Below are positions 1 to 64,000 of a stretch of DNA of 64,000 nt, in pieces. The translations under genes and the position numbers were made by a program. The notes under the pieces are model-generated. The model had not been told where the DNA came from. It saw only the letters and a program-made list of their open reading frames with translations, and searched no databases. This DNA is from an uncultured Verrucomicrobiae bacterium (GTDB taxonomy: Bacteria; Verrucomicrobiota; Verrucomicrobiia; Chthoniobacterales; JAATET01), in NCBI GenBank assembly GCA_963719495.1, contig CAVRCI010000008.1:96001-160000 (forward strand). The letters run 5' to 3'. Each line of letters starts with the position of its first letter. Position 1 is the first letter of the stretch.

Positions 1-1
1 T

Positions 2-994
2 CTCCTGGACGTGATGATGCCGAAGGTGGACGGGAGCACGGCGCTGCTGCGGATGAAGGAGGATGAGGCCCTGCGTCACATCCCGGTGATCATGATCTCG
101 GCGTTGGACGAGATCGGTAGCGTGGTTCGGTGCATCGAGGGGGGCGCGGAGGATTACCTGCCGAAGCCGTTCAACCCGACCCTGTTGCGGGCGCGGCTCG
201 GCGCGAGTCTGGAGAAAAAGCGGTTCCGCGACCAGGAACGGACTTATCTGCGGACGATCGAGGAGACGCAGGCGCGGCTGTCGGACGAGCTGCACGAGGC
301 GGCGAATTACGTGCGGTCGATCATCCCGGCGCCGATGTCGGAACCGTTCAAGATCGATTGGAGCTACGAGCCGTCCGGCGAGCTGGGTGGCGACGCGTTT
401 GGTTACCATTGGATCGACGACGAACACTTCGCGATCTATCTGCTCGACGTGTGCGGGCACGGGGTCGGCGCGGCGTTGCTGTCGGTGACGGCGATCAACG
501 TGATTCGCTCGGGTTCGCTGGCGAGCACGGATTTCCGGAAGCCCGGAGAGGTGCTTGGTGCGCTGAATAACGCGTTTCTGATGGAGAATCAGAACAACAT
601 GTACTTCACGATCTGGTATGGCGTCGTGCATGCTCCGACGAAGCGGATGCGCTACGCGAGCGGCGGTCACCCGCCGTCGTTGCTGTTGCGGGCGGACGGT
701 GGGGCCGAGCAGATCCGGACCCGGGGCATGATGATCGGGGCGATGGAGGGGATGAAATTCGAGGATGCCGAGGTGGAGCTTCGGACGGGAGATCGGTTGA
801 TCGTGCTGTGCGACGGGACTTACGAGGTGACCCGGGCCGATGGAACGATGATTGATTTCGAGGACTTCGAGGCGGCCATGATCGAGCGGGCGGCGGATCC
901 GGCGGGGCTGGAAGGATTGCTGGCGTGGGTGCACGAGTTGCGGGCGGGGCAGCCGCTGCAGGATGATTTCTCGATTGTGAGGGTGGAATTTTGA
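2..994 (+). CDS. Response regulator receiver fused to PP2C/SpoIIE phosphatase (RsbU-like), 5'-truncated by window edge
   Basis: Frame open from base 2 (LLDVMMP); REC motifs VIMISA and DYLPKPF; PP2C motifs LGGDAF, DVCGHG, CDG, QDDFS. Confidence 0.9.
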   Translation, partial: LLDVMMPKVDGSTALLRMKEDEALRHIPVIMISALDEIGSVVRCIEGGAEDYLPKPFNPTLLRARLGASLEKKRFRDQERTYLRTIEETQARLSDELHEAANYVRSIIPAPMSEPFKIDWSYEPSGELGGDAFGYHWIDDEHFAIYLLDVCGHGVGAALLSVTAINVIRSGSLASTDFRKPGEVLGALNNAFLMENQNNMYFTIWYGVVHAPTKRMRYASGGHPPSLLLRADGGAEQIRTRGMMIGAMEGMKFEDAEVELRTGDRLIVLCDGTYEVTRADGTMIDFEDFEAAMIERAADPAGLEGLLAWVHELRAGQPLQDDFSIVRVEF

Positions 995-1422
995 GCGCGA
1001 AAGAGATTCGGGTGAGCATGGTGAACACGTTCGAGGCGTTCGTGCCGCTGAGCCGGAAAGTGTCGGAATTCCTGAGCGCGAACGACGTGCCGATGAACGT
1101 GATCTTTGCCGCCGAGTTGGCGATGGAGGAGCTTGTCACGAATACGCTGAAATACGGTTACGACGACGAGGCCGAGCACGAGATCGAGGTGGTGGCGCGG
1201 CTCGATGGGGAAACGCTGACGCTGGTCGTCGCGGACGACGGGCATGAGTTCGATCCGCTGGCGGAGACGGAGCCGGACGTGAACGCTTCGGCGGAGGATC
1301 GGGAGATCGGGGGTTTGGGGATCTTTCTGCTGAAGAACTCGCTGACGGAGCTGCGCTACGAGCGGGTTGGTGGGCGGAACGTGGTGACGGCGGTGAAGGC
1401 ACTCGTCGAAGATGGTGGGTGA
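991..1422 (+). CDS. RsbW-like anti-sigma factor / HATPase_c Ser kinase
   Basis: LAMEELVTNTLKYG, DDGHEFDP, GGLGIFL motifs; TTG start overlaps upstream stop. Confidence 0.88.
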   Translation: MSAKEIRVSMVNTFEAFVPLSRKVSEFLSANDVPMNVIFAAELAMEELVTNTLKYGYDDEAEHEIEVVARLDGETLTLVVADDGHEFDPLAETEPDVNASAEDREIGGLGIFLLKNSLTELRYERVGGRNVVTAVKALVEDGG

Positions 1423-1477
1423 TGACATTTCGGCGTGGGTGGGGTGCCGATCCCGAAGGGATCGTGCGTCCTTTACC

Positions 1478-1584
1478 TGTCATGTTGAGCGAAGCGAAAC
1501 ATCTCTGGCTTCTCATCGTATTCTTGGCGTGGCGGACGGTTGGGTAGTGTAAGTCAGAGATGCTTCGCTTCGCTCAGCATGACA
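1478..1584. repeat. TGTCAT-type inverted-repeat (REP-doublet-like) element
   Basis: TGTCATGTTGAGCGAAGCGAAACATCTCTG ... CAGAGATGCTTCGCTTCGCTCAGCATGACA; same arms recur at 35765-36207. Confidence 0.85.
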
Positions 1585-1661
1585 AGGGGGGGATGCGGGG
1601 GCTGTGGGCGTGTTTGATTGTTTTGTCTGGATGCGGCCATGGTGCCTGCAAGGATGCGCTC

Positions 1662-2072
1662 ATGGCGAAGCGGTGTTGGTTGGTGAAGCAGGAGCCCGAG
1701 GATTACTCGTGGGATGATTTCACCCGGGATGGGGGGACGGCTTGGACCGGGGTTCGGAATTTTCAGGCGCGGATCAATCTGCGGGCAATGGCGGTGGGCG
1801 ACGCGGTGCTTTTCTACCACAGCGGGAAGGTGCGGGCGGTCGTCGGGATCGCGGAGGTCGCCCAAGGGGCTTACCCTGACCCCACGGCGACCGAAGGAGA
1901 GTGGGTGTGCGTCGACCTGAAACCGAAGAAGGCTCTGAAGCAGGCAGTCACGCTTGCGACCGTCAAATCGCAGGACTCGCTGGCGCAAATCGCGCTGGTC
2001 CGCCAGTCGCGACTGAGCGTGATGCCGCTCGAGGCGGGGGAATTTCGTGAGCTGGTTGCTCTCGGGAGCTGA
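1662..2072 (+). CDS. EVE domain protein
   Basis: WLVKQEP, WTGVRNFQARINL, FYHS, RLSVMP; ATG at 1662 chosen because the upstream ORF extension is repeat-derived. Confidence 0.9.
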   Translation: MAKRCWLVKQEPEDYSWDDFTRDGGTAWTGVRNFQARINLRAMAVGDAVLFYHSGKVRAVVGIAEVAQGAYPDPTATEGEWVCVDLKPKKALKQAVTLATVKSQDSLAQIALVRQSRLSVMPLEAGEFRELVALGS

Positions 2073-2084
2073 ACCCACCGGAGT

Positions 2085-3164
2085 TCAGCGGGGATCGAGG
2101 GATTCGGCTGAAGCGCCTCCCGCGTTGCCCGGCGAATCGAGCTGGAAGCGGGGGATGTCGTTGACGAAAGGATCCTGATCCTCGGAAAGCGGTCGACTGA
2201 GAGTTGGATGGTGGGCTGCGCGGAAGGGAAGGGTCAGTTCCTTTCCCGCGCGGCGGACGACGATGGAACTTTCGTCTCCGGCGGTCAGGAAGAACGACGC
2301 ATCGATCAAATCTTCCGGGGCGCGCACCGGGATGTCGCCGACTTGGAGGACGATGTCGCCGTTCTCGAGCCCGCTCTCGGACGCCGGGGTGTCGTTGTGC
2401 AGATTGGCGACGCGGGCGGTCGACGGAAGGTCGGGATCGGTGGCGCGCTCGACCGAGACGCCGGCCCAGCCGGGGCGGAGTTCGCCGAAGCGCTCGAATT
2501 CCATCCGCGACTTCTCGGCGGCGTTGATCGGGAGCATGAAGCAGCCAGCGTTGCCGTCGACGCCGGCGACAACGATGCCGACGACCTTACCGGCGAGATT
2601 CATCACCGGAGCGCCGCCGACGCCGCGTTGGACGGGGAGGTTGGCTCGGATGTGGGTGGTGCGGAAGTAGCGGTTGAGGTATTCGCGGTCGAAGCCGGCG
2701 ACGACTCCGAAACTCGGCGTCTCGGGCAAGCCCATGGGGTAGCCGATGGACACGATCGGGGTGGCCATCTCGACTTCCGACGAGTCGCCGATTGGGAGGA
2801 AGGGCGTGTTGGCGTCGACTTTGAGGATCGCGATGCCGGTGCGGGGGTCGGCGATGAGGAGGCGGGCGGGGAGCTTTCGCTGGCCTTGGTGGACGGTGAT
2901 GTTCTCGCCGTCGCCGACGGCGACCGTAAGCGTGTAGACGGTGCCGGACGGGTCGGCGTAGAATCCGGTGCCTTCGAGCCGCCCGTGTCGGTCGGAGCCC
3001 TCGATCCGGACGACGGCGTCCTTGTGAAGGCCGAAAAGGTGCTGAACTTGAGCGGAGATCGAGTCCGCGAGGGAGGTTTCCTGAGCGCTGAGCAAGCCAA
3101 CCGACGCGGTCAGGAGGACGACCGGCGCGAGCCACAGATCGAGCTTGAGGCGACGGCTTCGCAA
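2085..3164 (-). CDS. HtrA/DegS-like trypsin-fold protein with PDZ domain
   Basis: Signal peptide, GTGF, LPIGDS, IGYPMG, GGAPVMNLAGKVVGI and PDZ (GLENGDIVL); catalytic region reads GVGGAP rather than GNSGG, so it may be inactive. Confidence 0.8.
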   Translation of the reverse strand: MRSRRLKLDLWLAPVVLLTASVGLLSAQETSLADSISAQVQHLFGLHKDAVVRIEGSDRHGRLEGTGFYADPSGTVYTLTVAVGDGENITVHQGQRKLPARLLIADPRTGIAILKVDANTPFLPIGDSSEVEMATPIVSIGYPMGLPETPSFGVVAGFDREYLNRYFRTTHIRANLPVQRGVGGAPVMNLAGKVVGIVVAGVDGNAGCFMLPINAAEKSRMEFERFGELRPGWAGVSVERATDPDLPSTARVANLHNDTPASESGLENGDIVLQVGDIPVRAPEDLIDASFFLTAGDESSIVVRRAGKELTLPFRAAHHPTLSRPLSEDQDPFVNDIPRFQLDSPGNAGGASAESLDPR

Positions 3165-3168
3165 ATCC

Positions 3169-3585
3169 TTAAAAACTGAACGGTCGATCGTTGGAGACCG
3201 GGCGGCTTTCGAGCACGTAGCTCGGTGGCAGGTCGGCCCCGGTCGACACAGCGGCGACCGGGACGCTCAGCGGAGCCGGCGTCGTGAACGACTGGGTGAC
3301 GAATTTCGGGGCGTTGGAGCTTTCGTCCTGACCGGAGATGAGAAGAGTGGTGGCGCCAACGGCGACCGCGACGATCGACGCGTAGGCCATGCTCGGGACG
3401 CGGAATCCGTCGAGCCACGCGCTCGCGCGGTCCCGGAGGATCTCCCACGTGGGGCGGCGGAGCATCTCGTTGCGCTGGCGACGTTGGAAATCGAGGAGGA
3501 AGTCCTCGAAGTAATCTTCGTGGGGCGGGGCCACGTCGCGGCGCTGGCGAAGGAGTTTCTGGACTTCGGTCGGGTCGATTTTCAT
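3169..3585 (-). CDS. Putative single-TM anti-sigma factor
   Basis: Directly downstream of ECF sigma; PPHEDYFEDF motif and one hydrophobic segment. Confidence 0.55.
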   Translation of the reverse strand: MKIDPTEVQKLLRQRRDVAPPHEDYFEDFLLDFQRRQRNEMLRRPTWEILRDRASAWLDGFRVPSMAYASIVAVAVGATTLLISGQDESSNAPKFVTQSFTTPAPLSVPVAAVSTGADLPPSYVLESRPVSNDRPFSF

Positions 3586-3591
3586 GTGGAT

Positions 3592-4182
3592 TTAAGCTCC
3601 TCTAAATTCTTCCAAGTAACTTTGCAACTGGCGATGGGCGTAAAACAAACGGGAACGCACGGTGCCTTCCGAGATTTTGAGGATCTTCGCAATCTCGGCG
3701 TGTGGCATTCCCTGGATGTCGAACATCGTAACCACGGCTCTGTGATCGTGAGACAGCTTCTGTAGGGACTCGTTCAATCTTTTTTGAAGTTCGGACAGTC
3801 CGGCTTCGCGGCGGGGGTCGGTGTTCGACGTGGCTTCGATAAAATCGGGGTTGTTCGCGATGAAGGATTCTTCGTCGTCGAGGCTGGGGCCACGGCGGCG
3901 GTTGCGCTTCTTGAGGAAGTTGATCGTCATGTTCATGCCGATCGTGTGGATCCAGGTGTAGAAACTGGATTGCTGACGGAAGCCTTTGATGGATCGGAAG
4001 GCCTTGGCGAAAACGTCCTGGAGGAGGTCGTTGGTGTCCTCGTGGTTGGAGGTCATGTTGTAGACCAAGCCGTAGAGCCGGGGGCTGTAGCGGGTGACGA
4101 GGACGTCGAAAGCCGTGGCGTCACCGTCCTTGGTGCGGCGCACGAGGTCGTCGTCCGGGGTCTCGTCGATGGGTTCGTCCAC
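3592..4182 (-). CDS. ECF sigma-70 factor (RpoE-like)
   Basis: GDATAFDVLV, SSFYTWIH, EIAKIL..SEGTVRSRL; GTG start estimated at 4182. Confidence 0.9.
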   Translation of the reverse strand: MDEPIDETPDDDLVRRTKDGDATAFDVLVTRYSPRLYGLVYNMTSNHEDTNDLLQDVFAKAFRSIKGFRQQSSFYTWIHTIGMNMTINFLKKRNRRRGPSLDDEESFIANNPDFIEATSNTDPRREAGLSELQKRLNESLQKLSHDHRAVVTMFDIQGMPHAEIAKILKISEGTVRSRLFYAHRQLQSYLEEFRGA

Positions 4183-4255
4183 TGGAAAAGGCGGGGACCG
4201 TAGCAGGGAATCCCAATTTCCGAAATCCGGAATGAGAGCAATTTCCCACCCCACC

Positions 4256-4307
4256 CCCCCCCATGCAAAACTTCGATGCGGCCGCATCGAAGTTTTGCAT
4301 GGGGGGG
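4256..4307. repeat. Perfect 52-bp palindrome
   Basis: C7-ATGCAAAACTTCGATGCGG|CCGCATCGAAGTTTTGCAT-G7; related copy at 41884-41933. Confidence 0.9.
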
Positions 4308-4308
4308 A

Positions 4309-5100
4309 TCAGGGTAATTGGGGGAGGGTGGTTTGGAGGAGTTCGATGAGGGTATGGGCGGCGTTGCGGCCGGTGTCGGTGACTTCTTCGTGGCTGAGGG
4401 GATTGGCAGTGATGCCGGCGGCCCAGTTGGTGAGGCAGGAGAAGGCGACGACTTCGAGACCGAGGGCTCGGGCCTGGATGGCTTCGGGGACGGTGGACAT
4501 GCCGACGGCGTCGGCTCCGAGGGTGCGGAGCATGCGGATCTCGGCGGGGGTCTCGTATTGGGGGCCGGGGAGGCTGGCGTAGACGCCTTCGTGGAGGGTG
4601 AGGTCGAGGGACTTCGCCTCGGCGCGGAAGGTGGCGCGGAGGTCGGCGTCGTAGGTTTCGGTGAGGTCGATGAAGTTCGGGCCGCCGGTGAGGGGGGATT
4701 GGCCGGAGAGGTTGAGGTGGTCGGTGAGCATCATCCACGTGCCGGGTGGGTGGTCGGGGTGGAGGGTGCCGGCGGCGTTGGTGAGGATGATGCGCTCGAC
4801 GCCTGCGGCGTGGAGGAGGCGGACGGAAGTGGCGACCTCGGCGGCGGTCCAGCCTTCGTAGAGGTGGACGCGGCCCTGGGCCACGATGAGCGGGGTGTCG
4901 CCGAGGCGGCCGACGGCGTACTGGCCAACGTGGCCGGGGACGGTGGAGGCGGGGTGTCCCGGGATGGTGTCGAAGGGGATCCGGGCGTCGATGGTGAGGG
5001 CGTCGACGAAGGGGTTGAGGCCGGAGCCGAGGACGATGGCGGTGCGCGCGGGGCTCGCGGCCAGGGCGGGGGGGGTGGGTGGGGTTTGGGTGGTGGGCAT
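4309..5100 (-). CDS. punA: Purine nucleoside phosphorylase (trimeric, PNP I type)
   Basis: AIVLGSGL, QGRVHLYEG, LTNAAG, GPQYETPAE, VGMSTVPE motifs. Confidence 0.92.
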   Translation of the reverse strand: MPTTQTPPTPPALAASPARTAIVLGSGLNPFVDALTIDARIPFDTIPGHPASTVPGHVGQYAVGRLGDTPLIVAQGRVHLYEGWTAAEVATSVRLLHAAGVERIILTNAAGTLHPDHPPGTWMMLTDHLNLSGQSPLTGGPNFIDLTETYDADLRATFRAEAKSLDLTLHEGVYASLPGPQYETPAEIRMLRTLGADAVGMSTVPEAIQARALGLEVVAFSCLTNWAAGITANPLSHEEVTDTGRNAAHTLIELLQTTLPQLP

Positions 5101-5141
5101 AATTGGCGCTGGAGATTTGAGGCTACGGCTCAGGGTTGGGT

Positions 5142-5168
5142 CGGCGATTGAAAATCGCCGCTCCTTGA
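5142..5168 (-). repeat. GGAG-tagged REP-like hairpin
   Basis: CGGCGATT-GAA-AATCGCCG-CTCCTTGA; family members at 5253, 15404, 15464, 17130, 48834, 54899. Confidence 0.75.
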
Positions 5169-5197
5169 AAGGAGGTATTCCACTCAACTCTCAACTT

Positions 5198-6169
5198 TCA
5201 ACTCTCAACCGGGACCGTGGGGAATTCAGAGGCTTCGCCTTTGGTTTGGACGGACGGCTGGAAGCCGTCGTTCCTTGATAGCTTCGCCGCCGTGGCGATG
5301 GTGTTTCGGTGGAGGCGGGCGGTGTTTTCCAATTCGCGGTTGTAGCCGCCTCCGTAGAGGACCGCCAAGGGGATTTGGCGCTCGAGAAATTGTCGGACGA
5401 CGAATTCGTCGCGGGTGGTCATGTGTCTCGCGGTGAGCTGGAGCTGGCCGAAGCGGTCGTTGCGGTGGGGGTCGGCGCCGGAGATCCAGATGGCGAGGTC
5501 GGGGCGGAAGGCGTCGACGGCGTCGGGGAGGGTGGCGCGGAGTTGGGCGAGGAAGGTTTCGCCGTCGGCGTAGCGGTCGAGGGGGACGTCGAGGTCGCCG
5601 GGGACTTTGCGAGATGGGTAGTTCCGGCCGACGTGGATGGAGTAGGTGAAGACGGTGGGCGTGTCGGCGAAGATGGCGTGGGTGCCGTTGCCTTGGTGGG
5701 CGTCGGTGTCGCAGACGAAGACGCGGAGGGCGGGGTGGGTGCGTTGGAGGTCGCGGATGGTGATGGCGACGTCGTTGAGGACGCAGAAGCCTTCGCCGTG
5801 CTCGGGGAAGGCGTGGTGGGTGCCGCCGGCGAGGTTGGCGGCGAGGCCGTCCTCCAGGGCGGTCCAGGCGGCGCGGCGGGTGCCTTCGACTTCGCGGGAG
5901 CTGCGTTCGTAGAGGTCGGGACCGGGGGGGAGGCCGAGGATGGTCTTTTCGCGGTCCGAGAGGTTGGCGGCGATCAGGTTGTCGAGGTAGGCCGGGTGGT
6001 GGACGCGTTCGATGGTGGCGCGGTCGGCGGGGTCGACTTCGGTGATGTCGGCGGGTGCGAGGGTGCGGTTCGCGAGGAGGAAGCGGTGGGCGTCGCGGAA
6101 CTTCCGCATCGGGAACGGGTGGCCCGGAGGAAGCTCGAGGTGGTAGCCGGGCGAATAGAAACAGCGCAC
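5198..6169 (-). CDS. Histone deacetylase family protein
   Basis: HPFP, GGTHHA, GFCVLNDVA, DTDAHQGNGT, GADPH..DRFG, GGGY. Confidence 0.92.
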   Translation of the reverse strand: MRCFYSPGYHLELPPGHPFPMRKFRDAHRFLLANRTLAPADITEVDPADRATIERVHHPAYLDNLIAANLSDREKTILGLPPGPDLYERSSREVEGTRRAAWTALEDGLAANLAGGTHHAFPEHGEGFCVLNDVAITIRDLQRTHPALRVFVCDTDAHQGNGTHAIFADTPTVFTYSIHVGRNYPSRKVPGDLDVPLDRYADGETFLAQLRATLPDAVDAFRPDLAIWISGADPHRNDRFGQLQLTARHMTTRDEFVVRQFLERQIPLAVLYGGGYNRELENTARLHRNTIATAAKLSRNDGFQPSVQTKGEASEFPTVPVES

Positions 6170-6188
6170 GGTCCGGCTGCGGATGGGG

Positions 6189-7496
6189 TCAGGGTTTCGG
6201 GTGGGATTCCCCGTGCGGCTGGGGAGGCTGCGAGATGAGGCGGGCGCCGCGGGAGAAGCTGAAGTAGGCCCAGGCCCACTGGAAAAACACGAGAACGCGA
6301 TTACGGAAGCCGATCAGGAAGAAAAGGTGGATGAAGGCCCAGGCGATCCAGGCGATGAAGCCGGTGACCTTGGCGAAGCCGAGGTCGCCGATGCCGCGAT
6401 GGCGTCCGATCGTGGCGAGGATGCCTTTGTCGTGATACCAGAAGTCCTCGAGCGGCTTGTTGTCCAGCTGGCGGATGATGTTCTTGCCGGCGTGGGTGCC
6501 CGCTTGCATGGCGGCGGGGGCGACGCCGGGGACGGGTTGGTGTTCTTTGTCCTTGATGGAGATCATGTCGCCGATCACGGAGACCTCGGGGTGGCCGGGT
6601 ATCGTGAGGTCCTGATTGACTTGAGCGCGGCCCTGGCGGTCGGTTTCGACGGGGATTCCCTTCGCCAGACCGGAGGCTTCGTTGCCGGCGGCCCAGACGA
6701 CGGTGTCACAGCGGATCGGGCCGCTCGCGAGGGTGACGGTGCCTTCCTCGATGTTTTTGACGGGGTCGCCGAGTTTGACTTCGACGTTGAGACTTTCGAG
6801 CTGCTTGACGGCGCTGGCGGAGAGTTTTTCGGTGTAGGTCGAGAGGATGCGGGGGCCGGCTTCGACGAGGAGGACGCGGGCGTGGCGGGGGTCGATGCGT
6901 CGGAAGTCCTGGCTGAGCGTGCGGTGGGCGAGCTCGGCGATGGCACCGGCCATTTCGACGCCAGTCGGGCCGCCGCCGACGACGATGAAGGTCATGTGGG
7001 CTTTCTGCCGGGCGGCGTCTTCGATTTTCTCCGCTTCCTCGAAGGCGGTGAGGACGCGGCGGCGAATCTCGATGGCGTCCTGAAGGCTTTTGAGTCCGGG
7101 GGCCAGGGGCTCCCATTCTTTGTGGCCGAAGTAGGAGTGGCGCGCGCCGGTGGCGAGGATCAGGAAGTCGTAGTGAAACGTGCCCTGGGCGCTGGTGACG
7201 GTGCGGGCGTCGACGTCGATGGCGGAGACTTCGGCCATGACGCAGGTGACGTTGCGCTGATTGCGGAGAATCGACCGGATCGGCTTGGCGATGTCGGCCG
7301 GCGAGAGGCCGGCGGTCGCGACCTGGTAGAGGAGCGGCTGGAAGAGGTGGTGGTTCGTGCGGTCGACGAGGATGACTTGGACCGGCGCGTTTTTCAGCGA
7401 GCGCGCGGCGGAGAGGCCCCCGAAACCGCCGCCGATGATGACGACCACGGGCAGGCTTGATTTTTTCGATTCGGTCGACAGAGTGGCGTCAGTCAT
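6189..7496 (-). CDS. ndh: Type II NADH dehydrogenase (NDH-2 family)
   Basis: GGGFGG, HLFQPLLYQVAT, VGGGPTGVEMAG, WAAG, C-terminal W..IHL..LIGFRN. Confidence 0.9.
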   Translation of the reverse strand: MTDATLSTESKKSSLPVVVIIGGGFGGLSAARSLKNAPVQVILVDRTNHHLFQPLLYQVATAGLSPADIAKPIRSILRNQRNVTCVMAEVSAIDVDARTVTSAQGTFHYDFLILATGARHSYFGHKEWEPLAPGLKSLQDAIEIRRRVLTAFEEAEKIEDAARQKAHMTFIVVGGGPTGVEMAGAIAELAHRTLSQDFRRIDPRHARVLLVEAGPRILSTYTEKLSASAVKQLESLNVEVKLGDPVKNIEEGTVTLASGPIRCDTVVWAAGNEASGLAKGIPVETDRQGRAQVNQDLTIPGHPEVSVIGDMISIKDKEHQPVPGVAPAAMQAGTHAGKNIIRQLDNKPLEDFWYHDKGILATIGRHRGIGDLGFAKVTGFIAWIAWAFIHLFFLIGFRNRVLVFFQWAWAYFSFSRGARLISQPPQPHGESHPKP

Positions 7497-7508
7497 GGTC
7501 GTGTGAGT

Positions 7509-7526
7509 TTGTGAAATTTTTCACAA
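7509..7526. promoter_or_regulatory. Rex-type operator
   Basis: TTGTGAA-ATTT-TTCACAA, an exact match to TTGTGAA-N4-TTCACAA, between divergent ndh and nuoD. Confidence 0.75.
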
Positions 7527-7578
7527 AGTCGGCGAATGGCAAACTGCATTCCACTTTCGAGCGTAAATACTTTCCGAC

Positions 7579-8826
7579 ATGCCCACGACTTACGAGCAAC
7601 CCGACACGCTGACGCGCAGCCTCCAAAACTTGGAAAGTTCGCAGGAGGCGGGCGAATTGTTGGGCGAGACGATGACGCTGAACATGGGCCCGTCGCATCC
7701 GTCGACGCACGGCGTGCTTCGGCTGATCCTCGAGATGGACGGCGAGATCATCACGAAGGCGACGCCGGATTGCGGTTACCTGCACCGGGGCGACGAGAAG
7801 ATCGCGGAGAACATGCAATACAATCAGTTCGTGCCTTACACGGATCGGTTGGACTATTTGGCGCCGTTGGCGAACAACGTCGCTTACGCGTTGGCGGTCG
7901 AGAAATTGATGGGCTGGGAGCTGCCGGCTCGGGGGAAGGCGATTCGGGTGATTTGTTGCGAGCTGGCGCGGATTTCGGCGCATTTGTTGGGGATCGGGGC
8001 CTATGGGCTGGATCTCGGGGCGACGTCAATCTTCCTGTTCACGTTCACGGAGCGGGAGAAAATCTACAACCTGATCGAGCAGCTCACGGGGGCGCGCTTC
8101 ACGACGAGCTACACGCGGGTGGGCGGGCAAACCCGCGACCTGCCGGAGACGTTTGCGGCGCAGACGGAGGAGTTCATTGCGTCGTTCCTGCCGGTGTGGG
8201 ACGAGCTGGATAAATTGCTGAGCCGTAATCGCATATTCGTGGATCGCACGAAGGATGTTGGGGTCATCTCGAAGGAAGACGCGATTGCCTACGCGATTTC
8301 GGGTCCGAATCTGCGCGGCAGCGGGATCGAGCACGACGTGCGGCGGGCGAATCCCTACCTCGACTACGAGAAATACGATTTCGAGATTCCGATCGGCGAA
8401 GTCGGCGATTGCTACGACCGTTATCTGGTGCGGATGGAGGAGATGCGGCAGAGCTGCAAGATCATCCGGCAGGTGCTGGCGGATCTGCCGACGGGGCCGA
8501 TCAATTACTTCGACCCGAAGAGCTCGTTGCCGCCGAAGGTCGACGTGATGATGAAGATGGAGGAGCTGATCCACCACTTCATCGTGACGACGCAGGGGAT
8601 CGACGCGCCGAAGGGCGAGATTTACTTCGGAGCGGAGAATCCGAAGGGCGAGCTCGGGTTTTACATTCTGAGCAAAGGGGGCGGTGTGCCGTATCGACTG
8701 AAGATTCGCGCTCCGTCGTTCGTGAATTTGAGCATCATGTCGAAGTTGCTGCCGGGTCACATGGTGAGTGATTGCGTGAGCATCCTGGGCAGTGTGGATT
8801 TCGTGATGGGCGAGTGCGACCGGTAG
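7579..8826 (+). CDS. nuoD: NADH-quinone oxidoreductase subunit D
   Basis: NMGPSHPSTHGVLRL, GYLHRG, DRLDY, ENPKGELG, DFVMGECDR. Confidence 0.97.
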   Translation: MPTTYEQPDTLTRSLQNLESSQEAGELLGETMTLNMGPSHPSTHGVLRLILEMDGEIITKATPDCGYLHRGDEKIAENMQYNQFVPYTDRLDYLAPLANNVAYALAVEKLMGWELPARGKAIRVICCELARISAHLLGIGAYGLDLGATSIFLFTFTEREKIYNLIEQLTGARFTTSYTRVGGQTRDLPETFAAQTEEFIASFLPVWDELDKLLSRNRIFVDRTKDVGVISKEDAIAYAISGPNLRGSGIEHDVRRANPYLDYEKYDFEIPIGEVGDCYDRYLVRMEEMRQSCKIIRQVLADLPTGPINYFDPKSSLPPKVDVMMKMEELIHHFIVTTQGIDAPKGEIYFGAENPKGELGFYILSKGGGVPYRLKIRAPSFVNLSIMSKLLPGHMVSDCVSILGSVDFVMGECDR

Positions 8827-8872
8827 AGTTGGCGACGCTCGGGCTTGCAGTCGATCTTCCTGTGACAAGATC

Positions 8873-8897
8873 AGCGGCGGTCACAGACCGCCGCTAC
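8873..8897 (-). repeat. GTAG-tagged REP hairpin
   Basis: Reverse strand reads GTAGCGGCGGTCTGTGACCGCCGCT; same as the arms at 24345-24432. Confidence 0.8.
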
Positions 8898-10584
8898 ACT
8901 TGGCGGCTGCTCGTTCGCGAGACTTGGTCAGATGTCCTGACTTTTCGAAGGCAAGCGCTTCGCCGAGCGCTTTCAGGGTGATGGGTTTGGGCAGGAAGCC
9001 GGTCATCCCAGCTTCGGCGCAGGCTTCGCGGGCGGTGGTGCTGGCGTCGGCGGTGATGGCGATGATGGGGACGGGCGGGCGTCGTTGATCCGATTCGCTC
9101 GAGCGGATGGCGCGGGTCGCGGCGAGGCCGTCGAGGTCGCGGAGACCGATGTCCATGAGAACGAAGTCCCAGACGGGGCGATCCCGCACGTTGGCGACGG
9201 CTTCGTGGCCGCTTTCCACGAACTCGACCGAATGCCCGAGCTTGCCGAGCATGGCACCGAGGAGTCGCCGATTGATGCGATTGTCCTCGGCTGCGAGGAC
9301 GCGAAGTGAGGGGGTGGGCGCCGCGGGACCGGACTTTTCGGGTTCCGGGGTGGGGGCTGATGTGGCGGGGGCGTAGAGGGTGAACGTGAAGGTGGAGCCG
9401 ACGTTTTTCTCGCTGGTGAAATGGATGGCGCCGCCCATGCGTTCGACGAGGTCGCGGCTGATGGTGAGGCCCAGGCCCGTCCCGCCCGAGCGGCGGGCGA
9501 TGCTGGAATTGGCCTGGGCGAAGGGTTCGAAGAGACGGCGCGCTTCCGCCGGGGTGACGCCTTCGCCGGTGTCGGCGACGCTGAACTCGAGGAGTTCGGG
9601 GGTCGCCCGACGGATGCCGACCTGAATGGTTCCCTTGGAGGTGAACTTCGCGGCGTTGCCGAGCAGGTTGAGCAAAATCTGTCGGAGTCGGAGAGGGTCG
9701 CAGGTGACCCATTGCGGAACGTCGTCCTCGCAGTGACCCCGAATTTCGACGCCGGTTTGGGCGCGGGTGCGCACGGTCGCGACGGCGGACGCGAGGGCCT
9801 TGCGAAGGTTGGTCGGATGGGGGTCGAGCTGGAGTCGGTTGTCGGCGAGCTTGGAGTAGTCGAGGAGCTCGTCGATGAGGTGGAGAAGCGATTGGCTGCT
9901 GGTCTCGAGGACGCCGGCGGATTCCGCGATGGGAACGCCTTCGCCGACGAGTTCGCTCACGCCGACGATGCCGTTGAGGGCGGTGCGGATTTCGTGGCCG
10001 ACGGTGGCCGTGAGGCGGCGTTGGGCCTGGGTGGCGCGTTCGGCGGCCTCGCGGGCGACGGCGAGATCGGCGATGAGGCCGGTGGTCTCGAGGGCGTTGA
10101 TCTCGGACTCGGCGACGGCGGCGAGGTCGCGGACGATGTCGAGGTCGGCGGCGGTGAATTCACGCACCTTGTAATCGAGGATGCAGAGCGATCCGAGGCA
10201 GTGGCCGGTCGGGCTGAAGAGCGGATAGCCGGCGTAGGCGCGAACGCGGGGCGTCGAGAGGACGATGCCCATGTCGGAGGTGCGTTGGTCGTCGGTGGCG
10301 TCGTTGACGACGAGGGGACGTCGGTCATGGACGACGTAGGCGCAGAAGGAGTTGGAGCGCGGGGTCTCGCAGACGTCGAGTCCGAGGTGGGATTTGAACC
10401 ACTGGCGTTCGTGGTCGACGAGGCTCACCAGGGCGGTCGGGGAGTTGGTTGCCGCCATGGCGATGCGCGTGAGGCGATCAAACCGTTCTTCCGGCGGGGT
10501 ATCCAGGATGTTGAGATCTCGTAGAATGCGAAGCCGGTCGGCTTCATCGGCGCGTGTCGGGGCCATCGGCATGGATCCAAACAA
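8881..10584 (-). CDS. GAF-containing hybrid histidine kinase / receiver
   Basis: GAF (LDTPPEERFD), H-box HEIRT, NAAKFT, DTGEG, GTGLGL, REC (EDN, LMD, KP). Confidence 0.9.
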   Translation of the reverse strand: MFGSMPMAPTRADEADRLRILRDLNILDTPPEERFDRLTRIAMAATNSPTALVSLVDHERQWFKSHLGLDVCETPRSNSFCAYVVHDRRPLVVNDATDDQRTSDMGIVLSTPRVRAYAGYPLFSPTGHCLGSLCILDYKVREFTAADLDIVRDLAAVAESEINALETTGLIADLAVAREAAERATQAQRRLTATVGHEIRTALNGIVGVSELVGEGVPIAESAGVLETSSQSLLHLIDELLDYSKLADNRLQLDPHPTNLRKALASAVATVRTRAQTGVEIRGHCEDDVPQWVTCDPLRLRQILLNLLGNAAKFTSKGTIQVGIRRATPELLEFSVADTGEGVTPAEARRLFEPFAQANSSIARRSGGTGLGLTISRDLVERMGGAIHFTSEKNVGSTFTFTLYAPATSAPTPEPEKSGPAAPTPSLRVLAAEDNRINRRLLGAMLGKLGHSVEFVESGHEAVANVRDRPVWDFVLMDIGLRDLDGLAATRAIRSSESDQRRPPVPIIAITADASTTAREACAEAGMTGFLPKPITLKALGEALAFEKSGHLTKSRERAAAKCSGGL

Positions 10585-10636
10585 TGCGTCCGCCCGAGCG
10601 CAAAGTCAAAGCTTGGATGGTCGGATCGCGACGGGA

Positions 10637-11788
10637 TCAATCGGACGCGGAGGCCTGGCTGGTCGCCAAGTCGCCACCCCGCTTCGCAGAAGGGTCTTCT
10701 CCGATGAGCTGGCCGATGGATTTGAGAAAATCCACGTGATCGCTGACGATTTTGAACGTTGCCAGGATTGGGACGGCGAGGAGGGCTCCGGGGATGCCCC
10801 ACAACCACGTCCAAAACATGATGGAGAAAAAGACGATGACGGCATTCAGCGTGAGGATGCGGCTGAGGACGAAAGGCGTGACGAAGTTTCCCTCGATGAT
10901 GTTGAGCCCGAGGTAAATGGCGGGGAGGAGGCAGGCCTGGCCCAAGGATTCGAACGTGAGCAGGCTCACGACAAAGGCCGCCACAATGCCCAGGAGCGCG
11001 CCGAGGTAGGGGATGAAATTCAGGAAGAACGCGAGGCTACCCCAGAGGATGGCGTTGGGCAGGCCGATGAAGTGGGCCGCGATGCCGACGGAGATGCCGA
11101 GCGCGAGGTTGATGAGGGTGACGGTCTGGAGGTAGGTCGAGATTCGGGACTCGATGTCGTTGGCGATCTCGACGGCCCGGCGTTTGTCTTTGAAGCGCGG
11201 GATGATGCGGACGACTTTGCGGAGAAATTGGTCGCCGGACGCGAGGAGGAAATAGAGGAGGATGAACATGACGAGCAGGTTGGCCATGAAGGCCGGAGTG
11301 CTGTGCATGAGGATGCCGCTGAGCGGACCTTCGGTGGCGATGGCGACCGAGGGAGGGCTTTCGTCAAGAGAGGCAATTTCCTTCACCTGCTCGGAGACCT
11401 TGGTGAATTGCTGAAAGGGCACCCGCAGGCTCTCGAGGCGGTATTTGATGTCGGGAATGCGCGAAGGGATGGCCTGGATCCAATCGGCGGCGGGCCGCAC
11501 GGCGAAGACCGTCGCCAGCGCGATCGCGGCGAGGAGAGAGAGCAGGATTACGCCGGAACCGACCGCGGGTGGGAGGTGGATACGGCGGTGGAGAAAGCGA
11601 ACGAGCGGCGTGAGGAGGAGGCTGAGCAACAGGGCGAGGACGACCGGGAGGATGAGCGCGCGGGCGAAGTAGAGGGTGTAGAGAACGCCGAGGATGGTGA
11701 GTGTGACGAGCGAGAGCGAGAGCGTGCGACGGGTGCGGTCCGTCGCCGAGAGGACGGGGGGAGATTCGGGGGGACGTTCGGATGGCAT
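10637..11788 (-). CDS. AI-2E family (PerM-like) transporter
   Basis: Multi-TM; LNFIPYLG, EGNFVTP, WGIPGALLAVP. Confidence 0.9.
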   Translation of the reverse strand: MPSERPPESPPVLSATDRTRRTLSLSLVTLTILGVLYTLYFARALILPVVLALLLSLLLTPLVRFLHRRIHLPPAVGSGVILLSLLAAIALATVFAVRPAADWIQAIPSRIPDIKYRLESLRVPFQQFTKVSEQVKEIASLDESPPSVAIATEGPLSGILMHSTPAFMANLLVMFILLYFLLASGDQFLRKVVRIIPRFKDKRRAVEIANDIESRISTYLQTVTLINLALGISVGIAAHFIGLPNAILWGSLAFFLNFIPYLGALLGIVAAFVVSLLTFESLGQACLLPAIYLGLNIIEGNFVTPFVLSRILTLNAVIVFFSIMFWTWLWGIPGALLAVPILATFKIVSDHVDFLKSIGQLIGEDPSAKRGGDLATSQASASD

Positions 11789-11963
11789 GATCTCTTCGGG
11801 AGGTTATCGAGCGTGGAAGAAAAATTGGTTGCTTGCGAGTGAACTGTGTTGGCGGGGAGCGTCGTGAGGGGTGGATTCCCGACGGCGTTTTGGGTGTCGG
11901 GGGGGATTTGCCCTTCGGGTTGGGGACGAGGCGCCGGGCTGGAAGCTTGTTTTGCGCGAGCGG

Positions 11964-12042
11964 CGGCTCTCTCGCTTCGCTCGATTTGCCGGGTGCCGCG
12001 GCGGGACGCCGCGGCTCGCACGCGGGGACGCGTGCGCTCCCC
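11964..12042 (-). repeat. Double-hairpin GGAG-terminal element, copy A
   Basis: CGGCTCTCTCGCTTCGCTCGATTTGCC...GGCGGGACGCC...GCACGCGGGGACGCGTGCGCTCCCC; copies at 32275, 58359, 55596 (diverged), 15431 (partial). Confidence 0.8.
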
Positions 12043-12080
12043 GCTCGCGCATCGCCGTCCGGGTGGGTAGGGTCACGCGC

Positions 12081-14252
12081 ATGACGGCTTTGCTTGCTAA
12101 GTTGAAGGAGGTTTACGGTTACGACGAGTTTCGGCCGTTGCAGGCGGAGATCATCGGGGATGCGCTCGACGGGAAGGACGTGTTTGCGCTGCTGCCGACG
12201 GGGGGCGGGAAGTCGCTTTGTTACCAGTTGCCGGCTTTGATGCGGGATGGGTTGACGTTGGTGGTGTCCCCTCTCATTGCGTTGATGAAGGATCAGGTGG
12301 ATGCGCTCAACGCGAACGGGGTGGCGGCGACGTATCTGAATTCGACCTTGGATGCGGACGAGGCGCGTCGGCGTTTGCGCGGGTTGCACAATGGGGAGTA
12401 TTCGCTGCTGTATCTCGCGCCGGAGCGGCTGCTGCTGGATGGGACTCTGGCGGACGTGAAGTCTTGGGGGCCGCGGTTGATCGCGATCGACGAGGCGCAT
12501 TGCATCAGCGAATGGGGTCACGATTTTCGGCCGGAATATCGGCGGTTGGCGGAGTTGCGGGATTCGTTTCCGGACGTGCCGGTGATGGCGCTGACGGCGA
12601 CGGCGACGGAGCGGGTGCGGGCGGACATCGTGCGGCTGCTGGGATTGCGGGATCCGGCGACTTACGTGGCGAGTTTCAATCGGCCGAACTTGCTTTACCG
12701 GGTGAATCCGAAGGCGGGGGCCTACGAGCAGGTGCGGGAGTTCGTGCTTGGGCGGGGGAAGGAGAGTGGGATCATTTACTGCGCGTCGCGGAAGGCGACG
12801 GAGTCGGTGGCGGAGAAATTGAAGCGGGATGGGGTGTCGGCGCTGCCTTACCACGCGGGGCTGGCCCCGGACGTGCGGTCGCGGAATCAGGAGCGCTTCG
12901 TGCGGGACGAGGTGAAGGTGATCTGCGCGACGATTGCCTTCGGGATGGGGATCGACAAACCGAACGTGCGGTTCGTGCTGCACTACGATCTGCCGGGGAG
13001 CATCGAGGCGTATTACCAGCAGACGGGGCGCGCGGGGCGCGATGGGCTGGCGAGCGAGTGCGTGCTGCTCTACGGGCGGGGGGACATCGTGAAACAGACG
13101 CGGTTCTTCGACGAGAAGGACCCGGAGGAGGCGCTGGTGGCGAAGCGGCAGCTGGATCAGCTGGTGGATTTTGCGGAAGGGTCGGTGTGCCGGCGGCGGG
13201 CGTTGCTGGGGTATTTCGGCGAGGATTGGACGGAGGAGAATTGCGGGGCTTGCGACAATTGCCTGTCGCCCCGGGAGCAGGTGGACGCGACGGTGGCGGC
13301 GCAGAAGTTTTTATCGACGCTGTATCGGATTCGGCAGGCGAGCGGCTGGGCTTTTGGGCTGAATCACGTGGTCGAGGTGCTGACGGGGGCGAACACGGCG
13401 GGGGTGCGCAAGCGCGGGCACGAGAAGCTGACGACTTACGGGGTGGGGAACGATCAGCCGGCGGCGTATTGGAAGGGGCTGGCGGGGGAGTTGATCCGGA
13501 TGGGGCTGGCGGCGCGGTCGGAGGAGAAGTTTGCGACGGTGGACATCACGGACGAGGGGATCGCGGCGCTGAAGGATCGGCGGGAGATCCGGGTGACGCG
13601 GCAGGCGGAGGCGGCGTCGACGGCGCGGGTGCGGCGTCAGGGGGTGGAGGAGTTTGGCTACGACGAGGGGTTGTTCGAGGACCTGCGGGGATTGCGGAAA
13701 GAACTGGCGGACGAGCGGGGCGTGGCGGCTTACATGATTTTTTCGGATCTGACGTTGCGGCATTTGGCGCGGGCTTATCCAGCGACGTCGGGGGATTTCC
13801 GCGGCGTGCCGGGGATCGGTGAGAAGAAGGGGGCGGAATTTGCGGAGGTTTTCCTGGAGCGGATCGCGGCGTTCGTGGACGAGAATGGGCGGCGGGGATT
13901 CGAGGACGAGGCTCCGAGGGCGGTGGCACCGCGGCCGCCGCGGGTGTCGATTGGGGATGCGACGATGGAGGTGGCCGGGGCGTTCGAGCGCGGGGAGACG
14001 GTCGCGGCGATCGCGGACGGTCGGGGGGTGAAGGAGGGGACGGTGGTGAAGCACCTCATCGCGGCGTGGGGCGATGGGATGAAGTTGGATTTGGAAAGTT
14101 GCGTGCCGGTGGAGTTGCGACCGGAGATCGAGCGGGCGTTCGATGGGAATTTTTCGGCGATGCTGCGGGACGTGAAGGATCGGTGCTCGGGGGAGGTGAC
14201 TTACGAGCATTTGCACGTGATGCGGGCGTTGCTGGTGCGGCGGGCGGGGTGA
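12081..14252 (+). CDS. recQ: ATP-dependent DNA helicase RecQ
   Basis: PTGGGKSLCYQ, DEAHCISEWGHDFRP, GMGIDK, Zn-binding cysteines, RQC, HRDC and C-terminal HTH; ATG at 12081. Confidence 0.96.
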   Translation: MTALLAKLKEVYGYDEFRPLQAEIIGDALDGKDVFALLPTGGGKSLCYQLPALMRDGLTLVVSPLIALMKDQVDALNANGVAATYLNSTLDADEARRRLRGLHNGEYSLLYLAPERLLLDGTLADVKSWGPRLIAIDEAHCISEWGHDFRPEYRRLAELRDSFPDVPVMALTATATERVRADIVRLLGLRDPATYVASFNRPNLLYRVNPKAGAYEQVREFVLGRGKESGIIYCASRKATESVAEKLKRDGVSALPYHAGLAPDVRSRNQERFVRDEVKVICATIAFGMGIDKPNVRFVLHYDLPGSIEAYYQQTGRAGRDGLASECVLLYGRGDIVKQTRFFDEKDPEEALVAKRQLDQLVDFAEGSVCRRRALLGYFGEDWTEENCGACDNCLSPREQVDATVAAQKFLSTLYRIRQASGWAFGLNHVVEVLTGANTAGVRKRGHEKLTTYGVGNDQPAAYWKGLAGELIRMGLAARSEEKFATVDITDEGIAALKDRREIRVTRQAEAASTARVRRQGVEEFGYDEGLFEDLRGLRKELADERGVAAYMIFSDLTLRHLARAYPATSGDFRGVPGIGEKKGAEFAEVFLERIAAFVDENGRRGFEDEAPRAVAPRPPRVSIGDATMEVAGAFERGETVAAIADGRGVKEGTVVKHLIAAWGDGMKLDLESCVPVELRPEIERAFDGNFSAMLRDVKDRCSGEVTYEHLHVMRALLVRRAG

Positions 14253-14408
14253 GGGATGCGAATGCGAACCACGGATGGGTGAGGATGAACGCGGATGGAT
14301 TCGGATTTAGCCCGGAAGAATCGCCGGGGGGATTTGTTTTCGGGCTGCCATCGGTGATCTTTCCGGGCTGGGTCGCTTCTTCAATCTGCTTCAATCTTGG
14401 TGGGACGG

Positions 14409-15296
14409 TTACGGCTCGGCCAGAAAGGGCTTCAGTTTGGCGTAGGTGGCTGGGCCGATGCCGCTGACTCGGGTGAGGTCGGATGGGGACTTGAAGGGGC
14501 GGGATTCGATGATGCGGTTGGCCATGGTCTCGCCGATGCCGGGGAGGCGCATGAGCTCGTCGCGGCTGGCGGCGTTGAGGTCGACGCGGTCGTTGGGGCC
14601 GAGGGCGGGGCCGGTTTTCGCGAGGTCGAGTTCGGCGTCCTCGGCTCGTTGGAGGCCGCGGTCGTCGGCGATGCGATCCCAGTCGGTGAGCTCCCAAGCG
14701 CCGACTCCGCGGCGGGCGGCGGTGAGCTCGATGTCGTCGAGGTGGGCTTCGTGCTCGGCGGCGGTGAGGGTGGGAGTTTGGCGGTAGACGCCGAAGGCTC
14801 GGGCGAGGCCGTTGCGGACGAGGAGGGTGGCGAGGTCGCCGCCGGTGTTGGTGGTGACGAAGGCGTAGTAGCGCTTGTATTGGGGGCTGCCGCGTCCGTC
14901 GCTCCAGCTGGTGTGGACGGTGAAGGGCTCGGCGAGGACTTTGCGGGTGAAGCGGGCTCCTTTCTCGCCGAGGTTTTTGGCGGCCTGGATGTCCTGAATG
15001 CCGAAGTAGCGGCGCTGGGCGCGGAGGCGGCGGGCGTCGGTGTCGTCCGCGATGTGCCACTCGAAGGTATCGGCTCCGTAGAGTCGGATGGTGAATTGGG
15101 TGCCGTCGGGGGCGGTGACGGGGAAGCTGTCGCCGTCGGACCAGTCGGTGACAACCAAGCGGCAGCCGGGGATGGCGACGAGGCCGGTGGTGGGGTCGGG
15201 GACGGTGGCGACGGGCGGGGTCGAGGGTGACGCTGCGGGTGAGGTTGGAGCGCAGATTGCGCTGATTACGCAGAGGGTGAGGAGGTGGCGGCGCAC
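14409..15296 (-). CDS. Exported thermonuclease (SNase)-like protein with C-terminal ComEA-type HhH
   Basis: Signal peptide; DGDSF, IRLYGADTFE, LVRNGLA; VDLNAA..LPGIG..RVSGIG. Confidence 0.8.
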   Translation of the reverse strand: MRRHLLTLCVISAICAPTSPAASPSTPPVATVPDPTTGLVAIPGCRLVVTDWSDGDSFPVTAPDGTQFTIRLYGADTFEWHIADDTDARRLRAQRRYFGIQDIQAAKNLGEKGARFTRKVLAEPFTVHTSWSDGRGSPQYKRYYAFVTTNTGGDLATLLVRNGLARAFGVYRQTPTLTAAEHEAHLDDIELTAARRGVGAWELTDWDRIADDRGLQRAEDAELDLAKTGPALGPNDRVDLNAASRDELMRLPGIGETMANRIIESRPFKSPSDLTRVSGIGPATYAKLKPFLAEP

Positions 15297-15403
15297 TTTC
15301 TTTGGACAGGATTTACGGGATTTTCAGGATTGGGGGTGTCGGTTTGAGGCTTCGCCTCTTGGTTGTTTCGGCAGCCGGAGCGAAGCGGAGACGGGCGAAG
15401 CCA

Positions 15404-15489
15404 ATTGCAAATCGCCGCTCCTTGAATTGGGTTCGGCTCTCTCGCTTCGCTCGATTTGCCTGTCGGCGGCTGGAAGCCGCCGCTCCTTG
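15404..15489 (-). repeat. Cluster of two GGAG-REP hairpins plus partial double-hairpin element
   Basis: AATCGCCGCTCCTTG, GTTCGGCTCTCTCGCTTCGCTCGATTTGCC, CGGCGGCTGGAAGCCGCCGCTCCTTG. Confidence 0.7.
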
Positions 15490-15495
15490 TTTGGT

Positions 15496-17118
15496 TCAGG
15501 CGGGGGTTAGGGTTGGCTTTTTGGGCTTCTTGGTTTTTCGGACGATGGCGGTGGCGGTGAAGGCGACTTCGAGGGCTACGAAGGAGGCGGCGTATTCGAA
15601 ACCTCCGCTGCCGAAGCCGTAGCTGTGGAGGCCGACTCCGAGGATGAAGTTCACTCCATACCAGGCCATGATGATGGTTTGGAAGGCGAGGATGCTGCCG
15701 ACGGCGAGGCCGAAGCCGGCCCAGCGGCCGGCGATGCGGCCGTGGAGGATGAAGAGGTAGGCGAGCAGCGCGACGAGGGCCCAGGTTTCCTTCGGATCCC
15801 AATCCCAGAAGCGGCCCCAGCTGTAGTTGGCCCAAACGCCGCCGAGGATGGTGCCGACGGCGAGGAGGAAGACGCCGATCTGGAGGGTGCGGTAGATGTA
15901 GTTGTAGAGGGCGGGGCTGGGTTTGGTGCCGAGGATGACCTTGCCGAGGGCGATGTGGGCGACGCCGAGGGCGAGGGCGAAGGCGGCGTAGCTGAGCGTG
16001 ATGATGAGGACGTGGGTGGCGAGCCAGAAGTTGCTCTGGAGGACGGCGGTGAGGGGGTGGATGCCGGGATCGAGGGCGAGCGGTTGGAGGTCGGCGAGGA
16101 CGAGGGAGAGGACGGCGACGGGGATGGCTCCGAGGAGGAAGTAGCGGCTCCGGTAAATGGCTTCGAAGACGAGGGCGAAGAGGACGGTGCCGAAGGCGAC
16201 CCAGATGATCGACTCGTACATGTTGGTCACCGGGGGACGGCCGGCGATGAGGATGCGGCCGACGAAGCCGGCGAGTTGGAAGGCGAAGCCGACGGCGGCG
16301 AGGCTCCAGCCGATGGCGTAGCCGGGGCGGCGGGACCAGACGGAGGTGACGGCGAGGGTGAGGCCGGCGAGGAGGTAAAGGATCCAGGCCCAGCGGAAGG
16401 GGTGGACGTTTTGGTAGGTGGTCTCGAGGGCGATCTTCCATGCAGCGGGCTGGAATTGCGGGGCCTGTTTGGCGAGTTCGAGACGGAGGGTGGTGGCCGC
16501 GGTGTCGAAAGCGGCCTGGTCGCCGGCGAGGTAGGCGGTGCGGAGGTTGGCGAAGAGGGGGTCGGTGGGGTCGAGGGTGCGCCAGGCGGTGAGGTCGCCG
16601 GCGGGGTTGGCGACGATGCGGTAGAGGCTCCCGTTGCGGAGGGCTTCGAATTCGGCGAGGCGGAGGCCGATGGTCTCCATCTTTTTGTCGATGCCGGTGA
16701 GTTTCCCGCCTTCGGTGGTGCGTTTGGCGTTCTCGGCGTCCTGGAGGAGTTGGACGAAGGCGGCGTTGCCGGCGAGTTCTTCGTAGGAGTAGAGCGTGCG
16801 GGTGTCTTCGAGGTCGGCGGCTCGCTTGACGTCGATGGAGTCGATGAGGATGAGGGGCTGGGTGTTCCAGGCGTTCGGCTGGAACCAGAGATCGGTGATG
16901 ACGTCGAGGGCGGGGCGGCGGGCGTCGTCGGTTTTAAGCGTGGCGCGACCGGAGAGGCTGAGGAGGCTCTCCTGGGCGAAGACGAGGTAGGGTTTTTTGC
17001 GGCCGCTTTCCTGGACGGGGATGGATTCGAGCTGGGTGAGGTCGAGGGCGCGGGTGGCGGGGGCGGCCGTGGTGAGGAGCGCGAGGGCGAGGGTGAGAGG
17101 TTTGATGAACGAGTTCAT
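15496..17118 (-). CDS. ccsA: Cytochrome c biogenesis protein CcsA/ResC (system II)
   Basis: WWD motif WANYSWGRFWDWDPKETW, GLHSYG, WLATHV; ATG at 17118 overlaps resB stop. Confidence 0.92.
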   Translation of the reverse strand: MNSFIKPLTLALALLTTAAPATRALDLTQLESIPVQESGRKKPYLVFAQESLLSLSGRATLKTDDARRPALDVITDLWFQPNAWNTQPLILIDSIDVKRAADLEDTRTLYSYEELAGNAAFVQLLQDAENAKRTTEGGKLTGIDKKMETIGLRLAEFEALRNGSLYRIVANPAGDLTAWRTLDPTDPLFANLRTAYLAGDQAAFDTAATTLRLELAKQAPQFQPAAWKIALETTYQNVHPFRWAWILYLLAGLTLAVTSVWSRRPGYAIGWSLAAVGFAFQLAGFVGRILIAGRPPVTNMYESIIWVAFGTVLFALVFEAIYRSRYFLLGAIPVAVLSLVLADLQPLALDPGIHPLTAVLQSNFWLATHVLIITLSYAAFALALGVAHIALGKVILGTKPSPALYNYIYRTLQIGVFLLAVGTILGGVWANYSWGRFWDWDPKETWALVALLAYLFILHGRIAGRWAGFGLAVGSILAFQTIIMAWYGVNFILGVGLHSYGFGSGGFEYAASFVALEVAFTATAIVRKTKKPKKPTLTPA

Positions 17119-18980
17119 TTGGGTTGGTTCGGCGATTGCAAATCGCCGCTCCTTGAAAGGGTTGGCTCGCTGGCGCTTTGCCTTTTTGGTTTGAGGTAGA
17201 ATTGGATGAAGATGCCGGCGCAGATGGCCAGAGAGCCGAACCATTTGAAGAGCCAGCCGGGATCGTAGAGGACCTGGAGGGTGGTTTCGCCGAGGTCCTT
17301 GGGGTTCCATTCGGCTTGGGAAAATTTGTAGTTGATGCCGGTGAGGTTGGCGAGGAAGCCGCCGGGCCAGCTGGCGGGTTGGTTCATCTGGGCGACGGCG
17401 GTCTTGGTCGCTCCGGATTCTTTTTCGGTGAATTTGACGGTGGAGATGTAATTGGCGGGGGTTTCGGTGCCTTCGTAGCGGGGGACTTCGAAGCTCTCGA
17501 GGCCGATGGTGAACGGGGCGGGGCGGAGTTCGAGGCCGTAGCCGAGGCGGACGACGGTGCGGTCGAGGGCGAGGGTGGTGAGGGCTCCGGACGCAATCCA
17601 TTTTGCCGGGCCGGTGCGGCCGTCGGGGGCCTGGAGGGCGGCGTGGAAACCGGGGATCCCCTTGACCTCCGGATCGCCGGGGACGGGATCGGTGAGGATC
17701 ACGGCGCGGGGGAGGAATTCGGTGACTTCGGCGGTCCAATCGGCCCAGTCGGGGGTGATGACGTCGCCGACTTGGGCGGTGCCGGTGCCGGTGGCGATCT
17801 CGTTGCGGACGGATTGCCAATCGACTCCGCCGTCGGGATTGGGGGCGAACTCGAGGGCGAGGCCGCCCTGGGCGGGATCGGACGGTGCGGCGTCGGACGC
17901 CGCGGCGGGGCCGGTGATGCGAACGAGGACGGCGGGATTGTTCGGCAGGGGGGACGCGGTGGTCGGGCGGCCGTTTTCGAGTTTGAAATCGGGCCAGTAG
18001 CTGTCGACGCGGACGGTGGTGGGTCCGGCTTCGATGGCGGTGCCGACGACCTCGGCGCGGCGGTAGGTCGCGGAGCCGACGGTGAGGGTCTGGCCGTCGG
18101 CGGCGAGGGTGACGGGGAGTCCGGTGGTGCCGTCGTCGGCGGTGACGACGGGAGCGTATTTGGCGAAGATCATGCGGGTCTCTTCGATGGTCTTGGGCGT
18201 GCGGTCGGGCAGGGACGGGAGGAAGGCGACGCGGGCCATGCCGAAGAAATCCTTCTCGATGCCGCCGTCGGATTGGAGGGCGAAGGGGAGATCGAGGTGC
18301 TGGCCGGCGGTGTCGCTGTGGAAGTGAAAGCTCACGCCGGGAAGGGCGGCGGGGTCGTCGGATGCGGCGAGGCGTTCCTGGTCGAGGAGGTTGGGGCTGA
18401 AGTCGTCGGCGACGAGTCGGTAGTCGGTGTCGGGGAGCGGCAGGGCGTCGGGGCGGTCCTGCGAGGGCAGGGCGGCTTCGGCGTCGAAATCGATGAGGTA
18501 GAGAGCGCCGTCGCGGGGGCTTTCGACCTGGAGGACGCTGCGGCTGGTGGTGATGCGGGAGACGGGGGCTTTCTCGGTGTGGAGGGTGACGTTGCCTTCG
18601 AAGCCGAGTTTCGTGCCGATGACGGCTCCGACGAGCAGGATGATGATGCCGTAGTGGGTGACGATGAACCCGGTGTGGCGGCGCTGCCAGGGCCAGCGGC
18701 TGATGGTGACGGCGAGGAGATTCACGCAGAGGACGCCGAGCCAGATGATGAACCACGGGGCCTTGTAGATGTAGGCGGCGGCGATTTTGGAATTGAAGGC
18801 GCTCTCGTAGAACGTGGCCACGCCGATGGCGATGGCGATGGTGGCCAGGAGGGTGAGGGCGAGCTTGAGGGATGCTAGGACGTGAATGATCTGCCAAGTG
18901 GTCGAACGCTCACGGCGGGCGGCGACGATGCGGCGGTGCGCGTCGCGGGTGAGCGGGGCTTTGGGTGCGGTGGTGGTCAT
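17115..18980 (-). CDS. resB: ResB/CcsB-like cytochrome c biogenesis protein
   Basis: LASLKLA, IYKAPWF, GFIVTHYG, large soluble domain, DPG before last TM; coupled to ccsA. Confidence 0.82.
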   Translation of the reverse strand: MTTTAPKAPLTRDAHRRIVAARRERSTTWQIIHVLASLKLALTLLATIAIAIGVATFYESAFNSKIAAAYIYKAPWFIIWLGVLCVNLLAVTISRWPWQRRHTGFIVTHYGIIILLVGAVIGTKLGFEGNVTLHTEKAPVSRITTSRSVLQVESPRDGALYLIDFDAEAALPSQDRPDALPLPDTDYRLVADDFSPNLLDQERLAASDDPAALPGVSFHFHSDTAGQHLDLPFALQSDGGIEKDFFGMARVAFLPSLPDRTPKTIEETRMIFAKYAPVVTADDGTTGLPVTLAADGQTLTVGSATYRRAEVVGTAIEAGPTTVRVDSYWPDFKLENGRPTTASPLPNNPAVLVRITGPAAASDAAPSDPAQGGLALEFAPNPDGGVDWQSVRNEIATGTGTAQVGDVITPDWADWTAEVTEFLPRAVILTDPVPGDPEVKGIPGFHAALQAPDGRTGPAKWIASGALTTLALDRTVVRLGYGLELRPAPFTIGLESFEVPRYEGTETPANYISTVKFTEKESGATKTAVAQMNQPASWPGGFLANLTGINYKFSQAEWNPKDLGETTLQVLYDPGWLFKWFGSLAICAGIFIQFYLKPKRQSASEPTLSRSGDLQSPNQPK

Positions 18981-19005
18981 TCGCGGGTGTTGCGGTGCGT
19001 TAAGG

Positions 19006-19022
19006 TATTAGCGTTGCTAATA
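19006..19022. promoter_or_regulatory. AT-rich inverted-repeat operator candidate
   Basis: TATTAGC-GTT-GCTAATA just upstream of the resB start. Confidence 0.5.
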
Positions 19023-19116
19023 TATGCAACTCCCGGGGATGGGGGGTGAGGGAGGTGGCGGGCGACGGGTTGCTTGGTTTGGACACCTTGGGGGATGATC
19101 GCCTCGGTGGAGGACT

Positions 19117-19218
19117 AGCCAGAGATGCTTCGCTTCGCTGCCAGTGACATCGGTCTGCGAGGCGCGGAATCCAGGGTGAAGGCCACGGCTCGGCGGGAGC
19201 CTCGCCCTCCGGATGCCC
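19117..19218 (-). repeat. Composite element (TGTCA-type arm plus GGAGGGCGAGGCTCC hairpin)
   Basis: Similar along its length to 49801-49892. Confidence 0.75.
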
Positions 19219-19290
19219 GATGGGGGCGGCTGGCGCCGCCCCTATCGGTTTTCGGTTCGGTTTTCGGTTTGTAAGGCGGCCGTTTGGGCC

Positions 19291-19668
19291 CTAGATCGCT
19301 TCGGTGGCGGTGATGCGGTGGGGGAGGGGGGTGCCTTGGAGGAGTTCCTGGCCGGCGGTTTGCATGATCTCGAGGCCGGGGAGATGCAGCCATTCGACTT
19401 GGATGTGGCTGCCTTGCGCCTGCTTGCGCTCGAGGATGCGGAGGAGTTCGCGCAGGCCCATGGTCGAGCCGGTGTTCAGGTAGTAAAGGAGGAGGCGGAG
19501 CTCGAGGGTCGAAGTTTCGCCAAGGGAGGCTTCCAACCACGCGCCGATCCGGTCGAAAAATTCGGTCGGGTTCTCGGGGTAGGACTCGCCGCGAAGCGTG
19601 AGCGTCGACGACTCCGCGTCGAACGACACACTCGGCGTGGTCTCGGATTCTGGAATGTTCAGGTCCAT
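19291..19668 (-). CDS. siaC: SiaC / DUF1987 family regulatory phosphoprotein
   Basis: TPSVSFD, LRGESYPEN..EFF, YYLNTGS, VEW signature. Confidence 0.88.
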   Translation of the reverse strand: MDLNIPESETTPSVSFDAESSTLTLRGESYPENPTEFFDRIGAWLEASLGETSTLELRLLLYYLNTGSTMGLRELLRILERKQAQGSHIQVEWLHLPGLEIMQTAGQELLQGTPLPHRITATEAI

Positions 19669-19680
19669 GGCGTTCTCGGG

Positions 19681-20193
19681 TTAAGCACAATCGATGCTCA
19701 GGTTGATCGAAAGTGAGGATCGGCCCGAGCTGGCGGGCGAAATTTCGATCTCGGGCGGGCTGGCGGCCTTGCGGTGAAGGTCGATGAGGCCAAGGCCCGA
19801 GCGAGCGGCGGGAGGATCGGTCTGGTGTAAACGGGCGAGGTAGAGGCGGTTGAGTTCGCCGGTCGGAATGGCGCGGATCGACGCCAGCCGATCCCGGAGG
19901 GCCGGGACGTCGGCGTTGTCGATGAGATTGGTCGTGCGAAGGACGAAACCGGTCGCCGTGCGGTTGACCGTGATGCGACCGATGCCGACGTTTTCTTCGG
20001 GGCTGCGTTCGGCGGAGTGGCGGGCGATATTCTGAGCGAGTTCGACGAAAGCTCCAAACAGGAGAATCCGACCGCCGACGGAGAGTTGGGTGCGGGCTCG
20101 GAGGGTCCGGCCGCAATCGGTGCTGATGGTTGAGGTGATGGGACCTTCGGCGAGAAAGAGCATGAGATCGTGCGGGCGGAGACCGGTTATCAT
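19681..20193 (-). CDS. siaB: SiaB family protein kinase
   Basis: FVELAQNIARHS, LNRLY, SGLGLIDL; C-terminal part of the long ORF 19681..24240, with ATG at 20193 overlapping the upstream stop. Confidence 0.82.
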   Translation of the reverse strand: MITGLRPHDLMLFLAEGPITSTISTDCGRTLRARTQLSVGGRILLFGAFVELAQNIARHSAERSPEENVGIGRITVNRTATGFVLRTTNLIDNADVPALRDRLASIRAIPTGELNRLYLARLHQTDPPAARSGLGLIDLHRKAASPPEIEISPASSGRSSLSINLSIDCA

Positions 20194-22382
20194 GGAACGT
20201 GGGCGGCGGGCGTTTCGGTCGGATTGGAATCGGGAAAGCGGATGCCAAGCAGCGTGACGTCGTCGCGTTGGGCGGCACCGCCGCGAAATTCCGAGAAGGC
20301 GTCGATGAGGGATCGGCGCTGGGAGGCAAGGGTTTCGGCGTGGAGTCCGGTGAGCAAATCGGTGAGGCGGCGGTGGTCGAAGACCTGACGAAGGTGGTTG
20401 GGCTGCTGGACGAGGCCGTCGGATTGCAGGTAGATGGCGAGGCCGGGTAAAATGGGCAGCGTGTGATTGGCGAATTCGATGGTGGGAGGTTCGAGGGGGC
20501 CGCCGCCGAGTCCGTGGGGGTCGCCGGGGATGACGCCGGTGAGGGCCTCGCCGTCGCCGGGGCGGACCCACCAGAGCGGGCGGTGAGCTCCGGCGAACAC
20601 GATGGCACCGGGATCGAATCGCACGATGGCGGCCTCCATTCCGTCGCGATTGGTCGCGCCATCGTCGCCTTCCTGGCCGAGGATCGCCCGGACGCGACCG
20701 TGCATCTCGGAGAGGATGGCCGCCGGGTCGCGCACGCCCTTCTCGACGACGATGTGCTCGAGCAGGAGGTGACCAATCATGGACATGAACGCCCCGGGCA
20801 CGCCGTGCCCGGTGCAGTCGACGACGGCGCAGAAGCTGACGTCGGCGGCGCGGTGGCACCAATAGAAATCGCCGGAGACGAGATCGCGGGATTGGTAGAT
20901 GAGAAAATGATCGCCGACGGCGTCCTGCAGCTGGGCCGGGGTGGGGAGGAGAGCCTGCTGGATGCGGCGGGCGTATTGGAGGCTGCTGAAGATCTTCTGG
21001 TTGGCCGCCTGACTCTCGTCGCGGGCGATTCGCAGGCGTCGGGTGATGTTTTCCTGAAACTCCCGGTCGTCGATGACCTTGTCGACGACGCGGTTGTATT
21101 CCGCGGCGATCTGGCCGACTTCCGAGTAGGGGTCGATCCGCAGGCGGCTGGTGAATTCGCCGCTTTCGCTGTGGCGCGCCATGTCGCGGATGAGATCGGT
21201 GATTTCGGTGTTGGCGCCGTGTTCGGAGACGTTGAGTCCGATCTGCTCGGCCTCGGCGTGGATTCGGAGGGGATGAACGCGATTCACGAGCGAGAGCAGC
21301 AGCCAGCCGCCGCCGAAGGCCCAGACGAAGAAGACGAGCGTCCCGAGCGCCTGGATGCCGGTCTGGGCGAGCGGATCGAGGCCGGTGCCGAGGATGGCGG
21401 CGTCGCCGAAGAGGCCGACGGCCAGCGTGCCCCAGACGCCGGGGATCGCGTGCGCGGCGGCGGCTCCGACGACGTCGTCGATGCGCAGGCGTTCGAACCA
21501 GGCAATGGCCGCGTAGCTGAGGAGGCCGCCGACGGCACCGACGGCGAGGGCCTCGCCGGTGGTGACCACGTCGCAGTTTGCGGTGATCGCAACCAGGCCG
21601 CCGATGCAGCCGTTGAGGGTGGCCGGGAGCTGCGGGAGGCCGCGTTTCGCCCACACGGCGGCGAGCGCGGCCAGGCAGCCCGCTGCCCCGGCGATGACGG
21701 TGTTCACGATGATGAGGGGGACGGCGTCGTTGAAGGCGAGGGTGCTGCCGCCGTTGAAGCCGATCCAACCGACGAAGAGAATGATCACGCCGACGGTCGA
21801 GAAAACGAGGCTGTGCGGACTGACGAGGGGGGTCTTGGAATCGAAGCGGCCCGTGCGCGGGCCAAGAATGATCACCGCGGCGAGGGCGACCCAGCCGCCG
21901 ACGCTGTGCACGACGGTGGAGCCCGCGAAGTCGCGGAAGCCGAGGTCGCGCAGCCAGCCGTCGGGGTTCCACGCCCAACCGCCGCCGATCGGGTAGAGGA
22001 CGCCGGAGATGACGATGGTGACGACGATGTAGGAGGCGAAGCTCATCCGCTCGGCCACGGCTCCGGAGACGATGGTGGCCGCGGTGGCGCAGAACATGAC
22101 CTGAAAAATGAGAAGCATCAGGGTGTCGGTTCCGAGGTCCGCCCCGGCGAAGAATTCGGTGGTCCCGAACCAGCCGGAGGGCGAGGCCCCGAACATGATC
22201 GCGAAGCCGAAGGCCCAGAAGAGGACCGTGGCGACGCAGAAATCGATGAGGTTCTTGATCGCGACGTTGACGGAATTCTTCGAGCGCACGAGGCCCGCTT
22301 CGAGCATGCAGAACCCGATCTGCATCGACATCACGAGCGCCGCGCTGGTGAGGATCCAAAGGTGGTCGATGCGGTCGGGCAC
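20190..22382 (-). CDS. Ammonium transporter (Amt)-HAMP-PP2C/SpoIIE phosphatase fusion (SiaA-like output)
   Basis: Amt motifs GFCMLEAG..RSKN, FQVMF, SGAVAER, DFAGSTVVH, GWIGFNGGS, DD....AH; PP2C motifs VSGDFYW, DCTGHGVPGAFMS, SDG, RDDVT. Confidence 0.93.
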   Translation of the reverse strand: MPDRIDHLWILTSAALVMSMQIGFCMLEAGLVRSKNSVNVAIKNLIDFCVATVLFWAFGFAIMFGASPSGWFGTTEFFAGADLGTDTLMLLIFQVMFCATAATIVSGAVAERMSFASYIVVTIVISGVLYPIGGGWAWNPDGWLRDLGFRDFAGSTVVHSVGGWVALAAVIILGPRTGRFDSKTPLVSPHSLVFSTVGVIILFVGWIGFNGGSTLAFNDAVPLIIVNTVIAGAAGCLAALAAVWAKRGLPQLPATLNGCIGGLVAITANCDVVTTGEALAVGAVGGLLSYAAIAWFERLRIDDVVGAAAAHAIPGVWGTLAVGLFGDAAILGTGLDPLAQTGIQALGTLVFFVWAFGGGWLLLSLVNRVHPLRIHAEAEQIGLNVSEHGANTEITDLIRDMARHSESGEFTSRLRIDPYSEVGQIAAEYNRVVDKVIDDREFQENITRRLRIARDESQAANQKIFSSLQYARRIQQALLPTPAQLQDAVGDHFLIYQSRDLVSGDFYWCHRAADVSFCAVVDCTGHGVPGAFMSMIGHLLLEHIVVEKGVRDPAAILSEMHGRVRAILGQEGDDGATNRDGMEAAIVRFDPGAIVFAGAHRPLWWVRPGDGEALTGVIPGDPHGLGGGPLEPPTIEFANHTLPILPGLAIYLQSDGLVQQPNHLRQVFDHRRLTDLLTGLHAETLASQRRSLIDAFSEFRGGAAQRDDVTLLGIRFPDSNPTETPAAHVP

Positions 22383-22412
22383 GGCGTGGGATGAGGCAGG
22401 ATTCGTGCCCGA

Positions 22413-24308
22413 TTATTCCGCGGGTCGATCCTGGTCGACGCGGGGCGTGGGCGGAGGACCGGTGCGCCCGGGGGCGGCTCCTTGGTGAATGGACGCGAGA
22501 GTTTTCACGAGGGCGGGGCGGCGGATGGGTTTGGTGAGGATGTCGTCCATGCCCGCTTCGAGGTAGGCGCCGCTCTGCTCCCGCAGGGCGTTGGCGGTGA
22601 GGGCGACGATGGGGAGGTGGTCGGTGGGACTGGCGAGTTGGCGATCGCGTTCGAGCGATCGGAGCTGGCGGGTGGCTTCGGGGCCGTTCATGACGGGCAT
22701 TTCGATGTCCATCAGAACGAGGTCGAAGGGGTCGGTGCGGCAGACGGCGACGGCTTCGGCTCCGTTGCGGGCGGTGTGGCAGGCGCAGCCGAGCTTTTCC
22801 AGGAGGAGGACGACGAGGCGGGAATTGAGAAGATTGTCTTCGACGACGAGGACGCGGAGTCCGTCGAAATCCGTTCGGGTCGCGGGGCCCGTCGGGGGCT
22901 CGGCGGCGGCCGGGGTGCCGGGCTGAACGTCGGAGTCGAGTCGGGAGCGCGTCGTGACGGTCACGGTCATCGTGGTGCCCGCGCCGACCTGGCTGCGCAC
23001 GGCGATGTCGCCGCCCATTTTTTCGCAAATGCGCTGCGCGATCGCGAGGCCCAGTCCGACCCCGCCGTGGCGCTCGGCGTCGGAGCTGCCGGCCTGGCGG
23101 AAGGCTTCGAAGAGGCCGTCCAGCTTCGCGGCGGGGATTCCCACGCCGGTATCCTCGACGCGGAATTCCCAGGTGGTGCGGCCCGGGTCGGCGGCGGGGC
23201 CGGCCGAGACGCTGAGGGTCACGCTGCCCTCTTCGGTGAACTTGATCGCGTTCTCGACGATGTTCTGCAGGACCTGGGAAAGCCGGGTGCGGTCGGCGTG
23301 GATGATGGTGGGCGCAGTGGGGTCGACGTGGTAGATGAAGGCGACGTTCTTGGCGTCGGCGCGGACCTGGAGGATACGGGCGAGGTCGCGAAGCCAGACG
23401 GCGATCGGGTAGGACAGCTCGTGAAGTTCGAGCTCGCCGGATTCGACGCGGGAAAGGTCGAGGATTTCGTTGATGAGGGAGAGGAGGTTTTCGCCCGAGG
23501 TGCGGATCGCGGAGAGGTAGCCGCGTTGGTCGGCGGTGAGGTCGGTGGTGCCGAGGAGGTCGGCGAATCCGAGGACGGCGTTCATCGGCGTGCGGATGTC
23601 GTGGCTCATCATGGCGAGGAACTCGCTCTTGGCCCGGTCGGCCCGCTCGGCGCGTTCGCGTTGTTCGCGGAGTTCGGCGGCGGCGAGTTTTTGCTCGGTG
23701 ATGTCGATGACGAAGCCGTGCCAGAGGGTGCCGCCGTCGGGCAGGCGTTCGATGCGGGCGTGGGCGGATCGCCAGACCGTGCCGGCCTTCGGCAGGGTCA
23801 CCCGGTAATCCTCGAACCACGGGGTGAGGTCGCGGAAGGACGTGACGAGACTGCGCCAGATGCGGGCCCGGTCGTCCTCGTGCACGAGGTCGAGAATGAG
23901 CGAGCCGTTGGCGCGGGCTTGTTCCGGGGTGAGTTCGTAGATCGTGCGGATCGCCTCGCTGGAATGCAGGACGGACGTGCGACCGCTCGGGTATTGGCGG
24001 AACTGGTAGAGCATCCCGGGGAGGTCGCGCGTGAGGCGGTGAAAGAGCTCGAGGCCAGCGGGCTCCTGGCGACGGTTCGTTTCCACCCGGATGTGCAGGA
24101 CGGTGATGGTAATTCCGACGACGAAGGAACCGATGGTCGCGAGCGTCCAGGGAAGCCAATCGAATGCCCGGTCGGGCGACGCGAGCGTGTAACCCCAGAG
24201 GGTAAAAAGGACGAGCGCTCCGGCAAGACCGAAGGCGCAACTCCCGAGAAACGCCCTCAGCGCCGAGGGGCGGGGGGGTTCTTTGGAATTATCGAGAGTG
24301 CTCTTCAT
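22413..24308 (-). CDS. Membrane-anchored PAS hybrid histidine kinase / receiver
   Basis: Two TMs, PAS (VHEDD...DITE), SHDIRTPMN, NAIKFT, GLGLAI, REC (EDN, LMDIEMP, KP). Confidence 0.9.
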   Translation of the reverse strand: MKSTLDNSKEPPRPSALRAFLGSCAFGLAGALVLFTLWGYTLASPDRAFDWLPWTLATIGSFVVGITITVLHIRVETNRRQEPAGLELFHRLTRDLPGMLYQFRQYPSGRTSVLHSSEAIRTIYELTPEQARANGSLILDLVHEDDRARIWRSLVTSFRDLTPWFEDYRVTLPKAGTVWRSAHARIERLPDGGTLWHGFVIDITEQKLAAAELREQRERAERADRAKSEFLAMMSHDIRTPMNAVLGFADLLGTTDLTADQRGYLSAIRTSGENLLSLINEILDLSRVESGELELHELSYPIAVWLRDLARILQVRADAKNVAFIYHVDPTAPTIIHADRTRLSQVLQNIVENAIKFTEEGSVTLSVSAGPAADPGRTTWEFRVEDTGVGIPAAKLDGLFEAFRQAGSSDAERHGGVGLGLAIAQRICEKMGGDIAVRSQVGAGTTMTVTVTTRSRLDSDVQPGTPAAAEPPTGPATRTDFDGLRVLVVEDNLLNSRLVVLLLEKLGCACHTARNGAEAVAVCRTDPFDLVLMDIEMPVMNGPEATRQLRSLERDRQLASPTDHLPIVALTANALREQSGAYLEAGMDDILTKPIRRPALVKTLASIHQGAAPGRTGPPPTPRVDQDRPAE

Positions 24309-24344
24309 GCCATCTTTCAAAAATAAACCGACAACTCGCAAATC

Positions 24345-24432
24345 GTAGCGGCGGTCTGTGACCGCCGGAGATCTCGCGACCCGGAAGTTGACGCTGCTCA
24401 GCCCGACGGCGGCGGTCACAGACCGCCGCTAC
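24345..24432. repeat. Inverted GTAG-REP doublet (REPIN-like)
   Basis: GTAGCGGCGGTCTGTGACCGCCG ... CGGCGGTCACAGACCGCCGCTAC. Confidence 0.85.
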
Positions 24433-24570
24433 AGCAATGGTCGGGTCGATCGTGGGATTCGGGATCATGCAAGCTACAGGTCTCCCTGCCGGGCGGCCCG
24501 GTCAATGGGTCTCCCTCTTACAATCGTCCCCGCGCCCCGTTGTGGCTGGAGTGGACCCGTCCATGAGTCG

Positions 24571-25659
24571 CTAGCGAACCTGGACGAGCGTTCCTTTCTG
24601 AATTTTCTGCGTGAGGAAGTAGGCGTCCCAGTTGGCGAGGCGGATGCAGCCGCTGCTTTGGTTGCGGCCAATTTGGTCGGGCGAATTCGTGCCGTGGATG
24701 CCGACGCTTTTGCGGTTGATGCCCATCCAGACGATGCCGACGTAGTTGTTGGGGCCGGGCGGGATGTTGAAGGCGTTGTCGCTGCGGGTGCCGTCTTTCA
24801 GGACGGATTTGTCGTAGCGGAAGTAGGGCATGAGGATGTTGGACGTAATCTTCCAATCGCCGACGGGCACCGGGACGCGGTCGGAGCCGGGGGTGCAGGG
24901 GAAGGAGGCGATGATTCTGTCGTTCTCGTAGAGCTCGATAAGGCGGGGTTCGCGGAGAATGACGAGGCGGCGATTTTCGATCTGCGAGTCTTGAGTTTCG
25001 ACTGGGGTGGCGGTGGGAGCCGGGGTGGGTTCGGTGGATGCCAGAGGGTCGGCGGGTTCGGGCGGCGGCGTGGCCGCGGCGGCGAGCTCGGCAGCCTCCT
25101 TTTTGGCTTTGGCCTCGGCTTTGCGTTGGTCGTCGAGGTCGACGACCATTTGCATCGAGAATTCGTCGACGGTCGGAACGCGGAAGGTGGTGCCGGCGAC
25201 GGGGTTGGTGACGGTCGGGTTGATCTCGCGGAGGTAGTCGAGGTCGGAGTGGAACTTCTCGGCGACGAGTTCCCACGGGTCGGCATACATCATGCCATCG
25301 AGCTTTTCCTGCTCGGCGGGCGACGAGGCCTGGCGGCCGATCCACTGCAGATCGTCTTCGGTGAGGACGTAATCGCGGAACGGCTCGGCGACGCTGGAGA
25401 GGTCGAGGCGCTGACCGGGTGGGAGGTCGTTGGCGACGTTGTAACGGTCGGCGGCGGCCTGGGTGAATTCGCCACCGAAGCCGTCGAGTTTGCCGGGGCG
25501 GAATCCGGCCTGGTCGAGGACGATCTGGACCTTGAGGAGCTCGATGCGCTGCGGGCTGTCGTAGGGTTCCTTCTCGAGGCGGCCAATGGAGGCGGCGGGC
25601 TGGGCGAAGGCGGACGCGGCGGTGAGGAGCGCGGCGAGGAGAAGGATGAGGCGGGTCAT
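24571..25659 (-). CDS. L,D-transpeptidase (YkuD family), exported
   Basis: Signal peptide; PGPNN.VG, GIHGT, SSGCIRL. Confidence 0.88.
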   Translation of the reverse strand: MTRLILLLAALLTAASAFAQPAASIGRLEKEPYDSPQRIELLKVQIVLDQAGFRPGKLDGFGGEFTQAAADRYNVANDLPPGQRLDLSSVAEPFRDYVLTEDDLQWIGRQASSPAEQEKLDGMMYADPWELVAEKFHSDLDYLREINPTVTNPVAGTTFRVPTVDEFSMQMVVDLDDQRKAEAKAKKEAAELAAAATPPPEPADPLASTEPTPAPTATPVETQDSQIENRRLVILREPRLIELYENDRIIASFPCTPGSDRVPVPVGDWKITSNILMPYFRYDKSVLKDGTRSDNAFNIPPGPNNYVGIVWMGINRKSVGIHGTNSPDQIGRNQSSGCIRLANWDAYFLTQKIQKGTLVQVR

Positions 25660-25724
25660 GGGACGGCGGGATTTTGGTCGGCGGGGCGCGGAATGCAAGG
25701 AATGGACGTGGGGTGTGGGATCGG

Positions 25725-26591
25725 TCACGGACGGCCGTAGGCGACGAATTTTCCGTCGCGGCGGAAGAAGAGGAAGGCGCGGTAGCCGCCCATTTTTCGC
25801 TCCGGCGAGAAGGTGTAGACGTTGACGCCTTTGGACCCCTGGGAGCCGGCCATCTTCATTTGGCCGGAGGAGTCGGTGCCGAGGTAGGTCATGACGTGGG
25901 TGATGGCGGGCTTGCGGACGGGTTTGTAGGTGTTTTCCCAGAAGAGGAGGTCGCCGGGTTGGAGCTTTTTGCGGAGTTTGCGGGGGTCGGTGCCGACGCG
26001 CCAGAGCTGGCGGCGCTGGCGGAGGTATTCGTATTGGTCGGAGGCGGTGCGGGGGAGATCGACGCCGCGGACTTCGCGCTGGAGCCAGCGGGCGGTATTC
26101 GAGCAATCCATGACCCACGCCTTGGATTCGCCTGGTGGCGTCCAGCGCCCGTTGTAGCGGGTGCCGGTGGGTTGGCGGATGGCGGCGGCGAAGCTGGTGG
26201 AGCTGGAGGGTGTCTCCGGTTCGGTCGGACGGGTTTCTTGGGTTTCGCGGGGGACCGGGTCCGCCACGCGGGTGACGGGGCGGACGACGGGGGGTGGGGC
26301 GGCGACGGGGGGTGGGGTGGGGTCGGCGACCGGGACGGGGCGCGCCATCGGAATGGCGGTGGCGGGCCGAACGGGTGGCTGGGACGAGACCGGGATGCGG
26401 AGGAGCGCGCCGGGGGGGAGGTGGGAGGAGGTGAGCTGGTTGGCGGATTGGATCTCGGGGGCGCTCACGCCGTAGCGGGTGACGAGTGATTCCATCGTCT
26501 CGCCGGGGCGGACGAGGTGGGAGCGGGTTTGCGCGGCGGCGCTGGCGGCGAGCGCGAGGGCAAGGATGGCGGCGGCGGGGGCGAGTCTCAT
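25725..26591 (-). CDS. LysM + NlpC/P60 cell-wall hydrolase
   Basis: Signal peptide; LysM HLVRPGET; MDCS, LPRTASDQ, PGDLLF, THV. Confidence 0.85.
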   Translation of the reverse strand: MRLAPAAAILALALAASAAAQTRSHLVRPGETMESLVTRYGVSAPEIQSANQLTSSHLPPGALLRIPVSSQPPVRPATAIPMARPVPVADPTPPPVAAPPPVVRPVTRVADPVPRETQETRPTEPETPSSSTSFAAAIRQPTGTRYNGRWTPPGESKAWVMDCSNTARWLQREVRGVDLPRTASDQYEYLRQRRQLWRVGTDPRKLRKKLQPGDLLFWENTYKPVRKPAITHVMTYLGTDSSGQMKMAGSQGSKGVNVYTFSPERKMGGYRAFLFFRRDGKFVAYGRP

Positions 26592-27526
26592 GGCGCGCGT
26601 CTTAGAATATGAACGGTGATCTCGGGTGGGCAATTCAATCGCGCGGCGGCGGTGCAGCTGCCGGTTCCGGGGGAGGTGTATCCGATCATGGATTCGTGCC
26701 GCCACGGACCCGAGATGAGGCGGGAGGGAACGGCGGATTTGCGGATGACGGCGATGCCGCCGGGGAGGCAGATCTGGCCGCCGTGGGTGTGGCCGCTGAG
26801 CTGGAGGTCGAACCCGGCGGCGGTTGCTCCGCGGAAACACTCCGGCGAGTGGGAGAGCAGGATCGCGCAGGCGTCGGCGGGAACGCCGAGGGCGGTGCGG
26901 TCGAGGACGTGGGTGCGGTAGTGGTCGGCGTCGTCGACGCCGGCGATCCAGAGCGTGTCGCCGTCGCGCTCGACGGCGAGGCTTTCGTTGAGGAGGAATT
27001 GGAGGCCGGCGGCTTCGAGCGGCGGGACCATGTCGAGGAGGTCGTGGTTGCCGAGGGTCGCGAGGGGGTCGGGGCCGAGGTGCGGGACGAGGGACGCGGT
27101 CAGCTCGAGGGAGCGGGCCAAATCCTCGCCGATCTCGTTGTGGTAGTCGCCGGTGACGACGGCCCGGTCGAAGTGGGTGCGCCCGATGGCGGCGATCACG
27201 GCGGCGGGGAGTGCGGGGTCGATGTCGGTGTGGAGGTCGGTGATCTGGAGGAGCCGGTAGCCGTCGAACGCGGGGGGCAAATTGGCGAGGTGGACTTCGT
27301 TTTCGACGACGCGGACGTCGAGGCATTGGGCGTGGGCGCGTTCCCAGAGGCCGAGCAGCCGGAGTCCGAGTGGGACGAGGCGGCGCATCGGGACGTAGCG
27401 GACGGGGTGCCACCAGGCAACGGTGCGGCGGCGTTTGGACGACCAGAGACGGCGCTCTTTTCGTCGGCGGGTTGCGGCGAGGCCCGGGCCCAGCCTTTCG
27501 TCGAGATCCGCTGTGGTCGGTGGCAC
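26588..27526 (-). CDS. Metallophosphoesterase (YkuE-like)
   Basis: [26 protein letters not shown]. Confidence 0.9.
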
Positions 27527-27618
27527 CCGGGAGCGTTATCACGGGCGGGGACTTCGCGCCAGCGCCGACGGGGATTGCAATTCGCGGGGGGCGGCGACAT
27601 CCTGCCCGGCTTTCCGCC

Positions 27619-28233
27619 GTGCGCCTCCCGACATTTCCCCCGCTTCGCGTCCTCGTTGGGACGAGCGTGTGCGGCATTGCGCTATGGTTGGTGGGTTGCG
27701 CGGGGCCGGACGTGATCGTGCAGTCCGGGCAGCCTCCGGCGTTGTTCAATCCGAAACCGACGGCGACTTACGAGGGGAAAGCCTCCTACTACTGGAAGCC
27801 GCAACCGACGGCGAGTGGCGAGCGATTTGACCCGGAGGCGATGACGGCGGCGCACAAGACGTTGCCGTTTCAGACGATGGTGCGGGTGACGAATCTGCGG
27901 AACGGCAAGCAGTGTCTCGTGCGGATCACCGACCGGGGTCCTTACATCAAAGGGCGGATCATCGATCTGAGCCGGGCGGCGGCGCGGGAGATCGCGATGA
28001 TCAAGTCGGGCGTGGTGCCGGTGCGGGTCGAGGTGCTCAAGAAAATCGAGTTGGTCGATAAGCCGAATCTGCGGCTGACGTCGCAGATCAAGGCTCGTGG
28101 GGAAGCGTTGGCGCGCGAGGAAGCGGACGCGGCTGAACGGGCGCGCGCGGAGGAGAAGGTGAAGCCCCGGGCGCGGGCCGAGGGCGAGGGGAGCGGGGAT
28201 CGGGCGCGGGTCCGGCGGACGCGGCGGATGTAG
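27619..28233 (+). CDS. rlpA: RlpA-family (DPBB) lipoprotein
   Basis: Lipobox [32 protein letters not shown]; start estimated. Confidence 0.88.
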
Positions 28234-28285
28234 GGTTGGTGTGGGGCGAGGGGCGGCAGCGAGGGGGTTGGGTTTTGATCGGCTT

Positions 28286-29572
28286 TCAGCCGATTTGGGT
28301 TGGTGATTGGCTGGAAGCCAATTCCACGGGCTCTACGAAGAACATTCGGGCGTCGGATTTGCCTTTTATGGGGATGAGGCCGCGGTCGGTGGCGGTGACG
28401 TGATCGCGGGCGGCGGCCAGGAATGCCGCGGAGACGTTGATGCGGGCGGATTCGCCTTCGCTTTCGAAACGGGCGGCGGTGTTGACGGTGTCGCCCCAGA
28501 CGTCGAAGGCGAACTTGCGGTTGCCGACGACGCCGGCGACCAGGGGGCCGCGGTGGATGCCGACGCGGACGTCCCAGTAGCCGAGTCCGGCGGCGGTTTT
28601 TTCCCGTTTGCGGTGGGCGATGAAGTCGCGGATTTCGAGGGCGACGCGGAGGATGCGGCCGGCGGGGTCGGGGGTGGTCTCACCCATGCCGGAGAGGCAG
28701 AGGTAGGCGTCGCCGATGGTCTTCAATTTTTCGACGTCGTGGCGGTCGGTGATGCGGTCGAATTCGACGAAGCAGACGTTGAGTTCGTCGAGGAGTTCGC
28801 CGGCGGTGAGGCCTTCGGCGATGGCGGTGAAGCCGCTGAAGTCGGCGATGAGGACGTTGACGTCGTCGAGGTGGCGGGCGGCGACGCGGCCGTGCGTTTT
28901 CAGTTCCTCGGCGACGTCGTCGGGGAGGATGTTGCGCAGGAGGGCGTCGGAGCGCTCCTTTTCCTCGGCGAGGTCGCGTTGACTTTCGATGAGTTCCTCT
29001 TTCAGGCGGATGGATTCCTGCTGGAGTTCGAGAGTGTCGTGGAGGCCGAGCTGCTGCTCGACGAGGCCGCCGAAGCCGCGGAGGAAGGCGATCTGGTGGG
29101 GGTCGAGGGTGCGGGGTTGGGTGTCGAGGACGCAGAGGGTGCCGACGTTCACGCCGGCTTCGAGGGCGAGGGGCATCCCGGCGTAGAAGCGGGCGTGGGG
29201 GTTGCCGGTCACGAGCGGACTGTGGGCGAATCGGTTGTCGAGGCGGAGGTCCGGCACGACGAGGGGGTCGTTTTGGAGGATGGCGTGGCCGCAGAACGAG
29301 ATGTCGCGGGGGGTCTCGTCGAGGTCGATGCCGTGCTTGGATTTGAACCACTGGCGGTTCACGTCGACCATGGAGATGTAGGCGATGGGGACGTCGAAAA
29401 CGCGGGCGGCGAGGGCGGTGATCTGGTCGAAACGGTCCTCGGGCGGCGTGTCGAGGATGCGGAGATGGCGGAGGGCGCGGAGGCGGGCGTCTTCGTTGGC
29501 GGGCTGGGCCAGGCAGGAGACGCGGGCGGCTTGCGGGGAGGTTGCGGGTGGGGGCTGGAGAGGACGAACCAC
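28286..29572 (-). CDS. GAF + class III adenylate/guanylate cyclase
   Basis: GAF; LLRNILP, ADFSGFT, KLKTIGDAY, FDVWGDTVNTAAR; start estimated. Confidence 0.9.
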   Translation of the reverse strand: MVRPLQPPPATSPQAARVSCLAQPANEDARLRALRHLRILDTPPEDRFDQITALAARVFDVPIAYISMVDVNRQWFKSKHGIDLDETPRDISFCGHAILQNDPLVVPDLRLDNRFAHSPLVTGNPHARFYAGMPLALEAGVNVGTLCVLDTQPRTLDPHQIAFLRGFGGLVEQQLGLHDTLELQQESIRLKEELIESQRDLAEEKERSDALLRNILPDDVAEELKTHGRVAARHLDDVNVLIADFSGFTAIAEGLTAGELLDELNVCFVEFDRITDRHDVEKLKTIGDAYLCLSGMGETTPDPAGRILRVALEIRDFIAHRKREKTAAGLGYWDVRVGIHRGPLVAGVVGNRKFAFDVWGDTVNTAARFESEGESARINVSAAFLAAARDHVTATDRGLIPIKGKSDARMFFVEPVELASSQSPTQIG

Positions 29573-29770
29573 GACGGAGGAGGATCGTTGGCGGGGCGGG
29601 TTTGTCAAAGGAAACGGCGGCGGTGCGGGTGGGCGGCTGGGGATTTTTTCTGATTTGCGTCGCCGCGGGGTTCGTGGGAAGTAATCCGCGTTATCGCACA
29701 GGATTATTACAGTTGGGAGCGGCGTCCGCGGCGGCGCCGGAGACATTTTTATCTCCGGTGGTGGTTCTGG

Positions 29771-32242
29771 GTGCCGATCCTGGTGCTGGTGGTGGGCATC
29801 GCCGGATTTCTGGTGACGGCGTCGGTGCTGACGTCGAAGTATCAGGCGCGCGCGGATTCGTTCGATCTCGAGGAGATGGTGAAAATGGAATCCGCGACGG
29901 TCATTTACGACCGGAACGGGGTGCAGTACGGGAAAATTTTCATCCAGAACCGGTCGCCGATCTTTGGAGACGACATTCCGCAGTTGATGCGTGAAGCCGT
30001 GATCGCGGCGGAGGACAATCGGTTCATGGAGCACCACGGGGTCGATTATTGGGGCATCGCCCGGGCGGCGATTGCGAATTATCGTTCGGGGCGCAAGAGT
30101 CAGGGCGCGAGCACGGTGACGCAGCAGCTGGCGCGGAATTCGTTCGATATGTTCGAGCGGACTTACGAGCGGAAGATCATCGAGATCCTGCTGGCGAACC
30201 GCGTGGAGGATCGTTTTTCCAAGGATCAGATCATGGAGATGTATCTGAACCGGGTGTATTTCGGCTCGGGCCTCTACGGGGTGGAGGCGGCGGCGAAGGG
30301 TTATTTCGGGGTGTCGGCTAAGGAGATGACGGCCGGGCAGTGCGCGACGCTGGCGGGGCTGCTCAAAAGCCCGAATGGCTTGTCGCCGTGGAACAACCCG
30401 GAGGGTGCGAAGGCGACGCGCAACGTGGTGCTGGGGAAAATGCGGGACGAGGGATTCATCACCGCCGAGGAGGAGCAGCAGGATCGGATGGGGCCGATGG
30501 TGACGCGGAAACGCTCGAATCCCTTCAAGGTCTCCTACGCGGTGGACTACGTGCGGCAACAGGCGGTGGCGGCGCTGGGCTACGAGCGGGCGATGAACGG
30601 AGGGTTCACGATTCACACCACGCTCGACCTCGACATGCAGCGGGCGGGAGAGATCGCCCTTCGCAAGGAATTGAACGAGGCCGAGGACCGGCCGGGTTAC
30701 GACCACGAGACCTACGCGCAGTTCGTGAAGAAATTTGCGCCAGCCGAAAATACGCTGCGGTCGGGGGGATTCCCGAGCGGGAAGGTGCCGGCGCCGGAGT
30801 ATCTGCAGGGGGCGGTGATCGCCTACCACAATCCGACGGGCGGGATTCTGACGCTGATCGGCGGGCGCGAATTCACCCACAGCGAATACAATCGCGCGCT
30901 GCAGGCGAGCCGGTCGCCGGGGACCGCTTTTTCGCCGCTCGTTTTTGCGGCGGGTTACGGGAAGGGGATTTTTCCGGGTGAGCTCGTGCAGGATGCGGCG
31001 CTGGACAACCGCTACGTGAACATCGGTGGGACGACGGGGATCCTGGGGGAGTGGGGCGTCGAGCGCGCCGACAACGAATACGAGGGCAACATCACGGCGC
31101 GGGAGGCGCTGGTGCAGTCGAAGAACGCGGCGACGGTGCGGTTCGGCTGGCGGGCGGGATTGGACGCGGTCACGGAGCTCGCGGCGAAGGCGGGGATCAC
31201 GTCGCCGATCCGGCAATTCTCGGGTTCGTTTCTGGGGACGAGCGAGGTGTCGCTGGACCAGCTGACCTTGGCCTACACGATGTTCCCGGGCTACGGGTGG
31301 CGGACGGATAATGCCTACATCATTCAGCGAATCGTGGATGGGAGTGGGCGGGTCGTCTACGAGGCTCCGACGAACAAGGTGCCCGTGGTGGCGGACTCGA
31401 CGGCGTATCAGGTGCACGTCGCGCTCGACGAAGCGCTGCACCGGGGCACGGGCGCGCTGGCGGTCTCGCGTTACGGGCTGGGAAATTACCCGGCGGCGGG
31501 AAAGACGGGCACGGCTTACAATTTTACCGACACGTATTTCGTGGGCTACACGAGCGAGGTGACTTGCGGGGTGTGGGTGGGGTTCGACAAGCCGACGAAG
31601 ATCTACCGCGGGGCGTTTGGCAACGAGTTGGCGCTGCCGGTGTGGACGAGCGTGATGAACGCGTCGGTGGCGGAATTCGAGCCACGGGAATTCGAGCGGC
31701 CGGACTCGGTGACGCCGGTGTCGATCTGCCGGATGTCTGGTCTGCTCGAGACCGGGCGTTGCGAGGATCTGATGGTGGACCCGGCGACGGGTGAGCGCCG
31801 GATGATGAAGACGTCCTACATCGAATACGCGACCGAGGCCCAGAAGCCGCACATCCCGTGCGACGTGCATGGGACCGGGGTGCGACTTTATACGCAGGAG
31901 CGGGAGGAATCGGAGTGGCCGCGGGCGGCTTCCGCGGTGGATCTGGCGATGATTCGGCCGATCGCAATTTCGGAGCCGGCTCTCGTGGGGTTGAATGACG
32001 TCTATGGTTCCGTGCGGCCGGCGGCGATGCGGATGCGGGAGGATGAGATTCCGGTCGCGAAAGCGTTGCCGGTCGATCAATTGGTCGCCGAGGCGGCGAT
32101 GGCGGATGGGGAGGCGGCGTTGGCTCCGGGGGCGGAGGAGGGACCGCGGGAAGTGCGCAAGGCGCAGTTGGTGCGGCCGATGGACGTGCGCGGTTCGGTG
32201 CCGGTGATCTCGATCGAGCCGCCGAAGGCGATCGAGTTTTAG
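29771..32242 (+). CDS. Class A penicillin-binding protein (PBP1A-like) with degenerate transpeptidase site
   Basis: GT motifs EDNRF, GASTVTQQ, RKIIE, YLNRVYFG; TP region PGTAFSP, SKN, KTGT. Confidence 0.92.
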   Translation: MPILVLVVGIAGFLVTASVLTSKYQARADSFDLEEMVKMESATVIYDRNGVQYGKIFIQNRSPIFGDDIPQLMREAVIAAEDNRFMEHHGVDYWGIARAAIANYRSGRKSQGASTVTQQLARNSFDMFERTYERKIIEILLANRVEDRFSKDQIMEMYLNRVYFGSGLYGVEAAAKGYFGVSAKEMTAGQCATLAGLLKSPNGLSPWNNPEGAKATRNVVLGKMRDEGFITAEEEQQDRMGPMVTRKRSNPFKVSYAVDYVRQQAVAALGYERAMNGGFTIHTTLDLDMQRAGEIALRKELNEAEDRPGYDHETYAQFVKKFAPAENTLRSGGFPSGKVPAPEYLQGAVIAYHNPTGGILTLIGGREFTHSEYNRALQASRSPGTAFSPLVFAAGYGKGIFPGELVQDAALDNRYVNIGGTTGILGEWGVERADNEYEGNITAREALVQSKNAATVRFGWRAGLDAVTELAAKAGITSPIRQFSGSFLGTSEVSLDQLTLAYTMFPGYGWRTDNAYIIQRIVDGSGRVVYEAPTNKVPVVADSTAYQVHVALDEALHRGTGALAVSRYGLGNYPAAGKTGTAYNFTDTYFVGYTSEVTCGVWVGFDKPTKIYRGAFGNELALPVWTSVMNASVAEFEPREFERPDSVTPVSICRMSGLLETGRCEDLMVDPATGERRMMKTSYIEYATEAQKPHIPCDVHGTGVRLYTQEREESEWPRAASAVDLAMIRPIAISEPALVGLNDVYGSVRPAAMRMREDEIPVAKALPVDQLVAEAAMADGEAALAPGAEEGPREVRKAQLVRPMDVRGSVPVISIEPPKAIEF

Positions 32243-32274
32243 CTCGGGGGGCGGTGGGGTGAAGTGTCCGGCTG

Positions 32275-32402
32275 CGCCGGATTGGGTTGGTGCGGCGAGC
32301 GGGAGGTCGCCGTTTCTCGAGGTTCGGCTCTCTCGCTGCGCTCGATTTGCCGGACGATGCGGCGGGACGCCGCATCTCGCACGCGGGACGCGTGCGCTCC
32401 CC
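32275..32402 (-). repeat. Double-hairpin GGAG-terminal element, copy B
   Basis: Closely similar to 58359-58488 and 11964-12042. Confidence 0.85.
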
Positions 32403-32405
32403 GAA

Positions 32406-33269
32406 TTACTTTCCGGCGTGTTGGGCGTCGAAAGTGGCGATTTGTTCGAGGATGACTTCGGTCATCGATGGCTCGGTGCCGATGGCGCTGGCGTAGTAGA
32501 GGGTGCGGTCGCGGAAATGGTGGGGATTTTTCCGGAAGACTTCGCGCTGGCTGGCGGCGGGCAGGCCTTCCTCCTCGGTGCCGAGGAGAACCGGGATGTC
32601 CTGGAAGCTGTGGAGGCCGTCGGCGATGAAGAACGGGACGACGACGACGTTGGGGCAGTTCGTGAGCTTGTCCCAGTCGGCGATGAGGGGTGGCTCCTCC
32701 ATGTAGGTGGCGAGGACTTCGCCGTAGAGACCGAGCTCGGCGATGCGGGCGACCTGGTCCTTCGCGGCGCGGGCGGAGTTGTCGTTGAGGCTGGTGCCGT
32801 GGCCGACGATGAGGAGGCTGGTGGTGGCGGGATCGACGCCGGGCGCGGTCTCGCGGGCGCGTTGGAGGATGACGTCCGTCATGGCCGGGTGGCTGCCGAC
32901 GGGTTCGCAGTAGCGGAGCGTGCGGCCGTCGCGGTGGGTGATCGGGCCGTCGAGTTGGAACTCGCGGGGGATGACGGTCTGGGTGAAGTAGCCTTCGCTG
33001 ATGAAGTTCGGCACGAGGTAAACGTCGTCGGATTCGACCATGTGCAGCGCTTCCCGGAAGGATGGCTCTTCTTTCCAAAAAGCCGAGACGACTTCGCCGA
33101 AAATGCCGCGCGACCGGAGGGCGGTGGCGTGGTCGTGGGTCGAGGCGCTGGAATCGGGATTGAGCGTCGAGCCGTGGCCGATGAGGACGAGGGCGGAGTC
33201 CAGTTTCGATTTCCGATTTTCGATTTTCGAATTCGGATTGGTCGGCGGTTCGTGTAGTTCGGTGCTCAT
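32406..33269 (-). CDS. CbiX/SirB-type two-domain chelatase-like protein
   Basis: [31 protein letters not shown]; start uncertain. Confidence 0.8.
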
Positions 33270-33837
33270 GTCGGTTTGCTCGGATAAATGGATACGTCGG
33301 ATGGCTCAGGATCACGGGATGATCGAACCGTTCTCGGAGACGCAGGTGCGGCACGACGAGGCGGGCGGGCGGCTGATCAGTTACGGCTTGTCGAGTTACG
33401 GTTACGATCTGCGGGTCTCTTCGGAGTTCAAGGTTTTCACGAACGTCTACAATACCGTCGTCGATCCCAAGGCATTCGACGACCGGTCGTTCGTCGACAT
33501 GGATACCAACATTTGCATCGTCCCGCCGAACTCGTTCGCACTCGCCCGCAGCGTCGAATATTTTCGCATCCCGCGCGACGTCCTCACGATCTGCGTGGGG
33601 AAATCGACCTACGCGCGATGTGGGATCATCGTGAACGTCACGCCCTTCGAACCCGAGTGGGAGGGGCACGTGACGCTGGAAATCTCCAACACGACGCCGC
33701 TCCCGGCGAAGATCTACGCGAACGAGGGGCTCGCGCAGGTCGTGTTTTTCCGAGGCGACGAGGTGTGCGAGACGAGCTACGCCGACCGGGGCGGGAAATA
33801 CATGAAGCAGCGTGGGATCACGATCCCGCGGATGTAG
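33268..33837 (+). CDS. dcd: dCTP deaminase
   Basis: [31 protein letters not shown]. Confidence 0.96.
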
Positions 33838-33863
33838 CCGGTGAGGTGGTCCGGTGGACGCGG

Positions 33864-34394
33864 TTAGAGGTCGTCCTCGTCGCCGCTGTCTTCCGTCTCG
33901 TCATCATCATCTTCGGCGTCTTCCTCCGCGTCGCTTTCGGAATCTTCGTCCTCGTCGCGTTGCTTGATGTTGGCGAGCACTTCGGACATGTCCTCGACTT
34001 CGGCCCAGACGTCGTCGCTCACGTAGATGCTGGCTTTTTGCTGGGCCGCGAGGGCGATGCAGTCGCTGGGACGGGCGTCGAGCTCGATGATCTTTCGCTG
34101 ATGGATCTCGTTCTCGGCAGTGATGATGAGGCGACCGAAGTAGGTGCCGTTTTTGAGATCGTTGATGATGACGCGTTCGACCTTCGCGCCGACCGCGGCG
34201 AGGACGAGGGCCATGAGGTCGTGGGTGAGCGGACGTTCCTTCGACTGGCCGCTCATAAACATTCCGATGGCGCTGCCGACGCTCGGATCGACGTAGATCA
34301 CGAAAATCTTGTCGTCGTTTCCGAGAAAGACCGCACATCCGCTGCCGGTCGGGATCAACGCCTTCACCCGCACTTCGACCACCGCCTTGCTCAT
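33864..34394 (-). CDS. Bifunctional nuclease family (DUF151)
   Basis: RPLTHDL, DARPSDCIALA, acidic tail. Confidence 0.9.
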   Translation of the reverse strand: MSKAVVEVRVKALIPTGSGCAVFLGNDDKIFVIYVDPSVGSAIGMFMSGQSKERPLTHDLMALVLAAVGAKVERVIINDLKNGTYFGRLIITAENEIHQRKIIELDARPSDCIALAAQQKASIYVSDDVWAEVEDMSEVLANIKQRDEDEDSESDAEEDAEDDDDETEDSGDEDDL

Positions 34395-34438
34395 GGCTTG
34401 AAAACTAGCAGCGGTCGGAGGGGGCGACAATGGCCGGA

Positions 34439-34972
34439 TTATTCGCGAGCCAGATCGGCCAGGTAGCGGCGCGACAGGATGACGTAGCGCTCGGCCCAGA
34501 CGCGGATGCCATCCTGTTCCTCCCGCGTGAGCGCGCGGACGACCTTCGCGGGCGTGCCGAGGACGAGGGAGCCGGTCGGGATCCGTGTGTGACCAGTGAC
34601 GGTCGAGTTCGCCCCGACGATCGAGCGGCTGCCGATGTGCGCGCCGTCGAGGATGATCGCGCCCATTCCGATGAGCACTTCGTCTTCGAGGGTGCAGGCG
34701 TGGACGGTGGCCTGGTGCCCGACGGTCACCCACTCGCCGATGATCGTCGGGAGGTCGTCGGCGACGTGGACGACGCAGCCGTCCTGGACGTTTGAATGCG
34801 CGCCAATCCGGATTGGCGCGATGTCGCCCCGCAGGGAGCACTGCGGCCAGATGCTCGCCTCGTCGCCGATCTCGATGTCGCCGTGGAGGAAGACGTGCGG
34901 CGCGACGAAGGCCGATGCTGCGATGGAGGGTTTCCGGCTCATGAAGCCGTCGATTTGATCTTCGAATTTCAT
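34439..34972 (-). CDS. Gamma carbonic anhydrase family protein
   Basis: Hexapeptide repeats, LRGD, SNVQD..VVH, VGH..VHAC, GTPAK. Confidence 0.92.
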   Translation of the reverse strand: MKFEDQIDGFMSRKPSIAASAFVAPHVFLHGDIEIGDEASIWPQCSLRGDIAPIRIGAHSNVQDGCVVHVADDLPTIIGEWVTVGHQATVHACTLEDEVLIGMGAIILDGAHIGSRSIVGANSTVTGHTRIPTGSLVLGTPAKVVRALTREEQDGIRVWAERYVILSRRYLADLARE

Positions 34973-35056
34973 GATCGTGACGCTACCAGCAAGGCGGGCA
35001 AAGGTCGTGCTTGGATCGACGCTTGGAAAAAAATCCAAAAAGTTCGCGCACAAGCG

Positions 35057-35086
35057 TTGACAGATTCCCGATTTTCGAAGTAGTTT
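35057..35086 (+). promoter_or_regulatory. Putative sigma70 promoter of HU gene
   Basis: TTGACA-18 nt-TAGTTT upstream of the ATG at 35131. Confidence 0.5.
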
Positions 35087-35130
35087 GGCAATTACCTTCA
35101 CGCGAGGAATTCCCAAAGACTCTTTCTTAT

Positions 35131-35406
35131 ATGAACAAAGTAGAACTCATCGAAGCCGTCAGGAAGTCCCTCGGCAAGGAAACCAGCAAGGCCGACGCGG
35201 AGCGCGCGGTGGCAGCGGTCATCGACTCGATCAAGATCGGCGTCAAGAAGACCAAGGTCGTTCAGCTCGTAGGCTTCGGAACGTTCAAGGTCGCCGCTCG
35301 TAAAGCGCGCATGGGTGTGAATCCCAAGACCGGCGACAAAATCAAGATCAAGGCTTCGAAGGGCATCAAGTTCACCGCCGGCAAGGCCTTCAAGGAACTG
35401 CTCTAA
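35131..35406 (+). CDS. hup: HU family DNA-binding protein
   Basis: MNKVELI, VQLVGFGTF, ARMGVNPKTG, KFTAGK. Confidence 0.95.
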   Translation: MNKVELIEAVRKSLGKETSKADAERAVAAVIDSIKIGVKKTKVVQLVGFGTFKVAARKARMGVNPKTGDKIKIKASKGIKFTAGKAFKELL

Positions 35407-35441
35407 GTTTTATCCCATAGCGGCACTTTCCCCCCCGCACC

Positions 35442-35482
35442 GAGAAAACCCGTTTGGCCGTTTGGGCTTAACGGGTTTTCTC
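35442..35482. terminator. Hairpin downstream of HU, probable terminator
   Basis: GAGAAAACCCGTT ... AACGGGTTTTCTC. Confidence 0.65.
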
Positions 35483-35764
35483 ACGTCCGGGGGGCGTGGT
35501 TTTTAGGGTTTGTGGGGCGGGGGAGCTGAGGGTTTATGAGGTGGGCGGTGAGGATCTTCGGGCGGTCGTCGTGAGTTCGAGCGTGGGAACGTAGCTGGCG
35601 TCCGAAGGTGGAATTCGCGCTCCGCGCGAGTTGGCGGGAGAAGCTGCACGGAAGAGCGGTGCTCGATGTGAGCGTTGAGCGTGGTTTGCGGATCTCGTCC
35701 GCTTTATGGAGAGGCTTGCGAATCGGAGGTTGGCGTGTTCTCGAGCGAAGCGAGCCCTCAAACC

Positions 35765-36207
35765 CTGTCATGTTGAGCGAAGCGAAACATCTCTGGCTTC
35801 TCACCGCATTCTCGGGTCGGCGGAGGCTGGTTTTTGCGGACGATGGTCGCGAAGTGTAAGCCAGAGATTCTTCGCTTCGCTCAGAATGACAGGTGGGGGG
35901 CGGGCGGCGGTGGTTTTGTTGGAAGGCGGAGGATCGTTTTGCGGACGATCGTTACGAAGTGTAAGCCAGAGATTCTTCGCTTCGCTCAGAATGACAGGTT
36001 GGGGGCGGGCGGCGGTGGTATTGATGGAAGGCGGAGGCTCGTTTTGCGGACGATGGTCGCGACGTGTAAGCCAGAGATTCTTCGCTTCGCTCAGAATGAC
36101 AGGTTGGGGGGCGGGCGTCGGTGGTATTGATGGAAGGCGGAGGCTCGTTTTGCGGACGATGGTCGCGACGTGTAAGCCAGAGATTCTTCGCTTCGCTCAG
36201 CATGACA
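35765..36207. repeat. TGTCAT-type element with one left arm and a 105/106-bp tandem array of four right arms
   Basis: GTGTAAGCCAGAGATTCTTCGCTTCGCTCAG(A/C)ATGACA at 35854, 35959, 36064, 36170; intervening sequence near-identical. Confidence 0.95.
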
Positions 36208-36360
36208 ATGGGGGTGGCGGGTGTTGTCGGTGTCCTTGAAACTTCCGGGTGATTAAGCGCTGCCAGGTCATGGCTCGCGGTTGAAGTCATCCGCTTTCCA
36301 CGGGCGACAATTCGCCGCCAGCCGACTTGATCGGCTCGCATCCCGGCGTATGGTGCGCGC

Positions 36361-36918
36361 GTGTTGCGCGTCGTTGGGATTCTGGTTGGGGTTTGGTTGC
36401 TGGCCGCGGGCGTGATTTGGTTCGTTCGGGCGGAGCGACCGACTCCTGATAAGATCGAAGCGTATTTGGCGGCGAATCCTTTGGATGAACGCCAGGACGA
36501 TGAGCGTGCGGAGGTGATCGAGGCGATGGCCTCGAAGGTGAACCGCTTGGAGTTCGAAGAGCGGCGGAAACTCCAGCGCACGGGGCGGGCTCGGGAGTTT
36601 TTCGAATCGATGACCGACGAGGAGCAGAGTCGCTACCTGGACCTCACGCTGCCGGAGGGATTCAAGCAGGTGATGCTGGCGTTGAACAAAATGAAGCCGG
36701 AGAAACGGCGGGAATTGGTCGAGCGCGCTCTGGAGAACATCGAGAAGGGCGGGCCGCCGGAGGACGCGGATCGGCCGCCGGTCGACGATGCGATGATGAA
36801 GAAGATCGTGGCGCAGGGGATGACGTCGTTCTACGAGGACGCGAACGCGGAGGTGAAAATGGATTTCGCTCCGGTGATCGAGCAGATTCAGCAATCGCTG
36901 CGGTGGCGGGACCGGTGA
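36361..36918 (+). CDS. Hypothetical membrane-anchored helical protein
   Basis: N-terminal TM, charged helical body; first gene of a coupled operon. Confidence 0.7.
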   Translation: MLRVVGILVGVWLLAAGVIWFVRAERPTPDKIEAYLAANPLDERQDDERAEVIEAMASKVNRLEFEERRKLQRTGRAREFFESMTDEEQSRYLDLTLPEGFKQVMLALNKMKPEKRRELVERALENIEKGGPPEDADRPPVDDAMMKKIVAQGMTSFYEDANAEVKMDFAPVIEQIQQSLRWRDR

Positions 36919-37544
36919 ATACAGTTGATAAGGTGAGAACCACAGCCAAGCTGAGCGAAACAGCCCGTCGAAGACAATCGCGGAGGGATGAGCGAAGCGA
37001 AGCAAATGGACGCGGATGGACACGGATCGATTGTAAGGGATTCACTTTGATCGAGCTGCTGGTCGTTCTGGGAATGATGGCGCTTTTGGCGGCTTTGATC
37101 GTTCCTTCCGTCGCCAAAATTCGGGAGAAGGGGCGGACGGCGGCTTGTCTTTCGAATCTTCGGCAGCTGGGGGTGGCGCTGAATGGCTACCTTGGCGACC
37201 ACGATCTGACGATGCCAACTCTGCTGGTGGGCCGACCGGATGAGGGCGTCGATGCGGAGACGATCGACACGGTTTTGGTGGATTACGCGGGGAGCGAAAC
37301 CGTCTTTCGTTGTCCCTCGGATCCGGGGATTTGGCGGGAAACCGGGACGAGTTATTTCTGGAATCCGGCGTTGAACGGTCAGCGGTCGATGGCGCTGACA
37401 TTTTTGAATCTCACGGAGTCCGGGTCGCGGATCCCGGTGCTGTCGGATAAGGAAGGGTGGCATCAGGGCGGAGGGCCGGAGGTGAACATCCTCTACGCGG
37501 ACGGTCACGTGACCAATGGACTGAACCTCTCGGCGGGGAATTGA
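36915..37544 (+). CDS. Prepilin-type N-terminal cleavage/methylation protein with H-X9-DG-type C-terminus
   Basis: GFTLIELLVV, CLSNLRQLG, FRCPSD, NILYADGHV; GTG start overlaps upstream TGA. Confidence 0.88.
   Translation: MNTVDKVRTTAKLSETARRRQSRRDERSEANGRGWTRIDCKGFTLIELLVVLGMMALLAALIVPSVAKIREKGRTAACLSNLRQLGVALNGYLGDHDLTMPTLLVGRPDEGVDAETIDTVLVDYAGSETVFRCPSDPGIWRETGTSYFWNPALNGQRSMALTFLNLTESGSRIPVLSDKEGWHQGGGPEVNILYADGHVTNGLNLSAGN
36989..37027. repeat. CACGGATGGA-type short repeat element
   Basis: GAGCGAAGCGAAGCAAATGGACGCGGATGGACACGGAT; related to 54804-54842, with weaker copies near 14270 and 39290. Confidence 0.6.
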
Positions 37545-37548
37545 TCGG

Positions 37549-38430
37549 ATGCTGCGGATCGACGGGATTACGAAGACTTTCAAGGGGCGGGTGGCCTTGC
37601 ATCCGCTTTCGTTGGAGGTGCGGCGGGGCGAGATCTTCGGTCTTCTCGGGCACAATGGCGCGGGGAAAAGCACGACATTTGGCGTGACTCTGGGTCAGGT
37701 GCGACCGAACGCGGGGGAGGTCTGGATCGACGGGACCTCGGTGCAGCGCGACCGGTCGCGGGCGCTTGCGCGGGTGGGGGCCATTTTCGAGACGCCGTGT
37801 TTTTACGATTACCTGAGTGGTTGGGACAATCTGCGGATGCTGGTGGCCTACACGGGGTTTGTCGCGGAGACGCGTCTGCGGGAGGTGGTCGAGCTGGTGG
37901 GGTTGACGGCGCGGATCGGCGACCGGGTGCGGGTCTACAGTCATGGCATGCGACAACGGCTGGCTCTGGCGCAGGCTTTGTCGCCGGATCCGGAGTTTAT
38001 CTTGCTCGATGAGCCGAGCGAGGGGTTGGATCCGGAGGGAATCGAAGAGATGCGGCGGCTCATCCTGCGGCTGCGGGACGAACGCGGGCTGACGGTGATG
38101 CTGTCGTCGCACTTGCTCTCGGAGGTCGAGTTGATGTGCGACCGGGTGGCGATTTTGAATCAGGGTCGGCTGGTTTACTGCGGTGAGTGGAAGGAGAGCG
38201 CGGAGGCTCGGCGGCGGGTGCGGCTCGACGTGGACGATTGGGTCGTGGCGCGGGGGATTTTGGAATCGGCGGGCGGGGAATCGGAGGCGGAGGGGCTGGT
38301 GGTGCTGCCGGAAGCGGCGGATCTGGCGGGGATTGTGAGTGGGCTGGTGCGGGCGGGGGTGCGGGTCAGCCGGGTCGAGCCGGTGCGGGTGTCGTTGGAG
38401 GATTTTTATCTCGGGAGGTCGCGGTCGTGA
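37549..38430 (+). CDS. ABC transporter ATP-binding protein
   Basis: GHNGAGKST, YSHGMRQR, ILLDEP, SSH. Confidence 0.95.
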   Translation: MLRIDGITKTFKGRVALHPLSLEVRRGEIFGLLGHNGAGKSTTFGVTLGQVRPNAGEVWIDGTSVQRDRSRALARVGAIFETPCFYDYLSGWDNLRMLVAYTGFVAETRLREVVELVGLTARIGDRVRVYSHGMRQRLALAQALSPDPEFILLDEPSEGLDPEGIEEMRRLILRLRDERGLTVMLSSHLLSEVELMCDRVAILNQGRLVYCGEWKESAEARRRVRLDVDDWVVARGILESAGGESEAEGLVVLPEAADLAGIVSGLVRAGVRVSRVEPVRVSLEDFYLGRSRS

Positions 38431-39272
38431 GTTTGTATTGGGCGCAGTGCCGGGGGGAGCTTCGGAAGTTGTTTGCGCGGAAGCGGACCTACATTGGATT
38501 CGGGGCGTTTCTGGCGATCGAGCTGGTGCTGCTTGGGTTGCTGCGGCTGGACCGGGTGCAGCGTTCGGTTGCGAAGACAATCGAGGCGAGCGGCTACGAC
38601 GCGACCGAGTATCTGTCGGGGCTGACGCTGGCGATGATGATTCTGCTGTTCACGGTGCTGCTCCTGGGGGCGCTTTACCTGGCGTTGATCGCGGGGGATC
38701 TGGTGAGCAAGGAAGTGGAGGATGGGACGATGCGGATGATCTTGTGCCGACCGGTGTCGCGGTTGTCGCTGCTCTCGCAGAAGGTCGTTGCGGGTTTTGT
38801 CTACACGGCGGTGCTGGTCTTGTTCATCAGCACGACGGCGTTGATCGCGGGGCTGCTCGACCACGGGGCGGGCGGGTTGTTCGTCTTCGCGCCGATGGAG
38901 CGGGTCTTTGCGCTGTATGAATTCGGCGAGGGGCTGGGGCGCTACGCGCTGGCTCAGCCGTTTCTCATCGTGAGTTTGTTCACGATCACGGCGATTGGGT
39001 TCTTCTTTTCGTGCCTCGAGGTGAAACCGGCGGCGGCGACGATCGTGACGTTGTCGATTCTGCTGATCGATTCGATCCTGAAGAACGTGCCGTATTTCGA
39101 GGCGATTCGCGATTGGTTCCTGACGGCGCAGATGGCGGCGTGGGTGCGGGTGTTCGAGCCGCGGATTCCGTGGGATGGGATGATCGAGAGCTACGCGCTG
39201 CTGCTGGCGATCGACGCGACCTTGCTGGTGATGGGGTGGTGGGCGTTCGAGCGGCGGGATTTTAAATCGTGA
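38427..39272 (+). CDS. ABC-2 type permease
   Basis: Six-TM pattern, EVEDGT..L.RPVSR, FERRD end; GTGA overlap. Confidence 0.88.
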   Translation: MSLYWAQCRGELRKLFARKRTYIGFGAFLAIELVLLGLLRLDRVQRSVAKTIEASGYDATEYLSGLTLAMMILLFTVLLLGALYLALIAGDLVSKEVEDGTMRMILCRPVSRLSLLSQKVVAGFVYTAVLVLFISTTALIAGLLDHGAGGLFVFAPMERVFALYEFGEGLGRYALAQPFLIVSLFTITAIGFFFSCLEVKPAAATIVTLSILLIDSILKNVPYFEAIRDWFLTAQMAAWVRVFEPRIPWDGMIESYALLLAIDATLLVMGWWAFERRDFKS

Positions 39273-39334
39273 GATTCGATCCACGGCTCGACGGGGCTGG
39301 ACACGGACGAGGTTTTTGGGTTTAGGATTCGGCT

Positions 39335-40099
39335 ATGCTCCACTTGTTGAGGCGGCATCCGGTGGGGGTGCGGGCGCGGTTTGATTTCACCCTGGCGCTG
39401 ACGTTTGCGTTTCCCGCCGAGCGGCTGCGGTCGATGCTTTATCCGGGGCTGGTTTTGGATGAGTGGGAGGGGTGGGGGTTTGTGGCGATTGCGATGGTGC
39501 GGACTCGGGAGATGCGGCCGGAGTTTTTGCCGGCGGCTCTGGGCGGATCTTTTTTTCTAACGGGGTATCGCATTTTCACCCGGTATCGGACGACGGAGGG
39601 GCGGAGCCTGCGGGGGTTGCAAATTCTGCGATCGGACACGGATTCGAGAGCGATGGTGGTGCTTGGGAATCTGGCCACGCATTACCGGTATGCGCGGGCC
39701 GACGTGGAGGTGCGGCGGGGCGGGGGGCGATTGGATGTCGCGGTGGCGACGCCGGGTGGGGCGGCGGATCTGGACGTGTCGGCGGTGATCGATGACGCGG
39801 ACGCCGGGTTGCCGGCGAGCTCGCCGTTTCCGGATGGGCGGACGGCTCGGCGGTTCGCGGGGCCGATGCCGTTCACGTTTTCGTATGAACGGGAAACGCG
39901 GTCGATCGTGCGGATCGAGGGTCAGCGGCGGGAGTGGCATCCACGCCTCGTCGCGGTCGACGTGCGGCGGCTGGCCTTCTTCGACCACGAAGTCTTTGGC
40001 GCGGAGCCGCCGCGCTTGGCGAGTGCGTTTTACGTCGCCGGGGTCCCGTATCGGTGGGCTCGCGGGATTCGCGAGCCGGTCCGGCTGGGGCGTCCTTAA
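39335..40099 (+). CDS. DUF2071-like protein
   Basis: Resembles DUF2071/YqjF-like family (LYPGL.LD, GFVAIA, YRIF); by-eye recognition. Confidence 0.6.
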   Translation: MLHLLRRHPVGVRARFDFTLALTFAFPAERLRSMLYPGLVLDEWEGWGFVAIAMVRTREMRPEFLPAALGGSFFLTGYRIFTRYRTTEGRSLRGLQILRSDTDSRAMVVLGNLATHYRYARADVEVRRGGGRLDVAVATPGGAADLDVSAVIDDADAGLPASSPFPDGRTARRFAGPMPFTFSYERETRSIVRIEGQRREWHPRLVAVDVRRLAFFDHEVFGAEPPRLASAFYVAGVPYRWARGIREPVRLGRP

Positions 40100-40983
40100 T
40101 TCGCTAGGACGATGGGTCCTTCCGGCGAGACGGAGCCGCCGCTTTTTTCGAGACTGACGGCGAAGGACGAGTCGGCGGAGACGGACTGGGTCGGCGCGAA
40201 TTCGATGGTGGCGGAGCCGTCGGCGGCGACTCGGAACGTGCCGGCGCTGATCGGGGCGGTCCGGTTTTTGTCGAGGACCCAGAGCTGGTAGTCCTTGCCA
40301 CGCTCGGCCTCCGGGAGGCGGCGGACGTGGAGGATGCCGGTCTGGTCATCCTGACTCCACGCGATGGAAGCGAGGTAGGAGGTGTCGATTTGCGAGGTGA
40401 GCGTCGCGACTTTCATCTCCGCGATGGCGCTGCGCTCGCGGAGGGCGGAGATCTCGGATTGGAGCGTGCGGCTTTCTTCGCTGGCGGCGGCGAGTTGCTT
40501 CTCCGAGGCGTGAATCTCTTCGGCGGCGGTCTGGTTGATCTTTTTCAACTCGGCAACCTGCTGAAAGAGGTCTTCCGTGATCGCGGTTTGCGTCGCGAGC
40601 TCGCGCGACTGCTGCATGAGCGACTGATTGTTCGTCCAGAGGATGCCGGCGAAAATGGCGATGGCCGCGGCGACGGCCCACGGGAGCCAGGTCGAGCGTT
40701 GGGCGCTCGGTGAGGTCGCGCCGGTGGCGGGCTGCGAAGTTGCTTCGTTGACGGCGAGCTTTTCGGCGTGGACGGCGTTAAGGACGTTCTGCCGGAGGGT
40801 CGGCGGAAGATCGAAGGCCGGTGCCGAGTAGGCGAGCAGTGCGGTGGAATTGCGGAGCTCTTCGACGAGTGCGCGCAGTTCGGCGTCGGCGGTGAGCTTC
40901 GAATCGAATTCGGCGAGCTGGTCGTCGGGCAGGCAGCCGAGGACGAAGTCGATGGCCTGATCGTGAGTGGATTCGTCGATCAT
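40096..40983 (-). CDS. Anti-sigma factor, RskA family
   Basis: TM, coiled coil, YQLW, PISAGTF, FAVSLE..GGS..P.GP. Confidence 0.88.
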   Translation of the reverse strand: MIDESTHDQAIDFVLGCLPDDQLAEFDSKLTADAELRALVEELRNSTALLAYSAPAFDLPPTLRQNVLNAVHAEKLAVNEATSQPATGATSPSAQRSTWLPWAVAAAIAIFAGILWTNNQSLMQQSRELATQTAITEDLFQQVAELKKINQTAAEEIHASEKQLAAASEESRTLQSEISALRERSAIAEMKVATLTSQIDTSYLASIAWSQDDQTGILHVRRLPEAERGKDYQLWVLDKNRTAPISAGTFRVAADGSATIEFAPTQSVSADSSFAVSLEKSGGSVSPEGPIVLAN

Positions 40984-41552
40984 TTCGTGATCTCGCCTCC
41001 GGTTTTGCGACGCAGTTTCTCGATGCCGAGGCGGATGCGGGATTTGACGGTGCCGACGCTTTCGTGGAGTCGCTCGGCGATCTGGGGGTGGGTCAGCCCG
41101 TCGAAGAAGGCGAGCCCGACGGCTTCGCGCTGATTTTCGGGCAACTCGGCGACCCACTGGGAGACGATCTCGGCGCGTTCGTTGCCAGCGGTCGTGGCGG
41201 CGGCGTCGCGGCTTTCGTCGATGGGCTCGAGAGCGGGGTTCGGCTCGGCGGAACCCGGTGCCTCGGGCAGGCGGCGCTGGGTGCGTCGGAGGCGGTCGAT
41301 GGATTTGTTACGGGCGATGGTGACGAGCCAGGTGAAGGGGCTGGAGCGGCGGGCGTCGAAGGTATCGGCGTTTTTCCAGAGCGACACAAAGACGTCCTGC
41401 ACGATCTCTTCGGCGTCGGCGGGATTGTGGAGGATCCGGTGAACCATGGAATAAAGGGGGCGGGCGAATCGGTCGTAGAGATCGGCAACGGCGCTCTCGT
41501 CGCCGTCGGCGAGACGTCGAATGAGTTCGGATTCGTCGGGGTCGCTGTCCAT
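40980..41552 (-). CDS. ECF sigma factor (SigK-like)
   Basis: GDESA..LYDR, WLVTIARN, LAFFDGLTH.QIA, GTVKSRIR. Confidence 0.92.
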   Translation of the reverse strand: MDSDPDESELIRRLADGDESAVADLYDRFARPLYSMVHRILHNPADAEEIVQDVFVSLWKNADTFDARRSSPFTWLVTIARNKSIDRLRRTQRRLPEAPGSAEPNPALEPIDESRDAAATTAGNERAEIVSQWVAELPENQREAVGLAFFDGLTHPQIAERLHESVGTVKSRIRLGIEKLRRKTGGEITK

Positions 41553-41883
41553 TTTGTGCGAAGCGGATCGTAGCGGCTTCGTGGCGTAACCCCAGCCATT
41601 TAAGCGCGGGTCGACCGAAAAGTCGGCGATTCCCGACGGAAGTCTCGATACGCCAGACTTCCGCCGGGGTTGCACCAACCAACCCTTGATCAGGTGAATG
41701 CGAAGATCGACCACGGCGGCGGATTTCGCAACCGATGCTGGAAACGAAATTGGGTTGGCGTGGGCCGGAAGTTGGAGAGCGAACGCGGACATCGAAGCTA
41801 AGTGAGCTTCGTTCGGGGACTGACGGCGGATCAGAATTTCGCCAGGCATTTCTCCGGCACCCATCCTATCCTGCGAACGGAAA

Positions 41884-41933
41884 ACCCCCTTGCAAAACTT
41901 TGGTGCGGCCGCACCAGAGTTTTGCAAGGGGGT
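41884..41933. repeat. 50-bp palindrome (one mismatch), same family as 4256-4307
   Basis: ACCCCCTTGCAAAACTTTGGTGCGG|CCGCACCAGAGTTTTGCAAGGGGGT. Confidence 0.88.
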
Positions 41934-41939
41934 GGGTGA

Positions 41940-43973
41940 CTAGAGGAGATCTCCGGACGAGTCGGGCGCGAAGTCGACGAATTTCTTGTGCAGATCGTTC
42001 AGCTTCCCGACGTAGTATTCGACGTTTTCGTCGCGGGCGTCGGCGTCCCAGGTGCCGACGAGGCGGGCGTGATCGTAGGCGGTGACCTTCCGTTTGGTGC
42101 CGGTGATGTAGTAGCTGACGCTGTCGCCGGCCTGGTAGTCGCGGTCGCTGGCGAGGGCGAGTTCGAACGCGGCGGAGCGGTTGCGCGACGAGTTGGCGAT
42201 TTTCTTCTCGTAGGCGGCGGGGCTGTCCTGGAGAGCTTCGGTTTTGGCGAGGCGCTCGATGGACCAGTTGCGGTTGCGAATCTCGCGCTCGAAGTCCGCG
42301 CGGAGGTCGTGGACGGCGGTGGCATCGCCGGCGAGGATGTGGCGGACGACGCCTTGGAGAAAATCGCGGAGGAAGGGTTCCATCCCGCGGCTTTTCAGCG
42401 CGGCGCCGCGGAGGATGAGGGTGCCGTCGGCTTCGAGCAGGGCGTAATTTTTCGCCTTGTAGCTGAACATGGCGTCGTAACGGTGGTCGAAATCGACGTC
42501 GATCCCGGCGGGAAGCTCGGCGCGGAGGCCGGCGTCGAGGGTTTCGACGGCGACTCCCGCGGGCGGCTGAAAGTAGATGCCGTCGGTGTCGATCTCGATG
42601 ATGCGGGAACCCTGGGCCTGGAGCCAGTCGACCATTTGCTGGAGGAGCTCGCGGCCCTTGGCGGTGACCGCGGAGGCGGCGTCGAAGTCGGCGAAATGCC
42701 CCTGGCCGAAGCCGAGGTAGCCGTAGAACGAGTTGATGAGGATTTTGAACGTGTTCTGCAGCGCCGAGAAGTGGCGGCGGGCGGTCTCGTCGGTGGCGTC
42801 CCGCATCTGCTTCTTGGCGGCAAGTCGGAAGGTGCGGAGGTCGCGGAGGAGACCGGCGAAGACGGCGAGGTGATCGGTCGCGGGGAGGTAATCGAAGGTC
42901 AGGATGACCGACGGGTAGAGCGAGGCAACGTCGCAGTGCCAGACGTCGCGGGCGACGCCGTGGAAAAAGACGTCCGTCATGCCGCCTTCGAAGAAGCGGG
43001 ACTGGGGCGGCTCGGGCAGGGAGTGGCCCTGGTGCAGATACTCGCGGAGGAAGAGCGCATCGATCTTGGTGGCGTTTCCGCGGACGATGACGTCTTGGTA
43101 GTTGTAGGGAAAAATCTGCGCCTGAATGAAGTAGCTCGGCGAGAGGGCGGCGGCGACGGCGGCGGTCGGTGACGGCGCGGCGTCAGCCAGGCCGAGGTGG
43201 GCGGCGACGGTGGGAAGGTCGAAGTCCTCGAGCTCGCGCGTGCCGATGTCGTAGTATTGGGCGAGAACCCAGGTGTCGACGAGGTGGCGTCCGTGGCAGG
43301 CGAAACGGGGGTATTGGATCGTCTTCTCGGCGATCTGCAGTCGGGAGCTTCGTTGGGTGAGTGGCGAGTCGTCGCGGCCCCAGGTGAGCTTGGACTTCGC
43401 CTTTTTGGCCGTGGCGCTGAGCGCGGGAAGGATCTCCTTGAAGAGGTTGTGGCCTTCAATGATGTCGGGGTCGCGGTCGGCGATGGCATCGCCGAGTTTC
43501 GTGATGGCTTCGGGGGAGGCTTCGTCGATCTCGAGGTGCCAACCGGTGGTGTCGCCAAGCGTGATCGTCCTGCCGTCGAAGGAAATCTGGAGCCTCCGGA
43601 GATCCTCGAAGACCATTTTCTTGAAAAGCGTGATGCCGGTCTGGGTGAGGAATTGCTGGACGGGATCGCTGAGCGCGAAGCTGGGGACGCCCGTGGATCG
43701 CGAAGCGGCGCGCGAATTTTGGAAATGCTTCCAGGCGTTGAATTGCCGGACGAAGCGCAGTGGTGCGCCGCCGGAGAGTGGTCGGTCCGCCTCGGTGCCC
43801 TCGGCTTGCCAGGCGAAGGCGGTGAATTCCAGCGTCTCGGTCGCGGTGGTGCCGTCGGGCTGGCGGACGTAGAGCCGCATCGTCTCGGATTTGTCGAACT
43901 CACCGGGTTCGACGGCGACGACGCGGGGGCGCGAGTCGCGCCCGAAGAGAATGGGATTATCGAAGGTGGCCAC
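41940..43973 (-). CDS. Family B DNA polymerase with degenerate 3'-5' exonuclease domain
   Basis: DVASLYPS, KILINSFYGY, IDTDG, KNYA. Confidence 0.9.
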   Translation of the reverse strand: MATFDNPILFGRDSRPRVVAVEPGEFDKSETMRLYVRQPDGTTATETLEFTAFAWQAEGTEADRPLSGGAPLRFVRQFNAWKHFQNSRAASRSTGVPSFALSDPVQQFLTQTGITLFKKMVFEDLRRLQISFDGRTITLGDTTGWHLEIDEASPEAITKLGDAIADRDPDIIEGHNLFKEILPALSATAKKAKSKLTWGRDDSPLTQRSSRLQIAEKTIQYPRFACHGRHLVDTWVLAQYYDIGTRELEDFDLPTVAAHLGLADAAPSPTAAVAAALSPSYFIQAQIFPYNYQDVIVRGNATKIDALFLREYLHQGHSLPEPPQSRFFEGGMTDVFFHGVARDVWHCDVASLYPSVILTFDYLPATDHLAVFAGLLRDLRTFRLAAKKQMRDATDETARRHFSALQNTFKILINSFYGYLGFGQGHFADFDAASAVTAKGRELLQQMVDWLQAQGSRIIEIDTDGIYFQPPAGVAVETLDAGLRAELPAGIDVDFDHRYDAMFSYKAKNYALLEADGTLILRGAALKSRGMEPFLRDFLQGVVRHILAGDATAVHDLRADFEREIRNRNWSIERLAKTEALQDSPAAYEKKIANSSRNRSAAFELALASDRDYQAGDSVSYYITGTKRKVTAYDHARLVGTWDADARDENVEYYVGKLNDLHKKFVDFAPDSSGDLL

Positions 43974-44055
43974 GGGGTGACGATAGTCGCGATGGGGCCA
44001 ATCTGGAAAATGCGGAAATCAGTTTTCGCCCGAACGCCCCGCCCGAAGTCGTTTT

Positions 44056-44091
44056 ACCGATAAAACGTAACGGCCGTTACGTTCTATCGGT
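44056..44091. repeat. 36-bp near-perfect palindrome in divergent intergenic region
   Basis: ACCGATAAAACGTAACGG|CCGTTACGTTCTATCGGT. Confidence 0.8.
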
Positions 44092-44160
44092 CGGGGTGGG
44101 GATGGGATATTTTGGGGATTGCATCCGGGGGGGGAGGCGGGACGTTGGGTTGTTGCGGGT

Positions 44161-44709
44161 ATGTTCGAGATTCTTTTTATCTTCGGCGCGATTGCCTGGG
44201 TGGTTTTGACGGCCATCGAGTGGCTGTCGACGCTCGCGGCGTTTCCGACGATCGTGGCGGGTGTCGTGGTGGTGCCGATCCTGGCAATCTGGTCCTACGG
44301 TCGGATCCTGCGCGTGATGGGTCTGGATTTTTTGAAGGGCAGTCGGGGCTTCCTTCCGCCCGAGCGATTCTATTGGCCGGGGCAGGCGCGGGGTTTGGCT
44401 CGGCGGACGGCGGGTCTGGGTGGGGTCGCGTTGTTCGGCTGGACGGCCGCGATCTGGTGTCCGGCGTCGCTGCTCTTGGATTGGACGTCGGTCGTCGGGT
44501 GGCTTGCGGGCGGGACGGCGATCGTCTGCTCGGGTCTGGCGATGTCGCGCTTGGTGATTTTTTTCCGGGGCTCGCAGCGGTTCGCTGCGCTCACACCGAA
44601 CGTGATGGGTGCGTTGCGGCGCGGGATGTTCTGGCTTTCCGACAACTACGAGTTCCTCGGCGAGGAGCCGGAAATTCCGCGGAAGAAGACTCGCGAGTCC
44701 ATCTATTAG
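44161..44709 (+). CDS. Hypothetical membrane protein
   Basis: About four hydrophobic segments; ATG at 44161. Confidence 0.65.
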   Translation: MFEILFIFGAIAWVVLTAIEWLSTLAAFPTIVAGVVVVPILAIWSYGRILRVMGLDFLKGSRGFLPPERFYWPGQARGLARRTAGLGGVALFGWTAAIWCPASLLLDWTSVVGWLAGGTAIVCSGLAMSRLVIFFRGSQRFAALTPNVMGALRRGMFWLSDNYEFLGEEPEIPRKKTRESIY

Positions 44710-44716
44710 GGGGGCG

Positions 44717-45124
44717 CTATTCCGGGCGCGTGAGGCGCTTGGTGAGGCGAAGTTCGGTGCCGCGGGCCTTGGGCTGGAAGTCGACGCAATCGAACGCCCG
44801 CTGCATGATCCGGACGCCGAGACCGCCGGGGCGGAAGTCCTCGAGGTCGCGGCCTTGGATTTTCTCCGGGTCGCAGGACGTGCCGAAATCGCGAAGGACG
44901 CATTCGATGGCGCCGTCCGTGCAGTCGCAGCGCAGGCGGATGGGCCGCTCGGGATCGCCCTGGTAGGCGTGGCGAATGATGTTTGCGCAGGCTTCGTCGA
45001 GGGCGAGGACGACGAGTTCGGCGTCCATTTCGGGCACCCCGGACTTGAGGAGGTAGTCGCGGACCTCGCTCCGCATGCGACGGAGTTGGCCGGTGGCACT
45101 TTCGAAACGAAGTTCGAGTTTCAC
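44717..45124 (-). CDS. RsbW-like HATPase_c kinase / anti-sigma factor
   Basis: LALDEACANIIRHAY, RDFG, GGLGV; GTGA overlap with upstream gene. Confidence 0.88.
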   Translation of the reverse strand: MKLELRFESATGQLRRMRSEVRDYLLKSGVPEMDAELVVLALDEACANIIRHAYQGDPERPIRLRCDCTDGAIECVLRDFGTSCDPEKIQGRDLEDFRPGGLGVRIMQRAFDCVDFQPKARGTELRLTKRLTRPE

Positions 45125-46398
45125 TCGAAACCTCCGATGAGAACGGTGAGGTCGTCGCGCGCGGGCTCGTTGCCTCGGTAGCGTTTTTCCACGGCGACGA
45201 GGTGGTCGACCACGGATTTGGGGCTCGGGAAATCGCGGCGTAATTCCTCGGCGAGGTGGTCGTCGAAAAACTGACCGGTGTCGCCGTCGCGCGACTCGGA
45301 CAGGCCATCGGTGAACGACACGAGGTATTCGCCGGGGGCGAGCGCGATTTCCTCCTGCTCGTAGGCGACGTCGGGGAGGACGCCGAGCGGGAGCGCGCCG
45401 GGTGTCTGGATCTCGGTCGCCTTGTCCCCCGGGCCGACGATCCAGGGGCGGCAATGCCCGGCACTGGCGAGCTGGATCACCCGGGTCGCGGGCAGCATGC
45501 GGCCGATGAGGGTCGTGACAAACATCCCGCGCACGATGTGATCGTGGAGCGTGCTGTTGAGGGTCGCGAGGGCTTCCGCCGGGCCGGTGGCGGTGGCGAA
45601 GACGAATTGCATCGCGCTGAGGGTCTGCGCCATGAGGAGCGAGGCCGGGATTCCCTTCCCGGAGACATCGCTGATCGCGAAGAAGACGCTGCCGTCGGAG
45701 CGGGGGAAGACGGAGAAAAAATCGCCGCCGACGTCGGATGCCGCCTTGTTGTAACTGGCAAAAACCGCACCCTCCACGTGCTCGGGGATGGCGCGGGAGA
45801 GGAGTTCCTGCTGAATCTCGGCGGCGATCGAGACGTCACGGTTGACGCGCTCCTGCTCGCGGATGCGGTCGATAGCGCGGAGCTTCTCGATGGCCGTGGC
45901 GATGAGGTTTGAGTAGGCCTCGAAGCCCTCGAGATCCTCGGATTCGAAGGCTTGTTTGTCGGAGGGATTGAGGATCTGGAGCACACCGATCACGGAGCCG
46001 TCGCGTTTGAGCGGGGCGCAGAGGATCGAGCGTGTGCGGAAGCCGCTGGCCTTGTCGGCGTCCCGGAAGAAGCGGTCGTCGGCGTAGGCGTCGGGGATGA
46101 GGAGGCTTTCGCCGTGCTCGAGAACCCAGCCGGATATGCCCTGGCCGCGCGGGACCGTGATACGCGGCTGGACGAACTCGCCCACCGAAGAAGATGATAT
46201 TTCCAAGCTGAGGTCGCCATTTTCTTCGTCGAGCAGGAAAAGCGACGCGGCGTCGGCCCGCACGACCCGCCGGGCGACGTCGAGCACGGCGCGGAGCAGC
46301 TCGTCGTAGTCGGTGATCGAATTGATGAGTCCGCTCACCTCGACGAGGCCTCGGTGGACGGCCAGGGATTTGCGCAGCAAGGCGAGTTCGAGTTCCAC
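45121..46398 (-). CDS. GAF + PP2C/SpoIIE phosphatase
   Basis: GAF (GQGISGWV, TRSILCAPL); VGGDFF, DVSGKG, TDGLSE, DDLT; start estimated. Confidence 0.9.
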   Translation of the reverse strand: MELELALLRKSLAVHRGLVEVSGLINSITDYDELLRAVLDVARRVVRADAASLFLLDEENGDLSLEISSSSVGEFVQPRITVPRGQGISGWVLEHGESLLIPDAYADDRFFRDADKASGFRTRSILCAPLKRDGSVIGVLQILNPSDKQAFESEDLEGFEAYSNLIATAIEKLRAIDRIREQERVNRDVSIAAEIQQELLSRAIPEHVEGAVFASYNKAASDVGGDFFSVFPRSDGSVFFAISDVSGKGIPASLLMAQTLSAMQFVFATATGPAEALATLNSTLHDHIVRGMFVTTLIGRMLPATRVIQLASAGHCRPWIVGPGDKATEIQTPGALPLGVLPDVAYEQEEIALAPGEYLVSFTDGLSESRDGDTGQFFDDHLAEELRRDFPSPKSVVDHLVAVEKRYRGNEPARDDLTVLIGGFE

Positions 46399-46482
46399 GT
46401 TCCCAGCATCGGTGGAGACGCTGGAAAATCGAGCCGGAAAATTTCCGTTGGAATTCCCGACCAGCTTCGCGAAGTTGGCGGC

Positions 46483-47262
46483 GTGCAACGTTACCTGGCA
46501 ATTCCTCTTCTCATTCTCGCGGCGGCGACCGGCGCGACCGCGGAAACGGCCTACCGGGCACTGGAAGCGATCAAGGCCGCCAAGGGCGACGCGGTACTCG
46601 ACCAGCTCATCGAAGCTCGGGGTGAAAGCGGGAGCCCGCAGCCGCAATCGTGGACCATCGTGATGATCGACGCGGCGGCGCGCGGCGGCGTGCGGGAATT
46701 CGTCGTCGCCGGTGGATCGATCCAGTCCGAGCGCACGCCCGTGCGGGGATACTCCGGCCAATCGGGGCTGCCACCGATTAATTTCTCGCGGTTGAACCTC
46801 GATTCCGACGGCGCGTTCGCCGTTGCCGAGAAGGAAGCGGTCGGCGACAAGGTCGGATTCAATACCGTGGACTACGCGCTGCGGACCGATCTCGGATCGG
46901 GTTCGCCCGTGTGGGTCGTGCGGCTTTTCGACTACATGGGAGCACCGGTCGGCGGGCTCGAAGTCTCGGCGGAGAGCGGAAAATTGACGCAGGATCTGCG
47001 GATCGATCCCGATGCCCGGGTCGCCGGATCCGACGGCGGGGACGAGACCGAGACGGTGGTCGTGCGAGGCTCGGGGGGGCAGGTGGTCGACCCGCGGCTG
47101 AACGAAAAAGACGAAATGGGTGGCGTTTTCGGATTCGTGAAACGGCGCGCGGCCTACGACGCCAACAAGGTCAAGAACGTGACGCTGCGGACGGTCGGGA
47201 CCGTGCAGAAATTCCTCGTCGGTAAAGACACGGTCAGTCCGGACAACACCCCGGCCGAATAG
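46483..47262 (+). CDS. Exported hypothetical protein (possible PepSY-like repeats)
   Basis: Signal peptide; LDSDGAF.VA and PVW.V....VSAESG patterns. Confidence 0.65.
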   Translation: MQRYLAIPLLILAAATGATAETAYRALEAIKAAKGDAVLDQLIEARGESGSPQPQSWTIVMIDAAARGGVREFVVAGGSIQSERTPVRGYSGQSGLPPINFSRLNLDSDGAFAVAEKEAVGDKVGFNTVDYALRTDLGSGSPVWVVRLFDYMGAPVGGLEVSAESGKLTQDLRIDPDARVAGSDGGDETETVVVRGSGGQVVDPRLNEKDEMGGVFGFVKRRAAYDANKVKNVTLRTVGTVQKFLVGKDTVSPDNTPAE

Positions 47263-47283
47263 TCGATCAGCGAGGCGGCCATC

Positions 47284-47748
47284 ATGGGAACCATTATTCT
47301 ACTGGCCGGACTGGGGTTCGTTCTCATCGTCGCGGAGATGTTTCTGCCCGGAATGATTCTGGGGATTCTTGGCGCGGTCCTGCTCGGTGCCTCCGTCGTC
47401 GTTGGTTTCACGCAATTTGGGGCCGCGGGTGGGACGGTCGTTTTCTGCGTGGTGACGACCGGGGCGATCATCGCGTTTTTCACGTGGATGAAGACATTTC
47501 AACGCACGGCAGTCGGGCGGGGGCTCACCCTCGGCGTGAGTCTGGGAGCCGGCGACGACCTACCGGAGGTCGCGGAACTCCTCGGGAAAGAAGGTGTCGC
47601 GGTGACCGATCTTCGGCCCGCCGGCAAGATCCAGATCGAAGGCCGGAGGATCGACGTGTTGGCCGAAAGCGCCTACGTCGAATCGGGCTCGGCGGTGACC
47701 GTGATCCAGGCGGGCGGCTCCCGCGTGGTTGTGCGGAGAAAAGATTAG
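47284..47748 (+). CDS. NfeD family protein (short form)
   Basis: AEMFLPG TMs; G.AVTDLRPAG OB-fold; precedes floA. Confidence 0.88.
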   Translation: MGTIILLAGLGFVLIVAEMFLPGMILGILGAVLLGASVVVGFTQFGAAGGTVVFCVVTTGAIIAFFTWMKTFQRTAVGRGLTLGVSLGAGDDLPEVAELLGKEGVAVTDLRPAGKIQIEGRRIDVLAESAYVESGSAVTVIQAGGSRVVVRRKD

Positions 47749-47797
47749 CCGATCCCCCGTGGTGCGGTAAGCTTCCCCCTCAAATCCCGACCTTTTC

Positions 47798-48817
47798 ATG
47801 AATTTCTTCGTCCTCATCGTCTTCGGCATCCTTCTCATCATCGGCCTGGTGCTGTTGATCGTGCTCCTCAACTTCTTCGGCATCTGGCTTCGCGCGAAGG
47901 TCGCCGACTCTCCGGTCAGCTTCGGCAACCTCATCGGAATGCGGCTCCGAAAAGTCCCCACCGGCCTCGTCGTCGACAACCGGATCACCAGCGTGAAAGC
48001 CGGCATCCCCATCAGCACCGACCTCTTGGAAGCCCACTACCTGTCGGGCGGCAATATTTCGAACGTCGTCCTCGCGCTCGTCGCCGCCGACAAGGCCGGC
48101 ATCAAGCTCGACTTCAACCGGGCCTGCGCGATCGACCTCGCGATCAAGGGAACGTCCAAGACCGTGCTCGAAGCCGTGCGGACCAGCATCAATCCCCGCG
48201 TCATCGACTGCCCGAATCCCGCCACCGGCAAGACGACGATCGACGCGGTCGCCCGCGACGGCATCGGCGTGAAGGTCCGCGCCCGGGTCACCGTCCGGTC
48301 GAACCTCGACCGCTTCGTCGGCGGTGCGACCGAGGAGACGATCATCGCCCGCGTCGGCGAGGGCATCGTGACCTCGATCGGCTCCGCGATCTCCTACAAG
48401 GAAGTGCTCGAAAATCCCGACCGGATCTCGAAACTCGTCCTCGAAAAAGGCCTCGACAGCGGGACGGCCTTCGAAATTCTTTCGGTCGACATCGCCGACA
48501 TCGACATCGGCGAAAACGTCGGCGCGAAGCTGCAGGAAGAGCAGGCCGAGGCCGACAAGGTCGTCGCGCAGGCGAAGGCCGAAATGCGCCGCGCCGCCGC
48601 CGTCGCGACCGAGCAGGAGATGAAGGCCCGCGTGCAGGAGATGCGCGCCAAGGTCACCGAAGCCGAGGCCCAGGTGCCCGAGGCGATGGCCGAGGCCTTC
48701 CGCAGCGGCAACATGGGGATTCTCGATTATCTGCGGATGAAAAACATCCAGTCCGACACCGACATGCGCGAGTCGATCGCGAAGCCGGACAAGGGACCTT
48801 CCCAGCAGGGGGTCTGA
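47798..48817 (+). CDS. floA: Flotillin-like protein FloA (UPF0365)
   Basis: [48 protein letters not shown]. Confidence 0.93.
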
Positions 48818-48833
48818 TTGGAAGACCGAACCT

Positions 48834-48860
48834 CGGCGGCTGGAAGCCGCCGCTCCTTGA
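48834..48860 (-). repeat. GGAG-tagged REP-like hairpin
   Basis: CGGCGGCTGGAAGCCGCCGCTCCTTGA. Confidence 0.75.
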
Positions 48861-48871
48861 AATAGACGACG

Positions 48872-49438
48872 ATGCCTTGGGAACAACTCGCGATTCTGGT
48901 CATTATCGGCCTGATCAGCTTCGTCAACTGGCTGATGCAGAAGTCCGCCGAGCACAAGGCGGCGCGGCGGACTCAGGAACGGATCGACCGCGGCGAGCAG
49001 GCCCCCGAGGCGAACGACTTTGGTGAACCCGATGAGGCCGAGCGGGCCTACGAGGCGGAGGAGCAGCGGCGGCGATTCATGGAGGCGCTCGGAATGCCGG
49101 TCGCCGACGCGGAGCCGACGCCCCAAGCGCGAGCCCAGCGTGACGTCGTCTCGGAGGGGCCGGTCACGCGGGGGCCGGCGCGGAATTTTCTCCACAAACT
49201 GTCGGGCGATTTGGAGCAACGGCTCGTCCCGGCGGAAACCGTCCAACCGCCGCCGATCATGGCTCCCACGTCACGGCCAACGACCGCAGCCCGAAGGAAA
49301 CGCGCGGCGCGCAAGGTGGCGGCGCCACTCGCTCCGGGGGCACCGTTGGAATTCCTGCGTGATCGGGAAGGGCTGCGCAAAGCCATCCTCTCCCAGGAAG
49401 TGCTGGGGCGCTGCAAGGGTCTCTCGTTCGATCTCTGA
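48872..49438 (+). CDS. Hypothetical protein typical of the third gene in nfeD-floA operons
   Basis: N-terminal TM; C-terminal LRKAIL..EVLG motif. Confidence 0.7.
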   Translation: MPWEQLAILVIIGLISFVNWLMQKSAEHKAARRTQERIDRGEQAPEANDFGEPDEAERAYEAEEQRRRFMEALGMPVADAEPTPQARAQRDVVSEGPVTRGPARNFLHKLSGDLEQRLVPAETVQPPPIMAPTSRPTTAARRKRAARKVAAPLAPGAPLEFLRDREGLRKAILSQEVLGRCKGLSFDL

Positions 49439-49524
49439 TCGAGTAGACGGGGCCCTAAGGAGTCGTCCAGAAATCACTCGGTACAAAACAGCTATGAAGG
49501 GCTGATGGTGTAATTCCATTCCCC

Positions 49525-49788
49525 GTGAAAATCATTGCGTCTTGTTTGGACTGCCACGGGGCGGAGTCGCGGGCGGAGTATCCGCGGTTGGCGGGTCAGG
49601 AGGACTGGTATTTGGTGCGGCAATTGGAGTTGTTTGCGAGCGGCGTGCGGGGTGGGTCGAGTTCGGCGCACTTGATGGATTCGGTGGCGGAGCGGCTGAC
49701 GCCGGAGGATCGGGTGGACGTGGCGGCTTGGTTTGCTTCGATGGGTGGGGCGGATGGGGATTTGCCGGAGGCGCGGGTGGTGAGGTGA
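49525..49788 (+). pseudogene. c-type cytochrome (c553/c4-like) domain without signal peptide; probable fragment
   Basis: CLDCHG, YPRLAGQ..WYLVRQL..F..G.R, distal Met. Confidence 0.55.
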
Positions 49789-49800
49789 GATGTCAGAGCG

Positions 49801-49892
49801 GCTTCGCTTAGCTGCCAATGACATCGTCTCCTGTGGTGCGCAATCCAACGAGAAGGCCACGGCTCGGCAGGAGCCTCGCCCTCCGAATGCCC
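49801..49892 (-). repeat. Composite element, second copy of 19117-19218
   Basis: GCTTCGCTTAGCTGCCAATGACATCG...AAGGCCACGGCTCGGCAGGAGCCTCGCCCTCC. Confidence 0.75.
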
Positions 49893-50089
49893 CAAGGGGG
49901 TCGGCTGGTGCCGACGGGTCATCTTTGGCTTCTCAACTCGCTTGCGCGTTCGTTGTGTTCAGCATGACAAGGGGGGAGGTTTGGTGGTGGGTGGGGCTTT
50001 TCAGGTTGGCGGAGCGTTTGGTTGCCGCCGGGCAGGATATCCGGCGGAACAGGCTGGAAGCCTGTTTTCCCCGTGGTTAGGTTTCCGCG

Positions 50090-51544
50090 ATGGAAGAAAG
50101 TTCGTTGAGCGAGTTGTTGGCGGTGCGACGCGGGAAGTTGGACGCTTTGGTGGCGGCGGGGGTGGCTCCTTACGGGGCGGCTTACGAGACGGATGGGGCG
50201 GTGGCGGACGTGCGGGCGAAATTTGCGGAGGAGGCTCCGCTGCGGATGGCGGGGCGGATCACGGCTCACCGGGACATGGGGAAGAGCCAATTCCTGGACC
50301 TTTCGGACGCGACGGGGCGGATGCAGATTTACGTTCACGCGAAGGAGATCGGGGCGGAACGGTTCGCGATTTTTCAGCAGTTGGACATTGGGGATTTCGT
50401 GGGTGTGATGGGGGTGGGGTTCATGACGCGGACGGGGGAGCCGACGATCAAGGTGGGGGGCTTCGAGGTGCTGAGCAAATCGCTGAAACCGCTGCCGGAT
50501 AAATGGCACGGGGTGCAGGATAGGGAGATCCGGTATCGTCAGAGGTATCTCGATCTCATCGCGAACGAGTCGTCGCGGGAGATCTTCCAGAAGCGGGTGC
50601 GGATCGTGCGGGAGATTCGGCGGTTTCTGGAGGATCGGGCTTTCATCGAGGTGGAGACGCCGATGATGCAGACGGTGGCAGGCGGCGCGGCGGCGGAGCC
50701 TTTCAAGACGCATCACAACGCGCTCGGGATGGATTTATTTCTGCGGATTGCGCCGGAACTGTATCTGAAGCGGCTGTTGGTGGGCGGGTTTCCGAAGATC
50801 TTCGAGTTGAACCGGAATTTTCGGAACGAGGGGATTTCGCGGCGGCACAATCCGGAGTTCACGATGTTGGAGGCGTATTGGGCGTTCGCGGACTTCGAGA
50901 AAATGGCCGATCTCGTCGAGGAGATGATCTGTCATTTGGCCGAGACGGTTTGCGGCGGGCTCGAGGTCGAACACAAGGATGGGGACGGGAACGTGACGCG
51001 CACGATCGATTTGACGCGGCCCTGGCGGCGAGAGCGCTACGCGGAATTGATCAAGTCGGTGCAGCCGGATTGGTATGAGCTGACGGACGACGGACGGCGG
51101 GAGCGGTGTCGCGAGATCGGGTTGGACGTGTCGCAGTGCGTGGCGGATTTCGAGGTGACGCAGCACGTTTTCGAGAAGTTGATTGAAGAGAAGACGATGA
51201 ATCCGCTCTACGTGACGCATTGTCCGAAGGAGCTGGTGCCGCTGGCGAAGCAGAACGTGGAGGATCCGAGCGTGGTGGACGTCTACGAGTTGGTGATCAA
51301 CGGGCAGGAGATCTCGCCGGGGTATTCCGAGCTGAATGATCCGACGGTGCAGCGGGCGCGGCTGATGGAGCAGAGCGGCGGGGAGACGCAGATGTTGGAT
51401 GAATCGTTTCTGGAGGCGCTGGAATACGGGATGCCGCCGGCTGGGGGGATTGGGATCGGGATCGACCGGTTGGTGATGATGCTGACGGGGGCGGAGTCGA
51501 TCCGGGACGTGCTGTTTTTCCCGCAGATGAAGCCGCGGGGGTAG
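50090..51544 (+). CDS. lysS: Lysine--tRNA ligase (class II)
   Basis: RYRQRYLDL, LRIAPELYLKRL, FRNEG..HNPEFT, YGMPPAGG.GIGIDR. Confidence 0.98.
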   Translation: MEESSLSELLAVRRGKLDALVAAGVAPYGAAYETDGAVADVRAKFAEEAPLRMAGRITAHRDMGKSQFLDLSDATGRMQIYVHAKEIGAERFAIFQQLDIGDFVGVMGVGFMTRTGEPTIKVGGFEVLSKSLKPLPDKWHGVQDREIRYRQRYLDLIANESSREIFQKRVRIVREIRRFLEDRAFIEVETPMMQTVAGGAAAEPFKTHHNALGMDLFLRIAPELYLKRLLVGGFPKIFELNRNFRNEGISRRHNPEFTMLEAYWAFADFEKMADLVEEMICHLAETVCGGLEVEHKDGDGNVTRTIDLTRPWRRERYAELIKSVQPDWYELTDDGRRERCREIGLDVSQCVADFEVTQHVFEKLIEEKTMNPLYVTHCPKELVPLAKQNVEDPSVVDVYELVINGQEISPGYSELNDPTVQRARLMEQSGGETQMLDESFLEALEYGMPPAGGIGIGIDRLVMMLTGAESIRDVLFFPQMKPRG

Positions 51545-51602
51545 GTGCCGACGAGCGGCGGGGCTTGCGCGGTGGGGCGCGGGTGGGGTTTGATCGTCGA
51601 CT

Positions 51603-52253
51603 ATGGAAACGACGACACCCGCGAGCGTGGTAGGGGCGCTGAACTGGCGCTACGCAACGAAGTCCTTCGACCCGGAGCGGAAGATCGCGCCGGAAATCTG
51701 GGAAGCGTTGGAGCAATCGTTGGTGCTGTCGCCTTCTTCGTTTGGGTTGCAGCCGTGGAGGTTTGTCGTCGTGGAAGACGCGGCGAAACGGGCGGAGTTG
51801 GTGGCTAAGTCATGGGGTCAGCGCCAGGTCTTGGAGGCATCCCATTTGGTCGTCTTCGCGGTGAAGAGTCCTTTGGACGCGACTGACGTGCGGAGGCACA
51901 TGGAACGGACGGCTGAGGTGCAGGGGATGCTGGTGGAGAATCTGGCGGGGTTCGAGAAGGTGGTTGCCGGGTTTCTGGAAAAGCCGCCGTATCCGTTGGA
52001 GATGCGGGAATGGGCTTCGCGTCAGGCCTACATCGCGCTGGGGACGTTCATGCTGTCGGCGGCGATGATGGGGGTGGACACTTGCCCGATGGAAGGATTG
52101 GACCCGGCGGGATATGACGAGATCCTTGGGTTGACGGGCTCTGGCTTCTACACCGTGGTGGCTTGTCCGGCGGGGTATCGATCCGGCGAGGATGCTTCGG
52201 CGGGCCGGGCGAAGGTGCGGTTCCCGCGGGAGGATGTGATCGTGCGGGTGTGA
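51603..52253 (+). CDS. Nitroreductase family NAD(P)H oxidoreductase
   Basis: WRYATKSFD, SPSSFGLQPW, DTCPMEG. Confidence 0.92.
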   Translation: METTTPASVVGALNWRYATKSFDPERKIAPEIWEALEQSLVLSPSSFGLQPWRFVVVEDAAKRAELVAKSWGQRQVLEASHLVVFAVKSPLDATDVRRHMERTAEVQGMLVENLAGFEKVVAGFLEKPPYPLEMREWASRQAYIALGTFMLSAAMMGVDTCPMEGLDPAGYDEILGLTGSGFYTVVACPAGYRSGEDASAGRAKVRFPREDVIVRV

Positions 52254-52348
52254 CTTGAATGAGGGCAATTCTTTAGCGCCCGGACGGAACGCTAGAGACG
52301 ATTTCAAACAGAAGGGACCGAAAGATACAGAAGGAATTCAATACGGTC

Positions 52349-52444
52349 TGAACAGAAGAGCGCGAAGGTCGCAAAGGGGTGAAAGAAGGGATCTGATTGA
52401 AATGCCTTCGGCATTTCTTTGCGAACTTTGCGGCCTTCTGTTCA
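52349..52444. repeat. Inverted repeat between convergent genes
   Basis: TGAACAGAAG..GCGAAGGTCGCAAAG ... CTTTGCGAACTTTGCGGCCTTCTGTTCA. Confidence 0.6.
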
Positions 52445-54838
52445 ATCCGTAACTCTCATTTTCCTTTGGGCGAGGAGCCAGAGGTGGGGGAGGAGGAAGA
52501 TGGCGATGGCGGTGTTGGCGGCGAAGCCGAGGGCGCAGACGCGGCCGAGGCTGGCGAGGCCTTCGCTGGCGGCCCAGCTGATGCTGGCGAAGCCGGTGAC
52601 GGTGGTGAGGCCGCAGAGGAGGAGGGCGGTGCCGACGGTGCGTTGAGTGACGGCCAGGTCGCCGTTGGTCTCGCGGAGGGAGCGGATGAGGTGGATGCTG
52701 AAGTCGACGCCGGTGCCGAGGAGGAGGAGGGCGGCGGCGATGTTCATGAAGTTCCACGTGAACCCGAGGAGGGTCATGCCGCCGAGGAGCGTGATGGTGT
52801 TGAGGGTGAGGATGCCGATGGCGAAGAGGACGTCGAAGACGTTGCGGAAGGCGAGGACGAGCATGACGAGGAGGACGGCGGCGAAGAGGAGGATCGGGAT
52901 GATCATTTCCTCGGAGGCGAAGCAGGCAAGTTCCTGTCCGAGCAGGGGCCAGCTTAGGAGGGCGATGCCGGGGGCGTTGACTCGGGATGGAAGGGAGGCG
53001 TATTCGGCGTCGGAGAGATTGGGGGCGGGTTCGACGGCTCCCATGGCGGCGTTGGGGCGGTGAACGGATCGACGAAGAATCCACTGGGTGCGCGGGTCGC
53101 TGGGCCAAAGGGGCGGTGGTCCGATTTGTTGCCAGTTGTCGAGGAGGGCACCGGTGAGGGCGAAGGCTTCGTCGGTGAATCCGGCTTCGTTCAAGGCGGA
53201 GGCGAGGGTGGAGCGAGCGGCGATCGCGGGCTGGATGGCGGCGAGATTGGCGCGCTGAGCGACCGGGTCGGGCCAGAAGGCGACGGGGAGGAGGGCGCCG
53301 GTGACGAGGCCTTCGTCCTCGAGTTTTACGATGCTTGCCCGGGCGGCGAGGAGGCGTTCGTGGATCTGGGCGGGGGTGTCGCCGGTGACGAGGAGGTTGA
53401 GGGTGCGGGGAGAGTCGGTGAGTTTTTCGTAGATCCGATTGACGGTCTCGTAGGCGAGGCTGTTGCGGGGTTTGAGGGCGGCGGCGCTGGATTCGAGGCC
53501 GGGGAAGCCGAGGACGAGGAGGGCGGCGATGGCGATCAGGACGCCCGCTGCGGTGATGAGGGTGGCGGGGGTTCCGAAGAGGTGATTGGTGATGGGGGAT
53601 TGGTGATTCTGGGGGGGCTTTGCGAAGCGGACGACGGCTCGGGTGAAGACCGTGAGCATGAGGATCGCGCCGGCGATGACGCCGAGGGCGACGAGGATGC
53701 CGAGGTGGGCGAGGCCGGGAACGCCGGAAAAGCTGAGGCTGGCGAAGGCGGCGGCGGTGGTGGCGGCGGCCCAGGCGATGCCCGGGGTGCAGGTGCGGCG
53801 GAGCGTGCGCGCGTCGGACGGTTCGTTGAGGTGGGTCTGGTAGACGATGAGGGCGTAGTCGACGTTGATGCCGACGAGGATCGAGGCGAAGCCGGCGCTG
53901 ATGATCGTGATGCCGGTCTCGATGAACCCGGCGAGGCCGAGGGCGATGACGAAGCTGAGGCCGAGAAGGCCAATGAGAATGGCGAGTGGGAGGAGCCGCC
54001 GGTAGACGACGAAAAAAATGAGGCCGACGATGGCGGCGGTGACGAGGCCGCTCTGCCGCATCTCGTTTTCCATGCCGGAGGAGAGCTCCGAGACGAAGGC
54101 GGGGTCTCCGGCGATGCCGATCTGGAGGGTCGCGGGGTCGGGTTGGGATTCTTTCCAATCGGCGATGGTCGCTTTGACGTCGTCAATCCAATCGGTGGCG
54201 ATGCGGTAGTTCGCGAGGTCGGGGGCGGCCTCGAGGTAGATCGCGCGGAAGGTGCCGTCGGCGGAAACGAACTCGGATTTCGTGACGTTTTTGCTGGTGG
54301 GCGCGATGGCTTGAAGGTTCGCGAGGATGCGGTAGGGATCGTAGCTGAGGAGGGCGAGGTCCTGACCGGAGAGGGTGTTGCCGAGGGCGTCGACGGCGGA
54401 TTGGGCGTTGGCGGGCGCGTTGGCGGGGTCGAGGGCGGCGACGATGCGGGCGAAGTCGGCGGGGGGAAGGTTGATGGCGCTGTAGGCGGCGAAGTCGGCG
54501 AGTTTTTCGGGCTCGGCCTCCCAGAGTGGTGCGTCGACGACGAGGGAGATGAGTTTTTTGTCGGTGCGGAGAAGTTCGGCGAGAGACTGGGCGGCGGTGG
54601 CGGTGCGGGTGGCGTCGGGGGTTTCGACGGTGACGATGAGCTCCTGGGGGAGGCCGAAATCCTGGAGGACGGTGGCGAGGCCTTCGGCTTGGTCGAGGCC
54701 GCGGGGGAGGAGGTCGAGGATTCGGACGTTGAAGCCGATGCGGGAGAGGCCGGCGAGGATCAGCGCGGCGGCGGCGAGGAGTAACGCGGCTTTTAACCAC
54801 AGCCGAGCGGAGCGGAGCAAATAGACACGGATGGACAC
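52442..54838 (-). CDS. MMPL/RND family exporter
   Basis: Two TM bundles with GINVDY and GTGVDF, TT..GF; start uncertain because it lies in a repeat. Confidence 0.88.
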   Translation of the reverse strand: MSIRVYLLRSARLWLKAALLLAAAALILAGLSRIGFNVRILDLLPRGLDQAEGLATVLQDFGLPQELIVTVETPDATRTATAAQSLAELLRTDKKLISLVVDAPLWEAEPEKLADFAAYSAINLPPADFARIVAALDPANAPANAQSAVDALGNTLSGQDLALLSYDPYRILANLQAIAPTSKNVTKSEFVSADGTFRAIYLEAAPDLANYRIATDWIDDVKATIADWKESQPDPATLQIGIAGDPAFVSELSSGMENEMRQSGLVTAAIVGLIFFVVYRRLLPLAILIGLLGLSFVIALGLAGFIETGITIISAGFASILVGINVDYALIVYQTHLNEPSDARTLRRTCTPGIAWAAATTAAAFASLSFSGVPGLAHLGILVALGVIAGAILMLTVFTRAVVRFAKPPQNHQSPITNHLFGTPATLITAAGVLIAIAALLVLGFPGLESSAAALKPRNSLAYETVNRIYEKLTDSPRTLNLLVTGDTPAQIHERLLAARASIVKLEDEGLVTGALLPVAFWPDPVAQRANLAAIQPAIAARSTLASALNEAGFTDEAFALTGALLDNWQQIGPPPLWPSDPRTQWILRRSVHRPNAAMGAVEPAPNLSDAEYASLPSRVNAPGIALLSWPLLGQELACFASEEMIIPILLFAAVLLVMLVLAFRNVFDVLFAIGILTLNTITLLGGMTLLGFTWNFMNIAAALLLLGTGVDFSIHLIRSLRETNGDLAVTQRTVGTALLLCGLTTVTGFASISWAASEGLASLGRVCALGFAANTAIAIFLLPHLWLLAQRKMRVTD

Positions 54839-54898
54839 GGATTGGGTGAGTGAGTGAAGGGGATCGGCTCCCGCGCTGGCGCGCGGGTTGCCGAGCTT

Positions 54899-54925
54899 CG
54901 GCGGCTGGGAGCCGCCGCTCCTTGA
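54899..54925 (-). repeat. GGAG-tagged REP-like hairpin
   Basis: CGGCGGCTGGGAGCCGCCGCTCCTTGA. Confidence 0.7.
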
Positions 54926-54926
54926 A

Positions 54927-55574
54927 TTATTTGGCTTCGAAGATTCCCTTGGGGAGGGGGTGGTTGACCTCGACCTTGGTGAACTTGGTTTCGAGGCCTC
55001 CGCCGTTGGCGAGTTCGACGTTGAACTTGGTGAGGATGCCGGTGGCGGTTTCGTATTCGAGGTTCAGTTCCTTGATGTATTTAGTGGCCTGGGCCTCGCG
55101 GGGGGTGAGGTCGAGTGCGGTGCGGTCGCCGGATTCCGCCATTCGGGTGACGTTGAAGAGTTCGCGGAACTCTTCGAGGGAATCGGTGACCGGGAAGCGC
55201 ATGAGCATGAGCTGCTGCGTCTCGGGGCCGGCGTTGGATTCGTCGATGGTGCGGGTGGTGTCCGCTTTCTTGTCGATGAGCGTGAGGACGTTGCCTTGGC
55301 GGACGGCAATCGTTTCGGGGGGTTCGCCGAGTTGGAAGCGGAAGCTGCCGTTGTCTTCGAACCAGATTTTTCCCGGGGTGCGGGAGGGGATGCGGAGGGT
55401 GGGGAGGCGGCGGGTCTGGGTGAATTCGCCCTGGAGGGTGCGGACGGTTTGCTGACGGGCGATCCAGCTTTCGAGGGCGGGCCAGTTGGGCTCGGCTTGG
55501 GCGGTGGTGGGCCGCAAGAAGGGGCAGAGAGCGTAGAAGGCGCCGAGGGTGAGGAGAAGTCGTCTTGTTTTCAT
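54927..55574 (-). CDS. LolA-like lipid/lipoprotein carrier
   Basis: Signal peptide; TLQGEFTQTR, GKIWF, LDLTP, C-terminal IFE. Confidence 0.8.
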   Translation of the reverse strand: MKTRRLLLTLGAFYALCPFLRPTTAQAEPNWPALESWIARQQTVRTLQGEFTQTRRLPTLRIPSRTPGKIWFEDNGSFRFQLGEPPETIAVRQGNVLTLIDKKADTTRTIDESNAGPETQQLMLMRFPVTDSLEEFRELFNVTRMAESGDRTALDLTPREAQATKYIKELNLEYETATGILTKFNVELANGGGLETKFTKVEVNHPLPKGIFEAK

Positions 55575-55595
55575 TGGGCGGTTGGAATGCGGCTC

Positions 55596-55638
55596 CGGCG
55601 GGACGCCGTCGCTCTCACCCGGGACGGGTGAGATCCCC
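55596..55638 (-). repeat. Diverged double-hairpin element, copy D
   Basis: CGGCGGGACGCCG then TCTCACCCGGGACGGGTGAGA-TCCCC. Confidence 0.6.
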
Positions 55639-55644
55639 ATCATC

Positions 55645-56886
55645 CTAGCGGATGGCGAATTTTTTTGGGTCGCTGCGGGCGTTGGCGAGGTGACCGACGG
55701 CCCGGAGGAGCTGGCGGCTGTAGGTGCGGGTGGTGAAGGCTCCGGAGGCCATGCAGCCGAGGTGCTTGGCGATGTGGGCGTCGATGAGGGTCGTTGCAAA
55801 ATTCGGGTGGGCGGCACGCCATTCGGCTCCGGTCTCGTGCATGGCGAAGATGCGGCCGCTGTAGAAGTATTCGATGAACTGTAGCCAGCAGGTGAGGTGG
55901 TGGCGGGTCTCGCGTTCGTAGGCGACGAGCGCGGGGGCGGAGGATTTTTTTGCCAGGAGGTCCGCGAGGCGTTCGGCGGAACCGAGGGCGGTGATCATGC
56001 CGGGTGAGAGCATGGGATCGACGAATCCGAAGGCGTCGCCGATGGCGGCCCAATTCTCGCCGGTGCCGCGCTCGGAGATGAGCTGGTAATTTGCGTAGGT
56101 CTGGACGGCGGTGATCCGGTGGGCGTCCCGGGCTTCGGTTGCGAGAGCGGGGTCGTGTCGGAGGACGTGGTCGAGGCGTTCCTCCGGAGTGTCGCCGAGT
56201 TGGGCGGCGGCTTTGGCGTCGAGGACGATGCCGAAGGAGGTGCGGTCGCGGAGGGGGATGCGCCAGGCCCAGCCGTGGTCGAGGTGAATGGCGGCGATCT
56301 GGCCGCGGGGGGTTTCGGGCGAGAATCCCTGGTAGTGGGCAAAGTGGGAGACGTCTTTTCGCGGACCCAATTGGCCGGGAATTTTCAGAAGGCGGGCGAA
56401 GGCGCGGCGACGGCCGGTGGCGTCGACGAGGAGATCGGGCTGCCGCCCCTGCCAACGCGGGATGGCGGCCAGGGTGTCTGGATCGAGTTCGATGCGGTCG
56501 CCGTGGGCGCTCAGGCTGGCTCGCTGGGGGACGATGGTGGCCCCCGCGTCGCGGGCGTTAGCGGTGAGGAGGTCGTCGAGTTGGGGTCGCGGGATGTTGT
56601 AGCTGTAAGTTGGAAGATGGCCGCGGACGGACTCGAAGGTGAAATTGACGGCGTCCTCGGGGAAGGGAACGAAGGAAGCGCCGGGTTTGCGCAGGCTGAA
56701 GGCGGCGACTTGGTCCTCGATGCCGAGGCGGCGGAGGATTGGGACGACGGCGGGGATGTTGGATTCGCCGACGATGAGTCCGGGGCGGTCGCCGTCGTCG
56801 AAGACGACGACGTCGGAGCCTTGCCGGACGGCGAACGTGGCGAAGGCTGAACCCGCGGGGCCGCCGCCGATGACTGCGATTCTCAT
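55645..56886 (-). CDS. FAD-dependent oxidoreductase, flavin-dependent halogenase-like
   Basis: GGGPAG, VGES, KPG, DATGR, WAWRIP, GDA.GFVDP..SPG. Confidence 0.82.
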   Translation of the reverse strand: MRIAVIGGGPAGSAFATFAVRQGSDVVVFDDGDRPGLIVGESNIPAVVPILRRLGIEDQVAAFSLRKPGASFVPFPEDAVNFTFESVRGHLPTYSYNIPRPQLDDLLTANARDAGATIVPQRASLSAHGDRIELDPDTLAAIPRWQGRQPDLLVDATGRRRAFARLLKIPGQLGPRKDVSHFAHYQGFSPETPRGQIAAIHLDHGWAWRIPLRDRTSFGIVLDAKAAAQLGDTPEERLDHVLRHDPALATEARDAHRITAVQTYANYQLISERGTGENWAAIGDAFGFVDPMLSPGMITALGSAERLADLLAKKSSAPALVAYERETRHHLTCWLQFIEYFYSGRIFAMHETGAEWRAAHPNFATTLIDAHIAKHLGCMASGAFTTRTYSRQLLRAVGHLANARSDPKKFAIR

Positions 56887-56893
56887 CTGTGCT

Positions 56894-58237
56894 TCAGGTT
56901 CGTTTGATTTTGCCGCTGGGGGTCTTGGCGATTTCGGTGACGGTGCGGAATTCGAGCGGGACCTTATAGCGGGCGAGTCGTTCGCGGCAATAGCGGGAGA
57001 GGATTGCCGAAGAGGGCGGGGTGGCGGGGTCGGAGGGGATGATTTCGGCGGCGGGGACGGCTCCGAATTGCGGGCTGGGTTTGGGAAAGACGCGGGCTTC
57101 GGCGACGGCTTCGTGAAGCACGAGGACGGCTTCGATTTCTTCGGGAAAACATTTCATGCCGCCGACGTTGATGACGCTGGCGGTGCGGCCGGTGAGGTAG
57201 AGGAAGCCTTCGGCGTCCCGGCGGGCAAGGTCGCCGGTGGCGAACCAGCCCTCGGCGTCGAGGACGTCGGCGCGCTCGCGCCACGGGGAGAGGTAGGCGT
57301 CGAAGAGGCCGGGGCCGCGGACGTGGAGGGGGCCGATGCCCTCGGCGTCGGGGTTGCGGATTTCAGCCTCGAATCCGGGCTGCGGGCGGCCGATGGATTC
57401 GGGGCGGCCGGTGGGGTCGTCGATGTTCAGGCACGGGAGGCCGCATTCGATGATACCGAGGCCCTGGCTGGGCGCGAGGCCGTAGCGGGCGGCGAAGGAG
57501 CGGGAGGTCTCGGCGGGGAGGCGGGCGGCGGTGGAGACGGAGAGGCGGAGGGTCGGCCAGGCGTCGCCGGATTTCTCGGTGGCGAGGAGTTGGTGGTGAA
57601 AGGGGGAGCCGTAGAAGACGGTGGCGTCGTGCTGACGGGCGCAGGCGAGGACGTCGGCGGCGAGGTGGCCGTCGGGGAGGACGGTGGCGGCTCCGTGCCA
57701 GAGGTAGAGCATGATCGAGACCGCGAAGTGGTGGGCCATCGGGAGGATCCAGACGACGCGGTCGGTGGGGCCGATGCGGAGTCCGGCGTTGGCGGCTTCG
57801 ATGCGGGCGAGAAGGGTCTCGTGGGTGAGGATGATGCCTTTGCTGGTGCCGGTGGTGCCGGAGCTGAAGCGGATGAAGGCGGGGTTGGGTGAAGAGGCGG
57901 GGATGGGGAGAGGGGGAGAGGGGGAGAGGGTGGTGGTGCCGGTTGGCTCGATGAGGAGTTCGGCGGCGGTCGTGGAGAGGAGCTGCTCGCGTTCGGGGGG
58001 GGCGAGTTCGGGGGGGACGGGGATGAAGGTGGCTCCGGAACGGAGGATGCGGAGGGCGTGGACGACGTAGTCGATGCCATCGGGGTGCAGGAGGGCAATT
58101 CGCTCGCGATTGGTGACCGGTGGCTGGTGATTGGTGGTAAGGGCATCGAGTTCTCCGTAGGTGACGGTGCGGGTGGGGGTGAGGATCGCGGATGCCGAGG
58201 GGGTGGCTTTGTGGAAAATTTCGTTGGCTAGGTTCAT
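56894..58237 (-). CDS. AMP-binding acyl-CoA/acyl-ACP ligase
   Basis: FSSGTTGTSKG, ATGDL, INVGG.K, YKVP, SGKIKR; ATG at 58237. Confidence 0.9.
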   Translation of the reverse strand: MNLANEIFHKATPSASAILTPTRTVTYGELDALTTNHQPPVTNRERIALLHPDGIDYVVHALRILRSGATFIPVPPELAPPEREQLLSTTAAELLIEPTGTTTLSPSPPLPIPASSPNPAFIRFSSGTTGTSKGIILTHETLLARIEAANAGLRIGPTDRVVWILPMAHHFAVSIMLYLWHGAATVLPDGHLAADVLACARQHDATVFYGSPFHHQLLATEKSGDAWPTLRLSVSTAARLPAETSRSFAARYGLAPSQGLGIIECGLPCLNIDDPTGRPESIGRPQPGFEAEIRNPDAEGIGPLHVRGPGLFDAYLSPWRERADVLDAEGWFATGDLARRDAEGFLYLTGRTASVINVGGMKCFPEEIEAVLVLHEAVAEARVFPKPSPQFGAVPAAEIIPSDPATPPSSAILSRYCRERLARYKVPLEFRTVTEIAKTPSGKIKRT

Positions 58238-58358
58238 GAGATCTTGGCGGGAGGGGAACGGAGGATTCGGGGGGAACAAGACTACCAAGGCGTTCGGCCG
58301 CTCGGCCCGCTCGGTCGACTTTCGCTTGGGGCGGTGCGCTGAGGGGAGTGCCAGGCTT

Positions 58359-58488
58359 CGCCGGATTGGGTTGGGTCGGCGAGTGGGAGGTCGCCGCCCC
58401 TCGAGCGGTTCGGCTCTCTCGCTTTGCTCGAATTGCCGAGTGATCCGGCGGGACGCCGGATCTCGCACGCGGGACGCGTGCGCTCCCC
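58359..58488 (-). repeat. Double-hairpin GGAG-terminal element, copy C
   Basis: Similar to 32275-32402 along its length. Confidence 0.85.
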
Positions 58489-59747
58489 TATTTCGTGAGG
58501 GTTTCGTCCTGGTCTACGAGGGATTGCCACGTGGGTTTGTAGTTGGGGTCGTAGCGTTGGTCCTGGTAGTCGAACATGGCGGCTCGGTGGTCGATGATCT
58601 CAGCGACCTTGGGGGTTTGGCGGTCGAGGGCTTCCCGGAGGGCGCGGGTGGCGGCGGGGACTCGCTCCCAGAGGATGGCGTAGGAGTCGAGGAAGTCGCG
58701 GGCGTAGTTGCCGTCGGCTCGGTCGCTGGGTTGCCAGAGACTCTGCGTGGGGATGGGGAGGTCGAGGAGCTGGGGGGCGATGTAGACGTTTTTGACGATG
58801 GCTCGTTCGAATTTCTCGACCGACTCAGTGTCGCGGCCGAAGTGGGCGTGGAGGAGGCCCCAGCCGAAGAGGAGGGCGGGTTCGACGTAGTCTTTCGGGT
58901 AATTCTCCTCGTAGTGGGCGAAGGCGTTGGCGGCGGCTTCGTAGTCCTCGGCGAGGAGGAAGACCATGGGGATGAGGAAGCGGGCACCCTGGTGGTCGGC
59001 GGGGTTGGTGCCGAGGAGGTCGCCGAGGCCTTCGGCGGCGGCGAGGTGGCGGCCCTGGTGCCAGAGGGTCATGGAACGACCGAAGGTGGCGCGGAGGTAG
59101 GGGCGGGTCTCGCGGTCGGTCCACCAGGTGGGGGCGAGGCCTTCCCAGCGGGGGGTTTCGCGGGCGATGGTGGCGTCGTATTCGCGGAGGGCGCGGGTCC
59201 AATCGCCGCGCCGGAATTCGGCGTCACCGAGCTCGACGTGGGCGGGTGAGCAGTCGGCGTCGCTGGCGATGGCTTTGCGCAGGAGGGCGATTTTTTTGGA
59301 TTCGGAACGGACTCGGAGGGCGGTGTTGACGAGGCCGGTGGCGAGGGCTCGGCGCTCGGGGGGCTGGTTGGTGGCGTAGTGGGCGACGACTTTTTGCGTG
59401 ATGGTGCTGAGTTCGTCGCGGTTGCGGGTGGTGGGGCGGTTGAACTGAATGGTGACGTTGAAATCCTCGGCGAAATCGGTCCACGCTTCTTCGTCCCATT
59501 CCTCGCTCTCGCCGATGACGAGTTTGTCGGGCGCGCCGATGCGGTCGATGAGGGCGCCGAGGAGGGTCTCGATGCGGGCCTGGTCGAGTTCCTCGAGAAT
59601 CTCGGGTGGGGCGACGGGGGACCCGGCGGCGTCGATGACGATGAGGAGGGTCGGGAGGATGAAGTCCTCGCCGGCGGGGAGGGGTTCGTCGAGGTCGATC
59701 CAGAAGAGCGTCCAGGTGGTGCGGGTGGATTTGAGTGGTTGGACCAT
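58488..59747 (-). CDS. TPR-like repeat protein
   Basis: Helical repeats, ETRPYLRA, NP.D.QG.R. Confidence 0.7.
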   Translation of the reverse strand: MVQPLKSTRTTWTLFWIDLDEPLPAGEDFILPTLLIVIDAAGSPVAPPEILEELDQARIETLLGALIDRIGAPDKLVIGESEEWDEEAWTDFAEDFNVTIQFNRPTTRNRDELSTITQKVVAHYATNQPPERRALATGLVNTALRVRSESKKIALLRKAIASDADCSPAHVELGDAEFRRGDWTRALREYDATIARETPRWEGLAPTWWTDRETRPYLRATFGRSMTLWHQGRHLAAAEGLGDLLGTNPADHQGARFLIPMVFLLAEDYEAAANAFAHYEENYPKDYVEPALLFGWGLLHAHFGRDTESVEKFERAIVKNVYIAPQLLDLPIPTQSLWQPSDRADGNYARDFLDSYAILWERVPAATRALREALDRQTPKVAEIIDHRAAMFDYQDQRYDPNYKPTWQSLVDQDETLTK

Positions 59748-59830
59748 TGAGCTGGTGATTGGTGACTGGTGATTGGTGATTGGTGGGATGCGGGATGCGG
59801 CGTCCGGCCAAGTTCGGGCGGTCGGGGGGG

Positions 59831-60370
59831 CTACGCGCTCCAGGTGATTTCCATGCGCTGTTTGCGGGCGAAGCGGTCGATGTAGTGGAGTTCTTTCTCG
59901 GTGACGCCGTGCTCGTGGACCATCTTGGTCACTTTCACGTCGAAGCAACAGTATTCGGCGATCTCGAGGATTTTGCCTTCGCGCCACCACTTGATGGCGT
60001 CAAGGCCTTCGGCGATTTTCCCGACTCCGAAGGTGCCTTGGGCGAGGGCGTCGAGGGGGAGGCGGTGACCGAGGACTTTTTCGACGTCGACCATGAGGTC
60101 GAGGGTGGGGACGTGTTCGTCGAGGTTGAGGACGGTGTATTGGTTGAGGACGCGGTAGTCGAAATTGATGAGGTTGTAGCCGACGACGAGGTCGGCGCGG
60201 CGGAGCTGGTCGATGAGTTTTTCGACGTTCGGCTCGGAGTAGATCGTGTAGGCGCCGAGGCCGGTGCTGTAGGTGACGCCGATGGACATGCCCATGAGGT
60301 CCTTGCGATCCCAGCCGCCGACGTCGTTGGCGGTGCGCTGGGTCTCGAGGTCGAAGTAAACAATATCCAC
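59831..60370 (-). CDS. Stand-alone RNase H-like (YprB-type DEDD) exonuclease
   Basis: FDLET, GYN..FD, YC..DV. Confidence 0.85.
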   Translation of the reverse strand: MDIVYFDLETQRTANDVGGWDRKDLMGMSIGVTYSTGLGAYTIYSEPNVEKLIDQLRRADLVVGYNLINFDYRVLNQYTVLNLDEHVPTLDLMVDVEKVLGHRLPLDALAQGTFGVGKIAEGLDAIKWWREGKILEIAEYCCFDVKVTKMVHEHGVTEKELHYIDRFARKQRMEITWSA

Positions 60371-60421
60371 GGGGGGGATTTTAGATTTTGGATTTTGGAT
60401 TTTCGATTAGGAAATTACGGA

Positions 60422-60838
60422 ATGACGATTCAGCGAATTGCCCACGTGTGCGTGATGACGAATGACCTCGGGGCGACCCGGGAATTTTACGAGTTGCTGG
60501 GGGCGCGGCTGGTCTTCGAGTTTACGCGGAAGGGGGCGGTGATCGGGTTTTATCTGGGGGTTGGGGAGCGGGATTTCATCGAAGCATTTCTGATTGGCGA
60601 GAAGCCGGGGACGGCTCGGGGTCAGGCTCTGGATCACGTTTGCTTCGAGACGGCGGACATGGAAGGGCTGCGGGAGCGGCTGGAGGCGGCGGGGCGGGAG
60701 CCGGGGGCGATCAAGACGGGGTGCGACCGTTCGCGGCAGTTTTGGGTGACGGCTCCGGAGGGGACGCGGGTGGAGTTTCACGAGTACACGGAGAGGAGTG
60801 CGCAGTTTTCCGGGGGCTGCGTGGAGGTGGATTGGTGA
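60422..60838 (+). CDS. VOC / glyoxalase family protein
   Basis: IAHVC, FIE, LDHVCF, PEGTRVEF. Confidence 0.88.
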   Translation: MTIQRIAHVCVMTNDLGATREFYELLGARLVFEFTRKGAVIGFYLGVGERDFIEAFLIGEKPGTARGQALDHVCFETADMEGLRERLEAAGREPGAIKTGCDRSRQFWVTAPEGTRVEFHEYTERSAQFSGGCVEVDW

Positions 60839-60907
60839 GTGGGATGTTTGCCCCCCAGATCCGAACTCGAGGACGTCCTCACCCCGTTTGCGCCGACGCT
60901 CGGCCAC

Positions 60908-62362
60908 TCAATGCCCGCAAACTCGCGGGAAGGCCATCCGGAAGATGGGTGAAAAGTCGGTGGGGGAGCGGGCGAGCCAGTCGCGGATTTGCGGGATCGG
61001 AAGGAATACGGTGCCTTCGAGTTCCTTGGGGCAGGGGACGAAGGGGCCTTCGTGGGTGGTGCGGTAGATTTGGAGGAATTCGTGGCCGGTGTCGGGGCCG
61101 CAGCCGAGTTTGAAGAGAGGTATGAGCTCGACGGCGGTGATGCCGATTTCTTCGGCGAGTTCGCGGTGGGCGGCTTGTTCGTAGGTCTCGCCGGCGTCGA
61201 CGTGGCCGGCGGTGGAGGAGTCCCAGAGGCCGGGGTTTTTGTCCTTCCAGGGGGAGCGTTTTTGCAGGAGGAGGTCGCCGTTTTGGTTAAAAACGAGGAT
61301 GTGGACGGCGCGGTGGGAGAGGTCGCGGGCGTGGACTTCGTCGCGGTGGCGGGTGTCGATGACGTGGTCGTTGGCGTCGACGACGTCGAAATCCTCGTCA
61401 CCGCGCTGGGCGACGGCGGGGGCGAGGAAGCGGGTGAGGGCGGTCCATTGGGGGATGGAGAGGGCCTCGGCTCGGACGGTGTCGGGGACGCCGAGGTGGG
61501 CGGCGGCGGCGGGCCAGCGGTCGCGGAATTCGCCGAGGTGGCGGTGGAGCTGTTTGCGGCGCTCGGAGAAGCCGGCGCGGACGAGGCGGTCGTAGAGTGG
61601 TCCGTCGCAGATGGGGGCTTCGGCGGCGGGGCGGGGGATGACGAGGATGACGGAGGAGTCGACCTTGGGGGCGGGGTGGAAGACGCTGGGCGGGAGGGTG
61701 CGGAGGGCGCGGATGGACCAGCGGCGGCCCATGCAGACGGTCATCGCGCCGTAGGCTTTGGTGCTGGGGGCCGCGTTCAGGCGGTCGGCGAGCTCGCGTT
61801 GGAGGGTGAAGACGAGGCGGGTGGGGCCGAGGAGCGGATCGACGAATCGGTCGAGGATGGGGGTGGAAACGTAGTAGGGGAGGTTGCCGATGATCTTGAG
61901 CGGGCCGCGGCCGAGAAGCTGGCGGGTGTCGAAGGTGGTGGCGTCGGCGTGGTGGAGGGTGGTTTTTGCGCGGAGCGCGTGAGGGGTGAATGGTGAATGG
62001 TGAATGGTGGGTGAGTCCCGCTTCGCCGGGGTGGGGAGGGCGCCGGGCGCGTGATTGGTGATTGGTGAGGGGTGATTGGTGGGTGATTCCGGCTGCGCCG
62101 GGGTGGTGAAGCGGTCTTTTAGGTGGGGGATCAGGCGGGCGTCTTTTTCGATGAGGGTCAGCGAAATGTCTTTGGTGGCAAGGATTTCGGTGAGGCTGCC
62201 GAGGCCGGGGCCGATCTCGACGACGTGGTCGCCGGGTTGGATTTCGAGCTGATCGACCGTCCAACGGGCCAAGTTTTGATCAAAGAGAAAATTTTGCCCC
62301 AGGGACTTGGTTGGGACCGTTTCCAGGTGCTCCAAGGCGGACTTTATCTCTTTGAGGGTCAA
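60908..62362 (-). CDS. rsmA: 16S rRNA dimethyladenosine transferase RsmA/KsgA fused to a NUDIX domain
   Basis: LGQNFL, EIGPGLG, NLPY, F.PAPKVDS; NUDIX GHVDAGE...AAHRELAEEIG. Confidence 0.93.
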   Translation of the reverse strand: MTLKEIKSALEHLETVPTKSLGQNFLFDQNLARWTVDQLEIQPGDHVVEIGPGLGSLTEILATKDISLTLIEKDARLIPHLKDRFTTPAQPESPTNHPSPITNHAPGALPTPAKRDSPTIHHSPFTPHALRAKTTLHHADATTFDTRQLLGRGPLKIIGNLPYYVSTPILDRFVDPLLGPTRLVFTLQRELADRLNAAPSTKAYGAMTVCMGRRWSIRALRTLPPSVFHPAPKVDSSVILVIPRPAAEAPICDGPLYDRLVRAGFSERRKQLHRHLGEFRDRWPAAAAHLGVPDTVRAEALSIPQWTALTRFLAPAVAQRGDEDFDVVDANDHVIDTRHRDEVHARDLSHRAVHILVFNQNGDLLLQKRSPWKDKNPGLWDSSTAGHVDAGETYEQAAHRELAEEIGITAVELIPLFKLGCGPDTGHEFLQIYRTTHEGPFVPCPKELEGTVFLPIPQIRDWLARSPTDFSPIFRMAFPRVCGH

Positions 62363-62388
62363 GGCGTTCGAGGTGGTGGCGCGCGGGG

Positions 62389-62453
62389 TTATTCACACGC
62401 GGCTTGTGAATAAATTACGGGGGCGGGGCGGACTTGTAACCAAGTTATTCACA
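62389..62453. promoter_or_regulatory. Cluster of three DnaA-box-like 9-mers
   Basis: TTATTCACA 62389-62397, TGTGAATAA 62405-62413, TTATTCACA 62445-62453. Confidence 0.65.
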
Positions 62454-62466
62454 GCGTTTGGACTGG

Positions 62467-63168
62467 TCAGATTCCGCGTCTCGGGCCGTGGGCGAAGGCG
62501 AGCGCGGAGCAGGCGGCGGCGCTGCTGACGACGACGGCTCCGAGGACGTCTTCCAAGGGGATGAGGCCGAAGATCCAGACGCCGATCACGCGGCCGGGGT
62601 CGTAATGCCACGCTCCCCAGAGGGCACCGATCGGGTCGGTGGCGAGGAGCCAGGCGACGGCGGCGAGGGTGACGGGGACGATGGTGCGGAGCTGGCCGCG
62701 GAGGAACGCGGTGTTGCGGAACCAGAGGATGGCGTGGAAGAGGAGGCCGGCGCTGACGAGCATGGCCAGCTGGGAAAGGCGGAGGGGGGCGAAGGCGAGG
62801 GTGAGCGGGAGGACGGTTGGGTAGGGGGCCTGGTGGGGCGGTGGGGGGGTGGCGTCGTCGGATCGTCGGTCGTGCAGGCTGAGGGCGAGACCGGCGAACA
62901 TCCAGGAGACACCGAGGATCCAGAGCCATTCTTCGAGGGGGAGTCCGAGGATCTGAAGGCCAATCATGTTGGTGTCGGTGAAGGACCAGAAGCCGAGTTG
63001 GATGGCGGTGTAGTCCCACGCCCAGCCACCGACGGCGGCTCCGAGCAGGGTGAAGGCGAGGGCGCGGCGGTCGCGCCACCAAGTGCGCCAGCCCCAGAGG
63101 CCGAGGGCGGCAAGGGGGAGGGCAACGCAGAGGGTGAGCCAGATGAGGTAGGTCCAGGGTCCGAACAC
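62467..63168 (-). CDS. Lycopene cyclase domain membrane protein (two tandem domains)
   Basis: Repeated (W)D..A...G.W.F/Y.....G......PLE(E/D) motif. Confidence 0.75.
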   Translation of the reverse strand: MFGPWTYLIWLTLCVALPLAALGLWGWRTWWRDRRALAFTLLGAAVGGWAWDYTAIQLGFWSFTDTNMIGLQILGLPLEEWLWILGVSWMFAGLALSLHDRRSDDATPPPPHQAPYPTVLPLTLAFAPLRLSQLAMLVSAGLLFHAILWFRNTAFLRGQLRTIVPVTLAAVAWLLATDPIGALWGAWHYDPGRVIGVWIFGLIPLEDVLGAVVVSSAAACSALAFAHGPRRGI

Positions 63169-63225
63169 GGGTGTTGATTTTCACGCGAAGCCGCGATGAC
63201 GAGAAAGAATCCAATACGGATGCGG

Positions 63226-63309
63226 GCCTCGCGCAGAGGCACAGAGACGCAGAGATCAATGATTCAGAAGTTCTCTGCGTCTCTGCGTCTCTGCGTCTCT
63301 GCGCGAGGC
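63226..63309. repeat. Inverted octamer (CTCTGCGT) repeat hairpin
   Basis: GCCTCGCGCAGAGGCACAGAGACGCAGAGA ... (TCTCTGCG)x4 CGAGGC. Confidence 0.75.
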
Positions 63310-63331
63310 AAGTATTTCACCACTTCCTGGA

Positions 63332-64000
63332 TCAAGAGGGGGGGAGGGCGGCTTGGTCGATGGTGGTGAGTTCTTCTGGGGTGAAGGTGAGGTTTTCGAT
63401 GGCTTTGACGTTCTCCTGGATCTGGGAGAGGCGGCTGGCTCCGATGAGGGCGGAGGTGACGACGGGGCGGCGGAGGGTCCAGGCGAGGGCCATCTGGGCC
63501 AGAGTCTGGCCGCGGTCCTTGGCGATGGCGTCGAGCTTGCGGGCTACGGTGACGACTTCCTCGGTGACCCGGTTGGAGTCGAGGAATGGGCTGGAGCCGG
63601 CGGCTCGGGAGTTCTCGGGGATGCCGGCGAGGTATTTGCCGGTGAGGAGGCCTTGGGCGAGGGGGCAGAACGCGATGGCTCCGACGCCTTCGCGTTCGAG
63701 GACGTCGAGGAGGCCTTCGTTCTCGGGGGCGCGGTCGTGAATGTTGTAGCGGGGCTGGTGGATGAGGAGGGGGGTGCCGAGGTCGCGGAGGATCTGGGCG
63801 GCGCGGTGGGCGCGGTCAGCGGGGTAATTCGAGATGCCGGGGTAGAGGGCTTTGCCGGAGCGGACGGCGTCGGCGAGGGCGGTCATGGTCTCCTCGAGTG
63901 GGGTATCGGGGTCGGGGCGGTGGTGGTAGAAAATGTCGACCCGGTCGATGGCGAGGCGGCCGAGGCTTTCGTCGAGGCTGTCGAGGAGGTATTTGCGCGA
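63332..64000 (-). CDS. Aldo/keto reductase (YghZ/MgrA-like), 5'-truncated by window edge
   Basis: DIFYHHRPD, GKALY.GISNY, IHQPRY, PLAQGLLTGKY, LIGAS. Confidence 0.9.
   Translation of the reverse strand, partial: SRKYLLDSLDESLGRLAIDRVDIFYHHRPDPDTPLEETMTALADAVRSGKALYPGISNYPADRAHRAAQILRDLGTPLLIHQPRYNIHDRAPENEGLLDVLEREGVGAIAFCPLAQGLLTGKYLAGIPENSRAAGSSPFLDSNRVTEEVVTVARKLDAIAKDRGQTLAQMALAWTLRRPVVTSALIGASRLSQIQENVKAIENLTFTPEELTTIDQAALPPS

What the first reader, a model, noticed from the sequence alone, without database searches (positions are those of the whole stretch)
19291..22382. Candidate ammonium-sensing Sia-type switch: Amt-HAMP-PP2C + SiaB kinase + SiaC
Seen: a complete Amt domain keeping the twin-His (DFAGSTVVH; DD..GAAAAH) and Phe-gate positions is fused via a HAMP-like linker to a PP2C domain with intact Asp motifs. 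Its stop overlaps the ATG of a SiaB-like kinase, which is hidden inside a spurious long ORF. SiaC follows 12 bp later with the YLNT phosphosite motif. No glnK is adjacent. Known: in Pseudomonas SiaABCD, SiaA phosphatase and SiaB kinase set SiaC phosphorylation to control the diguanylate cyclase SiaD, and Amt sensors fused to kinase or cyclase outputs have been characterised. Inference: ammonium is the input to a SiaC partner switch. I am not aware of this combination being characterised, but cannot verify novelty without a search.
Basis: partly seen in the sequence, partly recalled or inferred. Interest (0 to 1): 0.88.

Follow-up and report, generated by a model that had tools for sequence, protein, structure and literature searches.

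The report
Ammonium-gated Sia phospho-switch, client gene missing
Three adjacent genes join an ammonium-receptor-type membrane protein to a small phosphorylation switch known from Pseudomonas biofilm control; in most relatives the switch appears to drive a histidine kinase instead of a c-di-GMP enzyme, but that fourth gene was not found in this genome.

Summary
Confirmed. 22382-19291 (minus strand) encodes Amt-HAMP-PP2C, SiaB and SiaC, all intact. The Amt carries the published ammonium-receptor (N1/N2) signature, which the genome's glnK-linked Amt lacks; its best solved relatives are Sd-Amt1 and Ks-Amt5. The phosphatase's only solved match is SiaA. The cassette is rare but recurrent in Verrucomicrobia-type genomes (19 loci read).

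(2) A second copy in this genome fuses SiaB to the receptor-phosphatase. (3) This genus has no stalk gene (0 of 6 genomes), its SiaC is diverging, and two sister genomes have deleted the cassette, so the local output is unknown and may be lapsing.

Ammonium gating is inferred, not shown. Amt-phosphatase fusions are in print (SAR11, no partners); this scan noted cyanobacterial analogues with cAMP output on other DNA. Eight literature searches found no Amt-SiaBC or SiaC-kinase link. Verdict: new variant of a known kind.

The parts
20190..22382 (-). Amt-HAMP-PP2C receptor-phosphatase gene, 730 aa
21210..22361 (-). Amt domain (aa 8-391) with twin His, Phe gate and ammonium-receptor N1/N2 ligands Q21, E28, N44, D47, T103, S106 plus F24, K43, Y118, N257
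   Evidence: PF00909; signature and residue table; PDB 8qj3 E 1e-113, 6eu6 E 9e-86, Af-Amt1 E 3e-50
20949..21206 (-). HAMP-like helix-loop-helix (aa 393-440) running into a long signalling helix (to aa 478)
   Evidence: model helices 393-407 and 421-478; hhalign to HAMP of SiaA-like proteins 91.5%; aligns with the Sd-Amt1 linker
20235..20948 (-). SiaA-type PP2C phosphatase domain (aa 479-716); D505, D522, G525, D655, G656, D707 match SiaA D457, D474, G477, D600, G601, D653
   Evidence: PDB 6k4e the only match, E 7e-41; residue list; Foldseek TMt 0.90
19681..20193 (-). SiaB-family threonine kinase, 170 aa; E51 = SiaB E61, N55, GLGLID; start overlaps the upstream stop (ATGA)
19291..19668 (-). 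SiaC-family phosphoprotein, 125 aa; T66 (19471-19473) = SiaC T68; M70 replaces a Lys kept in 18 of 20 aligned SiaCs
22413..24308 (-). Upstream TM-PAS-HisKA-HATPase-REC hybrid kinase, 631 aa; 30 nt before the Amt gene, probably co-transcribed, but also present where the cassette is gone (context, not a shown part of the switch)

Best explanation
A SiaABCD-type partner switch whose sensor has been replaced by an ammonium receptor. Shown by sequence: receptor-type Amt, HAMP, SiaA-type phosphatase, SiaB and SiaC with catalytic and phospho-acceptor residues. Inferred from Sd-Amt1 and SiaABCD: NH4+ passes the twin His into the N1/N2 pocket, HAMP domains pair, the dimeric PP2C changes activity (most likely on, about 65:35), and the balance against SiaB sets the phosphorylation of SiaC T66. 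Inferred from neighbourhood and a complex model: in the family, unphosphorylated SiaC clamps a SiaD-like coiled-coil stalk that leads straight into the DHp helix of a cytoplasmic histidine kinase, so ammonium is passed to a two-component pathway rather than to c-di-GMP. In this genus the stalk-kinase gene was not found; the three-gene core is still under purifying selection, so SiaC either has an unrecognised client or the circuit is lapsing (about even odds).
For: N1/N2 signature met by the window protein and its C6 paralogue, not by the glnK-linked Amt on C2 (54 of 68 homologues meet the strict pattern, 63 a relaxed one). Closest solved proteins are the two proven receptors. PP2C matches SiaA alone. 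Of 19 Amt-linked loci, 17 show SiaB and 17 SiaC; the misses are at contig ends. Control: 0 of 80 other Amt loci have SiaB, SiaC or stalk nearby. Stalk-kinase gene in 13 of 17 assessable loci; motif K-x-T-x-[VIL]-S-D-x-x-Q matches SiaD K77/V78...S82-D83-x-x-Q86; 5 of 14 stalks match the SiaD model at E up to 10, best E 2.7e-4, the first member at model positions 47-94. Complex model of the L107 pair: score 0.90, best of 3 controls 0.48 (mark reached by 116 of 157 solved and 2 of 215 mismatched pairs; runs agree in at least 97% of contacts; partner pLDDT 92), with T67 on S65/D66/Q69. One natural protein fuses stalk, kinase and SiaC (P0174). dN/dS window vs G382 0.10-0.30 for all parts, flanking genes 0.19-0.20.
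Against: No activity, binding or expression data. The N1/N2 signature also occurs in proteins that transport (PMC11152129) and in 39 of the 80 control loci whose Amt showed no fused domain with my profiles. The complex pass may come from memory of the solved SiaC-SiaD structure, and it was run on a relative's pair, not the window's SiaC. The stalk profile ranks SiaD (7e6g) only fifth in the PDB at E 0.064, behind vinculin. SiaA's SiaC-docking F612 aligns with Q666 and D604 with Q659. No stalk protein in this genome (best E 2.4-2.5) nor in 5 congeners. Loci are related, so counts overstate independence. No response regulator was seen beside the stalk-kinase in the loci listed.
Confidence: 0.65

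Rival explanations
1. In this genus the cassette is a remnant: it lost its client gene, the kinase and phosphatase cycle SiaC to no effect, and it is being deleted.
For: No stalk gene in 6 of 6 genomes of the genus. G288 has the upstream kinase joined directly to resB; G374 keeps a 530-bp patchwork of the cassette; G382 has a frame break in siaB. dN(SiaC)/dN(Amt) is 2.8 and 2.3 in the two stalk-less orthologue pairs against 0.8-1.4 in six stalk-bearing pairs. Lys to Met at a modelled stalk contact and a less acidic helix 3, net -1/-2 in 4 of 4 against -3 to -9 in the other 16.
Against: Two intact copies are kept in this genome; dN/dS stays 0.10-0.36 in both stalk-less pairs; all catalytic residues are kept; the G382 break may be a sequencing error, as this genome's own mutS and C6 kinase are also frameshifted; the four stalk-less loci are one lineage.
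Confidence: 0.3
2. The Amt domain mainly transports ammonium, or senses something else (membrane state, methylamine, pH), and the phosphatase is not gated by NH4+.
For: Some signature-bearing Amts transport (PMC11152129, results). SiaA itself is reported to respond to membrane perturbation (PMC12834913, passages). No common nitrogen context: nifH in 4 of 15 carriers, nrfA in 0 of 17 genomes.
Against: A separate amt-glnK pair exists; all ten receptor positions are kept; the HAMP linker is among the most conserved parts in stalk-bearing pairs (dN/dS 0.01-0.10 in the five with a value).
Confidence: 0.12
3. The upstream PAS hybrid kinase has replaced the stalk-kinase as the output of SiaC in this genus.
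For: It precedes the cassette in 4 of 4 stalk-less loci, including the duplicated copy, 30 nt upstream in the window.
Against: It has no stalk motif (stalk score -2.1); it is intact in G288 and G374 where the cassette is lost, and sits beside a P-type ATPase and resB in two genomes with no SiaC match; the C6 copy is frameshifted.
Confidence: 0.1

Closest known systems
SiaABCD of Pseudomonas aeruginosa (PDB 6k4e, 6kko, 6k4f, 7e6g; PMC7278518, PMC8457831, bioRxiv 10.1101/674879)
   Same: PP2C-kinase-phosphoprotein gene order, SiaA-type phosphatase, SiaB kinase, SiaC with the target threonine; in relatives a fourth gene with the SiaC-binding stalk motif.
   Different: Sensor is an Amt ammonium receptor; the fourth gene is a histidine kinase, not a GGDEF, and is missing here; SiaB is fused to the receptor-phosphatase in a paralogue; equivalog cut-offs not reached.
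Ammonium receptors Sd-Amt1 (Amt-HAMP-DGC, PDB 8qj3/8qj4) and Ks-Amt5 (Amt-HK, PDB 6eu6)
   Same: N1/N2 signature, twin His, Phe gate, Asn at the exit, HAMP linker (as Sd-Amt1), separate amt-glnK elsewhere in the genome.
   Different: Output is a Ser/Thr phosphatase acting through a diffusible phosphoprotein, not a fused cyclase or kinase.
Amt-GI5 of SAR11 (Amt-HAMP-like-phosphatase; PMC11796062)
   Same: Same domain order, proposed there as an ammonium sensor.
   Different: That paper names no partner; here the phosphatase is SiaA-type with kinase and substrate next door. The SAR11 sequence was not compared.

Membership tests
Ammonium receptors (AmR) | N1/N2 signature QX6EX15NX2DF/TX54-60TX2S/T | tested here: met
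   aa 21-106; absent from the C2 Amt (pattern)
Ammonium receptors (AmR) | Intact Amt core with Trp/Ser, Phe pair, His pair; F25, K44, Y119, N269 equivalents | tested here: met
   W138, S213, F97, F209, H159, H311, F24, K43, Y118, N257
Ammonium receptors (AmR) | Cytoplasmic transducer joined by HAMP or linker | tested here: met
   Pfam HAMP not called, and the regions were cut by motif
Ammonium receptors (AmR) | NH4+ binding without transport; NH4+-dependent output | not testable with these tools
   needs electrophysiology and enzyme assay
SiaABCD partner switch | SiaA-type PP2C with metal-binding residues | tested here: met
   6 of 6 residues listed kept; NF038263 185 bits over aa 399-716, under the whole-protein cut-off 700
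SiaABCD partner switch | SiaA's own N-terminal sensor region | tested here: not met
   replaced by Amt; NF038263 matches only model positions 342-657
SiaABCD partner switch | SiaB-family kinase with catalytic Glu | tested here: met
   NF038262 over cut-off; E51 and the 10 other invariant residues kept
SiaABCD partner switch | SiaC with phospho-acceptor Thr | tested here: met
   PF09345, T66
SiaABCD partner switch | SiaD diguanylate cyclase in the operon | tested here: not met
   one GGDEF in the genome, REC-GGDEF-EAL on C2, no stalk; relatives have stalk-HisKA-HATPase
SiaABCD partner switch | Client with SiaC-binding stalk (S-D-x-x-Q) | tested here: inconclusive
   present in 13 of 17 loci, not found in this genome
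SiaABCD partner switch | Reversible Thr phosphorylation controls client binding | not testable with these tools
   biochemistry needed; model only

The most novel reading that the evidence does not exclude
Ammonium is read by an Amt receptor-phosphatase and passed through a Thr-phosphorylated SiaC to a sensor-less histidine kinase that SiaC switches by clamping its stalk: a P-II-independent nitrogen signal crossing from Ser/Thr partner switching into His phosphorelay. The stalk is a portable SiaC-docking module used on kinases, cyclases and phosphatases, and some members carry both opposing enzymes on one ammonium receptor.
Probability: 0.5. Interest if true: 0.8.

Novelty: new variant of a known kind. 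Interest (0 to 1): 0.62.

Why it matters
The signal that activates SiaA was called unknown in PMC7278518; here is a SiaA-type phosphatase with a small, defined candidate ligand, so ligand control of a Sia switch becomes directly testable in vitro. It would be a third output class for ammonium receptors. It also suggests that SiaC is a general adaptor: among the 99 stalk hits scanned, histidine kinases (47) outnumber GGDEF proteins (18). A four-gene version is encoded beside a protein that NCBI names from Rariglobus hedericola.

Tried and rejected
Assembly artefact or frameshift as cause of the split: rejected (same overlap in G382; 57 of the 64 SiaA-type homologues end after the PP2C). The genome scan with narrow patterns gave 5 loci; L114 was dropped as a duplicate and L117 as a 12-residue chance match. 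A single stalk sequence found no SiaD in the PDB. Client search in this genome: two stalk profiles over 56,578 six-frame frames and over all signalling frames found by my profiles gave nothing better than E 2.4; the same profile found 17 fourth genes at E under 1e-6. A membrane coiled-coil protein on C14 (E 2.5) has a look-alike stretch; left as chance. Link to nitrogen fixation or nitrate ammonification: not supported; no background rate was measured. No sigma-70-type promoter in 18800-24800. Sequencing runs: no RNA holder listed; no listed contig piece bridges the PP2C/SiaB junction, 41 pieces not shown. The upstream-kinase rows are invalid (frame slip) and were ignored; dS is saturated for G678/G731. 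Order of fusion and fission: unresolved. Chen et al. 2020 EMBO J is not held, so SiaB residues were checked only against E61 and family conservation. Supplements of PMC11152129 held as text gave no hit for SpoIIE, PP2C or phosphatase; its Fig. 7B lists domain organisations as a picture I could not see and may include such fusions.
Full report
Observation. Pfam gives Ammonium_transp plus SpoIIE, DUF6272 and SiaC. NCBIfam passes the second as a SiaB-family kinase (88.2 bits, cut-off 85) and matches the SiaA, SiaB and SiaC equivalogs below their cut-offs. PDB matches are Sd-Amt1, Ks-Amt5 and SiaA-PP2C, and the SiaB and SiaC chains of 6kko.

The sensor. PMC11152129 (parts 1-5 of 11 read: abstract to discussion) defines an ammonium-receptor signature and shows that Sd-Amt1 binds rather than transports NH4+. 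The window protein meets the strict pattern at aa 21-106 and keeps the equivalents of F25, K44, Y119 and N269; the genome's third Amt, next to a P-II gene on C2, does not meet it (His for Gln, Ile for Asp, Phe for Tyr). Of 68 Amt-SpoIIE homologues aligned, 54 meet the strict and 63 a relaxed pattern. The same paper warns that some signature bearers still transport. The model (pLDDT 86.9, pTM 0.58) shows a short helix, a loop and a 58-residue helix between Amt and PP2C; this linker matches HAMP regions of 22 of 32 SiaA-like proteins at 91.5% probability, median 12.4 bits against at most 1.6 for reversed sequences, though both sets were cut by a shared motif.

The switch. The PP2C keeps all six residues named for SiaA (bioRxiv 10.1101/674879, passages), but not F612 of the loop modelled there to dock SiaC. 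SiaB keeps E51 (SiaB E61) and all 11 invariant columns of 14 aligned kinases. SiaC keeps the target threonine (T66). In Pseudomonas, SiaB phosphorylates and SiaA dephosphorylates this site, and only unphosphorylated SiaC binds and activates SiaD (PMC7278518, whole text; PMC8457831, passages and section 8).

Spread. The first 64 clusters of the protein search are full-length Amt + SiaA-type PP2C (39-100% identity; only the best 120 of 7995 are listed); source names are mostly Chthoniobacterales, Opitutaceae and Puniceicoccales, one Pseudoalteromonas. The linker-PP2C query matched 9 of 351 genomes of the own order and 10 of 401 of a second order, 6 of them Amt-linked. I read 19 Amt-linked loci: 17 have siaB, 17 siaC, the misses at contig ends. 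None of 80 other Amt loci has SiaB, SiaC or a stalk in its flanks.

The output in relatives. 13 of the 17 loci with enough DNA carry a fourth gene of about 325 aa: a 100-residue helical stalk, HisKA and HATPase_c, with no sensor domain. The stalk holds K-x-T-x-[VIL]-[SG]-D-x-x-Q, matching the SiaC-binding motif of SiaD (K77, V78, S82, D83, Q86). 5 of 14 stalks match the SiaD model, best E 2.7e-4; in the PDB the profile finds SiaD only weakly (E 0.064, fifth). A 2:2 model of the L107 SiaC with its stalk-DHp scored 0.90 against a best control of 0.48 (mark reached by 116 of 157 solved complexes and 2 of 215 mismatched pairs; runs agree in at least 97% of contacts; partner pLDDT 92), placing T67 on S65, D66 and Q69. 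A like complex is solved (7e6g), so this shows likeness, not binding. The stalk profile finds 842 clusters at E up to 0.001. I scanned 99 of the 150 listed (ranks 2-100): 47 histidine kinase, 18 GGDEF, 4 adenylate cyclase, 4 SpoIIE, 3 protein kinase, 3 other, 20 none; one fuses stalk, kinase and SiaC. The profile was built from kinases, so this mix is biased.

The output here. This genome has one GGDEF protein, unlinked and without stalk, and no stalk match; nor do five congeners. All four stalk-less loci belong to this genus and lie behind a PAS hybrid kinase, which however persists where the cassette is gone and belongs to a resB/ccsA neighbourhood. G288 lacks the cassette, G374 has a collapsed remnant and G382 has a break in siaB. 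Window against G382 gives dN/dS 0.10 (Amt), 0.15 (linker), 0.21 (PP2C), 0.30 (SiaB piece), 0.21 (SiaC), with 0.19-0.20 for two flanking genes; SiaC changes 2.3-2.8 times as fast as Amt in stalk-less pairs and 0.8-1.4 times in six stalk-bearing pairs (simple codon counting, high dS). The window SiaC has Met for a near-invariant Lys that touches the stalk in the model. So the core is kept but the client face is drifting.

Kinase fusion. A second copy on C6 (14251-16965 region) encodes Amt-HAMP-PP2C-SiaB in one 904-aa chain followed by siaC; 7 of the 64 clusters are fused. A tree of 18 rows (LG+G4) puts the two split proteins of this genus in one clade with six fused ones (100/100); all fused rows as one clade is rejected (p-AU 3e-45), the six family ones are not (p 0.09), so there were at least two events and their order is open (wider quick tree).

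Mechanism. Best reading: NH4+ fills N1/N2, HAMP domains pair, the dimeric phosphatase is switched (probably on, by analogy with Sd-Amt1; Ks-Amt5 is biphasic, PMC5764959 passages), SiaC is dephosphorylated and clamps the stalk of a histidine kinase. The anatomy is shown; gating, sign and kinase control are inferred.

Prior knowledge. An Amt-HAMP-like-phosphatase is described in SAR11 as a likely sensor without partners (PMC11796062, passages). I recall, without a call, that the Tremblay and Hallenbeck 2009 review lists Amt fusions; I saw it only in reference lists. PMC9239204 and PMC12834913 were seen as passages. Searches found no paper joining Amt with SiaB/SiaC or SiaC with a histidine kinase; most subscription papers are outside the library. 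Earlier notes of this scan describe cyanobacterial Amt-PP2C switches with cAMP output, unchecked by me.

Verdict. Real, works like SiaABCD with an ammonium-receptor input, but is not SiaABCD proper (sensor and SiaD differ). New variant of a known kind; interest 0.62.

Noticed in passing
G000:C6 14134-17354 (L012:9135-12355): Paralogous cassette with SiaB fused to the receptor-phosphatase (904 aa) and its own siaC, behind a frameshifted copy of the same PAS hybrid kinase; a stand-alone Hpt gene lies about 2.5 kb downstream.
   Followed up: yes
L135:7285-7815 (G374): The 3.1-kb cassette has collapsed to about 530 bp stitched from Amt, HAMP, PP2C and SiaC pieces, by eye joined at short repeats: several internal deletions in one locus.
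   Followed up: partly
P0149-P0247: The SiaD-like stalk has no Pfam family in these scans yet leads kinases, GGDEFs, adenylate cyclases, PP2Cs and Hanks kinases; P0174 fuses it with a kinase and SiaC.
   Followed up: partly
L129, L130, L131, L132: Sia operons of the same order with other sensors (for example dCache-HAMP) also end in stalk-histidine kinases; L131 has a SiaB-SiaC fusion.
   Followed up: partly
L127, L128: Rearranged order siaC, stalk-kinase, Amt-PP2C, then contig end.
   Followed up: no
window 15496-18980: resB-like and ccsA-like cytochrome c assembly genes follow siaC; in two family members the upstream kinase is followed by a P-type ATPase and these genes instead.
   Followed up: partly
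window 19217-19248: 14-pair hairpin 43 nt after the siaC stop, with its T-run on the plus strand; look-alike stretches occur in other contigs of run X2.
   Followed up: no
window 8881-10584 and 28286-29500: A GAF hybrid histidine kinase and a GAF adenylate/guanylate cyclase; further kinase, response-regulator and PP2C genes lie just left of the window (C8 84-97 kb).
   Followed up: no
G000:C6 8342-10809: mutS is split by a frameshift, a hint of indel errors in this assembly.
   Followed up: no
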